NCBI GenBank assembly: GCA_020137815.1
Contig: CM035353.1
Location: 1,798,001 to 1,862,000 of the forward strand
Source: Hormiphora californensis
Taxonomy: Eukaryota; Animalia; Ctenophora
Direction of reading: 5' to 3'
Length of the DNA: 64,000 nt
Positions within the stretch are counted from its first letter, which is position 1. The number at the start of each line of letters is the position of its first letter. This document shows positions 1 to 64,000 of the stretch, in pieces. The translations under genes were made by a program, and so were the position numbers. The notes under the pieces were generated by a model, which saw only the letters and a program-made list of their open reading frames with translations, had not been told where the DNA came from and ran no database searches.

Positions 1-247
1 GAGTAGGAATGCCTTGGTCACGCCCCTCTGTTCGCCAAAGGAATGCCATGTGACTTTATTGCTGAGAGAGAATTGTTGTGTGAGATGAATGGTATAAATT
101 CAGATTTTTTTTGTTAATTGTAGTTAGTTAGATGACCTGGTTATTCAACTGGTTGTTAATTGGGTTGATGTTGAAGCATGTAATTAGCTGATGATTAGTC
201 GATAATTAGTTGACAATTGGGTTGATAATTAGTCGATAATCTGTTAA

Positions 248-1129
248 CCCTTTGGAGACGATTGGGTCACAGGTGACCCAATACTTTGAACCCATTTAGC
301 GTCTTTCTAGACCACGTTTGAAAGTTTTAAATTGTTTCCAGGGTTGAAACATACATTTTTCTACCTTTTTGAGGTCGTTTTGAGCCTCTGAAGTCGTCGA
401 CTTCGGAAAACAGGGCTAAAACAGTGCATTTGGTAGGCAAAATGGGTAGTTTAATGGCCATATCTCAAAATTGGTATGAGTATGCTTAAAATGGACTTGG
501 AAAATGCAAGATAAGTGTATATTTTACTCCGGGGTAAAGTTTCAGGGTGATATTGCAAATTTTGTGCCTCTCAGAGGCCTTCAAAGTGCTGGGTCACCTG
601 TGACCCAATCGTCCCCTAACGCTAAAACAGAAATTTGCATTTTACGAGCATTTCTAAAGGAATGGCCGCCGGTAAAAGTCCAAAACGGCATTTTTTAAAC
701 AGGTGCTAGCGACTAACCGACTCCATCATTGTTATCTCAACATCCAAGGGAGTCGATAAAATTTTTTTTGAGATCCGTGCTCCTTCAGAAAATTTTTCAT
801 CTCGGCCAATTTTGAAATTCTAAAATCGGCTACAGATGAGATAGAGAGGTCCATAGGGTGTGCAAAATGTGCAGAACGGCCGGGTTTATATAAGTGTTAT
901 GAAGAAACATAGGGCCTAAAATGAACGGTTTTCGAGTTATGGGGCAAAATAGCTGCGAAATCTCAATTCCTGTTTTAGCGTTAGGGGACGATTGGGTCAC
1001 AGGTGACCCAATAGAAATACAGGTGGTAGAACCAAAATTCCTTTTCCTGCGTTCAAGTAGGTTCAAAGTAAGTGTCTCCAGAAAGTTTTAGAGAATTCTG
1101 TCGACAGGGGGCTTATCGTCCCCAAAGGG
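248..1129. mobile_element. Non-autonomous piggyBac-type element (MITE)
   Basis: TTAA at 244-247 and 1130-1133. TIR CCCTTTGG(A/G)GACGAT ... ATCGTCCCCAAAGGG. Internal subterminal repeats GACGATTGGGTCACAGGTGACCCA at ~257, ~590 (inverted) and ~988. No transposase ORF. Confidence 0.88.
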
Positions 1130-1206
1130 TTAACGGATAAGTAATTACTATAAACTACTTACCGCCCTTTGAATGATAGGTATGATACGTCTCCTTCTCT
1201 TCACAG

Positions 1207-2209
1207 CTACATTGTGGGGAACTGCAGCTGTTCTTACAGGTTAGTCACTGACTTATTATGGATACAAATATTTACTAATTCTTTTGGGGAGAATCGATAT
1301 TCTCCCCCCCCCCCCAATTCAAACGTACTAGCTGTGCCGATCCTATACCCAGTGGGATAATATATATACTATATATTATGTTTCAGACTGGACAGCAGTA
1401 GAGCGGAATGACAATATACTCTGGGACCTGAAGGTAACTCCTCTCCAGATAAAGACAGACTCTGCACTTGGTAGTGATGAATGGATCTGGGTGCTCATGT
1501 ACGACAAGGACGGAGGCTTTATCGGTGCTGTGTTTGTGGAGTTCTCCTCCACAATGCGGTATTCTATCTTCTTCTGCTCCAGCGACTACACAGATCTGCC
1601 AGTACAACCCCCGGTGGAGGTGGAGAAAATTTGGACGTTAACCAAAACAGAGACCGCCATCATCATCACATGTAACAATGTGGAGGTACTGAACTACCTG
1701 TTCGCAGATAGTCCAGAGAGCAACTGTGTTCCAATGTTGGGTGGTGATGCTGCGCATGTGGAGGAGATCAAGTTCAACAATTATGACACAGCATCTGACC
1801 TCTACAGAGCAGGTAAGGGACTCAACTTAACGAATGTCGTATAGTGTAACTGCAACATGGGCCATGGGTTGGATATTTAGATCAAATGAGTTCATGGTGT
1901 TTGGTTTGTTGGGTAAAGAACCCTACATAGATTGGTTACCCCAGGCATGATTGATCCATATAAGTGAGCTACAATGTGTAATTCTCCAATCCCCGCTACA
2001 ATCGAACTCACGCCTTGATCAATGATCTTTCCATTTAGCACCAGAGTGTCCTGAATTTTCTGTTGAGGGATCAACACAAGGAAACTGGGCTGCTTCATCA
2101 ATAGGGACAACTGCCACCGTCGAGTGTGCTGCCAACCATAACCTTGTGGGAAGTGCAATGCTGACTTGTCAGCAGGATGGATCGTGGTCAAGTGATGTAC
2201 CACAGTGCA
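1207..2209 (+). CDS. Partial multi-exon gene: secreted or surface protein with a ctenophore-type ~140-aa domain plus a sushi/CCP domain
   Basis: AG/GT-bounded phase-1 exons. 1207-1239 (TLWGTAAVLT, like the end of a signal peptide). 1387-1812 (DWTAVERND..WDLKVTPLQIKTDS..EKIWTLTKT..CNNVEVLN..VEEIKF..DTASDLYRA). 2039/2045-2209 (CPEFSV..TATVECAANHNLVGSAMLTCQQDGSWSSDVPQC, the sushi C-C-C-W-C pattern). First and last exons not found. Confidence 0.82.
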
Positions 2210-2377
2210 GTAAGTATACTGTATTTGATTTTTTTTCATGACCAGCACATACATGGGAATTGCCCACAATATTTTGTAAATAATATTTAAACCGAACACG
2301 GTGAGAGGGTCGGCTGCACGAAAGACCAAATATCCGTCTTAACGTGTTATTAGCAGCTCGATACGCCACCCTGTATT

Positions 2378-2379
2378 CC

Positions 2380-2416
<37 letters not shown>

Positions 2417-2452
2417 GATTGATTGATTGATTGAATGATTGAATGATTGATT
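2378..2452. repeat. (GATT)n microsatellite
   Basis: Read directly from the sequence. Confidence 0.95.
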
Positions 2453-3484
2453 AACCTGTTGGGGGGTCGGTGGTTTTGGGTTGAGGTTAGTAAGAAATTT
2501 ATTTCATTAACTAAATAACTTAGATATCAATGTTACATGATATACATGTTACAACTGCTTACACACATGTTATACACATGTTACACATGTATGGTAACAT
2601 CAAAAATGGGAAATCCTGAACAGTTCCCAAACACCTCCAATAGGTTATTATAGGTATGCAGTGAGTATCACGATGATTTTCTTTCAACTTGTTGTCAATT
2701 TTCCAATGATCTCGAAACTATATTGTGATGAGTGAGGGCATTCACCAATGCAGTACACTTTGCTGGTGCTGTACAGATCTTGAGATAAACCGGGTTTTGG
2801 GATCAATCTGATATTGGTCCCTAAACTTTGTTTATGTCATCTTCTGGCCAGCACCCAATTAGTGTACTGCATCGGTGGGTGTAAACTACATCCCAGGGTC
2901 CCAATGCCTGGGCGCAATGCTAAAAATAGGACCCGAAACCCATTAAATGGAATTCTAAACCCCATCCATTTGTTTCAGCTTTTTGATCAAAACAGAGCTC
3001 TTCATGTTGGCTCTTTGGAAGTACAATCTAAGGTGAGATTTATGGGGTTATTGCAAAAAATTAAAAAGTTTGATATGCAGAAGCATTTATTATATTATAT
3101 GTTTTTATTTCAGAGTCTTTTGTAAATTATGGTTTCTCCAATCACCAATGTTAATATGTAACAATGTTATGACACATCCCTAGTAAAGCTCGCGCAGCCA
3201 TTTGTGGTGAAAATGGGCCCGTTTGTGATGTATTCTCAATAAAGTTTTCAGATTGTTTTTAGAGATCAGGTTTTCCGAAAAAAGTGGAGTATTCCAAAGT
3301 AAATTCCAAATTTTGAATTGTTTTACAATTGTAAGAGAGCTCGGGAGCTAGTAATAACTAACTATACAGGGTGTAATAACTAACTACTATTATATACCCC
3401 TAAATAGAATGGCAAATGAGATTTTTATTAGAAATCTCATTTGACGTTCTTGATTAACAACTTTAACTACCGCGTGTCAAAGGA

Positions 3485-3488
<4 letters not shown>

Positions 3489-3554
<66 letters not shown>

Positions 3555-3585
3555 GAGAAAGTGGAGAGAAAGTGGAGAGAAAGAG
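3489..3585. repeat. (GA)n microsatellite followed by GTGGAGAGAAA units
   Basis: Read directly from the sequence. Confidence 0.95.
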
Positions 3586-4505
3586 CAGGGGGCTCATGCC
3601 TCATAAGCCTCTTTGAGAGAAATCTTTAACTACAGTAACTGAGCAGTATAACTGCATATGTGGGTGTCTCTTGTTCTGTATGCGAGTTGATATGAAATAT
3701 TGAAATCTGAGCTTCTTCTTTACACTTGTGTACTGTATGGGCCCTGACAGGACTATAATATTATTATTATACTTTTACACATTATACCTGCATTCATAGT
3801 GGGTTAGTGCACCCACCGGGTTGACAACCCACCCGGCTCCACCGAGTGGCCCTCTGGAACGCTCTTTGTTCACATAATTTGTACCAAAATTATGGTTTCC
3901 ATGGTAACTGAAACGGTTACTATGGGGACTGAACCCGGGCTGAATCGCTAAAATATGTTTAGGGAATAGCCGCCATTGAAATCTGCATAACACCTCAGTA
4001 TCACGTGGGTCGGACCAAGCCCCGAAAACATGTTGTTCGTGGACGGGTATCTAAAGTTTAGCGAAATAAAAATCGCTCACTTACTTGACTTCTACATTTC
4101 AACACTAAACTGAATTTAGTTTCGTGGAGGACACCCAGGTCTTAGTGGAAAATAGCCGTGGCCTGAACCTGAGGTTTAGGCACGACCGTTTCCCCCAGAC
4201 TACTTGGGAATGATTTTCCGTGGCAAATCGAATTGCATCGTAAATGTAGGTACAAGTAAAGTATTGTTATTTTCATAAAACTTGTCCGTCCGGTAAATTG
4301 TTTTGCTGAATAAACCATGCAGTGACTTATGCAACTGCAACCAGCAACCCCTGTTATAGCTATATAGTTATTATATAGCTAGTATAGCTAGTATATACTT
4401 AGTATAGCTAGTATAGTTTATTTGATAGCTATATATAGTTATTTGATTGGAAGCTTCCAGAACATATCGCCGCTCCGTCACATTTTAGTTAACAGGTTAT
4501 ATTCT

Positions 4506-5194
4506 TCGCCTCCTTCTGATAGTACTCCCAACTCCATCTACTCCATTCCCTGCCGCGACTGCCCATCTTTCTACGTTGGCCAGACCAAGCGACCAGTGAA
4601 AACCCGGATTAAGGAACACGAATCAAACTTCTACAACAACTCTCTCTACAACACCGATGGGAAGATGAAATCTGCTCCTGCTATCCACGCTCGGGAATCT
4701 GGACACACCATGGACTGGAATTCTACCTCTATCCTCTCCTCTTCTTCCTCCTGCCTCAGTCTAAATCTACTGGAACAAGCGGCTATTCACACTCTTCAAC
4801 CGGCGATTAACCGAACAGATAAAGTTCCTACTGTCAACCTCCAATGGACTCACCTCCTCCCCAGAATTGCTAACTCCTTCAAACCCCGTCCTGCTGGCAT
4901 CTCCATCAAACCTAGATCTCCCAAACCTGTTTCCTAATTCTCTTCAGCTCGGATCACCTCTTCTCCCTTCCCGTGGATCACCTCCCCCATCCCCTCCTCT
5001 CGGATCGCATCTTCCTTCTCGGATCTCATCTCTTCCTCTCTCCTCCCCTCCCCGGATCCCATATCCTCTTCTCCACTACATAAACACTTTCATTTTCATT
5101 GTTGTTATAGCTGAAGACGTCTGACATAGATCAGTCGAAAGCTCCTGTTCTTAATTGAATATTAGTACTGCAAAATCGTTGTTTCTCTTTAATT
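4506..5194 (+). mobile_element. 5'-truncated Penelope-like retroelement (GIY-YIG endonuclease end plus pLTR)
   Basis: ORF segment SIYSIPCRDC..FYVGQTKR....RIKEH...SAPAIHA..GH.MDW...LLE..AI......N matches a PLE GIY-YIG domain with its CCHH motif. 11-bp direct repeat GGTTATATTCT at 4495-4505 and 5195-5205 (TSD). Empty site visible in the duplicate copy near 10110. Confidence 0.9.
5105..5149 (+). ncRNA. Minimal hammerhead ribozyme in the Penelope pLTR
   Basis: ATAG-CTGAAGA-C-GTCTGA(CATAGA)TCAGTC-GAA-AGCT-C-CTGT. This gives the CUGANGA core, stem II, GAAA, a palindromic AGCT stem III, a UC cleavage site and an ATAG/CTGT stem I. Confidence 0.75.
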
Positions 5195-5213
5195 GGTTAT
5201 ATTCTGGTCTCTA

Positions 5214-5358
5214 CCCTACTAAAATATAGGTAGTTCGACGCGACGCGATGCGCGATCGATGAACGATCGATAAACGATCGATAAACGATCGATATCGATC
5301 GTTTATCGATCGTTCATCGATCGCGCGTCGCGTCGCGTCGAACTATATTTTAGTAGGG
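5214..5358. mobile_element. Palindromic CpG-rich MITE with CCCTACTAAAATATAG termini (second copy 22470-22605)
   Basis: Near-perfect fold-back built from AACGATCGAT units. Flanks are TA/TA here and AG/AG in the second copy. CCC..GGG ends with a variable 2-bp TSD suggest the EnSpm/CMC superfamily. Confidence 0.8.
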
Positions 5359-5664
5359 TACCTTCCATTCCCATGACGTCAACACGGACTAGAGAGAGGG
5401 ATCATTATAATTGGAGTAGGGACACTCGAGCAGCGTAACATCTTGCGCAACGTTACTGTCATATTATAGGTGACAACTGGATATACATAATAGTATATAA
5501 TAACCAATTCTTTCCCATGTATAGGTTCTGCGAAACCTTGCCGTACCCTTGCCAAGTGAAACCGTAATAGTGATATATTGGCACGGAATAAACAATTTGT
5601 ATGCGTTACACCGCGTTTACCGCGAGTAATAAGTAGTGCGTAATATGGTATAGTAAACTACTGG

Positions 5665-6032
5665 AGGAGGGGAGAGAGAATGGGGAGAGAATTGGGATTG
5701 GGGAGAGAATGGGGAGATAATGGGGAGAGAATGAGGATTGGGGAGAGAGAATGGGGAGAGAGAACGGCCGGGAGAGAGAACGGGGAGAGAGAACGGGGAG
5801 AGAGAACGGGGAGAGAGAACGGGGAGAGAGAATTGGAGAGAATGAGGATTGGGGAGAGAGAATGGGGAGAGAGAACGGCCGGGAGAGAGAACGGGGAGAG
5901 AGAATGGGGAGAGAGAACGGGGAGAGAGAACGGGGAGAGAGAATTGGAGAGAATGATGATTGGAGAGAGAGAATGGGGAGAGAGAATGGGGAGAGAGAAC
6001 GGGGAGCCGGGAGAGTAATTGGGGAGAGAATT
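5665..6032. repeat. Purine-rich minisatellite (GAGAGAAYGGGGA)n
   Basis: Read directly from the sequence. The overlapping ORFs are repeat artefacts. Confidence 0.95.
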
Positions 6033-6509
6033 GTAATAGATTTGGCTAATTTTAGTTTAGGCCGATACTAGGACAGTCGAACGTGTTTTCCCCGCTCTCA
6101 TGTGACTTAATAGGCTACACTACTATAATTAAATAATATAACCTGTCTTCAAACCGAGGCGCGGAGAAAGAGGGTTGAGCAAAGCAATTGTTTTAACGTC
6201 ATTGTCCGGCTTACTATTTAACCCATATAACCAGTTAAACCAAGCTTACATTCTATTTTTAGCCATGACTCGCCGAAACATTTTTCTGAATATTAAGTTT
6301 TTCTTAATTGCATTGCAATACTTATAGCAATACTTATAGCAATAATTGCACAATTTTTCTCATCATCATTTCTTCCTTCTCTCTCTCTTTCGTTTTTCTC
6401 TGATCTTCTAACTAGCTGTAACTAGAGCCATTAAACCAAGTACAGATGATTATCATCGTCTATTGGACTTTTCTCTTTCAGAAATGTAGTCGAGTTTATT
6501 CTATGAAAT

Positions 6510-6590
<81 letters not shown>

Positions 6591-6700
6591 TCCCTCTGCT
6601 CTCTCCACTCTCTTCTCTCGTTCTTGCTTGTCCTTATCGCTTGCACATGAAAAATCTTGCTCTCTTATCTTTATAGCTGTAACGGTCACTTTCCATCGTT

Positions 6701-7509
6701 ATGAATGAGAATCCTAGAGTCAAAGTGAATGGTAACAGGTCATTGAGTGATATTGAAAATATCCATGTTAATACCGTGGAGATGGTTGAGGCACTCATGA
6801 CAATGGCTGGAACACGTCCCACTACGGGCGTGTTTGATGGAGAGTATAACGGTGCGGAGGAAAGTTTGTGGGACTCATTGTCTACCCCATCGAAGTATAA
6901 AATCGAAAAAGTGAGTCACAAGGATTTAGTTGACTGGGTGGAGATGGCAGGTAAGCTCTTGATTGAGAGGGTGTATCCTGTGATGCGAAGTCAGTATAGT
7001 GTAGCTAGGAAGTGCAGTGGTGTAGAGAAGAAGTTGGTGGAGCGGCAGGAGGAACTTATCTCTGCTCAAAGAGCATTGGTCGGAGCCCAGGCGCAGTTAG
7101 TGAAGCTGCAGGAGCAACTACTTGAGAAGAGGGAGGAAGTCATAACTGATGTGAAGACAACTGCGAAGGAGGAGATGCGAAGCTTCTCTACTGTACTGAG
7201 GAAGGAGTGTGAGACATCCCTCGCTCCTCAACGGATACAGCGGGCTGTAGCTGCAGCCAGCGAGGACAGATCTTGTAACATTGTCATCTACGGACTGACT
7301 GACAGTCCTGGAGACAAAGAGGAACTACTACCGGAGTTGTGGACAACGCTGGCGGAGAAGCCCTTGGTAAAGAGTGCTCAGCGGTTGGGGAGATTCATAG
7401 CGGGTCAGACCAGACCCGTGAAGATATCCCTGGCAAGCAAGGAGATGCAGTCGTGTATTCTTGGTAAGAAGACACGACTTAGACAGAGTGAATTGTTTTC
7501 CCGAGTTTA

Positions 7510-7512
<3 letters not shown>
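6701..7512 (+). mobile_element. LINE ORF1-like (coiled coil plus RRM-like, CR1/L2-type), 3'-truncated at a (CT)n tract
   Basis: Heptad region EKKLVERQEELISAQRAL..., then RSCNIVIYGL..RLGRF...TRPVKISL.S.....L....LR....FSRVYIS, a typical CR1-group ORF1 signature. The SLSL tail is translated microsatellite. Confidence 0.75.
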
Positions 7513-7592
<80 letters not shown>

Positions 7593-7624
7593 CTTCTACA
7601 AGTCCACTACAAAGGTTGAACTAG

Positions 7625-8313
7625 CTGAAATTATCTCCATGTTCTTCGTTATCAGTATGCAAGACTGTGGGATTATGTTCACTGCCAGTGAGTGACCATT
7701 TCTCGCTTGACTCCTCTCTCTTCGTGTATTGTGTCCTGTGTGGGGCCCCAACCCATAAAAAGTGCTACAAGCTTATTAACCCCAGCTCTGGAATTTGCTA
7801 TTGTTGCAAGGAGTGTGTCGCCAATAAACTGTTCACAACTCCAACTGACCCCAATATGATAAATAATACCGTTATCGTGCACGTTAATACTTCTGGGGGC
7901 AACAACAATACTACCAATGGAGACCAGCACTCCAATGGTAATACTACGTCTGCTGTCGATGATGATCCTGAGACTACTGTCGGCGACAATGGTGGGTCAG
8001 AACCAGAACCAACTCCTCATTCGGGTAACCATGGGCCGGGTAGGGCAAATGGTTATGATAGGAGCGTGGCTGTTTGTAAGTTCCTAAAACGAGGTATTTG
8101 CAAACATGGTATCTCTGGAAAAAAGTGTCCTTTATATCATCCCCCTTTTTGTCAAACCTACCAGAAATGGGGGGAGGATAATACTTTGGGATGTATTAAG
8201 GGTACACGATGTAAATGGTACCACCCGAAACTATGCAGCTTCTCAGCAAGAGGGCTGAAATGTACTGTTCGAGATTGTAAAGCTTTTCATACTCGACGCA
8301 CGTCGACAATTTA
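7625..8313 (+). mobile_element. Second LINE ORF1-like: PHD-like finger plus three CCCH-type zinc fingers, cut by the assembly gap
   Basis: CVLC...HKKC...CYCCKEC (PHD-like), an N/T/G-rich linker, then CKFLKRGICKHG..CPLYH, CQTY..GC..G.RC.WYH and CSFS....C....C..FH. Intronless. Confidence 0.65.
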
Positions 8314-8413
8314 NNNNNNNNNNNNNNNNNNNNNNNNNNNNNNNNNNNNNNNNNNNNNNNNNNNNNNNNNNNNNNNNNNNNNNNNNNNNNNNNNNNNNNN
8401 NNNNNNNNNNNNN
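8314..8413. other. 100-N scaffold gap
   Basis: Run of N. Confidence 1.
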
Positions 8414-11400
8414 TTCTTTTTTTAATTTATTTCCTTACCTTCTTCCCCCCTCCTTTCCTGTTACAACCCCCCCTCCCCCGGGTGGCCCTCGGAACCTCTT
8501 TGTTCACATAATTTGTACCAAATAGGTTTCCATGTAACTAAAAGGGTTACTATGGGGACTGACCCGGGCAAAATCGCTAAAATATTTTGGGGAATCCCGC
8601 CAAAAGGACCAAAAAAGTTCAAGACCCCAAAGCACCCAAAGCGCCCCCCCATAAGGGAACCACCCTAAAGGCGCACCCTATCGAAGAGAACCCCCCTAGA
8701 CGCACCACCCAAAAAGAGACCAAAACCCAAAGAGCTACCAATCCAAAGAAAACCCCCAAAGGCGCACCACATCAAAGAAGCCCCCCACCCCAGAAATACC
8801 ACGCGCAGGGGAAACCACACGAAAAGAAGAGACCAGCGGGGTTTTTTTTTGGGCTTTTGCGGACTCTTCTCGCGTGGTATCCCTTGGCGCGGTCTCTTTG
8901 GATGGGGTGCTTCCGGTCCGGTGTGTCTTGGCCCGGGTGCGTTTTGGGGTTTTGAACTTTATTATTTTTCCTTATTGAAATCTCATAACCCTCAGTTCAC
9001 TGGTCGGACCAACCCCAAAACATGGGTTCGTGGAGGGTATCTAAATTTAGCGAAAAAAAAAATCGCTCACTTACTTGACTTCTCATTCAACATTTAAACT
9101 AAATTAGTTTCTGGGGGACACCCAGGTCTCAGGGGAAAAATAGCCTGGCTGAACCTGAGGTTTAGGCACGCCCGTTTTCCCCCGACTATTTGGGAATTTT
9201 TTTCCATGGCAAAAAATTTGCATCGAAAATTAGGTTTAAAAGTAAAGCATTGTTATTTTCATAAAACGTATCCGTCCGGTTAATTGTTTTGCTGAATAAA
9301 CCATGCAGTGACTTATGCAATGCCAACTGCAAACCCGGAACCCGTTATAGTATAGTTTTTTTTATACTATTGTTATTGATTGGGAAATTTTGGAAACACC
9401 AGAAAAATATATATAACCCCGCTAACTTAAAAAATGCGCCAGTGGCGAGAAGTCCCACTAGCGCGCTCTCGTAAACAGCCATCCAGCGGCAATTATTCCC
9501 CCTGGCAGGGTTTTTATGTTAACTCCCACGTAAATTTAAAATGGGTGTAAAAAAGATCTTCTTACTAAAAAACGAGGGAAAAACTATGTCAACACTTACC
9601 CTACATTGGGAAAAAAGAAAAAGGGCACCCTTCCGTCAATTACTCTCTCTTAAACTCCCCTTTTGTTTTCACTTCTCTTTTTTCGTTTTATTTTGAATGC
9701 CCTTATCAGGGGCTATTTTTCTTTCCCTCTTTCCTTAGCAATGCTTATAAAATGTACCAAACAGTGTCACTCAATTTTGACGTTTTTTTAACTATTTTTC
9801 TCGTTCTCTTTGTTGTTTTGGGGTTAGTGTTTTCTCCTTGTTGGTTTTGGGGTACTTGAAATAAAAAACAAAAGGGAGGGTATATACCCATAAACTTGAC
9901 CCCTGGCACTTATAGGTTTAAAACCCCTCCGCCCCTCCCTCGGGTCCCCCCGGGATCGTCGTCGTGATTTAAACCAGTTTTTTTTATCCGCCAGCGGCGG
10001 ATAAACCCACTAAATTCTCCCCGGGCGGGGCCCGGGAGAAAAATTATTGAAAAAAAACGGCCTCCCGATTTATGCCTCATATTCCCGCCGGCCCCGTCCT
10101 TTTTAGCAGGTTTATTTGGTCTCTACTTCCATTCCATGACGTAAAACGGACTAGAGGAGGGATAAATATAATTGGAGAGGGGCACTCGAGCAGCGTTACG
10201 TCATATTATAGGTGACAACGGTTATATAGTACATAATCCTCCCGCGCGGCATTTTCAATAGACGCACTGCAGAGCAGTTCGTCTATTGAGCTTTTAATGC
10301 ACGGGTCCCGAAGGGACCCGTGCGTTACAGCCCGTAAATCCCGAGCGTCAGCGAGGGGTTTACAGGTAAAATCTGCCATGTAAGGAGGGAGTTTGTTTCA
10401 TAGACCCCGCTGGCGGGCACCTAGAAAGCAAAACAAAGCACAAATTAGGTGGTTGACACAAGAGAGCTCACAAAAACGGGTCAAATTAAAAAATAAAGGT
10501 ACAGGTGCCTCTCTACATTCCCACACTCGTAACAATCGTTGTAACATTTCAAAGGGGAATGCAGAGAGAGTTTACAGTAATTGTGGGTCATGAGCAACAT
10601 TTTGCAACAACGGCGGGCGCCAAATCGGGGCAAAAAGGTTGTGGGGTTGTACAAACCCCCTTTTGGTTCCCAAGCTTTTTATCGTGTTTCCAGTGATTTT
10701 TTGGATCTTTACACAAATTGAAAGGGGGCGTGGTCTTCAGACAAAAACTCAGGGCAGTGCACCCCCCAAAAGACCATTAAAATTGTTTGAGCGCGCCGTG
10801 CGTTTTTTGAGCCGGCGGGGTTATTAATAGTATAAAAAAACCTTCTTTCCCATGTTATTTCGGGAAAAACCTTTGCCAAGTGAAACCTAATATGATTTTG
10901 GGGCCGGAATAAAAACAATTTGTATGGTTAACCGCGTTTACGCGGTAAAAGTATGGGTAATAGTGGGATAAAACTACGGGAGGAGGGGGAGGGAGGGGAA
11001 AAAGAAAGGGGAGGGGGGAAAAAGGGGGGGAAAAAAGGAGGGGGGGGAAGGGGGAGGAAAGGAGGGGGGGGAGAGGAAAAGGGGGGAGAAAAGGGGGGGG
11101 AGAAGGGGAAGGGGAGAGAAAAGGGAAGAAGAGAGGAAGGGGGGGGAAAGAAAAGGGGAGAGGGGGGAAAAAAGGGAGAAGGGGGAAAGGGGGGCCGGGG
11201 GAAAGCCCAGAGAAAGGGAAAGGGGGGGGGGAAAGGGGGGGGAGGAAAAAAGGGGGAAGAGGGAAAAGGAAAAGGGGGGGAAGGGAAAGGGGGGGAAAGG
11301 GAAGAAAAAGGGGGGGAAAAGAAAAAGGGGAGGGAGGAAAGGGAAGAGAAGGGGAAAAAAAGGGGGAAAGGGGGGGGGAGAAGGGGGAGGGGAAGGGGAG

Positions 11401-12815
11401 GAATTGAAATTTAGTTTGGGCTAATTTAGTTTAGGCCGTTTACTGGGAAAGGCGAACGTTTTTTCCCCGTTTCTCATGGGATTTAATGGCTACATTTAAT
11501 AAAATTAAAATAAAAAAACCTTTGTTTTTCCCAAACCGGGGCCCGGGGAAAAGGAAAAAAGGGGGTTTTGGGACCCAAAGCAATTTTTTTTAAAGTCTTT
11601 GTCCGGTTTTACTTTTTAAAACCCATTTTAACCAGTTAAACCAAGCTAAATTCTATTGTAGCCAGATCCCCGAAACTTTTTTCTGAATATTAAGTTTTTT
11701 TAAAAAAAAAAATTTTCCCAATTTTCAATTTTTTAATCCCCAAAGTAATTCCCACAATTTTCTCATATTTCTTCCTTTTCTTTTCTTTGGGTTTTTCTCG
11801 GATCTTCTTTTTTAAATAGTTGTAATAGAGTTTTTAAAAACCCAAAGTCAGATGAGTATCATAGTCTATGGATTTCTTTTTCAAAAAGGGTATTCGATTT
11901 TATTTTAGTAAAAAACCCCTCCCCCCGCGGGAATCTTTTCCAATGACGCACTGCAGAGCGGGTGGTCTTTTGAGCGTAATGCAGGGCCCCAAAGGGGAAA
12001 CCCGTGCGTTCAGCCCTGTAAACCCCGAGCGTCGCGAGGGGTTTACGGGTAATCTGCACGTAAGGGAGGGGAGTTGTGTTCTAAAACCCCGCTGGGGGGC
12101 ACCAGAAGCAAAACAAGCACAAAAATTTGGTGGTTTTACACAAAAGAGGGGCTCACACAAAAACGGGTCAAAAAAGTTTGAAATGAAAACACAGAGTGCC
12201 TCTCACATTCCCACACACTCGTAAAAAATCGTTTGTAACAGTTCAAAAGCGGGGGGAAAGCAGAGAGGAGATTACAGTTTTTGGGGTCATGAGCAACAGT
12301 TTTAAAAGACCCGGCGGGGGGCCAAAACTAGGGCCAGAGGAGTGGTTGGTTTGGTTGTTTCACACACCCCTTTTTGAGGGAAAAAGTCATTTTATCGTTT
12401 TCCAGTGATTCTTTTTGGGTCTTTTCACAAATCTGTCAGAGGGGTGCCCTTCTATGAGGGCACCCAAAATAAAGGAAAATGCACGGCCAAATAGACCAGT
12501 GCAAATTTTTTGAAACGCGCCGGCCCCTCTTAAAGGGGGGCGGCGGGGTTATAAATGGGGAAAGGGATAAGCCAAAAAAAGAGAGATTTTGAGGGGAGGG
12601 GAGAGAGAGAGAGAGAAGAGAGGAAGAGAGAGAGAGAGAGGAAGAGAGAGAGAGAAAAGAAGAGAGAGAGAGAGAAGGGAGAAAAGAGAGAGAGAAGAGA
12701 TAGAAGGAGAGAGAGAGGAGGGGAGAGATAAAGGAAGAAGAAAAAGAGAGGGGAGAGGAGGCGCGGAAAAAGAGCAGGAATGAGAGAGAAAAGAGAGAAG
12801 AAAGGGGAGAGAGAG

Positions 12816-12846
<31 letters not shown>

Positions 12847-13200
12847 GAGAGAAGAGAGAGAGCCCCCTCTTCTCTTCCTCTTTTTCTTTTCTCTCTCTCT
12901 CTCCCTCTTCTCTTTCTTCCTTCTCTCTCTCTCTTTTTTTCTCTCCCCTTTCTTCTCCCCCCTTCTCTCTTTCTCTTCTCTTTGGCGAATGGCCCGGCAC
13001 CTAAGCCATGTAAAGTAATCAAAAAAGTTTTATATCCTCCCCATTAAGAGGGGGGAGAGAGAGAGAGAGAGGGAGGAGAGAGAGAGAGAGGGGGGGGGGG
13101 GGGGGGGAGGGGAAGGGGGAGAGAGGGGCGGGGGGAAAAAGGAGAGAGAGAGAGAGAGAGAGGGGGGGGGAGAACCGGCCCTTGCAGTACCAAATGATAA
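8414..13200 (+). other. Low-quality (homopolymer-error) duplicate of ~3.8-6.5 kb, probably an unpolished alternative haplotype
   Basis: 8461-8590 matches 3820-3960, 8972-9350 matches 3973-4360, 10109-10228 matches 5196-5488, and 10826-11905 matches 5489-6500, all with dense homopolymer indels. Confidence 0.85.
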
Positions 13201-13631
13201 AATTGGTTTTAGCACGTGAAACAAGTCATACAGGCGAGGCTAAACCTCAGATCCGGGTCGCATCTATTTGCCTCATAAGACCTCAGGTCGCGGCTCAGTG
13301 ACAGCTATTCCCTGAGATTTCAAGGAATATTTCAGGGAATAGGCAAGAATAGATCTGAGACCTGAGTTCTAAGGGGGCAAATAGCTGTGATCTGGACCTC
13401 CTCCGAGGTTCAGGCACGATCCTGTTTCCCCCACATGCACTCAAGCCTCGATTTATCGGATTAGTTGTTTAATTTTTCAACATTGGCAGTGTGACTGTGA
13501 CATAATATTAGGATTTTCACACAGTAGGTCTATCACTCCACAATTGCTCTCTCCCACTCTCGCTCTCCCACCTTCTCTCTATTTCTATCACACAAAGACA
13601 CTTACTCTCTCTGTCCCTCTATCTCTCTTTC

Positions 13632-13701
<70 letters not shown>

Positions 13702-15763
13702 TCTCTCTCTTTCTATCACACTAACGCGCTATTTGTAAGACACGTTAAAACGCCGCTCCACCCCCGTACCTATTCCATTCCTTTTGTTCTCGTATATGCT
13801 AACTGTGCTAGTCAACTTGAGAGTGAGAGGAAGAGAACAAGGGATCGAGTGAGACAGAAGGAGAACGGAAAATAGAGCGAGAGAGATTGTGAGAGAGATT
13901 GTGAGAGAAAGAGAGACAGTGTGTGTGCGTGTGTTATACACTATAACTAGGTGAAATTGATTTTACATTTACAGCTTGGACCTTGCAATATTCCGTGAAT
14001 CTCGATGATCGATCATTATGCATTGTACTTATTCTTGGAATCTTGGAATTTGCACGTCTCTAGCAGCTGCAGGGTTGCAGCTGAAGAGCTTGTTATAACA
14101 ATGCAGGCAAACTCTTCGACGCCATGCAGCGCCACATGAAACATATCATAACAATATCCTGAACAAGTCAATTTAAAAGACTTCGTTCAGGTTTTTCTCT
14201 ATGCATAGGTATATTATCAGTTTTCTATATTTTTCCAGCTGCAATTCCTTATCAATATATCATCTCTCGAGATATATCTTCCCCTCGCCCTGCTTCTCTC
14301 AGTCCTCTATCGTTCTCCATCTATTCTCCCTCTATCTTGTCTACCCAATTGTGTTAAGGTGTCCGTATAATCCGATTCCTTACTAAATAGCATTTTTAGC
14401 CTAATCGCATTGAGACTATATATAACATGGACCTTTGCCATATGTGTGTCTGTGTGTAGCATTGTGCAGTCTCTGTGTGAGTGCAGATCTTTACGATTTG
14501 CATAGAAAATCAAATAATCAGACCTGATAGGATTGTAAACGGAGTAAAATGGTAGATCTCGATCTTGTAATATAAATTGTAGAACTGTCGCAATCGCGTC
14601 AAAGTGATCTTTCGTTCAGTGCGTTTTAGTTGGTAGGCAACAGAATTGCTCCTTCATAAAATGTTATTTGCGCACAAACAAATATATGTAACTGGCTTTG
14701 GTAATTTGGGCAGTTTCCGAGTATTTTATAACATGAGTGCTTGTAGTGAGAATACTGTATCGGTTTAACACGGTATCAGTCAAAACGGTACGACGTGACC
14801 AATCAAAGCGGGCACCTTGAACCGCCTTAGTCTATATATCAAAACTTGAAATTTTGAAACAAAACACTTGAAATCAGGGTGCTATATCTATTACTATACC
14901 TGTAACTGCAAAAGTTCTCGTATGCGATGGCAGATCACTACATTCTTTGCGCTCTAGATATTTCCTGAGAACTACTCCGTTTCTTTGACAAGCCAACCTT
15001 TGACAAGGATATAGTGGATATATTAACATATATTTTGCTGATCCATCGATCATAACCATATTTGTCCATACCATCAATATCAATTAATATGTCGTGATTT
15101 ACAGTTCACTGCTATATAGCCAAACTGTTCTTTCTAAGAATTCTGATACAAAGATAGTGTATATTTGCCACCCAGTTTTGTCTACTGTGCACTAGCGTGT
15201 CGATGTAAATATTTAGGCACACATTATACCCACAGTGCAATATTCGCTGGACTCCTATAATAATACAATTATTATAAGACTCGTACAACTTTGATATGGC
15301 CAAGTAACTCCCAATATCTCTGTCGTAGAGTTCAAATTTAGGGGCGAGCCCATGATTTGATTCCGTTTGATTTACTCTCTGAACTTGTTAAACCAGCTCC
15401 CTTACATTTGTTTCGTGGTGGCATGACCCCATAACCACCATAACGCCATCTCCATTCTCCTGCACGTATATAGAGATAGTCTTATCTAGTTCTCTCGCAA
15501 ATCGTCCTAGTAGAATAGTGGAATGTGTGTAACAGTTGTGTGTGTGTGACAATTGTTCAATCTGAGTGAGCAGTTTTTGAAGGTTTTTTATATACGCTAT
15601 TGGTTATACCGCTTAGATAGCAACATGGTACAGTCCTACTTTGTAGACTGTACCCATGGTGTACAGGCGGTATATATTAGTATTATTATCATTATAGTTT
15701 ATAGCAGGTGGGTGTGTGTGTGTGTATGTGTGTATTTTGTGTGTGTATGGGTATGTATGTGTG

Positions 15764-15805
<42 letters not shown>

Positions 15806-15965
15806 ATCCCATTAGGTACCAATACCCGTGTAGTTATAATGTACCGCTATGTAATACATGGTAGTAGTAATAGCTCTCGAGGATATAAGGAGTTATTGCC
15901 CGCCGCTAAATTAGGTCGAGCTCTATAATAATAGTATCAATGTCATTTATACAGTATAGGTATAT

Positions 15966-18900
15966 TGATATGGATATATGACGTATTGTTAATGGTTAGT
16001 CGGTTGTTATTAGTTGCAGTCGATTGTTATGTCTAGCCACGCTCACGTCCACAACTGACGTGGCTAGTCAGTCAGTTCGTATTCATCATATTATATTTGG
16101 TTCTTTATTCCCTATTCTCTTGACCCCAAAACCAAGCGTATCAATCAATAACAGAGTCATTACATTTGGAGCCTGATACGAATTCTTAATTATTTGAATA
16201 GTTAATTAATAGTTGTTAATTATTAGTTGTTAATTTATATCATGTCTCTTGATGATTTTTCTCAAGAAGAGTTGATAGCTCATCTTAATAAACGTTGTTC
16301 TAAAGACAAGCAGTTTAAGACAAATATTAGTAAAATTGTCAAAGAAGATCCTAGCAGTTATGATTCTAGTCAACAGCCAGGCAGCTCCACTGACCAATTA
16401 GTGGCAGCATTAAGAGGTTTGAGTACTAGTAATTCTCTTTATAACGAACCTCCTAAATTCAAAAAGGGAGACAGTTTGTAATAGTTAATAATATTTCTGG
16501 TGAAAGACAGTATGCCTTGTTCATGCAAACAATTGCAGACGATCAATTTTATGACCGATTACACAGTATTCAAGTTGACGACGACGACAAACTTGATCAT
16601 AAATCTTTTCTAGCTGAGATTAAACACAATATTTATGGTGATCAACAATTTGCTTTTCGGAGTAGCCTTCAAGATTGTGTTCAAAAACAGGGCGAATCAA
16701 TTACTGATTATGTTTATAGATTACGCCAAAAGGCAGAGTTGGCCTACCCTGATAGTAGGACTCATAGGGAGGAAATCTCACTCATGGTGTTTCTAAAGGG
16801 TATTAGAGACCTTGTTCTTAGACGAAAACTTAATGAGCTCCCCGATATAGAGACTTTTTCTACTGCTATCAAGCAGGCGAAACGATTGGAGAGAGTGGAC
16901 CAGATGATGGGATCCAGTAATGATAACAACTCTTCTTTCAATGGTACTGATTCTTCAACTCAAAATACTAGTATTCTCAGAACAGAGGTAAAGTTTGAAC
17001 ATGATTCTGAAATACCTTCTAATTCTTATCATAGAAACAGGTCTGATTCTAGTTATAGCTACCGAAGATCACCTCGTAATATACGTTCCAGGGACAAATA
17101 CCACTCTGGTTATTAGCATTACTAACCCCCTTGTCGCCATTACTTATAATTCTTCTGGTATTCTAGATAAAAAATAAATATTATCATTATTATTCTAACC
17201 CGTTCTTCAAGCAAACCCCCTACTAGCATACAGGATCTACAAGCTGCAATGATCTTGGTAGTGTATCTGGTGGTGTTTCTATACAGTGGATACGACTGTC
17301 ACAACTTTGAAGTTTTGGAAACATGCACTCCTGATTCTACCCATGATATTGCTGATTCTACCCCTGGTATTCAAGACGTCACCCCTGGTAAATTGAAGAT
17401 GTGATCACCCCTGATGTTGACAATGATTTTCGAAGACAGAGAAAAGCAGCAAGGATGCTGCAAAAGAGAAGAAGGCAGAAAGCGAGCCTACAAGGACATC
17501 AGAAAGGTTAAGGACCAAATCAGAAAGCGAGATCTCTACCAGTACTGATACTGCACATTAATAGAGAGCTTTGGATTGTCTATGACGAATAGAAATTAGC
17601 TCTTTCTACCTTCTATTTCTCAAACATGGTATGTTTTAACTACCTTTTACACATATATCTTTTAAAGATATTTAACAGTAACTTTCTTTCTCACGGGTCT
17701 TTTCTGATATCTTTTTCAGAATTTTTGTTACCCTCTGTACATGGATTTTAAGTTATGTTTTCTCATGTTACTTACAACATTTATAAATGAAGTTTAATGG
17801 TACGGTACGAGGTACCAGATACGTTATTCTCAGGGTGTGGGCTTACGTCCCGCTAACGTACTTTGACGTTTTTGTTTTGACTAACACAGCCCACCTGACA
17901 CCACAATTATCGGACGATTTTGTGCCACATCACATTAACACATCACCTTAATATAATGTGACACCTCACTTGAAACATAATAATAGATATAATAATAATA
18001 ATGATGACATACTGGACAAATACTAGTTTACTAAACAAATTCAAGAAGTTTCTATTTGATCTTCTAATATGAATTATGCTTCCGAGTTGTTTTTAATGGC
18101 TGACTCTTTAATTGTAAATGTTTAATACTAATAGTACTTTTTCCGTAATTTTCTAATCCTAACCATCTCTATATGAGAAAGTTTACTAACCGTTTAATTG
18201 ACTAATTGCCGTTAGCGCCCTTTTCGGAATGGGACCATTAGCTAACTTGGTGTTCATTGGAATGCTTGAATGCTTTAGTAAAGTGAAGCAGACACCACAA
18301 TCAGTTGCAAAAAAAAATCAACAGCTGCAGCCGAGTGAAGCTCAGTTGATCTGATAATATCCACATGATGTGTAGAGTCCGATTTTCCAAGGACTATTGC
18401 AAGGGTGCCACCGAAATTTCTAGAGGCACTCCCCTGCACATAATTGTACACTTCGCAGTGTATCATTAAAGATTCTACAAGCAGCCTACTATGTTTATTT
18501 AATATGAATAAACGGAGCTTATGTGTAGCAATCATTTTCTGGTAATTTAAATACTTATATTATGATTCTTATTAATATCATGGTTTCTAACAAAAAATTT
18601 CTAGTGGCCTCGGTCGAAGTGGGCAGTCTGCGAAACCCCAGATGCCTGAAGATGCATGAGACAGAGTTTTATGTGTGTATTATTCTATGGACTATAAGCA
18701 TTTGTTAAATTTTTTAAAGTGTGTTAATTTTTATAATTATTATATAATTATTTTTTTTGGGAAATGATATGATATGGATATATGACGTATTGTTAATGGT
18801 TAGTCGGTTGTTATTAGTTGCAGTCGATTGTTATGTCTAGCCACGCTCACGTCCACAACTGACGTGGCTAGTCAGTCAGTTCGTATTCATCATATTATAT

Positions 18901-18968
18901 TTGGTTCTTTATTCCCTATTCTCTTGACCCCAAAACCAAGCGTATCAATCAATAACAGAGTCATTACA
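15966..18968 (+). mobile_element. Non-autonomous LTR retrotransposon (gag remnant, no pol) with identical 199-bp LTRs
   Basis: TG...CA LTRs at 15966-16164 and 18770-18968, identical by eye. ATAT 4-bp TSD. TGG-starting PBS-like site after the 5' LTR and purine-rich GGGAAATGA before the 3' LTR. Broken gag at 16242-17116 (Q.QGESITDYVYRLRQKAELAYP....FLKGIRD..LRRKL), Ty3/gypsy-like. Confidence 0.92.
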
Positions 18969-19458
18969 ATATATCAAACTCATTTTATGATCATATTTAA
19001 TTTTCCGCTCATATGTTATGCCATTCTCTCTCTCTATCTATTGTCTGTGAGCTCCTTTAGCCTACTAGTGGGCCGAGTCTCATATAGAGCTGAGGTCGGT
19101 ATGTGTGTATGACATATACTTCATTTAACCGGCCCAGCTCGTGTGTATGACGTAATATTCTTCCCTATTTAATTTTGCTCATTATTCAGAGTACTAATAT
19201 ACACTCCTCTTATCCAATAGGTAGGGACGTTTGAGGATTTATATGGCAGCCTGCTTTACTGAGGTGGTGAAGAAGACAGAGGAACAAAAATGTGATGTCT
19301 GGGTAAGATTGAACAAATGAACCAGACGGGTATAATTATTGCTAGCGATAATTATACCCGTCTCGTTATTCCCTATTTGATCCCTCCAGTTATTCAGCAG
19401 GAATTCACGCGTGCCACCGCCCACCAGCCACCCCTTAATCCGCACGTGCAGTATCTGC

Positions 19459-19921
19459 CCGTTGAAGTAGAGCACCCGTTGACCCGAATCCCCACGCTCC
19501 CCCTCGCCCAGGAGCAACCCTCTCACCCACTGCACCAACTCGCAAGTGCACGTACGTGCAGCCTTCAATCACCCGCTGCGTAGGGCCTATGTTACCTCCT
19601 AGGCAACCCCCTCTATTTGCACGTGTGGATACTAAATCATACTAACGCCACGATCAAAATGTACTTTATAATATAGATAGACTAGAAAGCCCGTTGAAGT
19701 AGAGCACTCATTGACCCGAATCCTCATACTCTCCCTCGCCCAGGAGCACCCCTCTCACCCGCTGCACCAACCCGCACGTGCACGTACGTGCAGCCTTCAA
19801 TCACCCGCTGCGTAGGGCCTATGTTACCTCCTAGGCAACCCCCTCTATTTGCACGTGTGGATACTCTATCATACTCCTGATCCTCATCACGCCACTCATT
19901 CCTATCTTTAAGATGGTATAG
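19459..19921 (-). mobile_element. Two head-to-tail short Helitron-like elements (third copy 39726-39951)
   Basis: A ~230-bp unit repeated. On the minus strand it begins TC(T/C)TATTATAAAG-like and ends CTAG (19682-19685 and 39726-39729). The 3' hairpin is not obvious. Confidence 0.6.
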
Positions 19922-20341
19922 CAAGACTCAATTGTCGTACAACTCACCGAACTCGTTTCTCGAGCGATCTTGGGGTGTATATCCAGCGACTAAACGGCCC
20001 ATATATATTTTTGTCAAAACATGGCATGATCATGCCGTGTTTTGACAAAAACTCGATTGGTTACAAAGAAACTTTCATTTCTCTCTCTCCCTTTCTATAC
20101 AGCAGATATATTCTCTCTCTCTCTCTCCCGCGTCAAGGACGTCAAGGAATATAGACACCATGGTGTAATGCATTACCAAAAACGCTTTTTATTTATAGCA
20201 CCTCAAATTGCAGTACGATTCTGTAATCTTGAGTGTTACAGAATCGTGCCACTCCTCAAATTGACATTAGATTTCTTCGCTTTGAGATCTTCCAAAGAAA
20301 CTCGTATTTCTTTGTGCCTGCCATTCTATTCTTAAGAATAC

Positions 20342-20418
20342 AACAATTAGCGGACCCCCGGACTCGCTATAATTTAATTAACTAAGTTATAGCGAGTCCA
20401 GCGGTCCGCTAATTGTTT
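20342..20418. repeat. Short hairpin or palindrome (MITE relic)
   Basis: AACAATTAGCGGACC..GGACTCGCTATAA ... TTATAGCGAGTCC..GGTCCGCTAATTGTT. Confidence 0.8.
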
Positions 20419-21966
20419 GACATTTGCACTTTTCTCTATAGCCAATAGCCATAGATCTTCTTATGCAGCTTTCGTTGTTACCAATTGTTTCCAGCTACTA
20501 ATTACCAGTTACCAGTTGTCATAGGGAAAACATTCGCGGCTGAACCTTAGGTTCAGGCCATGGCTATATTTTCCATTGAGACCTGAGATCTCAGGTCTCA
20601 GTGGAAAATAGCCGTGGCATGAACCTGAGGTTCAGGCACGACTATCCCCCATCTGTCAGGCCAATGCTCTGACCACAGTTCTCGCGAGAGAAATGAGAAT
20701 ATGGTCAGGCCAATGCTCTGACAGCCCCCCATGGTTACCAATGGTTACCATGGTTACCAATTGAGTTACCAACTTCTACGGCAGATACTTTCTCTCTCTC
20801 TACCCCCACTACCCGATATCAATTATGTAGTCCCACTGTCTTTGCGTGACCTGTGATTTTGGGTCACGATTGCAGGCTCCATCATAGCTCAGCCAAAACA
20901 GGTCAAAATGGTTCTAAGAAAAACAGTGTTGTAGAGAATTGTCAGCCAAATATTTTGGTTGCAAGATTGCAATTGGCGTTCCAAGTTTTGCCAATCATCA
21001 GATATAGCATCTTAATATGTCAAAAATACGTGATCATGAAATCCGACCGGATGTCTTATAGCCATGTCTAAGGGAACATCAACATTTTTGAGGGGATCAT
21101 ATGCCATCAATAAGCTAAATCGGGGTCCGACTGTTATAGATATCATGTCGGACCCCGATTTAGGGACACCCTCGGGGGAAAGGCTCTTGTCCACTAAATC
21201 GGGGTGTCCACTAAATCGGGGTCAAATAAGGTGAATTTCCTATATCGGGGGAAAAAATCTTGTCCCTAAATCGGGGTGCCACTAAATCGGGGGCCCCTAA
21301 ATCGGGGTCCGACTGTAGATATCATGGTCCTATATGAATGGTCCTATAGATGGTGAGTGAGAAAGGGTTAACGTCCTGTACCAAACTCTCTCACTCTCAC
21401 ACACACACACTCTCTTTCACACTATATATATCTACATCTCTCTCTCACACACAAACACACTCTCTCTCTCTCTCTTTCTTTCTTTTCCTTTCTCTCTCAC
21501 TCTCTCTATCTTCCACTCCCTGTCTTGCTCTCCCTATCTCGATCTCTTTCCCTCCCTTTCTCTGTATAGGTCGCAAGCAATCGTATTAAGATCTGAACAC
21601 CATATATCTTGATCGAAAAAGCACATGGTAGTGCCTGGTGTGGTTCTCAGTACTTCATTCTCGTGTTATATTCCATCATATTTCTAATTCAATCTCTCCG
21701 GAGAGCTGATCTCCCCCACAACCACTATTATTATACTCCTACTCCATCGAGTTATACTGAGCTGGTGCTGTCAAGTGTTTTTTACAGATACTGAGAAATT
21801 TATTTTGATTTCTAGTTTGTGGTTAAATCTCTTCTCGCTTAGTTAATTATTTGAGACTGCACTAAGAGACATTTGTAATAGTTTCTTTGGCAGGAGTACG
21901 TTACTTACTTTTTTGATACTTTTGAAATGTTCCTATCCGTTAGGAAAGAATGAACTGTTTATGTGA

Positions 21967-22349
21967 AACAAGAATAACTGCATTATGTTTCATAATGTTA
22001 TGTTTCCCCGCCAACATTTTTTCATAACCATCTAAATCTAATGTGAAGGTGGGAAAGACATTTCCAATCATTTATCAATCACTCAAACCGTGTAGAACAA
22101 ATCCTTGTGTTTTAGTAGCACTAAATTGCGTGCCACAATGCGCGGCATTTCCTGAAAACGTGCCATTGAAGTATTTGATGAAGGAGCAACATCTTACATC
22201 GTTGTCCCTCGCAACTGAGCGTGTTACAGCCGGTTTTGTGACCGTGACACCTCACTAGTATGTAAAATTGTCGAATTCTAAACCCCTATGCCTTTTTGCA
22301 AAAGGCATCTGGGTGAATGCCTTTGGCATTCACCCAGGCGGGGAAAAAA
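21967..22349 (-). mobile_element. Helentron/HINE-like non-autonomous element (second copy 42943-43263, opposite orientation)
   Basis: Subterminal inverted repeat TTTCCCCGCC/GGCGGGGAAA, two adjacent hairpins (GGGTGAA.GCC...GGC.TTCACCC and ATGCCTTTT..AAAAGGCAT), T-rich ends, no TSD. Confidence 0.6.
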
Positions 22350-23047
22350 TTAGGGAGATCAGACAATTACAATTTTAAGTCTCTTACTATACTTACCTAT
22401 TAGAGTGAAGGATTGAGCAACTTCCATTGTTTTCCAATTAATTGGGCTGTTCTCCACTCGGCGGCCAAGCCCTACTAAAATATAGTTCGACGCGACGCGA
22501 CGCGCGATCGATGAACGATCGATAAACGATCGATATCGATCGTTTATCGATCGTTCATCGATCGTTCATCGATCGCGCGTCGCGTCGAACTATATTTTAG
22601 TAGGGAGTAATATTATATGTTCATGCATGCCCTCAGTATATGCGGGTATTATATGCACACGCTTTAGTCCATGCAGATCCTGTTTATTGGATGTGTTCTT
22701 AGGAATCAGCTCCGATCCATGGGCCTTTCCTTTCTGCAAAGTATGTTGGTTAAGTAGCTTAGATCCAGCTTTGATTATTATGATATGGCCAGTTATTCTT
22801 GTGCATATGTTGCATTGGCAATAAATTCATTTTGCGGGGACTGGGGAGGGGATGTTGTCTAGCCAATGCTCTGACCGGTGTTTTCGTGTGCTCCTTATAA
22901 GTAATTCGAAAGAAATGAGTACAGCATCAATAGGGTCCTAGGCCAATGCTCTGACGTTGTGCCCAATGTTACCATGTCAAAATGTCATTTATGTGTGTGC
23001 GTGGATGACCATCTGGCGACTTAATTCAACTTTCTCTCTCTCTTTCT

Positions 23048-23176
<129 letters not shown>

Positions 23177-23510
23177 GTCTTTATCTTGTCAGCTACTGCC
23201 TGTCATACATTTTAGTTTAGTGGTCCCGCTTATATTTTGAAATGTAGTCTTCCTTGCTATTTATAACGACCTGCCATGCTGAGATACCAAAATAGTGTTT
23301 TAAATCTTTATACTCGACCTGAATACGAAAACGACAGCCTCCTGATGTGTTGCAGCTCTATTAGGTGTGAACCTGATTATAGGAGACACTCAACAACGAG
23401 TGAAATAGTAAGAAGACCTCTTCAAGGTGTGGAAAGAAACAGTCTGGGAGGAGAGAATGTAGGATTGCATTCCTAGCTGTAGATATATTGGAACAAATTG
23501 GACTGACGAG

Positions 23511-23808
23511 ATAGGGATCCCTAAAAAAGTTCAGTATTTACACAGAGTTTACACAGTCTTTACTCAGTCGTTACACCCAGAGCGCCCGCGCCGCTCTGGG
23601 TGTAACGACTGCGTCTTTCGCACTCGATTTGCAGCGTTTTCGGAAACTTTTTTCGCCGCAGCGCTCAATTTTGTCAATTGTGCAGCACACAATCCAATAT
23701 TTTCTTGGAAAAAGCCACTGTGCGCAGCACGCGCCGCTCTGGGTGTAACGACTGAGTAAAGACTGTGTAAACTCTGTGTAAATACTGAACTTTTTTAGGG
23801 ATCCCTAT
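23511..23808. mobile_element. MITE with ATAGGGATCCCTAAAAAAGTTCAGTATTTACACAG TIRs (second copy 51613-51817)
   Basis: Long perfect TIRs. The two copies have different interiors. Confidence 0.85.
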
Positions 23809-25759
23809 TAACCCTACATTGCGGGAACGCTAAAAACGTGCCTTACTACCGCGATGCCTTACGAGGGGTAACTTCGTTACAAAACATTGAAACTTTTGAA
23901 GCTAACGAGAATCAAAAGGCTATGATGTTTGTATGATGTTTGTATGACTGTATGACTGTATAGTGTATACTCGTAATGTGGTTATCTACACATTATAGTT
24001 CACACACTAAATAGGGTTTCCCACACATGCATCTGTATATTTTTGTGGTACGTTGTTTGGTGTGGTCCCCCTAGTTCCCCCCGGATTTCTTGTAAACTCT
24101 AATTCAGAGCGACAGAGCAGAATCTCCGCCTACACTCTAGCTCTCTCCCTCTCTCTCTCTCCATCTCTCTCTCTCTCCCTAATTTCTCTCTCTCTCTCCA
24201 ACTCTCTCTTCCTCCCCCTCTCTCCCCCCTCTCTCTCTCCATCTGATCTCTCTTGATCTTCCTCACCCTCTCTCTCTTTCTCTCTTTCTCTCTCTTGCTT
24301 TCTCTCCCTAAATTCTCTCTTTTTTTAATTTCCAATTCCCTCTATTTTCCACACAGACCATGTTATGGGTGCCGCCCATCAGCTCATGAGGTTAAACCAA
24401 GAGATATAGTGCACCAATTTAAATCTACAACTGCTGCATCTATTAAATCTTTAATCTAGACTAGTCGACCAGGTACCTATCTGTTTTAAAGATAACTGCT
24501 GCCGCAGGTGATAGGGGGAGAAACAGTTATGACTGAACCTCAGGTTCAGGTCTCGGCTATTTACCCCTGAGATCTCAGGGTTCAGTGACGACTGTTCCCT
24601 GAGATTTCAGAATCATTTTCAGGGATAGTAACCTGGATTTGTGATTCAGTCACCACTGTTTGACCCGTTAATGTTTTCCAATACACAGTGCATGAACAGT
24701 AGTATTGCTTCTGCAGCTTGTGTCACATTTCTTCTTGGTATATCTGTCAGGCCAATGCTCTGACAGTGTTATATAGCAGCTTTAGCTATACTGAGTAGTG
24801 AGTACTGTATAACTCAACAAAGCTATAGCGAATAATAGAGTAATCCAAGATGTCATATAAATGCAACGCGTGTCGGTAAAAGTAAGATTAATGGCACAAA
24901 AGCTTTGACACATGTAAGACACAAAACATTGACGATATGTAGTGAGCACATAATTATACGCTTATAGTAAATCGCAATATTTTTGTCGACAGCTATCATG
25001 GCCTAATATGGTGTACTTATAACACCTGTTGGCAACAATCCCAACTTCTATCGGGAAATACGATATTGTATGTCAAGCAATTTCCAATAACTCATCTTTA
25101 CTTTCATCTGTTGTTGCACACTTTCTCAGTAAACTATTTGCCAAATTAGCGGTGTATATGTGTATTTGATAATCGGATCGTTATCGGAATCGTTTTGAAA
25201 TTTGGAATCGGTCGGTTCCTGTGTATTCTCGATCTCCGGCTGCAACACTATAATATTGGTCATGATTGACATTCCAATTTGATTGACATTTGCCCCACCC
25301 CCTCCCCCCGGGCGTCACTAATATAATAGGACGCTTATTTGTGCTACTAGGCACTAGCTCTGAAAGGTGCCACACCTTTATACGGAATTCATTGACAGTC
25401 CAAACAGTTCGATGGTTCGATACGTATAACGTAGCTTGGCTTTGCTCGTTTCGTCCGTAAAACAATTCTCCCCACAATGGGGGAAAACAGTTGTGCCTGA
25501 ACCTGAAGTTCAGGCCACGCGAACCTGTTTTGCGACCTAGAGGGGACCTTTGGGAATTGGGAACTATACTGGAGCCTTTCCTTCTCTGTCCGTCACTTTT
25601 CATCCCTGTCTGCAGATTCCAGTTTGCAGATTCCAGTTTGCAGATGTATAATAGTACTAAAATTAGCACCGCTTTCAAGATTTACAAAAACCACCAAATT
25701 GTATTATGTGGTCATTTTAGTGGAAGTTTCTCTATTACTCAGATGTCGCTTTTCTCACA

Positions 25760-27640
25760 CTGTCTTCTATCTTTAGATCTCTCATCTTCTTGTCTAAAAC
25801 CAAGCCCGGAGTTTTTCTTTTTTCCTATCTTCTCTTCTAGTTTAGTTTTTCTCTCTCTCTCTCTCTCTTCTCTTCTAACCCCCCTCTCTCTTCCTCTCTC
25901 TCTTTTCTCTTCTTCTTGGGTTTTCCATTCAGTGCGTTACGCCAAATTTCTTTGTGTCGTGCTCACCTTTTGTGTTTCTTGGAGTTTCGCCTTGTTTCCT
26001 TTTTTGAAATTTGGGAACCCCCTTTTTTTGGTTTTCACTCCGGTAAAACAATTTTTTGTAATGTAAAATTTCCAATTATTGCCATTGCCCCCCCCCCTCC
26101 CCCCCTAATGGGGCTTCGCTTACTTCAAAAGGTCCCCCATGGAATTTTTCCCCCCCCCAAATTTAAAATTTTTAAAGGGTTCTCCCGGTTTCCCCCTTTT
26201 TTAAAAACAACCCAAAAGGGGGGAAAAAACTTTGGGCCCTAATTTTCCCACCAACCCTTTTGGGGCCGGGGGGCCCTTTTGGGCCTTTTCCCTTTTTTTT
26301 CCCATGTATCCTTTGGGGCCGGGGGGTTTTTTCTTTTTAAAAGTTCTAAATTCCCCTAAATTAAAAAACCCCAAATTGTTTTGGTAAATTTTGGGAAAAT
26401 TTTTTAAAAATTTCAATTTCCCCCCCAAACCCCAAAGCCCCGCGACCCCTTTCCCTCTAGGGGAAAAAGAAAAAGGGTTTGGGGATTCCCCTTTCCCCCC
26501 CCAGCCGTTTTGGGGGGGGGTTTTTTTTTTTTCCCCTCCTTTTTTCTCTCTCTCCCCCCCCCGGGGGGGCCCCAAAATGGGTTTCTTTCCCATTCCTTAA
26601 ACGAAATTTAAAATTGAAATCTTTTCCCCTTTCGGGATTTTTTTGGGTTTGGGAAAAAATTGGGGTTTGCCAATTTTTTAAAATTTTGGGGGGGCCCCCA
26701 AAAAAAAAACCCAATTTTAAAAAGGTTTAAATCTTTTTTTTTTTTTTACAGGGGTTTTTTGAGGGGGGCCAGATCATTCCCCGCCAAAAGGGGGGAAAAT
26801 CATTTAAACCCTTTGGGTTTTTTTCACACTGACCACTTTTCCTTACCCCCTTTTTTAAACCTGGGAATAAAAAATTTTAAAAACCCCCTTTTTTCCCAAA
26901 ATCTAAAAACTAGTAGTTTCGTAAAAATTATTAAAAATAAAAAGGGGGGGGGAAAAAAAGGGTTTTTTTGGGACGGGGGGCCCCCTTTGAGGTTTACCCT
27001 TTTCACAAAAAATTTTTTGGGGGTTTACGGGGGAACCCCTTTGTTTTAAAGAAAAAAAAAATTTTTCCTGAAAAGGGGGGCCCCCAAAGGTTTGGAAACC
27101 CCCGGGCCACAAAAAAAAAAAAAGGGAAAAAAAAATCCCCGGGGAAGGGGAAAAACCCCAAAAAAGCCCCGGGGTTTTTTTTTTAAAACCCCCCCCCGGG
27201 TTTTTTTTGTAAAAGGAAAAGGGAATTTTTGGGGTTTTGGGGGGTTTTTTCTTTAGAAAAAATTATTCCCGCCTTTTTCCGGGTAAAAAAACCCCCCCCT
27301 TTTTTAAAAAAAGGGATTTAAAAGGTTTCCTTTTAAAAAGGGAAAAAATTTTTTTTTCAAAGGGGGGGGGGGGCCTTTCCCCCCCTTTAAAAGGGGGGGG
27401 GGTTTTGAAAAACCCCCCAAAAATTTCGTTTCCCCCTTTGGGGCCCCCCGGGGGGTTTTTTTTTTCCCCACAAAAGGGGGGCCCCCAAAAACTTTAAAAA
27501 AGGAAAAATTTTTTTGGGGGGGCCAAAAACCCCCTGGGGGGGGAAAAAAAAAGGGGGGGGGGGGAAAAAGGGGGGGGCCCCGGGGGGGAAAAAACTTTTT
27601 TTATTTTAGTTTTTCAAAAAAACTGGGGGCCAAATCCCGG
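25760..27640. other. Very low-quality homopolymer-rich sequence (unpolished read)
   Basis: Almost only A/T/G/C runs. The ORFs here are F/K/P/G-rich artefacts. Confidence 0.9.
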
Positions 27641-28380
27641 GTTCTCAGTACGATAGTTAGGTGGCCGTTGTTTTTTTTCTACTTTTTTGTGCATATAAGG
27701 ATTATTCGGCAGGTTTATTTCAAGTATGTTAACCGTTCAGATCATCCTTCGTCAAAGTTCACTGCTGTTTATATCGGATCAACATGAAATTATTATAATT
27801 GCATGTTGTACTGTACAATTGATGGTCATTCACTCACTCATGCTTTCAAAGAATAAAATTAATTTCAAAGTCCTCTTAATTACACGGGGCCGCATATATA
27901 ACATCTTTGTCATAGTTGAACATTCCCGAGGCCACATTGAGATATATGTATACAGTCGGACCCCTATTTACCGGGATCCTCGGTGGAAAGGGATTTGCAC
28001 GGTAAATCGGGGTGCCCGGTAAATTGAAGTCCGAGTATATATTGTTATCACACGCACCCGTGTGTGACCGTGGTGTTGCATTGTATCCACTGGTAGAAGA
28101 GAATGTAATGTGGCCTAGGGTTTATGAAGCGCATTATAATCAGTAGAAGGAAGAAGGTATTCCGGCGACCTCTGTAATTAATTACAGAGGTAATTAGTTA
28201 CAAAGGACACCGGAATCCTTCTTAAGAAGGATCTTAAGAAGGATTCCTTCTAACCTATCCAGGTATCCAAGATATTTCGTTTTGTTGAGTAATTGCAGGG
28301 GGGGGGGGCCTCTCTCACCCCTTACTCAACAACTTAGCTTACCTTCTTCAGATAAAACATCTCTAGAAATTATTCATGTA

Positions 28381-28555
28381 CAGTCGGACCCCGATTTAGG
28401 GACACCCTCGGGGGAAAGGCTCTTGTCCACTAAATCGGGGTGTCCACTAAATCGGGTTCAAATAAGGTTAATTTCCTATATCGGGGAAAAAAATCCTGTC
28501 CCTAAATCGGGGTGCCACTAAATCGGGGGGGGGGGCCTAAATCGGGGTCCGACTG
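28381..28555. mobile_element. pogo/Tigger-type MITE family CAGTCGGACCCCGATTTA (also ~21146-21315, partial ~27953-28030, 37040-37891, 48551-48702)
   Basis: TIR CAGTCGGACCCCGATTTA...TAAATCGGGGTCCGACTG, TA TSDs, internal repeats of TAAATCGGGG. Confidence 0.88.
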
Positions 28556-28559
28556 TATA

Positions 28560-28770
28560 TATATAATATACATAATATATATACAAATATATATTGTGAA
28601 ATATACATAATCAAACATATGGGCAAACATAAACAGTCAGGATAATTAGTTTTATGAAATCATGCTTCATGAAACTAATTATCCTGACTGTTTATGTTAG
28701 CCCATATGTTTGATTATGTATATCTCACATATATATTATATATATTATGTATATATATATATATATATTT
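28560..28770. repeat. AT-rich long inverted repeat
   Basis: ATATACATAATCAAACATATGGGC..AAACAGTCAGGATAATTAGTTT and its reverse complement at ~28670-28725, flanked by (TA)-rich arms. Confidence 0.85.
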
Positions 28771-29911
28771 ATATTATATTCAGAGTTTTCTAGATGCTAT
28801 AACATGGCACTGCATACATACATAATATAACACAGTGCTGCTCCTCCTCCCGCTTAACACACAAGAGCTAGGAGGGGGAGGGGCATAGCATTAGTTGCAT
28901 TTAAATCATTATCCTCCCCTGCTGCTAGTCGCGTATCATATTACTCGAGGTGGGGGGTGCAGGTTCTTGATAATGCAGTTTTGTGTTTAGTTGTTTGTGT
29001 TGTGAGGTGGGACCCGCAGGATATGTGGCAGAATATGAATAGCAGCAATCTACATTATTTAGTCAAGTACTATAAATATACTATTAAGTACTATAAATAT
29101 ACAACAGCTGAATAGTTTTAGACACCATCCCTGAATATATTTGACTACAGCTGGTGCACGTCTTAAGCATGTGGGACTGAATCTGATATGATAAACCCAG
29201 TACCCACCCGGCTCCGCCACGTGTTGCCCTCTCATTCATCCCTAAACGCCATGGCTATTAAATTATAACAGTTCTTTTAGTTTTTATATATAGCTCTTTT
29301 AGTTAGCCGAACAGATACATGCTGTGTTTCCATATTCAGTTCTACATGTTTACAGTACTAGACTGTGCTGCAGTTTACCTCATATATATTGTCAGATGGT
29401 ATAACACCACAGCTCAACTCAATTACCACACATCGAGTGTTACAGTGTATTTATATACGTATAGATATATCTTGTTTGTTTAAGCTGCTGCAGCCCATCA
29501 TGGCGCCCGTATGATTGTGATTTATCACTGCAGCTAATCTTGTTATGTTAATCTGTTGACACACTAAGTAATAGCTTAATGTGACATGATATTGACCCAA
29601 TTTAGCTGACATTGATGGTCACATAGGAGTTTACTTTTGTCACTCTATGATGTGACACATCGGCAGTTGTAATATACATTATACCTTCTAAAATAGTCCT
29701 ATTAGATTACGTTTTACTTTTGCTTATTGCATCTATATCTTTTTTTCTATGCAGCTGTATACTAACTGAAAAGTTTTAGCGCTTTATCACCACATCCAAT
29801 TTACTTAACTATGATTTATTAGTATCTGTCTAGTATAATAGGACTTATAGGCGGGAGCGGTATATTTTAAGTTTTATTTCCACATGACAAATTATATAGT
29901 ACAAACATATT

Positions 29912-30105
29912 GGGGGAAAACAGTCGTGCCTGAACCTCAGGTCAAGTGTACGGCTATTTTCCACTGAGACCTGAGATCTCAGGTTTCAGTGACGGCTATT
30001 CCCAGAAATTTAAGGCAACAGCCGTCACTGAAACCTGAGATCTCACGTCTCAGTGAAAAACAGCCGTGCACTTGACCTGAGGTTCAGGCACGACTGTTTT
30101 CCCCC
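29912..30105. mobile_element. PIF/Harbinger-type palindromic MITE family GGGGGAAAACAGTCGTGCCTGAACCTCAGG (also 33551-33744, ~38139-38245, ~20523-20650, ~13240-13432, ~24513-24630, ~30465-30761, ~53603-53730, ~4140-4195)
   Basis: GGGGG..CCCCC termini, 3-bp ATT TSD at both 29912-30105 and 33551-33744, internal CTGAGATCTCAG palindromes. Confidence 0.85.
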
Positions 30106-30361
30106 ATTGTATACAGTTTATATAACAGTGCATGTATATAATGCAGTATGTATAACATGGATATATGTACCCTCTCTTTTTTAATTAACCAGCCTTATTT
30201 TATTTAATTATTACCCCGTCCATATAATGAGAACATCCATTGACCCCCCCCCCCCCACGAGTTTTTTTATAATCTCTCTGTCCACTCTCTCTCTCCACTC
30301 CCTGCAGTACTATAATTTCTCTCTCCACTCCCCACAGCATCCCTCATGTGATTATACCGGT

Positions 30362-30982
30362 ATGAGTGGCCGGGATTACCTAACTCGGAAACCACCGGTC
30401 CCTGCTAAAGAAGCCTTCAAAATGTACTTGAGTAAGGACCCACTATATTTTAAGATAACACGTGACTGAACCTCAGGTTCAGGTCACGGCTATTTACCCC
30501 TGAAACCCTGGCGCCGCAGACCCCAGATCTGAGCGCACTGTTAATTTGAGAATCAAATCGGGGTCTGGCGCCGCCAGACAGCTGATACCTGAGATCTCAA
30601 GGCTATTCTTTGCTATTCCCATAAACATTTCCCTGAAATGTCAGGAAATAGCCATTTGATTCTCTTTCTCTCGACAGTGCGCTCAGATGGGGTCGCGGCG
30701 CCAGACAGGTGGTAAATAGACGAGATCTGAACCTGAGTTTCAGGCACGACTGTTTTCTCCCATATGTATTATATTGTGATGATTAATGATTTTCTGTTTG
30801 ATAATATGTTGTGAGTTTATAATTATTAATTAATTAAATATGTTATTACATATATGTTAAACAAACAAACTCATCCCATCTTTCTTTACAGAGCCGGACG
30901 GGCTGATAGACGTGGATGCCATGCCCCCCAAACAGCGATCCCAATTCCTTACCTATATCACATTCTCTCAGATCGAACGTAG
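30362..30982 (+). CDS. Possible small gene fragment of unknown function (two phase-compatible exons)
   Basis: Exon 30338-30431 (acceptor CCCCACAG, donor GTAAGG) and exon 30892-30982 (TTTCTTTACAG, GTATTT) join in frame as MSGRDYLTRKPPVPAKEAFKMYLKPDGLIDVDAMPPKQRSQFLTYITFSQIER. Downstream exons not found. Confidence 0.45.
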
Positions 30983-32471
30983 GTATTTAAACATAAGGTA
31001 CTTATATTGTTATTGAGTTAGGATTTTTAGGATTCAAGGAATTACTTATACGTAATTTAAAATAATGAAATAATTAAACTTAATAAGTAAAATAATTGAT
31101 ATAATCATACATTCACATACCTACACTTTTTACATAACCTTTTTTGGAAATTTTGTACAGCAAGGACTTGTGTCAGTTTAGCGCACGAAAATCTTACGAA
31201 AATCTTACTCTCATGCATGTGAAGCTAAGAGAAGTAGGGGAGGGAAGAGAGATAAAAAGGGAGAGAGAGAGATACAGAGAGAGAGAGATAAGAAAGAGGG
31301 GGATAAGGGTCGGCATGTACGTTATTTGATTAGCAGCGTAGTGTGATATCATATGCAATTACATGGTCCGGGCTAGGTATGTAACCAACCAACTCACAGT
31401 TTATCTCTACACGTGCGTTATAGCTGTATTATACCACCCTGTGTCTATCCTATCGATTCAGCTACACAATTGTTAAATTTTAAATTGTGCGTCTAGTTAT
31501 AGATTAAGTTGAAATCTGTTGAAACGATTTCATATATTTATGGAGAGTTTAAATTATATATAATTGGTATCTCCATTGTAACAAACCATGAAACAATTGT
31601 GTATACCGTTAAAACCACCATTGTTTTTAATTTGTAAAGTATAACTTTTATACTACATTAAAGTATGAAGTACGACATTTGGGGAAACAATCCTGCCTGA
31701 ATTCCTAGAAGGTTTTTATGTAGAAAAAAATATCTGTCATCGCACTACAAAGAAGCTTTGCTGCCTAACATACGATAATTTATATATAAGCTCGTGCCTG
31801 TTTTCTGTTTTACTCTTCCCCCTCCTCTTTTTATTTTCTAACTAGACATGTACTCTATATATTGACCAAGTTCCTATATTATCAGCTTGCTATGTTCTAA
31901 CCCTCCCTTTACATTCGGGGGCGGGTCGCCCGAAACACAGTCTAGCTAGGCAATTATCAGCCTGCCCCTGCTTTCTTTTCTTGACACGAGGTTGTCTAAT
32001 GTCTCATGGTTTGAGTCGCAACTGATGGGTGTCTGACAATTCAAGATGTAAAGGGTTTTCCCTTAATAATTTGCGGCACTTTTTGATCCTCATCCCTGTC
32101 GTCACTTGAAACACTGCCATGCTGTCGTCAACTATAATTGTGTGTTGTATTGCAGCTTGCTCGACCCTGAATTTCTCCGTGTGGGATTCGTACAGTCTTG
32201 TTTTTGGCATTCTTCTGTGTGAATGTTTTTCTATATGCTTTATTTATGGAAATGAAACGTGTATATCAAAACATTTGTTGATTACCTGCTAAATCAAAAT
32301 GGAAAGCTGCCATTAAAACAACTCCTGCAGTTACTGCAGCTTTCTCCAAAACGCGTCAGTAGCAATTATAATTGTGTGCTGAAGCTTTAAATACACTGCA
32401 GCTAGTCGAGTAGTACGGGAATTTTATGCTGTTACAGCACTGCTGTATATACCTAATGTATATTAATACAA

Positions 32472-33061
32472 CTAGTAGGTCCGTTCGCCCTACGGGCGAA
32501 TTTCGGGGATATAGTAGCTGGATTAGGGAACGCTGAAATCACCTGCACCATCCGTTCCTAGCCTATCTCTCACTTTCTCCCTACCCATGTTGTTGTACGC
32601 TCTGGGCTTCCTGACAATGGCAAGGTGCGAATTTAAGAAATCAATGTCATGGAAGTGCAGTGCTGTTCCAGAAATTCATCACGTGAAAACTTGGCCGCTA
32701 TGTAGCCGATTCGGAGATTTCTATATTCGACTGGAGTAATCACCCTTGGGCGAAGTTGGGTAAAGCTATCCGTAGTTGTTGATTGACTCGCTTGAACACG
32801 TTGGCGTAATCTGTCATATTCTCTAGCCTGCTACCTGACAGCAGCAGTTCTCCTGGACCTAGACAAACGTTGCCGAATAGCGCTTGGGGTGGAAGAGCTA
32901 GACATCAGGACAGAAGTAAAAGAATGCACGTGCAGAATTGAATTTCCCCTTGGTACTCATTACCCAACTCCAGGTCCCTCTAATAATTGCACGTGCAAAA
33001 TGCCATATTTGGTAAAAAAACGGGACACGCGATTTCCCTATTTGCTTTAATAATAGTATGA
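32472..33061 (-). mobile_element. Non-autonomous Helitron (deletion derivative)
   Basis: On the minus strand: A|TCATACTATTATTAAAG ... hairpin TTCGCCC-GTA-GGGCGAA ... CTAG|T, i.e. inserted between A and T. The interior has a decayed Arg-rich frame (RQRLSRSRRT..REYDRLRQR) resembling RepHel N-termini. Confidence 0.82.
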
Positions 33062-33769
33062 TTTGCACACACAATATCACACACAATCACACTCCAATAT
33101 CCATTGAGTCGCTTGATACTATGTCCGAGCTGAACAATTCAAAATATCCATGTGTTATTAGCAGCTAGCAATCACAAACACACAAACACATACAATCACA
33201 CCCAGCACTCATGCAGCTCCATATGTGTGTACCTACCCCGATTAGCTGATTAGCCATGGTGCTGCATATATTGGAGTTTCTTCATAGTAATTGTATATTC
33301 AGCTAGCATAATTCCAGCACATATTATGATGTACGTGCACACTATGCTGAATGCTACAGTATATAATATTCAAAATATTTCTCCGACATCGTGTTGAAAT
33401 GAGGGATTCTCCAAACGTTATTTGTTGCATTTTATGAATACGCTATGCTTTGTCTTTTTAGTATATTGAGGTTCTATTTAATATTATAGTACATATATTA
33501 AGGTTCTATTTAATATTGTCCAAACAGCTTTGTGATGCGTCTCAGTGATTGGGGGAAAACAGTCGTGCCTCAACCTCAGGTTCAGGTCATGGCTATTTTC
33601 CACTGAGACCTGAGATCTCAGGTTTCAGTGACGGTTATTCCCTGAGATTTAAGGGAATAGCCGTCACTGAAACCTGAGATCTCAGGTCTCAGTGGAAAAT
33701 AGCCGTGGCCTGAATGTGAGGTTGAGGCACGGCTGTTTTCCCCCATTCTTTGGTTTGGTTTCAGTTTTT

Positions 33770-33812
33770 AGTTTCAAACTTTTCAACACTACTTTAAACA
33801 AATTAAATTGAG
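33770..33812 (+). other. Orphan copy of the ctenophore spliced-leader exon
   Basis: AGTTTCAAACTTTTCAACACTACTTTAAACAAATTAAATTGAG matches the Pleurobrachia-type SL exon as I recall it (one mismatch). No GT donor after the terminal GAG. Flanked by the direct repeat GTTTGGTTTCAGTTTTTAGTT. Confidence 0.8.
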
Positions 33813-33949
33813 TTTGGTTTCAGTTTTTAGTTCATAGTATCTAGGAGATAAGAGTACGATAGAATCAATAAGTTGCCTTGCTTGTATCATAAAGGTTAGA
33901 ACAGTCGTGCCTGAATCATGTCAGGTTTTTTACCCCAAAGGTACTAGAA

Positions 33950-34457
33950 TATTTTATTTTCTTTTTCTTTTTCCTTTTCTTCTTCTTTTCTCTTATCTCC
34001 TCTTCTCTCTTCTCTCTCTTCTTCTTTTCTTTTTTTCTTTTTTTTTTTTTTTCTCTTCTTATTCTTTCCCCCTTTCTATCTCTTTTCTTTTTTTTTCTCT
34101 TATAGATATTTTATCTCTTCTCTTCTCTTTTTTTTTTTTTTTTCTTTTTCCCCCTTCTTTTATTCTCTTTTTCTTCTTTTTTTACTCTTATAATATTTCA
34201 CTCTCTCCTCTCTTCTTTCTTCTTTCCTTTTTTTTCTTCTCTCTCTTCTCTCTCTCTCCTCTCTCCTCTCTCCTATCTCTCTCTCCTCTCTCTCTCCCTC
34301 TCTCTCTTCTCTTCTCTCTCTCTCTGCCCCTCTCTCTATCTCTCTCTCTCTCTTCTCTCTTCTTCTCTCTCTACTAGATATTCTCCCCCTTCTCTCTCTC
34401 TTCTCTCCTCTCTCTCTCTCTCTTCTCCTCTCTCTCTCCTCTCTCTATCTCTCTCTC

Positions 34458-34513
<56 letters not shown>

Positions 34514-34820
34514 TACATTTGTCTTTATCTCTAAAATCCCAATCTATGCAGCCACGATCACGACTGTTCGACCGATCTCTATCTCTCTATCTTTCTCATA
34601 GCTGCCAATTTCTCTATCTCTCTCAGACCTGCATTTCTATCTCTCTATCTTTCGCATACCTATCTTTCTATCTCTCTCTATCTTTCTCAGACCTATCTTT
34701 CTATATACTCTATCTTTCTCAGACCTATCTTTCTATCTCTCTATCTTTCTCAGACCTGTCTTTCTATCTCTCTATCTTTCTCATACCTGTCTTTCTATCT
34801 CTCTATCTTTCTCAGACCTA
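33950..34820. repeat. Error-rich CT tract followed by a ~28-bp minisatellite (TCTCTATCTTTCTCAGACCTATCTTTCTA)
   Basis: Read directly from the sequence. Confidence 0.9.
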
Positions 34821-36614
34821 TATCGAATCTCAGTAATCTGTAATTATATCTGGTGAGAAAATAGTTTCACATCCGCTGTGGGCTCGAGCCACCTATCGAT
34901 TTTTGTTTTGTTGTGAGATGAAATTCCTCTCATCTCATCATTAAGTTTTAAATCTAGAAATTATTCCAACTTTCGTTTTCGTGACTACCTTTATGATGAG
35001 ATGAAAAATATGTTATGAACTCGTCATCTGATCTCGTCATCTGCATCACCAGGTTTTAAATTATTGTTTTGGACGCAGCTACTATAATAATTAAAGCTAT
35101 ATTTTGTTGAATTTTAATGGAATGAGAATCCTCATCATCTACACTAAAATATGGATGAGATCGAGAATGTCATTGCAACGTATGTTTTTTGTTGCAATGT
35201 CTATGATCCTTGTTGTTTACGTCACACTGTTGTTTACGTCACTAGAAAGTCACTCAACCTTTTCTTTCTTACATTTTCAATGTAAATTATGTAACACTAT
35301 CAGCTGCAGTAAGATCGTATGACAAACTTGTGCGCTAATTATTGTTGATTTCATCAATGCCCCAGTTTAATTTTGCTTTGATTTAAACTTTGCACCGATT
35401 CTCTCTCCATTTCCAGTAACTTTGCTATAAATTCACACACAGTGTGTCACAGACCTACAAGATTGTGCTATTCTACTCAGCTCTTATAACAACACACGCC
35501 TACAAGTGCTATTCTACTCAGCTCATATATGATGCTACGTCAGAAGCTACCAAACAGGAAAAAACCAAAACCCGACTCAGTGAGCTGGTTCAGGAGACAC
35601 AGTGACAGTTATTGTACTCGTGACGAGCTGATGACACAAATAAGTGAGTACACACGATCTGCTGCAGCGTTCAATATATTATAGTTCCAATCTGATTTCT
35701 AGATAATAATAAAGAAGGGATAATAATATTTGGGGTATTGCATAAAATACGGATATGTAATAAATATTTTGTATATTATAAATTATATATAATATGTTAT
35801 TGGGAAGGGGTAAGATTTGAAACACGACTTTACGCCCGGTTCCGTCATATTATTTACTGTTAAGGGAGAGTGTCAGTGTAGTAACTCTCTCTCTCTCTCT
35901 CTCCCTTTTCTCTCCTTCTTCTTCTTCTCCTTTCTTCTCTCTCCTCCCTCTCCTCCCTTTCTTTCTCTTCTCCCCTCTCTCTCTCCTAAGTGTTTATAAA
36001 AAACAGGCTTCCTAGGGGAAACACGTTACATTCTGCAATGTGTGTATCGAAATAATATCTTCTCAGCTAATATTATGACACGACAAACTAACATGTCTGA
36101 CACGACAAACTAACATGTGTCTCTTGAATCACTGCAAGATCAGTTTAGTAACTACAACAAATTCTACACCACATACATATTATTAACGCTAGAGATAAAG
36201 ACTTAAAGCCGAAGGCTTCCATACTGTTGCCTTGGCGTAGATGAGAAAGGAAACATCCCCCACACAATTCGGACTTCGGTGCATTTCATATTTCCTCATA
36301 ATATAGTATTATAATGATCGATTTCTATCCTATTCCCATTTCCCGATTTTTTTAAGCACATGAACCAATTGTTGTACAAGCCCGAGCCTATACTTATAAC
36401 TTAAACAGTAACATCTATGTTTTTATTGCTCACAAAGGGAACTTGCCTCCTTTGCAAACTAGTTCTCGCTCCGGCGAAGACATAGCCTCCCGCGCCGCCT
36501 TGTGACAGCAAGAACCACTGCCGCGCGATATAAAGCACGTTTTTCCCATTCCCGTTCGTCGACGTCCCTGTTTTGGGAGACCTTTTTAGCTGACCTAGCA
36601 CTACTCAAATGTCA

Positions 36615-36980
36615 ATTACCGCCTCATTTCGCATCGTGATGAATCGGCGGGTATTTTCCCATGCTCACAAGGCCATGACGATTCACCCAGTACCCGCAGA
36701 TTGTCCCAGGACCGAGTAGGAGCTTGCAGCCAGGTCTTTAAAGAATTGTCCATGTTTAGAGTCAATTTTGACCCACTATTCCTCAAATGCTGATACTCGC
36801 GGGTATTTTCCGTAAAGCTAGAGACAATTATCTGCCAGGGGCAACAAACGAGATGCAAATCGGTTTAGTAGTTCCTTGCAGCCAGGTCTTTGAAAAAGTT
36901 TGCTCTAAAATCAATAACGGGCCGGAGGCCTAGATGTGAGATCGATCTCGGTCGCTGCGCGACCTCGATCTCACTCAGGC
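36615..36980. mobile_element. Dispersed repeat related to ~39040-39660, ending in a GAGATCGATCTCGGTCGC hairpin (motif also at ~39621, ~41881, ~45430)
   Basis: Shared blocks CGGGTATTTTCC, GTCAATTTTGACCCAC and GTGAG.TCGATCTCGGTCGC. Confidence 0.5.
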
Positions 36981-37948
36981 ATCAATGTGGCTAAGAAGGG
37001 AACTTGTCCCCTTCAAATATTTTTTGAAGTTTTTGTATACAGTCGGACCCCGATTTAACGGCCCCCGATTTAGCGGCACCCCGATTTAACGGCAGGATAA
37101 ATTTCCCCCAAAATTTTTTGAAATTTTTTTTTGAAATTTTTTTTGAAATTTTTTTTGAAAATTTTTTGAAAAACCACGTCCGAATCGTGTTTCGAATCGG
37201 TGCATCTTATTGCGTGTCTTGCCGGTAATTAGACGGTTCGAAACGAACAGATATGTGATCCCCATGAGGCCCATCGAATCGCAATTTTGACGCTTGTTAA
37301 ACTGGCATCATGGGGATCGCGTATCGGTTCGTTTCGAACCGTCTAATTAGCGACAGGACGTGCGATAAGATGCACTGATTCGAAACACGATTCGGACGTG
37401 GTTGATATACCTTTGAAAAATTTTCATAACTTTTTTGCAAAACTTTACAGAATGATTGTCAATGCTTTGATCGGTGCTCTCCATGAATTTTCAGAGAAAA
37501 ATATATTTTGAAATTCAAATTCTTCCTCACCCCGCTTAAAGTGCCCCGATTCAGCATGGTATCACGTATCGGTTCGTCTAATTAGCAGCAAGACATGCGA
37601 TAAGATGTACTGATTCGATAAACGATTCGGACGTGGCTGATATAGTACCTTAGAAAATTTTTATAACTTATTTTGAAATTATTTTGAAATTACTTTCTTT
37701 TTCTAATCAGAAATGATCATGTAATCAATACATGGACATTGCATTTAACACTTAGAGGTGTTTTAGTATAGCATTTTGGACAAAAATAGGGTTTTATGGG
37801 CTAGATATGCTCTACCCCGATTTAACGGACACCCCGATTTAACGGACAAAACCCTTTCCCCCGAGGGTGCCGTTAAATCGGGGTCCGACTGTACTTGATG
37901 GGTTCTCAGTAGTGTCTGTGGTCTGGAAACCCCCTACTACCCTAGTTC

Positions 37949-40900
37949 TCAGATTCCAATATCGAGCACGGAACACCGAATGCTTCCTCCGCTCTTTCTG
38001 AACTCTTGATATGGTGCTATGATTATTTCGTAACCCAGAGAGGTCAGCTTTGCGTGGAGAGAAGGGGAGAATGCCATTCCCACAATGTAGTGTTTATCGC
38101 CAGCTGAAATGTATATTGGGTTTTCAGGAAATAAGTTTTGGGGGAAACAGTTGTACCGATTAGGTTCAGGCAATCTGAGATTTCAGGTTTCAGTGGAAAA
38201 TAGCCGTGGCCTGAACCTGAGGTTCAGGCACGACTGTTTTCCCCCATTGAAAGTCAAATCTTGTAAGACTATTGATTAATTAGTGGTGCTTATACCTTGA
38301 ACGGGAATGGCGTTTGGAACAAAATTTGTTACACAATCTTCCTCGCTAATCTCAATTAAATTTTCCTCTCCATTTATTTCCCTGAAAATGTCAGTTAGTT
38401 TAGATTTCAATTTCAATACTTTTAGATCTTATACAATCTTTACGGTTGCTAGAACACTGATAAATAACTTAATATCTATATTTGCTTACTTGATGAGGTT
38501 CAAAGATTGTTTATCGAAGGCAGGGGTAAACACAAGGGCATGCCCCTTGGAAAGGTTTAACATTGCTGTATCAAGATGGTAACACTTGTCGGAAACTAAT
38601 TTCAGTTTATGGAATTCCGTTCCAGTAAAATCTAAGTTATCCTTGACGAAGTGGTACGATTTTTCACTGGACCTAAAATTGAGTAAAATATATATTAAGC
38701 TTGCAGTATATAGTTTATTGTGATATTTTACAGGAAGATTTTTACATGCACTGTTTACTAACTATTACCTAAACCCAAATCCAAGATAAGCATGCTTCCT
38801 GTCATAGTTATACGCAAAGTCTCCGCAACCCTCCAGAAATGAACCGTTCGGTCTAGAGTCTTGTACCTATAAAGAGAAAGGTGCATGCGAAAGGTTTTGA
38901 GTTTACAGCCCGTCAGAGGGGCCATGCAGTTGCAGTTGCAGTTGCAGTTGCAGTTGCAGTTGCAGTTGGGCCAGTCCCGTGAGACTGTTCAGTCAGAGCT
39001 GACATCTAGTTTTGCTTGGTACCAAATTGCTACCTCCCTGCTTCGTAGACAGGTACCCGCTCCGCCCCAAAAAGGGTCGTTTCTTCCAAGGGATGTTGCA
39101 CGCGATCCACTGGACCGATTTGCATCCGGTTTGTCGCAAAAGACTATAAATTGATCCTAATATACTGGAAAATACCCGAGAATTTTGTCTGTCAACAGGA
39201 AGTGGGTCAAAATTGACACTGAAGTCAAATCTATAATCTGACTTCCGAGAATTTCTGCACTACGCCCATGTGGTTTAGAAGATATTGGGAGATATGTTGA
39301 TGCAAATAGCATCAGAATTTAATGCCGGGTATTTTCCAGTACTCACAAGACTTCAACCTATCTTCTGATACCCTCAGATTCATTCTAAACCATCTGGGAG
39401 TGGGGCAAAATCTCCGGGAAGTCAAATGTGAGTTTCAACTTCAGGGTCAATTTTGACCCACTTCCTGTTGACAGACAAACTTCTCGGGTATTTTCCAGTA
39501 AACTTGGATCAATTTGCAACCTCAGGAAACAAGCGGGATGTAAATCGGTCCAGTGGATCGTGCGCAAGAGCTCTTGAAAGACAAGACCCTTTTTTAGGGG
39601 TCGGAGCAGACACCTTATATGTGTGAGCTCGATCTCGGTCGCGCTAGGTACGTCAATGACACCAATATAGTTTTGCAAGTAAATAAAGGTACATGCATGA
39701 TTTACATATACCCGTTATATTATAACTAGAAAACCCGTTGAAGTAGAGCACCCGTTGACCAAAATTCCCACACTCTCCCTCACCCAGGAGCACCCCTCTC
39801 ACCCACTGCACCAACCCGCACGTGCAGCCTTCAATCACCCGCTGCGTAGCTGGGCTATGGCACTTCCTTGGCAACCCCCCACCATTTGCACGTGGGATAC
39901 TACATCCTCCTCCTCACCATCACGCCACTCATTTGTACTTTATAATAAGGATATGTAGCAGGAACCGACCGAAACAAGTAAACAACCAATTAGAACTCGT
40001 TATTTTGGTCACGTGACTGGTTTAGGTTATCAGCCAATTAGGGCCCAATATTTCCTGATTCGGTGGGTTCCTGCCCTATAGGGTCATTCTTCAGTCTTGA
40101 AACTATAAGGAACTAAATCACTGCATACCTGAAATCCTTGCTTCGTAAACCATCCAATAGTAAGATCTGTTTCCTCTCGTCGAGGCGGGTTATACATAGT
40201 GGATGTGAGCGCTTTACCTCCCCACACAACCGCACAGTTAGCGCAAAACACTTGGTCCACGAGGCCTGGCGAGTTCTCAATGACATCAACCTTCACCCCG
40301 ATAGATGTGAAAGTGGAACGGAGGTCCTCCCATTGCTTCATGGCGAGGCGCTTATCGACTGGTTTACTCATCGTCATGTACACGTTGTGGCCCTGCAGAT
40401 GATTACACATGGTTTAGAAGGTGTGGAAATTGGGCAGAGCTATTATACCTTCACTGCGTCTGCAGCACTATACAGCTATTATAGATTTGTTAGATGCTAT
40501 AATAGTTTCAGTTGTGCTTTGTGTTATACCGCGCGGCCCAAAAAAAACTAAGGGTACGTTGGCCTTCTTTTCTCCCAGAAGTTTAATTTCAATCACTCTG
40601 ATATTTTGTCACAATATTTGTATGGTTACTCATTCGAGGAATCCGGAGTTTCAAAACATAAAAGTGTGAAGTTCATGAATGAACCCAATTTCTCGTTTTT
40701 CGGGTTTTTCCAAGTTTTCTCATGGTTAAATTCGATTTTATTCTTAAAAATAGCAACCATGCATTAGAGTAAACAATAATAAATGGCAATCCGAGTTTTT
40801 ATTAAAAATGAATCAAGTTTAGTTGGTGAAATAAATGATTAAAAAACGGTCATTTTTACCAAACATCGATTTTAACCCGTTTTGACAAGAAATTGGTAAA

Positions 40901-41737
40901 TTCAGGCGCTAAAAATTCGTACGGCCGTTACACTTGATCGATATTGATGTTAGCTAGAATTTCGGCTCTCTATCTAAAAATTCATTTTTACGACTGGAAT
41001 GAATCCTAAATGAACTTGAAAACAAAAAAGGTATTCCAAACCGGAATTTCACAGTCGCCTTTGGGTAACGATTTCCTTTCAAACGCGACTAATTTTAGGT
41101 CAATTGTACCACCACAAGAGACACAGTGGCCACTTTTCCGACACTAGGTCTGGCCAAGTGACCCCTATTGGACCGCTAGCGTCATTACTAAGTGCCAATA
41201 AGCAGGTGTAACGGTCGCGTATCACGTATCACATCTGCTAATTAGGACGGTATACCGATACAGCGTCCGTTAGAATGTAAGTTCTCTTGCTAACACGTCA
41301 TAATTTGATGGGGATCACATGACCCAACCTAGGCTTGGCAAACTGGTCACTGTGATTCTTGTGGTGATCCAATTAAGCTCAAACTGGTCGCGTTCGAAAG
41401 AAAATCGATAGCCAAACAAATTTGTAAAACTTTGGGACCAAAATATGGTCCCGTTTTGGCGTTCATTAAATGTTCATTCGGGCGAAAAAAATGAATTTTC
41501 ATCCAGAGGGCTGAAACTCCGGAATCCTCGAATGAGTAACCATACAAATATTGTGACAAAATATCAGAGTGATTGAAATTAAATTTCTAGGAGAAAAGAA
41601 GGCCAACGTACCCTTAGTTTTTTTTGGGCCGCGTACACAACGGATTATCAAACTGACAATACCTTATGGATTACATCAAATTGAGTCGGTCGGCACATGA
41701 GTAGCCGAGTCCAGCTTCGCACGGCAAAGTTTGTCAT
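37949..41737 (-). CDS. Amidinotransferase/pentein-superfamily enzyme, ArgZ/AgrE arginine-dihydrolase-like, copy B (~286 aa, 6 exons)
   Basis: Exons 41737-41663, 40392-40129, 38866-38769, 38672-38490, 38381-38296 and 38103-37949 are all GT-AG and in phase (861 nt). Motifs: LMCRPTQFDV..GHNVYM, DK.LA.KQW, PGLVDQVFCAN, RREE, LEGCGD, LGFGFRS, YHLDT, PNA, EFRKSGGSIRC. Confidence 0.92.
38925..38968. repeat. (TGCAGT)n microsatellite
   Basis: Read directly from the sequence. Confidence 0.95.
39959..40073 (+). mobile_element. ~109-bp hAT-like MITE CAGGAACCGACCGAA...TTCGGTCGGTTCCTG (also 43894-44002, 51888-51996, 54475-54583, 55157-55265, 58474-58582, ~60250-60349, ~60995-61070, 63171-63279)
   Basis: 15-bp TIR starting CAGG. 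8-bp TSD GTGTGTAG at the 63171 copy. The interior carries two CCAAT boxes around GTCACGTGAC. Confidence 0.9.
40529..41633. mobile_element. ~1.1-kb non-autonomous DNA transposon with ~125-bp TIRs, in intron 1 of copy B
   Basis: CGCGGCCCAAAAAAAACTAAGGGTACGTTGGCCTTCTTTTCTCC...GAGTTTCA is mirrored at 41511-41633. Confidence 0.88.
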
Positions 41738-41798
41738 AGCTATTCGAGATACAAGGGGTTTATTTAAGAGAGAAGGGGGATCCAGGCAACGTATTCTA

Positions 41799-42155
41799 CT
41801 AGCGCACCCACCGGATATGCGCCTCAAGTAAGGGGTTTTGACAAACCACCCGGCTGGATCCATTGCAACCTATAATGTATGTGAGATCGATCTCGGTCGC
41901 TGCGATCTCGGTCGCTTCGCCAGGTGACCCTTTTTCTTGCCCATTTGACGCCAACACATTTATGTGACCAAATTGCTGTAAAGCTGTCAGTTATTCACAC
42001 TTTTGGAAGTTCATGAAGATTTTAGCGATTCAATCTTCATGGTTACCGATCCAGTTGCCATGGCAACAGTAAAAATTGCCGTTTCAGGGCGAAAAAAGCC
42101 GGGTGGGTTTGTCATCAGCCCGTGCTTGAGGCGTACCCGGTGGTTGCACGCTAGC
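41799..42155. mobile_element. Degenerate inverted-repeat element between copies A and B
   Basis: CTAGCGCACCCACCGG..GCCTCAAG..GACAAACCACCCGGCT on the left against AGCCGGGTGGGTTTGTC..CTTGAGGCGTACCCGGTGGTTGCACGCTAG on the right. Confidence 0.7.
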
Positions 42156-42352
42156 AGTTTATACAAAGATGTACAAAGATTAGAAAATTGTTAAAAAGTC
42201 ATTTTACCAACTATAATATACATTGCATATTATGCAATGCAAAAACAAAACCCGGGTTGCCGATAACGACCGGCTTGCCGATAACGACCGGCTTGCCGAT
42301 AACGACCGGCTTGTCAGAATTCCTTGAAATTTTGTGTAGGTCTTGTCGTTGT

Positions 42353-45129
42353 TTAGTTCGTCGCTCCTGTAAGAAATGTTTATGTTGGGATTTTTACTAA
42401 GAAATTGACTCCTTTCTTACTTTAAATTATAAAAAGTGTTTTAACTTACGCGTCTGGCCGATATCGCGTGACTGGCCGATATCTGCAACTGTACACCTAA
42501 CTGCTCCTCCACTCAATAAAAACTGGTCAAATTCCACATGTTCACACACGTACCTATACATGCATCAGTGTAAACTAGCAAGTAGCTCTTTATCTGATAC
42601 ACAGCGTGCCAAGTGTCTGGTGAACTTTTAACACAAACTCGAGTTCGTGTTAAAAGTTCACCTGGCACGTCCTGGATAACAAAAAGTATGTATACAGCTG
42701 CCAAAATTGTTCAGAGTCATACCCGCACGTAATCTCACTAAAATTGCCTAAATTCAAATTAGCTGACTTACCCTAAACTTTCTAAAATGCTCCTAAGCCG
42801 AGGACTGAAGCTGGGACTAACAACCACCGCTTGTCCAGAACTGGGCGAGGTAAAGGAAACACAATTACAAGAAAACGCCATCGCCTCGTCTTCCGTTACT
42901 TCAATCAGTTTGTCGCTTGATCCTGAAAGAATTGAACATTCATTTTTTCCCCGCCCGGGTGAAGGGTGAAGGCCGAAGGCCTTCACCCGGATGCCTTTTG
43001 CAAAAAGGCATAGGGGTTTAGAAAACTAAACGGATATAGTGACTATGTGTAACAACCTGCTCCTTCATAAACCACTTCATTGAGATGTTTTCAAGAAATG
43101 GGTGGCGCGCAATTCCGCAATGTGGTGCGCAATTTACTGCTACTAAAATACAAGGATTTGTTCTATACTGTTTGCGTGATGTATAAATGATCCGCAATGT
43201 CTGTCCCGCCTTCATGTTAGAAATGAAAGGTTGGCGGGGAAACATAACGCATTTACTCTTGTTAACTAATTAGCTTTCGATTTTGTTTTTGACCTACATA
43301 CCTACTCCTTCGAATATAGTTTTCCGACTGGTTTCTTCGAATGCACCAGGGTAGTAGAGAATGTGCCCCAGAGCAAGAGGCGCCATGCATGTATCAAGAT
43401 GATAGAATCTCTCTGGAATAACAGTGATGGGATAAATATCATCAAGTAATCATAAATTTTGGGTAAGAAATTTCGTTTGAGACTAACCATCAATTAGCCG
43501 AACTTTGAAAACATCCTCTCTTTTCAGTGAAAAGAAATCTAGTATGGGTTCGTATGCACTTTCAGCCGTCCTTTGACCCCAACCAAAGAAGAACCTGCTT
43601 AGATCGGCCATGGGGGAAAACTCAGCATTTCCCTCGCAGAAAGTGTAAGGTTTTGCTATTTCATTGAAAGTTGCCACTTCAAAACCCATTTCCCGGTACC
43701 AATTCTCAAATGCCCCCTCCTCGGGCTTCCTCGGCTCGGCAGCCATGTTTGAAATAAGTGCTTTGTTGTTCAGTACAATGGCTGAGTTTGCAGCGAATAC
43801 CATGTCAACGGCACCTGGAGAAGTGTAGTTGGAAATTTCATTATCTTACAAATTTACACAGTTTCTATGTTTCCAATTTAAATTGTTTCTGTTCAGGAAC
43901 CGACCGATACAAGTAAACAACCAATCAGAACTCGTTATTTAGATCACGTGACTGATTATCAGCCAATCAGGGACCAGTATTTTCTGAGTCGGTCGGTTCC
44001 TGGTTCTGTGTCAGACTGTACCAGGTATAGGATCACATGTTAAAGTTTCCAAACCGTGGTTCTTGAATACATTTTGTAGTCTATCCCACTGAAAACTAGC
44101 CTTAGCTTTGTCAACAGGTTCAATACAGCTGAAAAATAAGTGTAATTATTAACTATTAATTAAAACTATTAATTATTAACTATTAATTAAGAGTTTCATC
44201 AAAACTAAATTCACATTCTATGTATGACCACCATTTCAAAAGTATTTACACAGAAGTATAAATGAGGTATAAACTCTTGCCAGTGGCGCGTTATTTCAGA
44301 TACCTTTCTCCCAGCGCGCCGCTGGGAGAAGGTAGCTGTAGTTTATCCGCCACTGGCGGATAAACTGGTTTAAATCACGACGACGATCCCGAGGCGTAGC
44401 CGAGGGAGAGGCGGAGGGGTTTAAACCTATAACGCGTCTGTGACAAGAGTTTATAGGTTATATACCCTGCTTTAGTTGTTTGTTACAAGTATTACAAACT
44501 AACAAGAGAGAGAACACTAATCAAAACACACAAAGAGGAAAAAAAACCTCTCAATTGAGTGTATATTGTTTGGTAACAGTTACTAAGGAGAGAGAGAAAG
44601 AAATAACAAGATATGGGGCATGCCAGACATAACACAGAGGAGTTGAGATAGTGAAACAAAAGGGAAGATAAAGAGAGAGTAATTGACGGAATGTGTTGTT
44701 TCTTTCTCTCCAATTTAGTGTGTAACTCTTCCAAACAGTGTTCCCTCTGTATTTCAGTAAGAACTGATCATTTACACACACTTTGAATGTAACATAGGAG
44801 TTAAAAATAAATAACCTGCCAGTGGGAAATAATCTGCCGCTGGACTGGCTGGTTATCGAGAGCGCGCTAGTGGGACTTCTCGCCACTGGCGCATTATTTA
44901 AGTTAGCAGGGTATATAGTATTATATAATGCTGAGCATATGTAATTGGTAGGGGTTTGTCGACGAACTATGATTTCACTACAATGTACTAACTTCACTAA
45001 TTTTCATTACTAATTTCACTCTCTGAATTACCTCATGTGAGGATTGAGGTTTTGATGGATCACGTCAAACTGGGAGGGCCTGACCATCATAATCCGCCGG
45101 TAAATCTTCGCAGCACATGACACAGACAT
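42353..45129 (-). CDS. Amidinotransferase/pentein-superfamily enzyme, ArgZ/AgrE arginine-dihydrolase-like, copy A (~303 aa, 6-7 exons)
   Basis: Exons 45129-45032, 44128-44022, 43814-43488, 43412-43302, 42922-42772, 42553-42450, plus 42366-42353 (RATN*) or read-through to a stop at 42427. Motifs: MMVRPSQFDV..NLNPHM, DK.KA..QW, PGAVDMVFAAN, RKPEE, CEGNAE, FGWGQRT, RLIDERFYHLDTC, LYYPGAF, FSCN, QFLLSGGAVRC. Confidence 0.92.
44268..44917. mobile_element. Bipartite inverted-repeat element, Crypton-like (error-rich copy ~9410-10010)
   Basis: Module 1 TATAAACTCTTG..CAAGAGTTTATA (44268-44455) plus module 2 TATATACCCTGCT..AGCAGGGTATATA (44459-44917). Internal hairpins and a CCGAGGCGTAGCCGAGG motif. 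Confidence 0.6.
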
Positions 45130-45790
45130 ATTGTAGACTCAGCTAAAAGCGAATTAATTAGAACCTAGAAATGACAATTGTGAACTGAAAACAGAACTGA
45201 GAATTTAGAACTATGATCAGACGCGATTATATACAAGATGGGCCACAGGGTACTACCCGTATCCTCCATACGCAGTGTTTGAGCAGTGTTTACGCAGTGA
45301 ATACGCCACGGATTGTTAGTAACGGTTAGCGAGGTGCATGGAGCATCAAAACGGTGATAATTGTTACCATGCTGCATGGCCCACCTTGTTACCATCATGG
45401 TGACATAGACACCTGGCGCGACCCCCGCTCAATCTCGGTCGCGCCAGGTGTCTATGTCACCAAGTTACCACCATGTTCATTCTGAACCTACTATTATTCT
45501 TTAATCGCGTTTTATAACCTATCAATGCAATAATCAACTGGGCACTTCAAAAAAACTCTTGGTTATAATTATATGTTGTAGTTATAACCTGATATCAGTT
45601 TAAAAACCAAGTAAACTATTATTATTCCTTGTTGAGTAAACAAATTATTCCTATGAACAGGGATGTGCAGGCGGAAGGAAAATCGAGGTCTCGTACTGGA
45701 CTCGAGGTCTGTGGATAGCATAGATTGCAAGACATGAATAAGGAAGTGTACTAAGTAAATATTATTGTTGCCTCTAAGGTATCACCCCAC

Positions 45791-46558
45791 TAGTAGGGGG
45801 GTTGTAGCACCGGGAGGTAATGAGTAAACACACACACACGCATTGAGCAAGCTCAATGTTTAGCTATTCTCCGGCTGGGTATAGGGCTGAGGTACTGGCA
45901 AGATATAGTAGGATCGCTACTGCCCACATGTCAAGTTTATATATATCCGAATAAACTTGACATGTGGGCAGTAGCGATCCTACTATATCTTGCCAGTACC
46001 TCAGCCCTATACCCAGCCGGAGAATAGCTAAACATTGAGCTTGCTCAATGCGTGTGTGTGTGTTTACTCATTACCTCCCGGTGCTACAACCCCCCTACTA
46101 ATGTATTGACTGGTTAGCAACCAAGATGTAGCTTATATAGTGGCTGATTACTCACAGTGCCGGCCGTAGTGGAGAAATCCCATAGTGCCAATTGCACAAT
46201 TAATGTGTGGTAATACTGGGTCAGTGCAAGATATACGGAGTGATCGTTATTAAAACACAAGGATTGTTTCTATACGGATTTACCAGTATAAGAGGTACTG
46301 AAAACCACTACTAGTGGTTGGGAGTAATGGCCGAGTATATATGAGAGCTTAGTGGACCCCCGGTTACAGGCAATGTTAACGGGGAGCGAAGCTAAGACGG
46401 TCCCTGTGACCCCCCAACCTTTTAAACTTGTATATCCGAATAAACTTGACATGTGGGCAGTAGCGATCCTACTATATCTTGCCAGTACCTCAGCCCTATA
46501 CCCAGCCGGAGAATAGCTAAACATTGAGCTTGCTCAATGCGTGTGTGTGTGTTTACTC
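45791..46558 (-). mobile_element. Rearranged retroelement-derived insertion: ~310-bp palindrome plus partial tandem repeat, 12-bp TSD
   Basis: Perfect ~150-bp arms spanning 45791-46100. The arm is repeated directly at ~46431-46558. GTATCACCCCAC at 45779-45790 and 46559-46570. Confidence 0.8.
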
Positions 46559-47898
46559 GTATCACCCCACGTCCATGCAGTAAAATTCCTGCAGAACCCA
46601 AAATGATTCACATACCCGGTAGTGATAATAGAATTACATATTTCGAAATGAAGGCCTCAAATTTCACGATAAGATAGAAAGCTAATTCCGGATTCATTGG
46701 ATTCGTCTCGAAAAGATGATTCAGAAAAGCTCCGTGCAGCTGTAGGGGGTTTCCAGACCACAGTCAAACACTATAAACTACTACATAATTTCAATATCTC
46801 AAGTTCATCATGTAAGCATGTATGTCAAAGACAGCCGTGGCCATTTTGGCCATTTTGGGTCGTTTTGGGGTCGTTTTGGGGTCGTTTTGGGAACGCATTT
46901 CCCCAATAGTAAAATTTAGTTTCAATTTAGACAGCCTTTGGGTTGGCTAAATTCTCAGCCTGTTTAGTCCAAATTTTAGTGCTAGGTTAGTGGGGCTTAT
47001 ATGGGTTCAGTGTAAATTGGGGCGTGAAATCACGTGACTTGTACCACATGGAGGGGGTTTTAGTATGGAACTAATCCCTCTCTAAAACCCTAATCGAAGC
47101 ACAAAAAACCAACACTAATTCTGTAATTCGTGGACGAAATCGATAGAGCTCTCCAGTTTTCACACTCAAAAGGCCTAATTAGTGGAGATCTAAAAGTTTA
47201 GTACTGTTCGTGGAGGACCCCCTGTACACAGTACACATTCATAACTTGCCCATGGCAAAATCTATCGGTGAAATCATGATTAATCATCCATATTTGGTTT
47301 CTTTATTCCTTTAATCTTACTTTTACTCGGCATTTCACACCGCCCCACGACCGGCAGTCAAAATTTTCGGAAAAGAGTCTTTCATGCCAGCGCAAGAGTG
47401 AACAGGTCCTTCAAAAGAACAAATAGCTCGCCCTGCCGGTCTTTGAAGCTGCATCTCTAACCGCTTGTGAGGATGGGGAGAGATCGATATCCCACAAAAG
47501 GAGAGATTCACAAACAGGGATAAGAGATGATAAGATGGGCGTTGGCAGAGGGGCGCGACGTGACCAAGACAATAAGAGCTCTTTATCTGTTATTGTCTCT
47601 TAAGAGACGATAACAGAAAAAGAATTTAATATTGGCAAAAGATAGAATTGAGAATTCAATTCAACGTAGTCCGTTACTTCTCGAACGCTTTCGTGAATTA
47701 AATATTTGATCAAATCAGTCGTCGAGAAATTAAATCGATTTATCGATATACCGATTGTATCGTGATAAAATCAACATTTTTTGTCACGTTCTGCGTTGAA
47801 TAAAAGGCAGTGAGTTGAGACCTCTTGGGCACTGTTTCTACTATAGGTAGTTATGTTTCTTGCTATGTAACAAACGAGATTTCGGAGATTTCCAAATT

Positions 47899-48526
47899 TA
47901 TAGACCCCGCCGGCTCAAATAGACGCACGGCGCGCTCAAACAATTTGCACTGGTCTATTGGGCCGTGCACTGCCGTGAGTTTGTGTCTCGATAGACGCAC
48001 GCCCTCTGACAGATTTGTGTAAAGATCACAAAGAATCACTGGAAACACGATAAAATGACATGACAACACAAGAGGGAGTGTGTGTACAACCAACTACACT
48101 CTCTGTCTAAATTTGGCGCCCGCCAGTCTGTTGGCAACTGTTCCTCTTGACCCACAATTAACGGTTATCTCTCTCAGCATTCCACCCTTTTGATTTGTTA
48201 AAACGATTGCTACGAGTGTGTAGGAATGTAGAGAGACACTCTGTAGCTTCATTTCCAACTGTTTGACCCGTTTTGTGTGAGCTCTCTGTTTGAGCACCAC
48301 GTAAATTGTGCTTGTTTTGCTTCTAGGTGCCCGCCAGCGGGGTCTATAGAACACAACTCCCTCCCTTGCGTGCAGATATATACCTGTAAACCCCTCGCTG
48401 ACGCTCGGGATTTACAGGGCTGTAATGCACGGTCCCTTCGGGACCCGTGCATTACAGCTCAATAGACGCACTGCTCTGCAGTGCGTCTATTGAATAGATG
48501 CCCGCGCGGGAGGGAGTTATGTACTA
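47899..48526. mobile_element. Second bipartite inverted-repeat element (error-rich copies ~10228-10828 and ~11905-12553)
   Basis: Module 1 TATAGACCCCGC..GCGGGGTCTATA (47899-48348) plus module 2 TAGAACACAACTCCCTCCC..GGGAGGGAGTTATGTACTA (48347-48526). Both modules occur together in all three copies. Confidence 0.7.
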
Positions 48527-48863
48527 TGTAGACTAGATAATATCATGATACAGTCGGACCCCGATTTAGTGGCATCCTCGGGGGAAAGGGGTTTGTCCAA
48601 ATCGGGGTCAAATACTGTTAGTTTCCTATATCGGGGGAAGATTATCCTGCCACTAAATCTGGGTGCCACTAAATCGGGGGTCACTAAATCCGGGTCTGAC
48701 TGTACTATCCTTGATAGACGTGACCTCAAACTCAGTTTGAGGTACACGTCTACAAACTGGCACATTTCTCACTTGTTCGTTTGATTAACTAACGCACTAA
48801 CAGTGTACTACCTGCTCCAGTGTTTCTAGGACAAAGCATATCTTAGAGGAGCGGAGATTCCAC

Positions 48864-51218
48864 ATGGTTACCATGGTTACCATGGTTACCACATTAAGAT
48901 CTGGCTGCATTGTTTTTCTGTTTTTACCCATTTTGGTGGCTACAACAGCTCAGAGTAACGTCACCAATATCGTAACTTTCTACACTGAGGTAGCCGACCA
49001 AGTATACCAAGGACAATCAACTGAGGACGCCAGAGAGTGCCACATGGCAGCTGGAGACCAACTCAGGTTTCACAATAGATATGGTAGGTGGCAGATTCAG
49101 AATTTAACGATCGACCCACGTGTATACCTTAGCTATACCTGCACCATGACCTTTGATTTACTGGCAGCGACAAAAGAAAAAATGGAGAATACATGGGATA
49201 AGGCCCATAGAGGAGCTGGCCTAATTGGTGCCATAGGCCAAGACTTGTCGATGAAGAACACATCCTTGACATGTACCATACAACTGTTTGTCCGTGACAC
49301 GGTAACTTGTTCTGGGAAAAGTGCCTGCCACACTGACGAGTGTGATTGTATCGATGAGGACGTGTTCTACTGTCCCCGAGGACCCCGGGGCTGCATACCC
49401 TTTAGCCAGGTGTGTGATGGTCATGCAGACTGTGAGGGAGGGATGGACGAGTGTCTGTGCAGCAGTGATACTGTGCAAATAACCTGCCTACAGGACAAAT
49501 CCTTCAGTACTTGCGTTTCCAAGAAAGAAGCGTGCAACTCCCAGGAGGCCTTTCAGTACTTACAGTGTGTTGGATTTGATTCTAGAGAGGCGAACTGCAG
49601 TGGTACAGCTGCGGAGGAGGTTATAATTCACCCACCCAAGAAGGTAGGGGATATACTGGACGATTACTACGAGAATCTTCACGAAGTATCAACTACTGCC
49701 ACACGGTTCAACCGATATCCAGAGAAGCTAGAATGTCTCTGGATTCTGGTTGAACAGTTCAACCAACCAAAAGGAGGAGCTGATTGGTCGAAAAATCTAT
49801 GTAGCCGTATAGAAATGATAACTTTGAATGAACATTTGGTGGTTAACCTTGTGTTTAAATGTGACGATACCAGGTTCATGTTGGATGAAATTGTTGAAGG
49901 TGGAAAAAGAATTTGTGATGGGACAATGGACTGTTCAAATGGAAAAGACGAACTATTCTGTCCAGGAAGGTTCTACTGCAGCACCACCCCAAAGGAAATG
50001 GAATGGATAGCTGAGGATGGGGTATGTGATGGGGTACGAGACTGTAAAAATGGTATGGATGAGTGTACTGGGTGCAAGCTGGGTGCCCTTAGCAACAGTA
50101 AATTCCTGATCAGGAATAACATCCTTGCTGGATGTGCCATGTTCGGTGGACTAGCAATAATGCTGTTAAACATGCAAATAGGGTACAAAACTTTCAAGGA
50201 GTCCCCCGAGAGTAAGTGCAGCAAAGTGGATCGGATTTTCCGGATGCAGATTGCGTTTTATGACCTTATCATGGGTCTCTACCTCGTCTTGCTGGTTTCA
50301 GCTGCCTTCGTCCTTCGAGCGAAAGATGACTACTGCCAGTTAGACCAACAATGGAGGTCCGGTATAATGTGTGCAGTACTCGGGTGCCTCTTCTCTGTTT
50401 CTAGCCATGGATCTTTCTTTCTGATAACCGCCATGAGCTTCGTTAGGTTTCTGAATTGTCTGGACCTGGTAAAGGACATCTCGATGAGGGTGATATGGTG
50501 TGGCACCACACTCACTGGTATTGTTAACCTGGCACACGCCCTAGTTCCCATTATCCCACTTTGGCAAGTCCAGCAGTTCTTTCGGACGAGCATCATCATA
50601 TCGGCGATTGACAACCCCTTTCTGAAGAAGTTCGACCAGGGCCATCTAGAGCGAATGCACTCTCTGGTATACAACAGCACTCCGGGGGAACAAGGTATCG
50701 AGACTGTGCTTGAGGACCTACGAAACATCACTTCGGAGCCATCCATCTTCGATTATGTTGATATTGGTTACTATGGAAACAGCCCACTGTGCGTTGCTAA
50801 CGTCTTCAAAAACCAGGCATCCTATCTCTCATACAAGGTAGGGTACTGTGTGGTTGTCATGGTTCTCATTGTACTTCTCGCTGTATTCTACATGGCCATC
50901 GTGGTGGCAAGTCACAAGACCAGCACTCAGGCAGGAGCTGCAGCGGCCTCGTCTGACAATGTCAAGAAGTTAGCCCTAAAAGTGTCCCTTCTGATCGGGA
51001 GCCAAATCGTGGCGTGGATGTCCTACGTCCTCACCCTCATCTACTATACTTGGATCAACCCTACCGCTCCGAGCGCGATTGTCAAGGAGGTCTTCAGTTT
51101 AGTGGTGCTGCCTAGTAACAGTCTCCTGAACCCCATCTTCTACAGTACCATCTACCGGAGAGTAGCTGATTTCGTTGCAAAGTGGTGGAAGAAACAGCAG
51201 GAAGATACCAGCGAGTGA
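48864..51218 (+). CDS. Intronless class A GPCR with LDL-receptor class A repeats (GRL101/RXFP-like 7TM, no LRRs), 784 aa
   Basis: Signal peptide. LDLa motifs FYC...CIPFSQVCDGHADCEGGMDEC, ICDGTMDCSNGKDE and VCDGVRDCKNGMDEC. 7TM with D.IMGLYL (TM2), YC..D..WRSG..C..LG (ECL1/TM3), KVSLLIGSQIVAW (TM6) and LPSNSLLNPIFY (TM7). Confidence 0.95.
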   Translation: MVTMVTMVTTLRSGCIVFLFLPILVATTAQSNVTNIVTFYTEVADQVYQGQSTEDARECHMAAGDQLRFHNRYGRWQIQNLTIDPRVYLSYTCTMTFDLLAATKEKMENTWDKAHRGAGLIGAIGQDLSMKNTSLTCTIQLFVRDTVTCSGKSACHTDECDCIDEDVFYCPRGPRGCIPFSQVCDGHADCEGGMDECLCSSDTVQITCLQDKSFSTCVSKKEACNSQEAFQYLQCVGFDSREANCSGTAAEEVIIHPPKKVGDILDDYYENLHEVSTTATRFNRYPEKLECLWILVEQFNQPKGGADWSKNLCSRIEMITLNEHLVVNLVFKCDDTRFMLDEIVEGGKRICDGTMDCSNGKDELFCPGRFYCSTTPKEMEWIAEDGVCDGVRDCKNGMDECTGCKLGALSNSKFLIRNNILAGCAMFGGLAIMLLNMQIGYKTFKESPESKCSKVDRIFRMQIAFYDLIMGLYLVLLVSAAFVLRAKDDYCQLDQQWRSGIMCAVLGCLFSVSSHGSFFLITAMSFVRFLNCLDLVKDISMRVIWCGTTLTGIVNLAHALVPIIPLWQVQQFFRTSIIISAIDNPFLKKFDQGHLERMHSLVYNSTPGEQGIETVLEDLRNITSEPSIFDYVDIGYYGNSPLCVANVFKNQASYLSYKVGYCVVVMVLIVLLAVFYMAIVVASHKTSTQAGAAAASSDNVKKLALKVSLLIGSQIVAWMSYVLTLIYYTWINPTAPSAIVKEVFSLVVLPSNSLLNPIFYSTIYRRVADFVAKWWKKQQEDTSE

Positions 51219-52049
51219 AGAGCGGAACAGTTTTAGTTGAAAGATACAATTAGGGGGATCATCGTGGACAAGCAATCTCCAGTAAAGTGGCAAACACGGA
51301 TTTTCTGCAGTGGTACGGACGCTATATACTATAATCTATATGATATGGACATTGTACTCTCTATTTGCATAGAAAACTGTGGATTTAGACTGAGCTGAGT
51401 ATATTTGGCTGTTAAATGCTGTTAAATGCTGTTAAATGCTGTTAAATGCTGTTTTGCAGAGCTTAAAACGCATTTTGAAACGTGAATAGTATTAACCAGA
51501 TGCATAATCTAGAATACTTTGAAAATATTTTTTTTCATTTTACAGTTATTACAGATTAACTCTAACTCTATACTAACGTTAGATCTAAAGTGTCTTTATA
51601 GAGACCTGCAGTTATAGGGATCCCTAAAAAAGTTCAGTATTTACACAGCGTTTACACCAGTTAAGCCATTTCAGTATTTCCCACGGTAGCGTGGGAAGAA
51701 AAATTTTGAAATCTGCGCTGTGATTGGCTTAAATTTTCCATCGTCAGAAATTTCAGCCAATCACAGCGCTCTGGTGTAAACGCTGTGTAAATACTGAACT
51801 TTTTAGGGATCCCTATAGTCTGTGATAGTCAGGATGTTTATGGGGTACCTGGTGAAATTCTTGCACAGTATGTACTATCGACAGCTGCAGGAACCGACCG
51901 AAACAAGTAAACAACCAATCAGAACTCGTTATTTAGGTAACGTGACTGGTTATCAGCCAATCAGGGACCAGTATTTCCTGATTCGGTCGGTTCCTGATCG
52001 ACAGAAAACTGGCGACCATGAAAAGCACAGACGATGCTGATCAGATTCC

Positions 52050-53500
52050 CCTACTGGCCTCCCCCAACCCCCTACTGGCATCCCCCAACCCCCTACTGGC
52101 CTCCCCCAACCCCCTACTGGCATCCCCCAACCCCTACTGGCCTGCCCCCACCCCCTACTGGCCTCCCCAAACCCCCTACTGGCCTCCCCCAACCCCCTAC
52201 TGGCCTCCCCGAACCCCCTACTGGCCTGCCCCCACCCCCTACTGGCCTGCCCCCACCCCCTACTGGCCTCCCCCAACCCCCTACTGGCATCCCCCAACCC
52301 CTACTAGCCTCCCCCAACCCCCTACTGGCATCCCCCAACCCCTACTGGCCTCCCCCAACCCCCTACTGGCCTCCCCCAACCCCCTACTGGCCTCCCCGAA
52401 CCCCCTACTGGCCTCCCCAACCCCCTACTGGCCTCCCCCAACCCCCTACTGGCCTTCCCGAACCCCCTACTGGCCTTCCCGAACCCCCTACTGGCCTCCC
52501 CGAACCCCCTACTGGCCTCCCCCAACCCCCTACTGGCATCCCCCAACCCCTACTAGCCTCCCCCAACCCCCTACTGGCATCCCCCAACCCCTACTGGCCT
52601 CCCCCAACCCCCTACTGGCCTCCCCCAACCCCCTACTGGCCTCCCCGAACCCCCTACTGGCCTCCCCAACCCCCTACTGGCCTCCCCCAACCCCCTACTG
52701 GCCTCCCCGAACCCCCTACTGGCCTCCCTGAATCTCCTACTGGCCTCCCCCAACCCCCTACTGGCCTCCCCCAATCCCCCTACTGGCCTCCCCGAACCCC
52801 CTACTGGCCTCCCCCAACCCCACTATGTGGTCAAAACGCGCATTTGTCCGATAGGAATCCTCCGTTTTGAGGGGTTTTGCGCGATTTTGTTAGGCGCTTT
52901 CAGGGAACGTGCACGCTTGCGTGTGCTGTCAATCACCCTGGAAATTGTGTAGCAGTTGTAGGTAATCGTCTAAAGATCATTTTGCTACCCATAACTTGGC
53001 TGAAAGTGCGGCAGGTTTTGGACAGCACGGCATCAAAGTTCGTCCTATAGCCCAAAAACTGGCTTCTGTTCAAAGCGCAACCTAAATTTTGGTATCAAAA
53101 GAAAGCTAGGGGGCTAGAGATTACTATGCAACCTTTCCCCCGCAACCGGTCCGATGCGGTCATGTATTAAATGCGACATTTATGCTAAAAAAACACTTGT
53201 CAGCGCTGGTTTTACACGTAAAAACGCGCAACGAGGTTGGATCTTGGTCAAAATTGAGCGTCTACTGCGCGTTTTCTATCAAAATCACTAGATCTCGCGA
53301 GCCTATCGGACATGAGCACATAGTTAACCCCCTACTGGCCTCCCGAACCCCCTACTGGCCTCCCCAAACCCCCTACTGGCCTCCCGAACCCCCTACTGGC
53401 CTCCCGAACCCCCTACTGGCCTCCCCAAACCCCCTACTGGCCTCTCCCAACCCCCTACTGGCCTCCCCCAACCCCCTACTGGTCTCTCCCAATCCCCACC
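52050..53500. repeat. 20-21-bp C-rich minisatellite (AACCCCCTACTGGCCTCCCCC) at 52050-52822 and 53325-53500, split by a ~500-bp insertion
   Basis: Read directly from the sequence. The insertion at ~52823-53322 has short inverted ends CTATGTG(G/C)TCA. Confidence 0.92.
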
Positions 53501-54828
53501 CCCATTATAGTTCACCACAGTGAGATATACCTCTCATGATTTGTCTCACGAAATACTGCCCTCTCTGAGCTGGGAAGTGTGTAGGACAGTCATGTAAAAT
53601 ATTGGGTGAAAACAGTCGTGCCTCAACTTCAGGTTCAGGCCACGGCTAGGTATTTTCCACTGAGATCTCAGCTGTTATTTCAGGGAATAGCCTATTATAG
53701 ATGTACTGGGACCTGGGATCTCAGGTCTGTTTAAACATTTCCTACCGGCCAGTACACACTCCTTACCAGTAAACTGTAAACCCCATCTGAGCGCACTGTG
53801 ATAGAATCAAATGGGGTATGGCGCCGCCGCCCGCCATACAGCCGGTAAGAGGTAAATACTGTACTCACTCGCTCGGTTCTTCACATTTTTTGGACGTTTT
53901 TGACCATAACTCAACCATTTCTTGACCAATTTGCAAAATCTTGGGATCATTGGAAAGAAGACATTAATTAATATTTTTTTAAATGAGCTCTAGAAAATGA
54001 AAATGGGCGCAAAATGCGCGGTGTTATGGCGCAAAATGCGCGTTTTCGCGTCAAAAACGTCCAAAAAATGTAAAGAACCGAGGCCGAGTGACTGTGAGTA
54101 TTTACCGCTTACTGTACCCTCCTTTGTACCGGCCCATTGCCCAACCTCATATCCATGAGATTGTTGTTGAGTACCTACTCAAATATTGTTGAGTCAACAA
54201 ATTGGAAACACGGTGTTTTCCTTGTAGAAATAAATAAAACTGAGTATAAAACTATCTCAACGAATATTTTAGCGCAGATTTAAAACCAAACAAAAAATTG
54301 ACTTCTAAAACACCAGAAAACATAATCTCAAATTTTGAGTCAAAATGTCCAAAACTATATTCTCTCTGTGTAAAACTACATGGGGGTAGGGGTCACACGC
54401 ACAAAAAAGTACACAATGTTTGTAACTCAAATGTTTATATCTGAACTAATAATCAATATTCGGTTACTCGTAATCAGGAACCGACCGAACCAAGTAAACA
54501 ACCAATCAGAGCTCGTTATTTAGGTCACGCGACTGGTTATCAGCCAATCAGGGACCAGTATTTCCTGATTTGGTCGGTTCCTGCATACCACGCAATATAT
54601 TTGAATCTGAACAACACTGCACAGTAGTGACAAAAAAACATAAAACTAAAACTCTAATTGTGGCACATAATGAATCTGAATCTACTTTTTTAAGTGCCCG
54701 CATGTTCAAATTGGCATTACACCACACGTTATATATAAAGTCCTGCGGTACGTGATGCAATATATCTGAATTGTCCCGGAGATCGAGAGTCAGCATGGGT
54801 CCCCCACAGCTGGGGGCAGTGGGACACA

Positions 54829-57800
54829 TTATATGTGTTCTGATTCGAGAACTTCACTAAGGAGATGTCCTCCATCATGGTATTCGTTATCATAAGCCCC
54901 GGTAGGAGATATCTCTACAGTATAGTCTTCTACCTGCAAATAAAGGAGTGGAATTATCAAGGAGATGATGGAGCGGTATAAGATCTGATGACAATAATAC
55001 GTTAACACATGTGAACATAATATTGTTCAGTCGAAAGGCACACTGAATTATCGAGTCACAAGCGGGCCCGGGGGGAGGTAGCTATTATCGTTCCGACCTA
55101 CTATGCTCCAATACACAACGGTAGCTCCTATAATATTGCTCGGTATGTATATGGAGCAGGAACCGACCGAAACAAGTAAACAACCAATCAGAACTCTTTA
55201 TTTAGGTCACGTGACTGGTTATCAGCCAATCAGGGACCAGTATTTCCTGATTCGGTCGGTTCCTGGAAGCTGTAATGTAAATTACTAACCACGTGTGATG
55301 GCATGCTGTATAAATGTGAGGTATCCTCTACCTCCCCTGCAATACTAACCACGTGTGATGGCATGCTGTATAAATGTGAGGTATCCTCTATCTCTCCTGC
55401 ATCGTCCTCATACACGGGGTTATCATAGGTTACATTCCCTATCAATGTTTCATCGTGCCGTCTCAACCGCCTGTAGTTCAAGAACGGCAGGGAGATTCCA
55501 CTTCTCTTCAGCCTAGGTAGAGATATTGTCAGTACTGGGGGTAGAGATATTGTCAGTACTGGGGGTAGAGATATTGTCAGTAGTGGGGGTAGAGATATTG
55601 TCAGTAGTGGGGGTAGAGATATTGTCAGTACTGGGGGTAGAGATATTGTCAGTACTGGGGGTAGAGATATTGTCAGTACAGCTGGATATGTAAACAATGT
55701 TCAGACATAATGGAGATTAGAACTGCACGACGACCTAGTTCACTTGCATTGCAGCAGCTGCTACACTAGTACCCCGCAAGGGAACAAGTCAAGGGTGCAC
55801 TAAATTCTGATACTCTGACACTGTCTGGCGCCGGTCGGACAAAAGTTTTGATTCTCAAAAGTGCGCTCAGACACTGCATCACACAACAGCTAGAAGGACA
55901 TACTTGATGGCGAGGAGTATAAGTGCACCGACGAGGCAGAGAAGGGCCACCAGAGCCAGTCCTATAAACAGGGCTGTGTTGTGTGATCCTCCTCCGACCA
56001 CTGTATCAGGTGGTATCACTGGAGAGAGAGGTGTTAACACATGTGTATTGGGTGGTATCACTAGAGAGAGAGAGGGGTGTTAACACATGTGTATCAGCTA
56101 GGTGGTATCACTAGAGAGAGGGGTGTTAACTTGTGTGTATCAGGTGGTATCACTGGAGAGAGAGAGAGAGATCAGGGGTGTCAACACATGTGTATCAGGT
56201 GGTATCACTAGAGAGAGAGAGGGGTGTTAACATGTGTATCAGGTGATATATCACTAGAGAGAGAGGGGTGTTAACACATGTGCACCGGGGGAGAGGGGTA
56301 AAAAGTCATTTTTTTGGGTTTGGTCCGGCTCGAAGAGGGGAGCACTAAGTGATGAAACAAGTGCAGAGGGTAGCCGGGGAGTTAGTTGGATCAGTACGTT
56401 ACTGTATTATAGTGCCAAGTACAGTTATTATAGTCCTACAATGTACTGTGTAATACTGTATTGTACTTACCAATAACACCCGATTCAGCTCTTTTGTCCA
56501 TTACTACTAGTCCCCTAATGTACTCGTATCCAAGTGTAGAGACGTAGTCCATCTGGGCGTGGTAAAGCCTCTCTGTGACCAACTTTATACCTTCATCGCC
56601 TGGAAAACGAGATGTAAGGGCCGTGAAAGGAAGGATATTTTAGAGGTAGGGCAGAGATGTAGGAGATATAGAGATGGTGAGTGGTATTGTTTGTTTTTTG
56701 AAGACGTCTTAGGAACTGAGTTCTCCCCCTCATCTTAGTCTATAATTCTGATAGTATTTTTTCCTTGATGGAAAATATAGGGGAGACCCCAGTAACTCTG
56801 TCTTACTCCAACCGAAATACACGATACCCAGTGGTACCCTTGTTGGTACCCTTGTTGGTACAATCAGAAAGGACGACATATATAAATACCTTGGTTTTCA
56901 TCAGGAAGTGCCTCACCGTGGACCACAATATCACTCTCCGTATCAGATTCCACCCAGAAATGACTGCCCCCCAGTACTGCTAAATTAGGCCTCGGTACTC
57001 CCTCTTCGTATTTGTGAACTGTTCTTGTGTTCTTCCCATCTAGGTCCGTGACTACTATCTCTCGGATACTGCTCAGGTATACCCTATCTCTCACCTGGTT
57101 GTGGAACATTACATAACAGAGCTGAACGCGGTAGACACAGCTAAATCTCAAACAGTGCTGATTAAAATCGATACACGAACACCCTGTATCTATATTATAG
57201 GGTTGAACACTTTATTATGGGGTTGAACCAGCTGTATATATAATAGTTGCTGCAGTAATACGTACAGGGTCAGTGGTAACAGATAGAGTGTGACCGTTAC
57301 TGTTCTGGTAGATAGAGGTGCACTTGCTACCGATAACAGTACATCTTATAGCCTCTCCTTTTCTCGTTGTATAGAAGATGTAACTGTATGTTGGGTGAAC
57401 CTTGAGGGAGAAGGTGGTTATTTTGTTCAAACTCTTTTTATTTATTAGGAGGGTTGATCAAGGCAAGAAGGGGGTTTGTTATGGGGGGGGGGGGGGGGTG
57501 TTATGGGGGGTGGGGGGGTTGTGTTATGGGGGGTGACAGATATAGGAACGATGAAGTCATGAAAAAAATGGGGTGTGTTAACATCATGGGCAGGCTAACA
57601 ATAAAATCTTGAGTGGGGTAACAATCTATATTTACTTAAATAGATCTTCAGCAGGGTAGATTTTTGGTACAACACTCTGTATTTACATACCCAAAGGGAA
57701 GTTATGTCATCTTTCGTCTTCAGTACAATCTCGCTAGTACTCACATCAGAAAGTTTACGGAATCGTATCTGGTCTGCTGCAGGAGGGATTGCATTGTGTA

Positions 57801-60800
57801 GAGAAATATAAAGGAAGAACTGGAATGTCTGTGTCTGTGTCTGTATCTGTGTCTGTGTCTGTGTCTGTGTCTGTCTCTGTGTCTGTCTCTGTCTCTGTCT
57901 CTGTCTCTGCCTCTGTCTCTGTCTCTGTCTCTGTCTCTGTCTCTGTCTCTGTCTCTGTCTCTGTCTCTGTCTCTGCTCTGTCTCTGTCTCTGTCTCTCTG
58001 TCTCTGTCTCTGTCTCTGTCTCTGTCTCTGTCTCTGTCTCTGTCTCTGTCTCTGTCTCTGTCTGTTACTCTGTCTCTGTCTCTGTCTCTGTCTCTGTCTC
58101 TGTCTCTGTCTCTGTCTCTGTCTCTGTCTCTGTCTCTGTCTCTGTCTCTGTCTCTGTCTCTGTCTCTGTCTCTGTCTGTTACTCTGTCTCTGTCTCTGTC
58201 TCTGTCTGTTTCTCTGTCTCTGTCTCTCTGTCTCTGTCTCTGCTCTGTCTCTGTCTCTGTCTCTCTTTCTCATACTCAGCTTGGTTTGTCTCTCCCGAAT
58301 CGTACCTCCTAAATCTTTGGTTCCTGATGAAGCATACACATAGAAGAGCCTATTGCTAACCCAATCAAAAGAAATTGATTTTATCTGCTTGAATATCCCC
58401 TCCTCAATAAACAATATCTCTGCATCACCATCATCAGTTATCACTTTTACCTGAAAGGGACGTGCTTAGAAACCAGGAACCGACCGAAACAAGTAAACAA
58501 CCAATCAGAACTCGTTATTTAGGTCACGTGATTGGATAACAGCCAATCAGGGACCAGTATTTCCTGATTCGGTCGGTTCCTGGTGCTTAGAAACCACTAT
58601 GAAACACGACTTGGTTGGAGTTTCAAACAGTTGTAATTGCGGGAGTTAACGTACGTGATTTTCAAACAGTTTTAATTGCGGGAGTTAACACGTGAGTTTC
58701 AAACAGTTGCAAAGTTTCAAACTGAGTTGTTCACCTGATTGGTTGACTGGTCGGTGAAGAAGATGCGGGAATTGTTAGAATCAACTGACATCGAGTGGAG
58801 ATCAACATCATCTGTAGGGGGAGTAACAATATTATACACGTGTAACGTAGCTGTCTGGTTCAGACCCTGAATGAACAGATAAGATAAGATAGGAATGAAC
58901 ATTACTCACATGATCTCAATATAGATCTAACGGCGGGTACCTCCACACCAAGGGAGAACCTCACTATGGAGCTTGAGGTTAGGATGAGCAGCCAACTATC
59001 AGTTGCAGTACAATTCCCCTTGTCATCTTTCGGCTTCATACCTAGATATAGACACGTGTAACGGTGAGAGGTGATTTACAACGAATGAGAAGTATATCAC
59101 TTTGCAGATAATAATTAATCATTATATTAATTAATTATATTATGTATTAATAATGGTAGGTTGTATTGTTTAGCTCGAACACCGGGTCCGGCTTGTATTG
59201 TATATTGGATATAATGATCCCTAGATCTGTCACTCTCCAGAACTATGACTCTCCTCTCTCTCTCACCTGATGGACAGACGCACACGGGAGTTGTCTCGTC
59301 GGATAGGTAACAACCGTAGCGGCAATTTGCAGTGGTGCACGGATCAAACCCACACGTTTTACCATCAGCAGCTGTATGGAAATAACACGTGTAAATATGG
59401 TCAAGCATGTTCTTTTGACCTAAAGTAAGGACAATATATATCTCAAGTATACTGATATAATGGTCACCTATATAGTTGCCATCTCCCAGTAATATTGATC
59501 ACTCACCTAGTTTCACTACTATACTGATATAATGGTCACCACTCACCTAGTTGCCAGTAATATATTGATCACTCACCTAGTTTCACGTAGTCTGGACACC
59601 CACACTTCGTGGTTTCACCGTTGGGCAGGCATATATCACTACAACCATGATCAACTCCCCTACACGCATTGGCAACAACCACCCGCTCACAGATCTGACC
59701 TAATATCGCATCAGATGAGACACTGTGCCACATACCAAAGGGATCAATGGCCACATACTTAACTGAGGGGTATAATTGATAATTAATAATTATTAATTAT
59801 AGTAGTGCGTAACACATTCATCTTACTCTCAATAATTCTCTATCTCAAATTAGAGCACAGCTCCTTGTTTAATGTTTATAGTCGTGTTAGTTAGTGTCGC
59901 TAGGGACGTCATAGGAGCAGGTGAGCTCACTCTATTATAAGAGTATAATAAAAATTCTAACAGTTCTAGAACAGAACTCCTATTCTAAGAACAGACTCCA
60001 GATAAACAACTCATACCATCATCGGCTATCCTGGGGTGTCCGGGAGCCCAGTTAGTGTACACGGGCTCTCCACTTCCATCTATCCATTTCCACAGATCAT
60101 CCTCAAGTTGCAAACCAATCCAGAACTATACCGGGGGGGGGGGGGGGTTACACATTTAGGTGATAAACCAACTCCATTCTTGATGGAAGTTGGGGCTATT
60201 ATAGCAGGCTAGATACCCCAATTAGAGCTGTAACAGAATTACAGAATATATGACCGACACAAGTAAAACCAATGAGAACTCGTTATTTAGGTCACGTGAC
60301 TGGTTATCAGCCAATCAGGGACCAGTACTTCCTGATTCGGTTGGTTCCTACTCACCATGGCCCCTCGTTTAGCGATCATCCTTTGCAGTTCACTGTTCTG
60401 TTCCCTGTTCCTAACGACAGCCAGCTGTCCGTCCACCATCTCATTGCACAACTTGACAGCCTCACTGTATATCAACTTGTCTAATATCACCTGGGTCTCC
60501 TTCTGGGCTCCTGGGCATGGGACGTATGTGTTGTTTAACAAAACAATATATTGGTGGATATACTGGGCTCCTGGGCATGGGGTATGTGTTGTTTAACAAA
60601 ACAATATATTGGTGGATATACTGGGCTCCTGGGCATGGGGTTTGTGTCGTTTAATATTGGTTGATATACTGAATATGCAGTGAATCAACTTTACTTTTAC
60701 ATTGCGTCTATTTCCAAAATAGTGAACTACACTGAATGCAGTATGTATCAGTATATGGGTAGTTGTATTATTAGCCGCATATATATACCTTTCCAATACT

Positions 60801-61675
60801 CCAGTGTAGCATCGAACATGGAGAGAGATGTGATTTTAGGGACTTTGAATAGTTGAACATGGTTCGGAGTGTTCGCCTTGATATCAGATAGAGATATCTT
60901 GTACATGTATCCGACCACATCTAGTCCCTCTGTAATTATCGGCTTTAGTTTTTATAATTGTTTTCGAGTCAGGGCACTATTATAGGTTCCTATAACAACA
61001 ACCAATCAGAGCTCGTTATTTAGGTCACGTGACTGGCTATCAGCCAATCAGGGACCAGTATTTCCTGGGTTCTAACTAACCTGGTGTCTGTGCCCGATAG
61101 TAGATATCATTATCCATGAATGATAAGTGTGTTACTAGGGGACGGGTAGTTGCCCCTGGTATCACAGGCACTGATATCATCTCATTACTGTCCGCCAGGT
61201 CAACTAGCTGGATCTCGTTTGTAGCAGGGTTAACCTAGTAGGGTGTAGCAGGGTTAACCTAGTAGGGTGTAGCAGGGTTAACCTAGTAGGGTGTAGCGGT
61301 GTTAACCTAGTTATCGTGCTGTTAGTTATTGTTTGTAGCAGGGTTAACCTAGTTATATTGTGCTGTTAGTTATTGTGTGTGGCCGAGGGGGGGGGGGGTA
61401 ACCTATAGTTATTGTGCTGTTAGTTATTGTATGTGGCCGAGGGGGGGGGGGTAACCTAGTTATTGTGCTGTTAGTTATTGTGACATGGGGTCATAATGGG
61501 GGGGGGGGGGGGGGTTAACGTCGTATTTGTGGGTAGGGGCGGGGGTAAATATTGGGCCGATTTGGGCTATTTATACAATCACTAACCCATGCCAGAAAGT
61601 TGTGTTCTGTAGATTCTGCAAAAGAAGCTATCCTTTGAACTGATTTTTCCAGTTTGATATCCATTAACTTGACAC
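54829..61675 (-). CDS. LRP/LDLR-related type I membrane receptor: C-type lectin domain, 2 EGF repeats, YWTD-like beta-propeller, TM, NPxY tail (5' end uncertain, possibly ~61.9 kb)
   Basis: About 17 exons. CTLD (EAVKLC..GQLAVVRN.EQN, FWIGL...WKWIDGS...YTNWAPGHP, ICE). EGFs (C....HGCSDICLP.....CGCP and DPC...NCRYGC......CVCPSG). Propeller blades (SVD...RIFFTD, ISFDW..NRLFYV, VHP...YIFYT, DP..DRVY, HFWVE). TM ALFIGLALVALLCLVGALILLAI. Tail YDNPVY. Stop at 54829-54831. Confidence 0.88.
57825..58262. repeat. (TCTCTG)n / (TGTCTG)n microsatellite in an intron
   Basis: Read directly from the sequence. Confidence 0.95.
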
Positions 61676-61962
61676 CTGCATAACTGATAAACGTGGTAAT
61701 TAGCATGATAATTGATTCGATTGATTAACGATTATAATTAACGATTGATATCAGTTCACTAATCACACTACATACTTGGTTGACCGGATAACGAGTTGTT
61801 TTAACGATGTAGACCTTCTCCAATGGCCACCCTGTTCACTATTATAACCCGCATCATCCACAACCCATCTTAGCACACCGTGGATACCGTTCGTGGTTAC
61901 CATGGCAGCGTGGCGGAGTCCCTCGGTGGCAACCGTGAAAATGTTGCTCGTACATTTCTCTA

Positions 61963-62450
61963 TGGGACAACCCTGTATAGAGATTGGATTGGGTTAGATA
62001 TCATAATGTCTATAAAATTTATTTACAAGGTATCATAATGTCTGTAAAATTTATCATTAAATGATAGACAGAGAGAGGGAGGGTCAGTTATCGGATAGGC
62101 GGGTGAACAAACGTCAAACGCCTGCACGTGTCGAATTAGCTCAACCTCTCCCAACATGTGCTATGTTGTTGAGCTATGTTGTTGAGCTATGTTGTTGAGC
62201 TATGTTGTTGAGCTATGTTGTTGAGCTATGTTGTTGAGCTATGTTGTTGAGCTATGTTGTTGAGCTATGTTGTTGAGCTATATTGCCTAATGTTCCAGCC
62301 AATCAGATCTCTATATATCGCTGGAGGACCAATAGGAAAATTGCTGCTTTAAAGTATATGACACTTAAAGTTAAAACATTTAAACACTACTCGCCCACTT
62401 AAACCCACGTTCATTTTTCCTACGTTTTCAATTGTTATAGTGTTGGTGAA
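61963..62450 (+). promoter_or_regulatory. Putative promoter block (possibly bidirectional), duplicated at ~63482-63900
   Basis: Shared blocks GGACAACCCTGTA..GAGATTGGATTGGG, CACGTGTCGAAT and TTGCCTAATGTTCCAGCCAATCAG..CTGGAGGACCAATAGGAAAA. Each copy lies just before an ATG with a signal peptide. 13-bp tandem array (GCTATGTTGTTGA, ~9 copies) at 62160-62280. Confidence 0.65.
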
Positions 62451-63170
62451 ATGCTGTGTTTCCTTCTCCTGTTTCTTCCCGCAATCGGAGCAGAAAGTTC
62501 AAAACAGCTTAATTTCGTTGAAGTGACCGCGAGTGGTACGGCACACAAACTTGCTCCATCATTGACCATTGATGGTGATAACAACACTTATCATCACTCC
62601 GATTATTCGGCCAGTCCAAAGTGGCTCAAATTGAAGTTGGAGTACCAATCGTATATCCATACAATTTCAATTGTCAATAGGTAAGTTTATAGGTGGGGCA
62701 GCTGCTGCTATGCTTTGTTAGAGAGAGAAACGTTGTTACATTGTTAGAGAGAAACACGTTGCTACATTAATGGAGAGAAACGTTGCTATGGAGAGAGAAC
62801 ATGTTATGTGGAGAAAGACTACCAGATAACCCCAAGTGGTATAATTCTATGAAATGATTAACACTGGTTTCCCTGCACTAGGCCGGGGGAATGGAATCAC
62901 CGAATTATTGGAACTGAAGTGAGCATCCTACCAACACCGGACAATAAACTTGTTTGCGGTAGGATTGATGAGTTCCTCTCTACGGATACCATCGACAACG
63001 TCCCTGCTGTTGACAGGACCTACATTATTCAATGTGATGTTGAGATCCCTACAAACTACATCTACCTTTATAAGGATACCAGTTATAACAGCAAAGATTC
63101 AGATCCAATAATGACGATATGTGAAGTATGGGTGACTGGGAGTATAAATGCAAGTAAGTTCTGTGTGTAG
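62451..63170 (+). CDS. Secreted F-type lectin (fucolectin/discoidin-fold)-like protein
   Basis: Exon 62451-62680 plus exon 62882-63153/63170. Signal peptide, then A.LTIDGD..TYHHS......WLKLKL.....I..I.IVNR.....HRI.G..V......CG......Y.I.C......YI.L.......MTICEVWV.G. Confidence 0.82.
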
Positions 63171-63900
63171 CAGGAACCGACCGAACCAAGTAAACAACCA
63201 ATCAGAGCTCGCTATTTAGGTCACGTGACTGGTTATCAGCCAATCAGGGACCAGTATTTCCTGATTCGGTCGGTTCCTGGTGTGTAGTTGATGTAATGGG
63301 TGGGTGGGGATCAAATTGGGATGTGGGTCGTAAATTGCCACGGTCAAGAGACACGGGCATCTCTTGATTTGTTGCTTTACTTAAACTTCAATTTCACTAA
63401 ATTAACGATACTTTTTAAAAAGAGAGAGAGAGATAGTTGGGTTCAGTTATCTGTGGAATGTGGCTCATACATGTCTTTATAGGACAACCCTGTAGAGATT
63501 GGATTGGGCATTAATGTCTATAAATAATAGACAGAGAGAGAGGGATGGTCAGTTATCTGATTGGTCCATGGACAGACGTTATAATATTATCCAATCGTTA
63601 TAAAGGCGTGGTTAATGTTTAGTTAGTTGGGAAAGGGAGAGAGGAAGATTAGAGAGACTATTATTATAATTATTATGAGAGGATGCATGTATCCCACGTG
63701 TCGAATCTTCTCAATCTCTCCCAGCATGGCATATATATTGCTTATAATGCTATATTGTTGAGCTCTATTTTTTGCCTAATGTTCCAGCCAATCAGAAGTT
63801 TTTTCTAGCCATCTGGAGGACCAATAGGAAAACTGCTGCTATAATTCAGCTGCAATAAAAAGAACCCATCAGCGAACACGGCGAATCACAACGTTAACAT

Positions 63901-63949
63901 ATGTTTCCCTTGCTTCTTATCTTTTGGCTAGCCACCCTTGCTCACTCTG
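63901..63949 (+). CDS. First (signal-peptide) exon of a further secreted-protein gene, continuing past the window
   Basis: ATG at 63901, MFPLLLIFWLATLAHS, donor GTAGGT. Sits behind the duplicated promoter block. Confidence 0.6.
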
Positions 63950-64000
63950 GTAGGTTAATTTAGTTAACTTTGATTCCGGTGCTCAAACCCCCGAAAACCC

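Follow-up and report, generated by a model that had tools for sequence, protein, structure and literature searches.

The best described relatives of the proteins reported here are the N-terminal domains of ArgZ (Sll1336, Synechocystis) and AgrE (Alr4995, Anabaena), represented by PDB entries 6juy, 6jv0 and 6lrf and by the NCBIfam family NF052232. A second bacterial group is that of the single-domain protein Rv2323c of Mycobacterium tuberculosis (NF045659), which lies within the rocD-rocE cluster (PMC4569260). Its host has no arginase and needs this protein both to grow on arginine and to channel arginine into proline; the authors of that study knew of no functional study of a prokaryotic DDAH (PMC4569260). 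Moreover, 433 fusion proteins link this domain to ornithine aminotransferase (OAT), and such fusions in Solirubrobacteraceae belong with the Rv2323c-type branch, which is tied by both genetics and fusions to arginine/ornithine catabolism. Animal DDAH1/DDAH2 and Pseudomonas DDAH share the superfamily, the general fold and Cys-His-Glu catalysis on the guanidino carbon. Our literature search turned up no publication that treats the family in animals, nor any on ArgZ-like proteins of giant viruses.

Two six-exon genes in tandem

Using three-frame translation, we found two complete genes, A and B, of six exons each on the minus strand of the window, a stretch of 64,000 nucleotides on contig C4 of the Hormiphora californensis assembly (110.7 Mb, 45 contigs), 1.8 Mb into that contig. 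Exon borders were set from the sequence together with collinear tblastn alignments of natural orthologues; the introns are GT-AG in 10/10 cases, with pyrimidine-rich acceptors. Copy A lies at 45129-42427 (-), with a coding sequence of 921 nt (306 aa), and copy B at 41737-37949 (-), with 861 nt (286 aa); the span 37949-45129 runs exactly from the B stop to the A ATG. The earlier note had announced two complete spliced open reading frames, and all their pieces were recovered; its size for B (~286 aa) was right, that for A (~303 aa) slightly low.

In copy A, exon 1 (45032..45129, minus strand, as for all features below) begins with the ATG at 45129, includes RRIMMVRPSQFDVIHQNLNPHM and ends in phase 2 at the donor AG/GTAATT. 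Exon 2 (44022..44128) runs from SCIEPVDKAKA to DPIPG, and exon 3 (43488..43814), which ends in RLID, carries DMVFAAN, PRKPEE, CEGNAEF and GWGQRT. The putative catalytic His and guanidinium-binding Asp are found in exon 4 (43302..43412; ERFYHLDTC); exon 5 (42772..42922) encodes KLIEVTEDEAMAFSCNCVSF, while exon 6 with the stop (42427..42553) contributes the putative catalytic Cys (FLLSGGAVRC). A spacer of 689 nt (41738..42426) separates the A stop from the B ATG, and the two genes are co-oriented. Copy B begins with exon 1 (41663..41737; ATG at 41737; MTNFAVRSWTRLLMCRPTQFDVIHK), followed by exon 2 (40129..40392; GHNVYM, DQVFCAN and PRREE), exon 3 (38769..38866; from FLEGCGDF to GFGFR), exon 4 with the putative catalytic His (38490..38672; KCYHLDTA), exon 5 (38296..38381; EINGEENLIEISEEDCVTNFVPNAIPVQ) and exon 6 with the stop and the putative catalytic Cys (37949..38103; KSGGSIRC).

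The proteins of both gene models (286 and 306 aa) stop 5-22 residues past this Cys, and the C-terminal ornithine cyclodeaminase-like domain is absent from them. Types A and B both occur in several ctenophore species. Orthologues with full reading frames on intronless contigs of 1.0-1.7 kb (P0005, P0002, P0314) indicate spliced mRNAs in relatives, and others are annotated on Bolinopsis and Mnemiopsis chromosomes as uncharacterised proteins; NCBI names the Bolinopsis protein after C. elegans ZK1307.1. No RNA run of this species was among those listed, and the one sequencing run that was searched gave only a chance match of 33 nt.

Family membership and likely chemistry

Single exons already match Pfam PF19420 (E 6.5e-8) and ArgZ in PDB (E 1e-4 and 2e-6), indicating that the observation is far beyond chance. 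The gathering cut-off of PF19420 (DDAH_eukar), 23 bits, was passed by exon 2 of B alone (32.6 bits) and by the orthologues (58-85 bits). In phmmer searches of PDB, the A-type orthologue matched ArgZ at 7.7e-41, AgrE at 3.6e-39, Pseudomonas DDAH at 3e-9 and mammalian DDAH1 at 0.3; the B-type orthologue matched ArgZ at 1.1e-34 and no DDAH. For the fold, P0005, an A-type orthologue, stands in for the window proteins; its AlphaFold model (pLDDT 92.9) was compared by Foldseek. This model superposed on the ArgZ N-domain with TM 0.86/0.92, an rmsd of 1.5-1.6 Å and 32-33% identity, compared to TM 0.78, 3.2 Å and 17% identity for DDAH-1; the identity was 15-18% over animal DDAHs, and over animal and Pseudomonas DDAHs together it was 15-22%, with an rmsd of 3-4 Å. 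In all, it matched structures of ArgZ, AgrE, DDAH, AstB, ADI and AGAT, so that the predicted fold is the five-fold beta-beta-alpha-beta propeller of the penteins. An identity as animal DDAH1/2 was rejected, given the E value of 0.3 for the A type, no match for the B type and a fold agreement well behind that with ArgZ/AgrE. These phmmer and fold comparisons of orthologues bear out the earlier assignment to ArgZ/AgrE-like rather than animal-DDAH-like enzymes. A and B are single-domain cysteine hydrolases of the pentein, or guanidino-group-modifying, superfamily (Pfam clan CL0197), and they belong to the branch of cyanobacterial ArgZ/AgrE and Mycobacterium Rv2323c-type enzymes.

The residues agree with this placement. 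We aligned 15 sequences (alignment A1), including Mycobacterium-type proteins that NCBI calls dimethylargininase, and all of the 18 invariant columns are retained in A (DMVFAAN, PRKPEE, CEGNAEF, GQRT, FYHLDTC, FSCNC, GGAVRC) and in B (DQVFCAN, PRREE, EGCGDF, GFRS, CYHLDTA, VPNAI, GGSIRC). The Glu-His-Cys triad and substrate-site motifs that had been claimed for both copies are thus present; the catalytic Cys, His and Glu lie in GGAVRC, FYHLDT and CEG of A and in GGSIRC, CYHLDT and LEG of B, in invariant columns. ArgZ/AgrE agree with A and B in the Cys-His-Glu set and in the Arg/Glu/Asp residues of the substrate site. They differ from the ctenophore proteins in their C-terminal ornithine cyclodeaminase-like part, and the ctenophore genes are eukaryotic and carry introns; the ctenophore proteins also have a one-residue insertion in the N-terminal INPWM motif. 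Moreover, the A type carries EG(N/A)AE where ArgZ/AgrE have EGAGD and all other members of A1 have EGxGD, so that an otherwise universal Asp is gone, a change that the earlier note had not remarked; A may therefore prefer another guanidino substrate than B. With the Rv2323c-type proteins, the ctenophore proteins share a single domain, equal length, ~30% identity and the invariant residues including VFxAN, although the Rv2323c type forms a separate tree branch, and its genes are bacterial and either sit in roc-type clusters or are fused.

It should be noted that the equivalent of ArgZ Asn71, the residue mutated in the N71S structure (PDB 6juz), is kept in A (VFAAN) and B (VFCAN). The earlier note took this Asn as a mark of dihydrolase chemistry; however, it is invariant in 15/15 sequences of A1, the Mycobacterium-type "dimethylargininase" branch included, and is no such marker in this clade.

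The curated NCBIfam equivalog cut-offs are 450 bits for the dihydrolase domain (Arg_dihydro, NF052232) and 1025 for the bifunctional protein (NF052231). On NF052232, the orthologues P0005, P0002 and P0160 reached 147-174 bits, and giant-virus relatives 199-228 bits on the ArgZ-type dihydrolase model, also below the cut-off. The top score of A- and B-type orthologues, slightly above Arg_dihydro, came from NF045659 (Mycobacterium-type dimethylargininase), at 165-185 bits against a cut-off of 300; P0183, a true member, scored 436. Since the orthologues stay under both cut-offs, we infer the product, ornithine or citrulline, from relatives. By analogy with ArgZ, the reaction that we slightly favour would convert free L-arginine to ornithine, CO2 and 2 NH3.

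The same genes, with the same origin, could instead carry out another reaction, which we consider unlikely but the most serious of the alternatives: release of citrulline only, as in an arginine deiminase; a true DDAH activity on methylated arginines, removing NOS inhibitors; or an action on agmatine, homoarginine or a phosphagen precursor. The best NCBIfam score, the Pfam placement under DDAH_eukar and the changed substrate pocket suggested by EGxAE in the A type point in this direction, as does the presence of arginase-family genes, which already cover the step from arginine to ornithine. However, every NCBIfam score falls under its curated cut-off, the solved DDAHs are far more distant than ArgZ/AgrE, and the Mycobacterium branch owes its "DDAH" label to annotation, the genetics showing arginine use (PMC4569260). 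The OAT fusions, in turn, point to an ornithine product in that branch.

This genome encodes arginase-family proteins and an OAT gene, so that any dihydrolase route would run beside arginase, not instead of it. The arginase-independent route put forward earlier would therefore, if it exists, accompany arginase.

Giant-virus relatives and chromosomal history

In the IQ-TREE phylogeny, whose sampling took in few eukaryote proteomes and no nematode gene of the C. elegans ZK1307.1 type, the ctenophore-type proteins form one clade (support 98/98) whose sister is a giant-virus clade (joint support 100/100). The ctenophore/virus clade persists at an SH-aLRT of 97 once the indel region is removed, and it alone carries a one-residue insertion, FDVIH-x-x-LN-x-HM, in place of the Y-x-INPWM found elsewhere. 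The viral proteins are 33-35% identical to those of ctenophores and share the C-terminal SGGSx(K/R)C(S/C)VLDI. Their loci, which stem from IMG/VR contigs labelled GVMAG and related contigs, differ from the ctenophore genes in being intronless, with a GC content of 19-29% and packed reading frames. They encode a fused Rpb3-Rpb11 RNA polymerase subunit, DHFR-TS, asparagine synthase, and F-box and RING proteins; judged by the labels, the composition and this gene content, the sister loci are viral (Nucleocytoviricota).

The earlier note proposed horizontal acquisition of a bacterial-type gene. The nearest relatives are indeed non-animal, but they are giant-virus genes, and the tree does not point to direct donation by a bacterium. 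Since the two clades are sisters and neither is nested in the other, the tree gives no direction of transfer. A grouping with a widespread animal clade was seen neither in the protein searches nor in the tree.

The family is not limited to ctenophores among animals, as a separate Caenorhabditis homologue, the "Amidinotransferase" Q23042 (Q23042_CAEEL, NP_508952.2), is single-domain, has all motifs and falls in the ArgZ/Rv2323c-like branch. The earlier claim of novelty in metazoans does not extend to the family, which already stands in animal annotations (Caenorhabditis Q23042; uncharacterised proteins of Bolinopsis and Mnemiopsis). One could thus suppose an old eukaryotic or early-animal gene, kept in ctenophores and nematodes, lost nearly everywhere else and captured by viruses from their hosts, host genes being frequently captured by giant viruses. 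The nearest ESM Atlas cluster, 48% eukaryotic and mostly nematode, is consistent with this, as are transcript-like "type C" relatives of eukaryote-like source, which group inside the ctenophore-type clade; nor does the AU test reject monophyly of ctenophores and nematodes at 5% (p 0.067). Nevertheless, the nematode proteins have YSINPWM without the insertion, and the best tree places them apart from the ctenophore/virus clade; constraining ctenophores and nematodes to monophyly costs 49 log-likelihood units. Furthermore, no named eukaryote beyond ctenophores and nematodes was among the matches listed, and none of the ten intron positions is common to A and B, which is what an intronless ancestor would predict. 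Overall, we regard vertical inheritance as improbable.

The A/B locus lies 3.7 kb from a gene for an LDLa and rhodopsin-type GPCR, and its GC content (~0.42) is the same as that of the flanking DNA. A second pair, A'-B', is located on contig C5, another chromosome; every exon aligns without gaps to its C4 counterpart (88-95% identity) and every splice site is conserved. With dS of 0.28-0.29, dN of 0.016-0.027 and dN/dS of 0.06-0.09, these sequences indicate strong purifying selection on all four copies, giving four constrained genes. Together, the ten GT-AG introns, the GPCR neighbour and the second, constrained locus place the genes in the host chromosome, in line with the earlier description of intronised, duplicated genes. 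No NCLDV capsid gene was found in this genome, in a search run without a positive control. Although A and B are known in this species from genome sequence alone, bacterial or viral contamination or decaying pseudogenes are a very remote prospect, refuted as far as sequence allows by the spliceosomal introns, the animal GPCR neighbour, the GC content, the constrained C5 pair and the orthologues on annotated Bolinopsis and Mnemiopsis chromosomes.

A putative route for arginine in ctenophores

The second A'-B' locus, its dN/dS values, the intron mismatch between A and B, the ctenophore/virus clade and the separate Caenorhabditis homologue are new here. Taken as a whole, we consider it fairly probable that these constrained tandem ctenophore genes of the ArgZ/AgrE branch are linked to giant viruses by horizontal transfer and have ArgZ-like chemistry. 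The gene, of a wider family that is bacterial, would have entered an early ctenophore, intronless, through a transfer involving giant viruses and then been duplicated into A and B, each gaining its own introns afterwards; much later, the pair would have been copied to a second chromosome. In the enzyme, Cys would attack the guanidinium carbon of free L-arginine, followed by two successive hydrolyses, as in ArgZ. Ornithine, CO2 and 2 NH3 would be formed without urea, and the ornithine would feed the OAT of this genome.

More tentatively, and with some doubt, we hypothesize that one distinct subfamily, made up of one-step arginine dihydrolases, is common to ctenophores and some marine giant viruses, with gene passage between viruses and early ctenophores, four intronised and constrained copies, a urea-free route and an A type acting on a second guanidino substrate. 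If true, ctenophores would possess a urea-free conversion of arginine to ornithine, 2 NH3 and CO2, beside arginase.

Structure and conservation of the tandem genes

The exon borders of both genes were drawn from the window sequence together with collinear tblastn alignments of natural orthologues, in an assembly of 110.7 Mb and 45 contigs whose contig C4 carries the window at 1798001-1862000. We translated the minus strand over 37900-45200 to look for the gene pieces listed in an earlier note, and all of them were seen for both genes. Copy A comprises six minus-strand exons (45129-45032, 44128-44022, 43814-43488, 43412-43302, 42922-42772 and 42553-42427) separated by introns of 903, 207, 75, 379 and 218 nt, and encodes 306 aa. 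Copy B, on the same strand, also has six (41737-41663, 40392-40129, 38866-38769, 38672-38490, 38381-38296 and 38103-37949), with introns of 1270, 1262, 96, 108 and 192 nt, and encodes 286 aa. All ten introns are bounded by GT and AG, and the junction peptides agree with those of orthologues (e.g., NPHM^SCIEP, RLID^ERFYHLDT, K^GHNVYM and GFGFR^SSEK). The nearest named proteins, from Bolinopsis microptera and Mnemiopsis leidyi, show 57-70% identity exon by exon.

A single splice across 41738-42426 would instead yield an A-B fusion. Two separate proteins appear more likely: orthologous A-type proteins end where A ends, and P0137, a B-type fragment of a different species, carries a Met and leader of its own at the N-terminus.

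In related species, full ORFs were found on intronless contigs of 1.0-1.7 kb (proteins P0005, P0002 and P0314), which are spliced mRNAs. Moreover, in at least six other ctenophore-like genomes exon-sized ORFs stop at the donor site of B exon 2 (P0001, P0003, P0004, P0007, P0009, P0011, P0018), and a Bolinopsis-like genomic ORF (P0313/P0315) terminates at the site of A's intron 3. The Bolinopsis-like A gene has an apparent extra intron directly before GKPYMF, where window A exon 3 has none, which points to ongoing intron turnover in the family. A presumed RNA contig run (X1) matched 37940-43939 over one 33-nt stretch only, with 2 mismatches, a chance-level result that is evidence neither way.

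A whole-genome search showed that contig C5 carries a further tandem pair, A'-B' (6748149-6758922; loci L013-L015), in the same order and orientation. All 12 exons align to those of the C4 pair ungapped at 90-99% identity, and each of the ten introns retains its AG acceptor and GT donor, while the introns themselves have diverged (e.g., A' intron 1 is ~4.2 kb, compared to 903 nt in window A). Given a dS of 0.28-0.29 and a dN of 0.016-0.027 between C4 and C5 copies, the dN/dS of 0.06-0.09 indicates that all four genes have been under strong purifying selection since duplication. Intron 3 of B' is ~1.24 kb long, compared to 96 nt in window B, and encloses a 196-aa ORF (L002:2154-2744, i.e. G000:C5:6757246-6757836 in the assembly), which we read as the tail of a retroelement protein.

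GC content is even throughout the region of the pair. Its closest recognisable neighbour is a 784-aa open frame on the plus strand (48864-51218) whose product combines an LDL-receptor class A domain with a 7TM region of the rhodopsin family, resembling an LGR/relaxin-receptor-like GPCR. Dispersed repeats at 37036-37893 and 39713-39951 are 84-88% identical to parts of A' intron 1 (C5:6750728-6751873), and a (TGCAAC)n-like microsatellite lies in copy B intron 2, near 38913-38982. Elsewhere in the window, an assembly gap of 100 N occupies 8314-8413, and the 2 kb at 52001-54000 differ from the rest in their GC of 0.56 and GC skew of -0.40.

Family assignment and probable chemistry

Exons were searched singly, and natural transcript-derived orthologues (P0005, P0160 and P0312 for A-type, P0002 for B-type) were used for full-length comparisons. 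B exon 2 alone matches Pfam PF19420 (32.6 bits, E 6.5e-8), and single exons match the cyanobacterial arginine dihydrolase ArgZ (Sll1336) in the PDB (E 1e-4 for A exon 3, 2e-6 for B exon 2). In phmmer searches of the PDB, P0005 matched ArgZ (7.7e-41) and AgrE (3.6e-39) over the whole domain, compared to 3e-9 for Pseudomonas DDAH and 0.3 for mammalian DDAH1; P0002 matched ArgZ (1.1e-34) and AgrE (3.2e-31), with no DDAH at E ≤ 1. The AlphaFold model of P0005 (mean pLDDT 92.9), compared with the PDB by Foldseek, superposes on ArgZ/AgrE with TM 0.86/0.92, an rmsd of 1.5-1.6 Å and 32-33% identity, and on human DDAH-1 with TM 0.78, 3.2 Å and 17%. Animal-type DDAH identity is thus ruled out, both methods placing the proteins far closer to ArgZ/AgrE. 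Moreover, none of the 18 invariant columns of our 15-sequence family alignment, the Asn of VFxAN among them, is altered in either window copy, and the ArgZ/AgrE-type family proposed in the earlier note was right. The pair adds a new animal member to an enzyme family that was already known, and the genes appear in NCBI annotations solely as uncharacterised or hypothetical proteins.

The reaction catalysed is a separate matter. The Asn of VFxAN, the residue mutated in PDB entry 6juz 'ArgZ(N71S)' (the role of Asn71 being taken from PDB entry titles), had been proposed as a marker of dihydrolase chemistry. Since it is invariant in both the ArgZ-type and the Mycobacterium-type branches of the alignment, it fails as a marker on its own. 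The orthologues score 165-185 bits against the NCBIfam Mycobacterium-type 'dimethylargininase' equivalog (cut-off 300) and 147-174 bits against 'arginine dihydrolase' (cut-off 450), below both cut-offs and about equally distant from the two models. A-type proteins carry EG(N/A)AE where all other members of the alignment have EGxGD.

We also found 433 proteins (P0026, P0316-P0434) in which an ArgZ/Rv2323c-like N-terminal domain is fused to ornithine aminotransferase; those with named sources come from Solirubrobacteraceae and other Actinomycetota, and the source databases call them just 'ornithine--oxo-acid transaminase'. These fusions look like a one-polypeptide pathway from arginine through ornithine to glutamate semialdehyde. 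Rv2323c itself, annotated as DDAH, sits in the rocD-rocE cluster, and arginine raises its expression more than 20-fold; Mycobacterium tuberculosis, which has no arginase, needs it to grow on arginine and to maintain the flux from arginine to proline and glutamate (PMC4569260). Because of the fusions and these genetics, ornithine is the likelier product for the whole branch, and we lean slightly towards arginine dihydrolase chemistry for the ctenophore enzymes. Overall, the observation of the earlier note is confirmed and its interpretation supported in part, the proposed chemistry being plausible. The genome also holds arginase-family genes and a clear ornithine aminotransferase, so that the arginase-independent route proposed there would run beside arginase, not instead of it.

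It should be noted that a very divergent relative from a JGI metagenome (P0122, 296 aa) has FYDGD for FYHLD, and hence no catalytic His, and a C-terminal GGGQNC; it may be non-catalytic or re-purposed.

Relationship to giant-virus genes

The ten introns of A and B have no position in common, as expected if an intronless ancestor was duplicated before intron gain. With B exon 2 as query, a HMMER search of 1.84 billion representatives returned 572 relatives, mainly bacterial, among them a small group whose N-terminal motif is longer by a one-residue insertion (FDVIH-x-x-LN-x-HM for Y-x-INPWM). No bacterial donor can be named, since among GTDB species representatives none was closer than 40% to the AT-rich insertion-bearing relatives. 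In IMG/VR, the best matches to the insertion group were GVMAG-labelled contigs and long viral contigs (113-175 kb) with 19-29% GC and packed intronless ORFs. Their ArgZ-like proteins share both this insertion and the C-terminal SGGSx(K/R)C(S/C)VLDI. The flanks encode DHFR-TS, asparagine synthase, F-box and PA-RING proteins, many ORFans and a fused Rpb3-Rpb11 RNA polymerase subunit, which we take to be typical of Nucleocytoviricota.

At four IMG/VR loci (L052, L054, L056 and L131) the ArgZ-like gene lies near asparagine synthase, DHFR-TS, adenylosuccinate lyase and heme oxygenase, and L054 carries an unusual 962-aa ORF fusing a SNF2 helicase to DNA polymerase III alpha. The mimivirus early-promoter motif was not enriched in the viral loci, and no NCLDV capsid gene turned up when the ctenophore genome was searched, a search run without a positive control.

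The main tree was built with IQ-TREE (78 rows, LG+C20+F+G4), the rows including neither ArgZ nor C. elegans ZK1307.1; the long-branched P0122 was left out of the final trees. Ctenophore-type proteins (A, B and an unplaced 'type C') form a clade (98/98), as do the viral proteins (93/79), and the two together form a joint clade (100/100) that stays after the indel region is dropped (SH-aLRT 97). The Caenorhabditis homologue Q23042 ('Amidinotransferase') has no insertion and is placed elsewhere in the tree; constraining ctenophores with nematodes cost 49 log-likelihood units (AU p 0.067, short of formal rejection). The NCBI name of the Bolinopsis protein is 'ZK1307.1-like'. Type C proteins come from transcript-like contigs (P0022, L132 and L133; a further one is P0152), and in the ESM Atlas both queries led to the same nematode-rich cluster, which does not separate their origin.

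Of the horizontally acquired, intronised and duplicated gene envisaged in the earlier note, the introns and the duplication thus stand; the sister group is giant-virus genes, and because the ctenophore and viral clades stand side by side in the tree, the transfer could have gone either way.

Implications for arginine metabolism in ctenophores

Demonstrations of a free-arginine dihydrolase have so far come from cyanobacteria (ArgZ/AgrE). Our literature search found no paper on the family for giant viruses, ctenophores or any other animals, and no description of a free-arginine dihydrolase in animals. The ArgZ-like family is not among the nine confirmed Mnemiopsis HGTs (Hernandez & Ryan 2018, PMC6005172), and a paper on ctenophore nitric oxide does not mention DDAH or arginase. 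Arginine dihydrolases may be hidden among the thousands of bacterial proteins labelled 'dimethylargininase', and among the fusions named simply 'ornithine--oxo-acid transaminase'.

The giant-virus sister group, the independent intronisation and the four constrained copies suggest a history beyond plain bacterial HGT. The sister relation would represent a clear exchange of a metabolic gene between Nucleocytoviricota and an animal lineage, and it draws attention to an arginine enzyme of giant viruses that awaits study; old paralogues without common introns would offer a clean natural case of independent intron gain after acquisition. Should the enzymes act as ArgZ does, comb jellies would possess a second route of arginine breakdown that yields no urea. 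This would bear on nitrogen excretion, on how nitric oxide synthase is supplied with arginine, and on the sources of ornithine, proline and polyamines in an animal phylum that branched early.
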